The translations under genes were made by a program, and so were the position numbers. The notes below the pieces were generated by a model. The model was not told the DNA's origin, ran no database searches, and worked only from the letters and a program-made list of their open reading frames with translations. From Candidatus Nanohalobium sp. (lineage in GTDB: Archaea > Nanohalarchaeota > Nanosalinia > Nanosalinales > Nanosalinaceae), in the NCBI GenBank assembly GCA_042217555.1, contig JBDGSL010000088.1, forward strand, positions 1-14,513: 14,513 nt of DNA, in the 5' to 3' direction. Numbering within the stretch: the stretch's first letter is position 1; each line of letters opens with the position of its first letter. This document shows, one piece after another, positions 1 through 14,513 of this stretch.

Positions 1-1
1 C

Positions 2-364
2 AGGGACTATCATGACTTCGACAAGCTCTTCAGCCACTTCAGGGATTTCTTCAGAGAGGCTGTCTCAGACAGTTGGAGGGCACCTAGCAATGAACAAAAG
101 GAGACCGCCAAAACAGAACTTCAGAGAATGATAGAAGAAGCATACCCAATATTTCTTTCATGGACTGAAAACAGAACTAAACCTGGAGATGCGGTTATGC
201 AGTATATAGAGGAAAATGAAAAGTGTTTCCAGAATATAGAAATCAAAAACAGAAAGGAGTTAGACTCTGGAAAAGTGAAACTATGGGCTTCAGCACCCCC
301 TAAGCTAGGTAAATTCATGCTAAATCCTGATTTTACAGTTAAAGTAAATCAAAAACAAAGATAG
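2..364 (+). CDS. Hypothetical protein, 5'-partial (begins before the window)
   Basis: The frame of ORF 128..364 is open back to position 2 (RDYHDFDKLFSHFRDFFREAVSDSWRAPSNEQKETAKTELQR-MIEE...). No recognisable motif. Confidence 0.7.
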   Translation, partial: RDYHDFDKLFSHFRDFFREAVSDSWRAPSNEQKETAKTELQRMIEEAYPIFLSWTENRTKPGDAVMQYIEENEKCFQNIEIKNRKELDSGKVKLWASAPPKLGKFMLNPDFTVKVNQKQR

Positions 365-377
365 AAGGAAATTACAT

Positions 378-2366
378 TCAACTCCTTTCAAATTCCCTCC
401 AATCTGCACTCCATCTTTCTTTTGCGAATTGGGAGATCCTTTTGCCTCTTTCCTTTACATCACTAACCTGCCATTCAGACTTCTCTAACTCATTTAGCAT
501 TTTAATAGAAGAATTTTTGTATAGGTTTCTATATTTCTCCTCATAAGGAGAGTTACCTTCCTTCTTATTGTCTCCTTTCCCTATTAAGGCAAGATTTCCT
601 AACCTATTCCTGTTTTTGTGATGAGGATTAAGCTTATGTCCAGCTTCTGCGTTCTTAGGAACTAAGTGCTCAATCTCGTATGCCTCATCCCATTCAGTGA
701 AAGGCGAGAATGTATTCATATCAGAGTCAGAACCATTTCTAAGTTCTCTCTCATACTCATAAAGCAAGTATTTTATGGAGGTTTTGTTCCTTATTCCTCC
801 CCATCCATTAGTAAACTCGCCGTCAATGACATCTTGCTTCTCTAAGTAGTCTTCTAGTCTTTCAGTAGAGCACAAGTCATCTAGCTTTTGTTTAAGCCTC
901 TTTTTTATTGTCATTACGCCTTTAGAGGCAGAACTGTACCCCTTATACCTATCATTCTCAGAATTGAAAACCTCCTCAATCAGTTCTGGTTTCGCCCTCG
1001 ACCAGAACAAGTCATTTGCTAGACTTGAAATGAGATTATTATAAGCATTAGAGCCTTGAGCGACAACTAAATTATATCTGAAAGTTAAGCACTCACATAG
1101 GTGTAGAATATCCACAAACTCCTCAGAATCAATATCAAATCTATGGGCAACCGATATGAGCAACGGAGCGAATGTGGTTTCAGCACCTCCATAGGTATTC
1201 AGACCTTGGATTCTATTCCGAGCAACCTCTATAAACTCGCTTTCATCACTAGAATGCTTATCCAAAAATACATCAGGATTGGTAAGCTCTACATAATACT
1301 CTGAAGCAGTTTTCAGCGAATCTACATATGCTCTTATCCACTTCTCGAGATTATCATTATCTACATGACCATAGTTTTCTACCTCTGCCACTCTCCGATC
1401 AATATCCATTGGTCCTTTACGCTTTGATCTTGTATGAGAGGGTTCTCCGGCAAAAGCAATCCAGTGTGCTTTAATCAGCTTATCTAACTCATTATCTCCA
1501 CACCCCTGATATTTTGTTACATTTCTTACGATCTGACCAAAGTCTCGGTATACATCTTGAACATCAAGGTCGCTTCTCGAGGCAGCATATACGATATGGC
1601 TCTTTACCTTATCTAGCAATGTTAGGTCCTTTCCTCGGTTATTGATTACTTTAAACATTCTTGCAGCTTCATCCATATCCTCAACAGACTTTACAGTAAC
1701 TTTCAGCCTTTGAGTAGCAGTCTTAAATACAGAATTGATAAAACTATTATATTCGCTTAACCAATCTGCATCTTCCTCCCTATACTCCTCTCTCCATGTT
1801 TTAATCCGCTCTCTAATAGTTTGTTTAGCGTTGATTATCCTATCCCCGGCAGAATGGCTTACAGAAGTTCTAACATCACTTGCTTCATCCCCCTTTATGA
1901 TCAATCTATTGTAAGCCTCCTGAGAAACCTCACCCAACTCTAGCTTTGGTTCTCCACCTCTCTCCAAATAGGTATTTTCCCAGCTCTCTATTGTATCATC
2001 AATGTTTTTTTCGCCCTCCCCCGGGATATCTTGGTGTTTAATCCATTCTAGTTCTTCGATTAGGCACTTTACTAGAATTGTTATTGTTGTAGCCCGTTGT
2101 TGACCATCTACTATAGAATACTTCTCGAAATTAACGAATTCGTGGACTTCATCTTCTTCACCTCTATCCTCCAAAACAAGAGTTCCAAAATAATGTTCTA
2201 CATCAGAGTCATCTGCTCTCCTATCCATTACAAACTTTATGTCATCTAACAAGTCATTAACATGTGAAGATTTCCAAGAATATTCTCTCTGATATTTCGG
2301 GATCACGAAGAGAGATTGATTAAACACAGAAGCTAACTTGAAGTCATCATCAGGGATTCCATCCAT
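378..2366 (-). CDS. DUF262 + DUF1524 (HNH) protein, GmrSD/SspE-like restriction nuclease, 662 aa
   Basis: DUF262 motifs IPKYQREYSW, YFGTLV, IVDGQQRATT and FKVINNRGKDLT. C-terminal HNH-type motifs EIEHLVP and RLGNLALIGKGDN. Confidence 0.92.
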   Translation of the reverse strand: MDGIPDDDFKLASVFNQSLFVIPKYQREYSWKSSHVNDLLDDIKFVMDRRADDSDVEHYFGTLVLEDRGEEDEVHEFVNFEKYSIVDGQQRATTITILVKCLIEELEWIKHQDIPGEGEKNIDDTIESWENTYLERGGEPKLELGEVSQEAYNRLIIKGDEASDVRTSVSHSAGDRIINAKQTIRERIKTWREEYREEDADWLSEYNSFINSVFKTATQRLKVTVKSVEDMDEAARMFKVINNRGKDLTLLDKVKSHIVYAASRSDLDVQDVYRDFGQIVRNVTKYQGCGDNELDKLIKAHWIAFAGEPSHTRSKRKGPMDIDRRVAEVENYGHVDNDNLEKWIRAYVDSLKTASEYYVELTNPDVFLDKHSSDESEFIEVARNRIQGLNTYGGAETTFAPLLISVAHRFDIDSEEFVDILHLCECLTFRYNLVVAQGSNAYNNLISSLANDLFWSRAKPELIEEVFNSENDRYKGYSSASKGVMTIKKRLKQKLDDLCSTERLEDYLEKQDVIDGEFTNGWGGIRNKTSIKYLLYEYERELRNGSDSDMNTFSPFTEWDEAYEIEHLVPKNAEAGHKLNPHHKNRNRLGNLALIGKGDNKKEGNSPYEEKYRNLYKNSSIKMLNELEKSEWQVSDVKERGKRISQFAKERWSADWREFERS

Positions 2367-2635
2367 ATTGATTTTTCTTTAATCCATTCTTATGAACTTT
2401 ATTCAGATTTAGAGCCAAAAATCCAGCTTTTCGCACACATAATGAAAAAGCTACTTGAAGTTTGATGACCTATAATTTTTCAGAGAAAACCTTCGGGATA
2501 TGTAGTAATATGCTAGAAGCCCCGAGAGTGAAAGGATCTAAGCATCAACTGTCTGGGTATAGGAAGGTTATAAGGAGAGTATTAAGTATCTAACGCCTTC
2601 CTTCACTCTTATATTCTACACTACTTGTAGAGATA

Positions 2636-4420
2636 TTAGTAATTTTTTCCAAATATCTCCATCAGCTTATCCTCAATCAAACTCTCTCTTCTTTCTTTAA
2701 ATTCTAAGAAATTTCCGAAGTCATGCATTCTTTCCTCTTGAGGGATTAAATGCTTCTCAGGGGATTTCTCAGACTGTTGCTTGATCCACTGTTTAAAGTC
2801 CTCGTCATTTTTGGTTCTATTCTCACTACCAGTCAATAATTGAAGATTACCTAAATCATTGTAAGATTCCATATACCTGCTGATTTTCTCTTCGGAATAA
2901 CCTCTTTCTCGCAGTTTTTCTTCATCAAACTTTGAATCAGGGAATATGTGATCCACATGGTACTTTATGTGGCCCCAGTCAGATCGGTCATATAGGAGGG
3001 TTAAAGCTAGGAAGGTTCTTTTCTTGCCATATTCAAACCCTAAGATATTATCTATAATTTCTTCGTTAAACCCTACAGTCTTACCTCTGCTTTTTAGTTT
3101 AGAATTAATTTTTTCGACAGGGAACTCTTCATCGGCCTCAATTGCTTCTCTAGCATCACGAAGGACCGTATCAGACTGGCCTCCAAATGTTCCATTAAGT
3201 AAAGAACTGAAGAACCATTTTTGGATCCTTCTTCTCGTTTCAGCACTTGCCTGATTTTCACCGTAAAGGTCGGCTTTAGGGTTTTTCATATAGAAGTAGG
3301 CTATCGGTATGAGAGCATTTTGGCTTGTAAGATTATTTGAGTCTACTCCGAAGCTGTTAACTAACTTAACTGCTTTTTCAATTGCTTTCTTTATATCTTC
3401 CCAGTTCTCTTTGATCTTTTCTAAGTTGCTTGCAGTGAAATTATCAACCTTATACCTTACTGGGAGCTCAGATAGCACCAACGAACTTTTTAGAACAAAA
3501 TCTTTATCGAAGTCGTTATCTTCGTTGAGGTTTTGATTGATATGGTCTACGAAGTTAGTTATCTCTTCTCTTGCGTTTATTTCATCTCCTGAACTGTTTT
3601 TAGCCCAGTTACCTACTGCCATAGAAAGAAGAAGATCTGACTTAGTTAATTGTGTTCCCCCATCATTAGTTCTTATGAATATGTCTAGTACCTTTTCCAT
3701 ATCTTGTTCTTTTTCGGTGTAGTAATTGACTATCTCATCTTTCTCAATAACTTGGTGGAGTTGCGTCAGATTATGTTTAATGTGGTATTCTTGCTCTGAT
3801 CCTGACTCTAAGCCACATTTTTCTCGAATTTCATTTATGTGCTCGTGCAATTCTCTGCTGTTATCGAAGTTTAGAATCTCTCCTACTCTATACCAGTATT
3901 CATCTTCATTATTCTCAGGATTGTGTTTGAACTCAAACTCATATTGCAGCCTGATATCTCCATCAGTTGTTTCTTCAGGATCAGAGAGGAGATTGAGATA
4001 AAGCTTTTTCTTTTTCCAGGCATCAGGGTTATTATACTGCTTCCATTTCTCTTTCGATGTATAACTTCCTTTTAAGCCTATATAGAGCGAGGATAGTCTT
4101 TGCTGACCATCTAAAACCAGTCTTATATCTGATTGACCGTTAGCTTCAGTTGTCTGATTCCTATTCAAGGCAGCATGGTTTATGTATTTCTTATTCGTAG
4201 TATAGTTCTGTATAAACTTGTATTTCACATATTCTTCCTTATTTTCCTTTTCAACTTTCCATAGGAGAAATGATCCAATAGGGTACTCTCTCATTAGGGA
4301 ATCGAAAAGCCTGACTATCTGATCTTCATCCCAAACAAACTCCCTCTGTATAGCAGGCAGATAATACTTAGAGTTAATCTTATCCACAGCTTCAGAAATA
4401 CTCTCAGTACTGTAACTCAT
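2636..4420 (-). CDS. DUF262 + DUF1524 (HNH) protein, GmrSD-like, 594 aa
   Basis: LPAIQREFVW, YPIGSFLLW, VLDGQQRLSSL and FIRTNDGGTQLTKSDLL. C-terminal HVDHIFP and DLGNLQLLTGSENRTK. Confidence 0.92.
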   Translation of the reverse strand: MSYSTESISEAVDKINSKYYLPAIQREFVWDEDQIVRLFDSLMREYPIGSFLLWKVEKENKEEYVKYKFIQNYTTNKKYINHAALNRNQTTEANGQSDIRLVLDGQQRLSSLYIGLKGSYTSKEKWKQYNNPDAWKKKKLYLNLLSDPEETTDGDIRLQYEFEFKHNPENNEDEYWYRVGEILNFDNSRELHEHINEIREKCGLESGSEQEYHIKHNLTQLHQVIEKDEIVNYYTEKEQDMEKVLDIFIRTNDGGTQLTKSDLLLSMAVGNWAKNSSGDEINAREEITNFVDHINQNLNEDNDFDKDFVLKSSLVLSELPVRYKVDNFTASNLEKIKENWEDIKKAIEKAVKLVNSFGVDSNNLTSQNALIPIAYFYMKNPKADLYGENQASAETRRRIQKWFFSSLLNGTFGGQSDTVLRDAREAIEADEEFPVEKINSKLKSRGKTVGFNEEIIDNILGFEYGKKRTFLALTLLYDRSDWGHIKYHVDHIFPDSKFDEEKLRERGYSEEKISRYMESYNDLGNLQLLTGSENRTKNDEDFKQWIKQQSEKSPEKHLIPQEERMHDFGNFLEFKERRESLIEDKLMEIFGKNY

Positions 4421-4535
4421 TAACTATGAAATGAACTTGAAGCCTTATCAAAATTTAGAACATCCTGATCTCATTTTTACACTACGAACAACAATTAAAG
4501 AAAAATATGTAACAGTTGATGGTTCATGAGCTATT
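4421..4535. promoter_or_regulatory. Putative divergent archaeal promoter region
   Basis: 115-bp AT-rich gap between divergent ATGs at 4420(-) and 4536(+). GAAAAATATGTAA (4500-4512) lies about 30 nt before 4536, and a TTTGATAA-like box lies about 30 nt before 4420 on the minus strand. Confidence 0.45.
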
Positions 4536-5471
4536 ATGGCCTTAGACGAACTTGAGAAAGTAGATCTGAGAGAAGAATGGGAAGATGAAGAAGCAGATTT
4601 CACCCCATGGATAGCAGATAACATAGAAAAAATAGAAGAAGTACTAGGAATGGAATTAGAAGTAAAAGACACCGAAAAATCAGCGGGATCTTTCAAAGCA
4701 GACATACTTGCAGAGGAACCTAATACAGAAAAAGAAATTGTAATAGAAAACCAACTAGGAAAGTCAGACCACAAACACCTTGGCCAGCTAATAACTTATG
4801 GTTCAGGTATTGAAGCCTTTACAGTAGTCTGGATATGCAGAAACCTAAAAGATGAACATAGAAAGGCCATAGACTGGCTAAACGAATCAACCAGAAAAGA
4901 CACCAACTTCTTCGCCCTGGAAATTGAACTCTATAAAATAGGAAACTCCAATCCAGCACCTAAATTTGATGTAGCGAGCGAACCAAATGAATGGTCAAGA
5001 AGAGTAAAGACTGAAACTGAATCACTAAGTCCTGTAGAAAAACTAAGACAGTCTTACTGGACAGAATTTAGAGCACATCTAGAGGAATCAGAACCACCAT
5101 TCTCCTTGAGAAACCCCTGGGAGAAAGCTTGGTACAGAGTAAGCATAGGCCGTTCTCATTTCGGAATAAATTGCAAAATAAGCAAACAGAAGAACAGATT
5201 AGCCGTAGAACTTTACTTTGATCCTGAACACGCAGAGAAATACTTCGACATGCTAAAGGAGGATAAAGAAGAGATTGAAGCAGAAATAGGCTCAGAGTTA
5301 GAGTGGGAAAGACTAGAAGGTAAAAATGCTTGTAGAATAGCATTATACGACAGATCTTCAGATGTAGAAGACAGAGAACAATGGGAAGCCCAATTCAACT
5401 GGCTGGAAGAAAACCTATACTCCTTTTACAACACCTTCAAAGGAAGAGTAAAGGAGCTAAAACTAGAATAA
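4536..5471 (+). CDS. PD-(D/E)XK (EndoNucS-like) nuclease with C-terminal DUF4268 domain, 311 aa
   Basis: N-terminal EEADFTPWIADNI, ADILA...IVIENQLGKSDHKHLGQLITY. C-terminal RQSYWTEF, KEEIEAEIGSELEWERLEGKNACRI and QWEAQFNWL are typical of DUF4268. Confidence 0.88.
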   Translation: MALDELEKVDLREEWEDEEADFTPWIADNIEKIEEVLGMELEVKDTEKSAGSFKADILAEEPNTEKEIVIENQLGKSDHKHLGQLITYGSGIEAFTVVWICRNLKDEHRKAIDWLNESTRKDTNFFALEIELYKIGNSNPAPKFDVASEPNEWSRRVKTETESLSPVEKLRQSYWTEFRAHLEESEPPFSLRNPWEKAWYRVSIGRSHFGINCKISKQKNRLAVELYFDPEHAEKYFDMLKEDKEEIEAEIGSELEWERLEGKNACRIALYDRSSDVEDREQWEAQFNWLEENLYSFYNTFKGRVKELKLE

Positions 5472-5494
5472 CAAGCTCAGTCTAAAAATAGAGA

Positions 5495-6256
5495 GTGAAA
5501 GAAATGAAAAACATGCCTAATATAGTGCAGATAGCTACTAAAGACATTTTGTACTACGAAGAATCTAAAGAAGAGAAACTTCTCAATTTTTGTGATGACC
5601 ACAATATCGATAGACTTCCAAGCTATAATGGAAAATATAAGTACATTAAGAGAGAAGATAAGTTTCAAAAAAAGGAAATAAAAGAAAAGGAAACGCTAAA
5701 AGCTTCTAAAGGATCTTTAGACAGCCAAGTTATGGAAAAATTTTCCGAAGAAGAATTCATATTTGTTTATAGAAACAATGAACTAATGGGCATTGCCTAC
5801 TTTTGCGACTATAACAGTGGCGTAATCTATGAGCATTTATATCAGAGAATTTATGAGCTAGAAACAGACATAAGAGAACTTCTAAGAAAGGAAAATCTTG
5901 ACTCTTCTGATATGGTCGAATTTATTGAACAGCATCCTATTTTTGAAAAATCCAGTAAAAGACATGATCCAGAGAATATCAAGAGTCACAGGCCTTTCCA
6001 AAATTCTAATCTTTCGGAATTAGTGAACTTTCTGCATGATAGAAGTGAATTCAGTCTAAAAATTGACCAGAGCAATCTAACGGATCTAAGAAATAAGGTA
6101 ATGCATGAAAAACAGTTTGTAGAGCATAATGACCACCAAGAAGATTCAATGGATTACGATCCAGAAACCTTCAAAGACTTCCGTAGAATGGTCAGAGTAT
6201 TAAGTGAATCTGAAAGTAAGGTTAGAAATCACATCAAATTGAAAGAGATGGATTGA
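5495..6256 (+). CDS. Putative CBS-like + HEPN (Swt1-like) domain protein, ~250 aa
   Basis: HEPN RxxxxH motif in DLRNKVMH, preceded by IYELETDIREL. The N-terminus has CBS-like NIDRLP and FIFVYRNNELMGIAYFCDYN. The start may be GTG 5495, ATG 5504 or ATG 5513. Confidence 0.65.
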   Translation: MKEMKNMPNIVQIATKDILYYEESKEEKLLNFCDDHNIDRLPSYNGKYKYIKREDKFQKKEIKEKETLKASKGSLDSQVMEKFSEEEFIFVYRNNELMGIAYFCDYNSGVIYEHLYQRIYELETDIRELLRKENLDSSDMVEFIEQHPIFEKSSKRHDPENIKSHRPFQNSNLSELVNFLHDRSEFSLKIDQSNLTDLRNKVMHEKQFVEHNDHQEDSMDYDPETFKDFRRMVRVLSESESKVRNHIKLKEMD

Positions 6257-6269
6257 GCATGATTTTGCA

Positions 6270-6524
6270 CTAGACATTTTCTGCCAGTTCTTTCATTTCT
6301 TTCTGTAGTTTCTGAAATTCTTTTGCCTTAAGTTCTCTTTCTTCTTGGAGTTCGTTCATTTTTCTGTGAGCTAATTTAATTGCAAATCTGGTAACTGCCG
6401 AGTTTCCTGTTTTCTCAGTTACAGAGTCAGGAACTTCCTCATCTAGGTATATTCTGAGATCTTCAAACTGATTCTTCCTTAACTCACTCTTCAGAATTGC
6501 TCGGGCTTCAATATCATCAGTCAT
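6270..6524 (-). CDS. Small hypothetical protein, possibly ribbon-helix-helix-like with a coiled-coil tail, 84 aa
   Basis: ATG start with an upstream TATA box. The strand-helix-helix pattern (IEARAIL / QFEDLRIYL / NSAVTRFAIKLA) is followed by a charged helix. The fold is inferred. Confidence 0.65.
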   Translation of the reverse strand: MTDDIEARAILKSELRKNQFEDLRIYLDEEVPDSVTEKTGNSAVTRFAIKLAHRKMNELQEERELKAKEFQKLQKEMKELAENV

Positions 6525-6544
6525 AAGTTTTGATTATGTCTTAT

Positions 6545-6552
6545 TTTATAAA
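6545..6552 (-). promoter_or_regulatory. Putative TATA box for 6270..6524 (likely leaderless transcript)
   Basis: TTTATAAA lies 21-28 nt upstream of ATG 6524. Confidence 0.55.
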
Positions 6553-6816
6553 TGACTTTGGAAGTTAGGGGTAAAAACCGAATAAATACAATCGGAAAAT
6601 GAGCTATATCGGAGTTTTTACACTAAAAATGTCAGATATTTCTGTAAATAGCAAGAATTGGCTGAAATTATTGGAATATTAATCTCGATACTACTCATTG
6701 TTTCCAATAATAGGATGTCAAAAATCGCCTCTAGTTTGCCCAAGATTAGATGGGAGAAAGGGGTAAAACCACATACTTCCCTTGGATATACAAAGGAAAT
6801 TGGGTAAGAAATTATT

Positions 6817-7731
6817 GTGACGGAAGATAAAGAGGATATTTACAGATTAGTTGATAGGTATCTCTGGGAGAACTATCCCTTTTCTGATAAAAGAGCATTT
6901 TTTCAGAAGCCTCTAGCCTACTTGTTTAACGGCAGTAAAGCCTCAGAAAAGTGGAGCAAGGAAGATGTGGAAAAACTATCTGAGGAACTCCAGGATAAAT
7001 ACAGTGAGGGAGAATATTGGCTTTGCAGAGTCTTTGAAGGCAGTTTACAGATAAACGCTATTCTATTAGTTTCTAGGGGAGAAATTAGACTGTTAGGTAT
7101 TAATTCAGAGGATAAATCCTTGCACTCTACTGCAGAGGTTCCTTATGAAGGCCTAGAAGTTAGAAAGAGAGGTAATAATCTTTTTGTTGAAAATGGTCTT
7201 GAAGGAGAAAGAAAGGAGATAGAACTGCTCCTGAGAGATTCTGATGAAGTTAATGAGGCAAAGGATAAGATTCTGGAGTTTATCCAAGAGATGGACTTGG
7301 AGGAGATACAAGGGAGATGGATTAGTAAGGAGAATGTGAAAGAGTATCAGCAAGCTCTTAAGTCCATAAATGAAGGTTTCAGGCATTTTACGCCTACTGA
7401 GTTCGAGTATTTCATAGGGTATCTTTTCCAGGAGAAAGGATTTGATGTAGAGGTTACTCAGCAATCAAATGATTATGGTGTTGATGTGATTGCAGAGGAT
7501 GAAGAGTCAAAGATAGCTATCCAGGTTAAGAGAAAGAAACCAGGCAATAAGGTAGGTTCCAAGACTGTAAGAGAATCATTAGGTTCTCTACACAAGTACA
7601 ATGCAGATGAGGCTCTCATAGTTACAAGTTCATCATTCACAAATCCTGCCATAGAACAAGGAAAGGACTCTCCTATCAAATTATGGGATAGAAGTATCCT
7701 GAAAGATGAAATTGAGAAAGTTATACTGTGA
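6817..7731 (+). CDS. Mrr-family (Mrr_cat) restriction endonuclease with an uncharacterised N-terminal region, 304 aa
   Basis: PTEFEYFIGYLFQEKGFDVEVTQQSNDYGVDVIA...IAIQVKR...VGSKTVRE...ALIVTSSSFTNPA...IKLWD is the canonical Mrr_cat signature. GTG start. Confidence 0.9.
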   Translation: MTEDKEDIYRLVDRYLWENYPFSDKRAFFQKPLAYLFNGSKASEKWSKEDVEKLSEELQDKYSEGEYWLCRVFEGSLQINAILLVSRGEIRLLGINSEDKSLHSTAEVPYEGLEVRKRGNNLFVENGLEGERKEIELLLRDSDEVNEAKDKILEFIQEMDLEEIQGRWISKENVKEYQQALKSINEGFRHFTPTEFEYFIGYLFQEKGFDVEVTQQSNDYGVDVIAEDEESKIAIQVKRKKPGNKVGSKTVRESLGSLHKYNADEALIVTSSSFTNPAIEQGKDSPIKLWDRSILKDEIEKVIL

Positions 7732-7732
7732 A

Positions 7733-8266
7733 TCAGTTTTCTCTCTCAGTTACTCCTAGTCTCTCCAGGTGCATGAAGTAGTATGGTAGTCCTAAGTATT
7801 TGCTTGCTTCTCCTACTCCTGCTCCTTTCTGGGAGTTGGATCTTCTTTTCCAATCAGTTACTTCTGCTCCATTCCATCTCAGTACGAACATGGGAGTAGT
7901 TCCATGTGTATCTCCTTGCCTCTGCAAGATCCCATAAACTCCAGGCTCTAAGTCACCAAGGTTCCCCTGGAACCATTCCTCAAAGTCCTTCCTGCATCTG
8001 ATGTCTTCTATAGCTGTTTGGTTCCTGGTAGAATCTTTCTTCCTTGGGAACTTGATCTTCTTCAATGGTTCTACCTTTTTCCAGTGTTCATCCATTCTGA
8101 GAAGGCCATCTCCTGCAGGTCTTTTTCCATCCCAGTCATGCTTTTCTCTTTTCAACAGGTTGTATCTTTTTCCAGGATCGAAATTCATCCTGTTTACCAG
8201 GAGATCTACTGCATGTTTCACTCTTTCTTCTTCCTTTGAGCCTTTGAGTTTCTGAGGTATGTTCAT
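7733..8266 (-). CDS. Hypothetical Lys/Arg-rich protein, 177 aa
   Basis: ATG start, a TTTTAAAG box 25-32 nt upstream on the minus strand, and no overlap with neighbouring genes. No recognised family. Confidence 0.75.
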   Translation of the reverse strand: MNIPQKLKGSKEEERVKHAVDLLVNRMNFDPGKRYNLLKREKHDWDGKRPAGDGLLRMDEHWKKVEPLKKIKFPRKKDSTRNQTAIEDIRCRKDFEEWFQGNLGDLEPGVYGILQRQGDTHGTTPMFVLRWNGAEVTDWKRRSNSQKGAGVGEASKYLGLPYYFMHLERLGVTEREN

Positions 8267-8461
8267 ATAGAATTAATTACCTTTGATTTGCTTTAAAATT
8301 ACCTAGAGAAACTGCAGAAACAGAACCAAAACAGGTTTATCACCACATCTTGTCTCCTTAGCATCCCAATCAAACAAGATTTTAGAGAGGTATCTGAAAG
8401 GCCTGAGAACAAAGGCCTCAATATACTCTCTAAAGACAGATTGGAAAATTGCTGAAAATCC

Positions 8462-8638
8462 CTAAACCAATCTCCTGAATACTTCTCGAATAAAGATCAT
8501 TATAGCAAAAAGAAAGATTAATAGTCCAGAAAATCTGAGAAATGAAATTTTCCCTAAAAATAATGCTACTAACAGACCACCAACTATACCTGATAGAAGA
8601 TTATATGTGACCTCCTCAACCTCTTTTTGAACCCTCAC
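8462..8638 (-). CDS. Small two-TM membrane protein, ~58 aa
   Basis: Two hydrophobic segments (LLSGIVGGLLVALFLG and FSGLLIFLFAIMIFI) followed by a basic tail. GTG 8638 is preferred over TTG 8719 because the latter is only ~10 nt from the divergent ATG 8729. Confidence 0.5.
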   Translation of the reverse strand: MRVQKEVEEVTYNLLSGIVGGLLVALFLGKISFLRFSGLLIFLFAIMIFIREVFRRLV

Positions 8639-8728
8639 AGAAAAAATTATGTTCTCAAAAATTAAGTAAATCTGGAATAATAAGGAAAATTGGATTAATG
8701 AGAAAAAAGTAGGTAGCAAATATCTATT

Positions 8729-9679
8729 ATGGGAGATGAAGAAAGTATCTTGCCAGAGGAAGATGAAGATAAGATAATGAGTTCTTTAAACGATGTAATA
8801 TCTGGAATGACGGAAGAAGAAACCAAGATTACTGAAGCCATATCAGATTTTCAAGATACTGGAACTGAAGTATTGGGGAACTACATGGACTTACAGAAAT
8901 TCTCAGAGATGGAAGATGAGAAATCAGAAAGAGTGATGAACTCCATAAAACAAGGAATCACCTGGATTGATACTTTCAGGCTAACAATGGAGATGGATAG
9001 AGCAGAATACACTGATTATACTGATTTAATCACTGAAATTATAGAAGATGGAATTAAAAATGAATCAGAGGATACTGTCACTGCAATATATCATAGATCC
9101 TCTTACAAGGAGTTAACAAAACTATTTTCTGGATTTCAGGAGTTCTTTATTTACTCAAACCCGAGTAAGGAAGAAAGTGTAATAGAACTGAGAGATTCAA
9201 TTAAATCAGTGGTAGAAGGCCTTTACAAGCCAAACCTCAAGTTCATCAGAATGCTTTTGGAACCTGCCTCTGGAAAGGGACGGATTGGAGGAAATCAGAC
9301 GGTAGGAGGATTGATGTCTGAATTAGAGGATGATTCTCATGACTTCTCTGAGATCTTACTATGGAAGGCCTTAGAGGTTAAGAACTCTACAAGCCATCCA
9401 GATACTGATTTCCATGAGGAGAGAATAGAATTTCTAAATCCAGAAGACCTTACTGGAAAAGGAGTAGATAAAAATCAGCCTTATCTAACAAAGGAAGACT
9501 TAAAGGAAATACGAGGCGAGGTTATCCAGGTTTCTACAAGCCTTATGATAAGTCATAAGGAAATTTACTCAAGTAAACTATACGATGAGGAAAATTGGTA
9601 TTCCCAAGAAGAAATTGGTTTTCTATTAGCAACTTTGAACAATATGGACTTAGACATGTTTCAGGAAGAGCAAGAATAA
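8729..9679 (+). CDS. Acidic hypothetical protein with a HEPN-like motif, 316 aa
   Basis: Long ORF with acidic composition. LEVKNSTSHPDTDF resembles RxxxxH with K in place of R. The family call is tentative. Confidence 0.7.
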   Translation: MGDEESILPEEDEDKIMSSLNDVISGMTEEETKITEAISDFQDTGTEVLGNYMDLQKFSEMEDEKSERVMNSIKQGITWIDTFRLTMEMDRAEYTDYTDLITEIIEDGIKNESEDTVTAIYHRSSYKELTKLFSGFQEFFIYSNPSKEESVIELRDSIKSVVEGLYKPNLKFIRMLLEPASGKGRIGGNQTVGGLMSELEDDSHDFSEILLWKALEVKNSTSHPDTDFHEERIEFLNPEDLTGKGVDKNQPYLTKEDLKEIRGEVIQVSTSLMISHKEIYSSKLYDEENWYSQEEIGFLLATLNNMDLDMFQEEQE

Positions 9680-9808
9680 TCCCCAGAATTGTAACAATAA
9701 TTGCCAAGCCCCGAGAGAGCTAGATATTAGCCGTACAAACTCTCTGCTTGTCGTGTCTTGCCATACTCCTTCCTTCTGTTGGCTTTTCAAGTGAACATTG
9801 CCGTCAAG

Positions 9809-9818
9809 TTTTTAAATA
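9809..9818 (+). promoter_or_regulatory. Putative TATA box for the gene starting at 9848
   Basis: TTTTTAAATA lies 30-39 nt upstream of ATG 9848. Confidence 0.55.
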
Positions 9819-9847
9819 ACTACAGCACCTCACACACCACAACTCAA

Positions 9848-10564
9848 ATGAAATGAAAGGTCCGACTCGACGGAAACGAAAGAGGGCTGGAAACACTAGC
9901 CGAGAGCTTCACCGACGACCCCGAAGTATTCAAGGATGACGACAACTTCTTTCTCCGGAGCTCTCAATTCGAGGACCTCGAAGACGCCGATGAAGTACGA
10001 GATACCGCAGAGGAGATCGTCCGAACCATCCGAAACCTAGGAGCCAAAGACTCGCTAAGAACCGAGGACCTGCAGGCCTCTCACGTACACGAAATCAACG
10101 AGGACGGTACTGAGCACGTCACTGTTCGTGCAGAGAGCTCTACGGTCAAGATGAGAGCAGGTCCTGTCCGGGTGACCACAACAGATGAGGATGGGAACAA
10201 GAGTGTTCACAGGCCTGCTGATCGAACCTACGAATTGACTCAGCTGGCTGCTGAAGACGATAAGGTACGAGAATTGGTGGCCTTGATCGATAAAGGAGAC
10301 GACTGGGTGAACCTCTACCGACTCTACGAATTCATCCAGGCAAACATCGACGGAGACGAGAACATCGTTGACAGAGGCTGGTGGTCCAGCAACGAAAAAG
10401 ACCGGTTCAAACAGACCGCTAACAGCCGGGACGCAATCGGCGACAATGCCCGTCACGGCCAAGAAAGAATACCCGCACCAGACAACCCAATGACTTACTC
10501 AGACGCGAAGGCCTTAGTTGACTCACTCATCCGGGACTGGCTAAAACACAGAAGGGAGCTATAA
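9848..10564 (+). pseudogene. ~238-codon gene interrupted by an in-frame TGA at codon 3; possible HEPN-like C-terminus
   Basis: ATG AAA TGA AAG GTC CGA CTC... reads MK*KVRLDGNERGLETLAESFTDDPEVF... and continues without another stop into ORF 10151..10564 (DWVNLYRLYEFI, RFKQTANS...GDNARHG). Confidence 0.75.
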
Positions 10565-10609
10565 CTTCGCCGACCAAGCAAATAAATATCGAGACATCTG
10601 TGTCCAAGT

Positions 10610-10939
10610 ATGTCTATTCAAGGCACACTCAACATTTTGCTCCCATCGCTAATATCATCTGTATCGATTATCTTTGTTGCAGTTACGTTCTTTATTGGAC
10701 AATATGAAGAAAATAAGTATGATATCCCCGCTGAGCGATACGCAAAGTCAATCCGACTTATGAACTTAGCGTTAGCACCAGCAATATTATCACTGTGCTC
10801 TATCGGGATACACTCGCTTGGGATTGGTAATCATTGGACTATCCTGTTTGCCTGGGTTTTATTAGCAATGGAAGCTGTCGTTCTTGTGCTAAGTGTCATC
10901 TGGGTAAGCCACAGCACCCTAGATGGCGGCCTAATTTGA
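10610..10939 (+). CDS. Membrane protein with three predicted TM segments, 109 aa
   Basis: Three hydrophobic stretches, ATG start and AAATAAATA 22-30 nt upstream. Confidence 0.75.
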   Translation: MSIQGTLNILLPSLISSVSIIFVAVTFFIGQYEENKYDIPAERYAKSIRLMNLALAPAILSLCSIGIHSLGIGNHWTILFAWVLLAMEAVVLVLSVIWVSHSTLDGGLI

Positions 10940-10946
10940 TCAATCC

Positions 10947-11294
10947 ATGTTTGGAGATCAACCAGAAAAAATTCCAGACGCAGAGGCAGCAGAGCAGATA
11001 TTTGGTGATAGAGAAAAAGGAAAACTAGAGGAGGTGTATAAATCTGAAACCGGCCCGGATGGAGAGCCACTAGCTCACAAAGCAGCTAAAGACTTCTGCG
11101 ACCAAAATGGAGAGAACGAATACGAGATCCCCTCAGGCAGCTCCCCCGGAGAAACTGCTGGCGTGATAGGGTACATGATCTCCCAGCGAACTGACCTGAT
11201 GCCTAATGTGCTGGACGAGTCTATTAAAGATGGTCAGAAGAAACTAGCGTATATCTATTTTGGAAAGTGTGCTATGGAAAACGGCGACCACTAA
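10947..11294 (+). CDS. Hypothetical acidic protein, 115 aa
   Basis: Starts 7 nt after the membrane protein stop codon, so probably co-transcribed. Ends tail-to-tail with the uL15 fusion. Confidence 0.7.
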   Translation: MFGDQPEKIPDAEAAEQIFGDREKGKLEEVYKSETGPDGEPLAHKAAKDFCDQNGENEYEIPSGSSPGETAGVIGYMISQRTDLMPNVLDESIKDGQKKLAYIYFGKCAMENGDH

Positions 11295-11295
11295 T

Positions 11296-12258
11296 TCAGC
11301 CTCTAGCCTCCAGTCGATCCTGCACAAGGAACAGATACCGTTTTTGATTAGTTGAGACGATCTGATCTTGGGTCTCTTTGTCACCACCAAATACGTTATT
11401 ATCTGTCCGTCGAATTCGCTCCTCTCTCTCCTCCAAAATCCCCCGAATTTCTGAATAAGAAATCCGTTCCGGAAGACCCTTTGATACATCTTCCAAATAA
11501 GATTCGGATAGATCTACGTCGCTAAAATAGCTATCTAACAGATCATCAGCTATTTGCGCCTCAATTCCATAGTCCTCAGCCAGCTCTCTTAGATGGTATA
11601 AGCTGACAGCATCCCCTGCCGATATTGTATCCGATGATGAGTACTGCTCTAGAATAATATCTCGTACAGCCTCTAGCTCGCCCTCTTTCTGACCAATCTC
11701 CAGCAGTTGATCCACTTCATCGTACTGAAGCTTCTTTCCCTGCTCAACTATCGACTTTTTCTCCTCCAAGTACCCCTGAATGTTTCCCATATGTTCACCT
11801 ATACTAGTTGATTTTTTTATTGATGATTGGTCAGACGTTAGCGCCCTACCCCCAGCTTCCTCAATTTGCTGCACAGCAGGATCAGTGAACTCATCAGCAA
11901 TAACAACCAACTCCTGTCTAACCCGGCCATTACCCAACACTTTCACGCCAGCAGAATCTGGAGACTCCTCAACGACGTCACGTGCATCTATCCGATATCC
12001 AAATTCTGTTTGTTCAGCAACACCCTCCTCAACCCATAAAGCTACATTCTCATCTAATTCTCGAACTGTGATCTCATCAAACTCAACCGGGTTCGGTTGA
12101 GTAAATCCGTCTTTACCTAAAGGCTCGTAATTCTGCTGTTCATGTTTGTCTCTCCCGGCTCGTCCTCTACCTCCTCGATGGCCTGCACCCCGCCTGTTCT
12201 TATGACTACCGCCACCGTGAGTACGGGAGCCGCGCTGTCGACGTTTCTTGGTTGTCAT
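11296..12258 (-). CDS. Ribosomal protein uL15 (L15P) homolog fused to a ~180-aa unknown C-terminal domain, 320 aa
   Basis: Residues 1-140 (MTTKKRRQRGSRTHGGGSHKNRRGAGHRGGRGRAGRDKHE...EPLGKDGF...VRELDENV...VKVLGNGRVRQELVVIADEF...IEEAGG) match haloarchaeal uL15 over its whole length. The frame continues for 180 more codons. Confidence 0.92.
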   Translation of the reverse strand: MTTKKRRQRGSRTHGGGSHKNRRGAGHRGGRGRAGRDKHEQQNYEPLGKDGFTQPNPVEFDEITVRELDENVALWVEEGVAEQTEFGYRIDARDVVEESPDSAGVKVLGNGRVRQELVVIADEFTDPAVQQIEEAGGRALTSDQSSIKKSTSIGEHMGNIQGYLEEKKSIVEQGKKLQYDEVDQLLEIGQKEGELEAVRDIILEQYSSSDTISAGDAVSLYHLRELAEDYGIEAQIADDLLDSYFSDVDLSESYLEDVSKGLPERISYSEIRGILEEREERIRRTDNNVFGGDKETQDQIVSTNQKRYLFLVQDRLEARG

Positions 12259-12510
12259 ATGAGTTTTTAGGGTTTCTTCTGGGAACTTGAATATTGGTGG
12301 TCCATGGACATCTGTCTTCTGTCTAACCAGACTGCGTTTAAGCCAGTGGTGTACCTACCGCTATTTCCGTCTTGGTCAAACGGTGGCCAGCCATGGAGTA
12401 ACGTTCCCATTGTCCTCATGTGTTGCTTGGTTTAGTGGTTGGAAAAAGGTTTTCCCAACCTGTACATCTGAGTTGCTTAATATTCCGATGTCTCGAAGAG
12501 TCAGAACAGC

Positions 12511-14511
12511 CTATTCGGGAAGGTTTTCGATCTCGTTGAAGTCCCGAACTGGTCGAAATACTACGTTATCTGTCTGTAGGCCTTTCTCCTCCATCCTTTG
12601 CTGCAATCCCTGGAGGATTTCCTGGTTGCGGGCTGCGACCCAGACGATGAAGTCTTTCTCCAGATGCTTCTCGATGTGCTCTATTTCTCTTGGGTTGTCG
12701 CCCATCGCTACCTCGACCACAAGCTCGGCAGTGTCCATATTCACGTAGACGTCGGCATCGAATACCTCTGTCTCAGCGTACCAGCCTGCTTGTTCGAATG
12801 CTTCCTTGATTCGAGTTTGCCAGTACCTGTGAACGACTCCGCCTCGCCCCCTGTGTTTCGCTTCCAGATCTAGCTCCTCTTCGACGTACTGGCGGCCTTT
12901 CTTCGTCAATTCCAGCAACTTTCGACGTCCACTCTTTGTACGGACCTGCCTCTCGATCAGTACTCCTTCGTCAACGAGCTCGTCCTTGGCCTTGTTTCCC
13001 TTGTACCGGCTAGGAAATTCCCCGTATCGTTCAGTCAAGGGCCTAAACGGATTCTCGACCACGTCCTTCAGTAGGCGGTCTGCTTCGCTTGAAACGTTGA
13101 CTTCTCTTGAAGGATCTTCCGGAGTATCAGGCTCAGGTACCTCACCAGAACGACCTTCCAATATCTCAACTTCGAACTCAGGCGTCGTATCTCTTGGTTC
13201 GTGAGACATGTTGTTCCAGTTCTCGGCCTGGAGTTTCTGAAGTTCGCTATCAGAGATCTGCTTGTCTGCTTCGTGGTTATCGAGTTTGACCGGTACCGGG
13301 TCATGGTTTCCTGTTTGGACTACCGCCTCTCCTACCTCAAGCTCAGAGGCAAACTCCATCTGTCTCTCAGACAGGTTCATTGAGTCTGTGATTGCTTGGA
13401 ACTGCTTCCGGTCGCCTGTAGGCAGCAAAACTTTGGTGTACGTGTTCGCCTTGATAGAATCCGTCAACTTGCTTGCCTCCTGATCACCAACCACCAGGCC
13501 CTCACCGAACTTCCGCATCTTCGCCGTCAACTGATCAATCTCCGGAATACCAGCCGCATCCTGACGCTCCTTGTACACTGAGAAAACCTGCTTCCCTTCA
13601 TCCAAGAGAAACAAGTGCCGTAACTCGTCACCACGCATTCCCTGAGACAAACGGTACTCGTAGACACCAGCAAACAAAATCTCCATCAAAAAGTTCTGAA
13701 CATCCCTGCTGAGACCGTCAAACTCGAAAACCACCCTCCTATCTAGCAGCTCCTCTATCGTAGGACCCTGACTGCATTCGAAGACTGTACCTGCTGTAAG
13801 GTTCATCGCCTCCAACCGATTCAACAAACGATCCCTGTAATCCGCAGCAGTACGAACATAGCTCATCGAATCATTCTCAACCAGTACTTGTAGTTCGTGA
13901 AGGCCTGGATACGGCCCAGAAACCTCCTCAAACAAACCGTACAAGTCGTAGAGCTCAATGATCTTCTTCAACAAGTAATTCTTGGACCCCGAAAGTAGCG
14001 AAGTAGCGTGACCGAAAATTTCGGAGAAAACCTGAGCCCACCTACGAGGAGACACACCACTCGGAGGCCTCAACGGATTCAACTTCAACTCCGACCACGG
14101 CAACACCAGCAAATCATCTTCACGAGCCAAAGGCCTGTAATCCCGCTTCAAATCAAAAACCCAGCACGGAACACCAACCTGATCAAGCAGATTGAAAAAC
14201 AGAGTCGTCTTCCCCGAGCCCGACTGACCTACAGCCAACAAATGCCTCGTTAGATCGCTCTCAGAAAACCGGAAGCACCGGCCATCGAAGGTGTCTCCCA
14301 GCGTAATCCCTCCCGTGAAGGATCTCGATGCAAAAGGATACTCTGAGTTCTCAACTGCTCTCGCTGCAACTACTCGGGAAGCAACTTCCTGCAATACCTC
14401 ACTTCGAGACAGGCCAGAAGCCAGAACCAGCTTCCGTACCTCCTCTTCATCAAGAACGTCATATACTGACGGACATGGGTTTTGATAAGCTTCGACTCCA
14501 AGTGGGGATAT
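12511..14511 (-). CDS. HerA/FtsK/VirB4-superfamily ATPase with C-terminal wHTH and restriction-endonuclease-like domains; start uncertain
   Basis: HLLAVGQSGSGKTT (Walker A), VFDLKRDY, LFLLDEG (Walker B), MRKFGEGLVVGDQ, then LLELTKKG (wHTH wing) and HRYWQ...E..DADVYV...LVVEVA. The frame stays open upstream of TTG 14394 to the window edge. Confidence 0.85.
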   Translation of the reverse strand: MSPLGVEAYQNPCPSVYDVLDEEEVRKLVLASGLSRSEVLQEVASRVVAARAVENSEYPFASRSFTGGITLGDTFDGRCFRFSESDLTRHLLAVGQSGSGKTTLFFNLLDQVGVPCWVFDLKRDYRPLAREDDLLVLPWSELKLNPLRPPSGVSPRRWAQVFSEIFGHATSLLSGSKNYLLKKIIELYDLYGLFEEVSGPYPGLHELQVLVENDSMSYVRTAADYRDRLLNRLEAMNLTAGTVFECSQGPTIEELLDRRVVFEFDGLSRDVQNFLMEILFAGVYEYRLSQGMRGDELRHLFLLDEGKQVFSVYKERQDAAGIPEIDQLTAKMRKFGEGLVVGDQEASKLTDSIKANTYTKVLLPTGDRKQFQAITDSMNLSERQMEFASELEVGEAVVQTGNHDPVPVKLDNHEADKQISDSELQKLQAENWNNMSHEPRDTTPEFEVEILEGRSGEVPEPDTPEDPSREVNVSSEADRLLKDVVENPFRPLTERYGEFPSRYKGNKAKDELVDEGVLIERQVRTKSGRRKLLELTKKGRQYVEEELDLEAKHRGRGGVVHRYWQTRIKEAFEQAGWYAETEVFDADVYVNMDTAELVVEVAMGDNPREIEHIEKHLEKDFIVWVAARNQEILQGLQQRMEEKGLQTDNVVFRPVRDFNEIENLPE

Positions 14512-14513
14512 GA

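Follow-up and report, generated by a model that had tools for sequence, protein, structure and literature searches.

The window analysed here is the entire contig JBDGSL010000088.1 (C87; 14,513 nt) of a 1.3-Mb, 94% complete Candidatus Nanohalobium genome (G000). It contains a gene in which ribosomal protein uL15 is joined to a second domain, here called the cargo, followed tail-to-tail by two small genes on the opposite strand. The features are the following:

378..7731, strand not assigned: defence island (context) of the genome's own lineage, with GmrSD-like HEC-06 and HEC-05, PDC-S11/DUF4268 and an Mrr-like nuclease
10610..10939, + strand: gene A, 109 aa, with hydrophobic segments at residues 9-27, 54-72 and 78-96; 7 nt upstream of gene B
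10947..11294, + strand: gene B, 115 aa, soluble and helical, with a C-terminal G-x3-NG motif; its stop codon abuts that of gene C
11296..12258, - strand: gene C, uL15-cargo fusion, 320 aa (P0001), an unbroken open frame
12100..12258, - strand: basic N-terminal rRNA-binding tail of uL15 (residues 1-53 of gene C), keeping 33 of the 34 positions near-invariant in canonical haloarchaeal uL15
11827..12099, - strand: uL15 globular domain (residues 54-144), with moderate drift
11795..11800, - strand: AGGTGA, Shine-Dalgarno-like, 4 nt before the internal Met157
11299..11790, - strand: cargo domain (residues 157-320), 164 aa in eight helices, with no Pfam family and no fold match
12511..14511, - strand: HerA/TraD-like P-loop ATPase of a mobile element (context), open at the contig end

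Residues 1-144 of gene C aligned end to end with 1s72_L, a uL15 chain of solved structure (E 1.4e-49), the Pfam PF00828 match covering residues 73-139. The tail is basic (15 K/R versus 4 D/E); in uL15 it has a structural role, making buried contacts with 23S rRNA. The window copy keeps 52 of the 56 positions near-invariant in canonical sequences, 33/34 in the tail and 19/22 in the globular domain. The identity of its globular domain to those of 46 canonical haloarchaeal uL15 proteins has a median of 49%, while among the latter this value is 62%. A first-pass annotation, made from the sequence alone, had described a nearly canonical tail and a drifted globular part; the tail is as described, but the drift is only moderate in this copy. 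The in-frame fusion and the lack of ribosomal neighbours reported there were both borne out, since the 320-aa frame is open throughout and none of the 14 other window ORFs scanned matched a ribosomal gene in Pfam. Gene C lies outside the spc operon and is much longer than the 137-172 aa of 54 canonical uL15 proteins. The canonical uL15 gene of G000 was found on contig C12 in the spc order uL18-uS5-uL30-uL15-secY; gene C is therefore the extra copy that had been supposed.

The uL15 and cargo parts are connected by a linker of about 12 aa, and the added domain begins at its own methionine, Met157. What had been seen as some 180 acidic, helical residues is indeed acidic and helical, although it resolves into this linker and a 164-aa domain. 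The AGGTGA preceding Met157 is presumably a Shine-Dalgarno sequence, and Met157 is a possible separate start of the cargo. A cargo-only member of 164 aa (P0146) falls in the P0003 cluster. No uL30 remnant was found upstream of four fused genes, and a search for longer fusions, a weak test, returned only known uL15 forms.

The cargo domain was modelled by AlphaFold2 as eight helices (pLDDT 90.2, pTM 0.84) and is strongly acidic (38 D/E among 164 residues), which makes a direct attack on rRNA unlikely. Across 67 cargo sequences, 14 positions were conserved in at least 55%; most are hydrophobic or aromatic, the two acidic ones reach only 66-67%, and no polar residue is invariant. This pattern suggests a non-enzymatic interaction domain rather than an enzyme. 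Searches with the cargo retrieved no Pfam or NCBIfam family, no PDB sequence better than E 0.048 and no usable match in the ESM Atlas, and Foldseek comparison of the model with PDB and BFVD gave nothing at E ≤ 0.001. The best VIA-align hits (helical repeats, eIF3a, Vps35; Z up to 7.1) were below the noise level for helical proteins and were set aside. The absence of a fold match is not proof of a new fold. In PADLOC-DB 2.0, P0001 gave only a weak match to PD-T7-3 (E 0.0035).

The fusion is not confined to the window. The same C-terminal domain was present in 33 of 77 non-self matches, at identities from 73% down to about 28%, and fused proteins occur in named isolates (P0069 in Halobellus rubicundus, P0017 in Natrinema sp.); the retention of the fusion by homologs is thus established. 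Members of the window's subfamily are exactly 320 aa long. Comparison of tail codons 1-53 of gene C with six canonical and three fused genes gave pS values of 0.84-0.98 versus pN values of 0.09-0.16 in all nine cases, and the GC3 of gene C is 0.40, compared with 0.74-0.93 for canonical genes. With synonymous sites saturated and pN low, the DNA has drifted while the tail peptide was kept, so that the tail is under strong purifying selection, as the first-pass annotation had surmised. In 36 fused proteins, the median identity to canonical uL15 was 81% for the tail (87% among canonical proteins) and 47% for the globular domain (62% among canonical proteins). Measured against 46 canonical sequences, these fused proteins keep a median of 97% of the near-invariant positions in the tail and 82% in the globular domain, where the minimum is 14%. 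Several members retain the tail alongside a globular domain decayed to 25-35%. An [ATP]DGG motif was noted in nine of the 36 (P0024, P0067-P0070, P0073-P0075 and P0080), mostly within insertions of the uL15 globular part.

The first-pass annotation considered gene C on its own; the fusion was recognized correctly, but not the three-gene cassette in which it lies together with the membrane protein A and the small soluble protein B. The layout A-B with convergent C was observed in the window and in genomes G222, G492, G025 and G565. In G463, B stands beside a cargo-only C, and A is partly masked. At six of the seven cargo loci read, B and C share this layout, with stop codons that overlap or stand within 11 bases of each other; this tail-to-tail overlap, with no room for terminators, makes antisense coupling possible. 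Leave-one-out scores exceeded those of all 500 shuffles for five of five A and six of six B proteins, and three hydrophobic segments were predicted in four of the five A copies at the cut-off used. The window B is only weakly linked to the others (6.3 bits, versus a shuffle maximum of 4.7). By these scores, A and B are homologous across loci, the window B weakly so. Gene A is linked to both B and C. The B model had low confidence (pLDDT 58.8). No PADLOC family was detected for A or for four B proteins, nor a Pfam or NCBIfam family for A or B. Matches of B to Mu-like prophage I clusters in the ESM Atlas had just 141-157 features in common with it and were dropped.

The cassette is rare: of the haloarchaeal genomes searched, in overlapping samples, it was found in 2 of 401, 3 of 257, 1 of 31 and 0 of 232. 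Profiles for B and for the cargo matched the same two of the 401 genomes of the class, and among 70 genomes of the window's own phylum (0.5-1.7 Mb) the B profile matched only G000 and G025, as did the cargo profile save for a weak match in G039 (E 6e-5, inside a 1026-aa ORF), which was left out of the counts. All four other fusion carriers keep a canonical uL15 gene beside uS5/uL30. In G565, A, B and C alone form an insert of about 2 kb with 59% GC within a core-gene region of 70% GC, which marks the limits of the three-gene unit. Judged by comparison of these loci, A, B and C travel as a unit. The cargo has also been found apart from it: the complete genome G052, of the window's own family, carries a 128-aa distant cargo homolog (L096:6857-7243; 30 bits with A2) without A or B, directly upstream of aIF5B in an eL8/aIF5B translation cluster; only the window gene resembled it among the 70 genomes of the phylum. 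No match came from locus scans that used the window cargo, and none of the 80 loci of genome scan A1 matched past residue 179. Three weak matches of metagenome scan A4 were all dropped; the one inspected (L104) was a chance match beside a DnaB-like gene.

Defence or mobile genes neighbour the cassette at four loci: the window (GmrSD/HEC, PDC-S11 and Mrr which, with the HerA/TraD-like ATPase, confirm the defence and mobile context first noted), G463 (McrBC), G222 (PDC-S39, within a tRNA-Thr integrase element with VirB4/TraD-like genes) and G025 (a ParE/RelE-type toxin pair). Around the G565 and G492 cassettes, no clear defence genes were seen. Each locus read is a chromosome insert, an island or an integrative element; neither four pattern-limited IMG/VR scans nor 50,697 phage records nor the plasmid records searched gave a match.

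The two arms of the contig differ in origin or composition. On the left, a congeneric complete genome has a gene 79.5% identical to GmrSD, and the ORF at 6270-6524 (- strand; 84 aa, no family) has counterparts in G037 and G049 at 75-82% identity, indicating that this arm comes from the genome's own lineage. The G037 homolog of this ORF stands before a small gene, a pair that looks toxin-antitoxin-like by eye. The right arm, from about position 9800, has a higher GC content, with a step from about 0.38 to 0.52 near 9853-10564, and its ATPase is 57% identical to one located some 7 kb from the G492 cassette. A 235-codon open frame lies at 9853-10564 (+ strand), its apparent ATG (9853) one base out of register, pointing to either a frameshift close to the start or an error of assembly. 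A TANS..ARH motif at its C-terminus resembles that of HEPN-like RNases, and it had no Pfam or PADLOC match. No terminal repeats or tRNA were found in the window. The tetranucleotide profile of the contig is atypical but resembles that of other low-GC contigs of the bin, and is thus uninformative on foreign origin. The contig could be a chimeric join of its two arms. Words of the region 9700-13500 were present at shares of 1.00 and 0.99 in assemblies of two salt-lake runs of one study, both possibly the source (runs X3-X21, with small word shares, were left out of this check). Even so, the cassette is present elsewhere in the same family, as G025 contains an independent integration (L094:3317-5296) on a contig that also encodes GluRS and shares genes with G000 at 46-72% identity; the uL15 of this copy is truncated, about 13 codons being missing from its start, where it meets a piece of an ATPase gene. 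Elsewhere in G000 (C84:2004-5423), the P-loop of aIF5B is broken by an in-frame insert of ~597 residues with a Cys start and a His-Asn end, by eye an intein.

The uL15 part of gene C is up to 67% identical to canonical proteins of Halobacteria and 36% identical to the own uL15 of G000, whose tail reads quite differently. It was thus probably imported from the haloarchaeal host lineage, and may be a poor match for the ribosome of G000. Haloarchaeal and nanohaloarchaeal viruses are reported to exchange genes (bioRxiv 10.1101/2025.02.15.638363). In a quick tree of 91 rows and 146 columns, every fused uL15 part lay among Halobacteria, with nine changes between fused and canonical labels, at least two of them forced by starred branches. 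An AU test rejected a single clade of fused uL15 (p 6.4e-5; 10 fused rows, mostly short-branched and picked after seeing the 91-row tree, plus 24 canonical rows). P0020 nests in Halorubrum, with 83% identity to Halorubrum uL15; the uL15 part of P0018 is at most 65% identical to any canonical protein compared, and the cargos of the two are 63% identical. The rejection and this mismatch imply more than one event in which the uL15 part was either newly captured or exchanged through recombination. The uL15 fusions are spread all over the cargo tree, which fits, with weak support, an old uL15 fusion followed by later swaps.

The docking part is not always uL15. A search of 1.84 billion representatives with the cargo profile gave 49 matches, 17 of them with a uL15 part. 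In P0089 (four cluster members; NCBIfam above cut-off) the cargo is fused to a full eS4, and in P0109 (three members; hhalign 95.6%) it is inserted in a thermosome subunit. A further three matches are coiled-coil fusions, and 18 are proteins of 200 aa or less without uL15, some of which are probably partial gene calls; these include P0091, which branches elsewhere in the cargo tree and has an N-terminus that by eye looks like the final part of eS4. The repetitive P0113 was excluded from the counts. In P0092, P0094, P0096, P0095, P0102-P0107, P0112 and P0114, the cargo was seen before long coiled coils or after unrelated low-complexity N-termini. Among uL15, eS4 and thermosome subunits, the docking part thus appears to be exchangeable, which argues against a cargo acting at one ribosomal site.

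Incorporation of C into ribosomes is probable in haloarchaeal carriers, and docking of the cargo on the ribosome, which the first-pass annotation had proposed, is still its most likely role. Beyond this, A, B and C quite possibly constitute a mobile, self-contained antiviral cassette of the guard type, in which the sentinel is docked on the ribosome and the effector lies in the membrane. The borrowed uL15 (or eS4) part would let C be incorporated into host ribosomes, on whose surface its non-enzymatic helical domain would be exposed; ribosome-bound C, acting through the soluble B, would hold the membrane protein A silent. If a virus or parasite remodelled, degraded or took over ribosomes, or bound the borrowed protein, C would be lost or released, and the freed A would damage the membrane or stop growth, resulting in abortive infection. 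Both the toxicity of A and a bridging role of B between A and C are pure conjecture. The window copy would represent a haloarchaeal-type cassette brought by a mobile element into the defence island of a small-genome host; this host is probably nanohaloarchaeal, and the cassette may be less effective there, or decaying. A sentinel is preferred over an effector since uL15, eS4 and the thermosome share no site, being alike only as abundant, essential parts of protein synthesis, and since a small membrane protein travels with the unit. Several findings speak against this reading: any mobile cargo may lie in a defence island, the surroundings in G565 and G492 lack clear defence genes, A, B and the cargo match no PADLOC, Pfam or NCBIfam family, the layout is known from only seven loci, the window B is weakly linked to the others, the G025 copy is truncated, and the cargo is found in G052 with neither A nor B, and elsewhere behind other N-termini. 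Still more tentatively, such cassettes might form a hitherto undescribed class of archaeal immunity in which the sensor arises by repeated capture of uL15, eS4 or chaperonin genes, guards the translation machinery from inside and signals via a small partner to a membrane effector, the whole crossing from haloarchaea to their small-genome symbionts with a host-type tag. Were the guard reading correct, archaea would monitor their ribosomes against viral takeover.

Alternatively, in line with the translation-arrest idea of the first-pass annotation, C could itself be the effector, docked on the ribosome and blocking translation once unmasked, with B as its antidote and A as a membrane sensor. Its carriers include two different ribosomal proteins, the free cargo gene of G052 lies within a translation gene cluster, and the convergent arrangement would allow antisense control of a toxic C. 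However, uL15 (50S), eS4 (30S) and the thermosome are unrelated places for a cargo whose acidity fits poorly with an attack on rRNA; further, the lack of a conserved catalytic residue or toxin-like fold makes a translation-arrest effector less likely than a sensor or adaptor. This alternative is considered unlikely. Selfish addiction, with A (or A plus B) as the toxin and C as an antidote stabilized on ribosomes or chaperonins, would serve maintenance of the element and would account for a cassette that moves alone (G565), is rare and patchy (2/401, 3/257, 0/232) and lies near toxin-antitoxin pairs. It is nonetheless distinctly unlikely: a long-lived, ribosome-bound antidote would be poorly suited to post-segregational killing, and that the part taken from the host was renewed again and again points to an arms race.

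As a modulator of translation, C would mark a subset of ribosomes that B and A tether to the membrane or bias towards the mRNAs of the element, a role of the kind proposed for ribosomal proteins encoded by viruses. The absence of matches in the pattern-limited IMG/VR scans and the phage and plasmid records, together with the G565 insert, which has no element genes to serve, renders this improbable. Very improbably, C acts outside ribosomes, as a general RNA-binding tag or as a free decoy that baits viral proteins targeting uL15, eS4 or the thermosome, on the model of plant integrated decoys. Decay of the globular domain in several members with the tail retained, and the persistence of an intact copy in G000, where the resident uL15 has 36% identity to it, would suit a decoy; the near-invariant positions kept in the tail (median 97%) are in keeping with its buried 23S contacts and go beyond the needs of a generic basic tag. 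A neutral accident, in which a stray uL15 gene lost its stop and read into its neighbour or a chimeric contig was assembled, is scarcely credible given the 33 homologs, the saturated synonymous sites with conserved amino acids, the repeated capture and the fixed length of 320 aa in the window's subfamily, even though the linker resembles DNA that once lay between genes, and a start signal persists for the cargo.

The favoured guard cassette, if such it is, is a testable three-gene system small enough to be moved into Haloferax. Whatever its role, it would provide a naturally evolved way of loading a protein onto archaeal ribosomes. A literature search found no description of a uL15 fusion or of an A-B-C cassette in the texts covered, supplements and most subscription papers lying outside that coverage. 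The architecture appears to be new, although the way the cassette works could yet turn out to follow a guard-type or toxin-antitoxin scheme in modified form. Gene C has in common with canonical archaeal uL15 (PF00828; 1s72_L) the fold domain and the basic N-terminal extension, but it is an orphan second copy from a lineage other than the genome's own. Type II toxin-antitoxin modules consist of two co-oriented genes, whereas the cassette has three, with C convergent, and no Pfam or NCBIfam toxin family. As in the integrated decoys of plant NLRs, host housekeeping domains have been repeatedly captured onto one partner; unlike these, the cassette is archaeal and has no NLR/STAND ATPase.

Small membrane effectors under guard control are described for retron Ec48 (bioRxiv 10.1101/2020.06.21.156273) and for Panoptes OptSE (PMC12657218). 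The likeness to these systems lies in the proposed logic only, a sentinel on a host component plus a small transmembrane executor, and in defence-island location. In contrast to them, the cassette has no detected reverse transcriptase, RNA, or nucleotide-synthesizing or nucleotide-binding domain, and is unrelated to them in sequence; what is guarded would be the ribosome, with a ribosomal protein physically acting as sentinel. Virus genomes also carry ribosomal proteins, including bS21 and bL12 (PMC6375957), and haloarchaeal Hafunaviridae encode eL21 (PMC8651126). As in those cases, gene C is an extra, host-derived gene on a mobile element and under purifying selection. Virus-encoded ribosomal proteins are described there as free and mostly exchangeable, whereas here uL15 or eS4 is fused as a putative docking tag to a foreign domain, accompanied by two partner genes of its own, and gave no match in the virus collections searched. 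Mobile DNA is so far known to carry ribosomal proteins as free spare parts; in this cassette they would be renewable address labels for a foreign domain.
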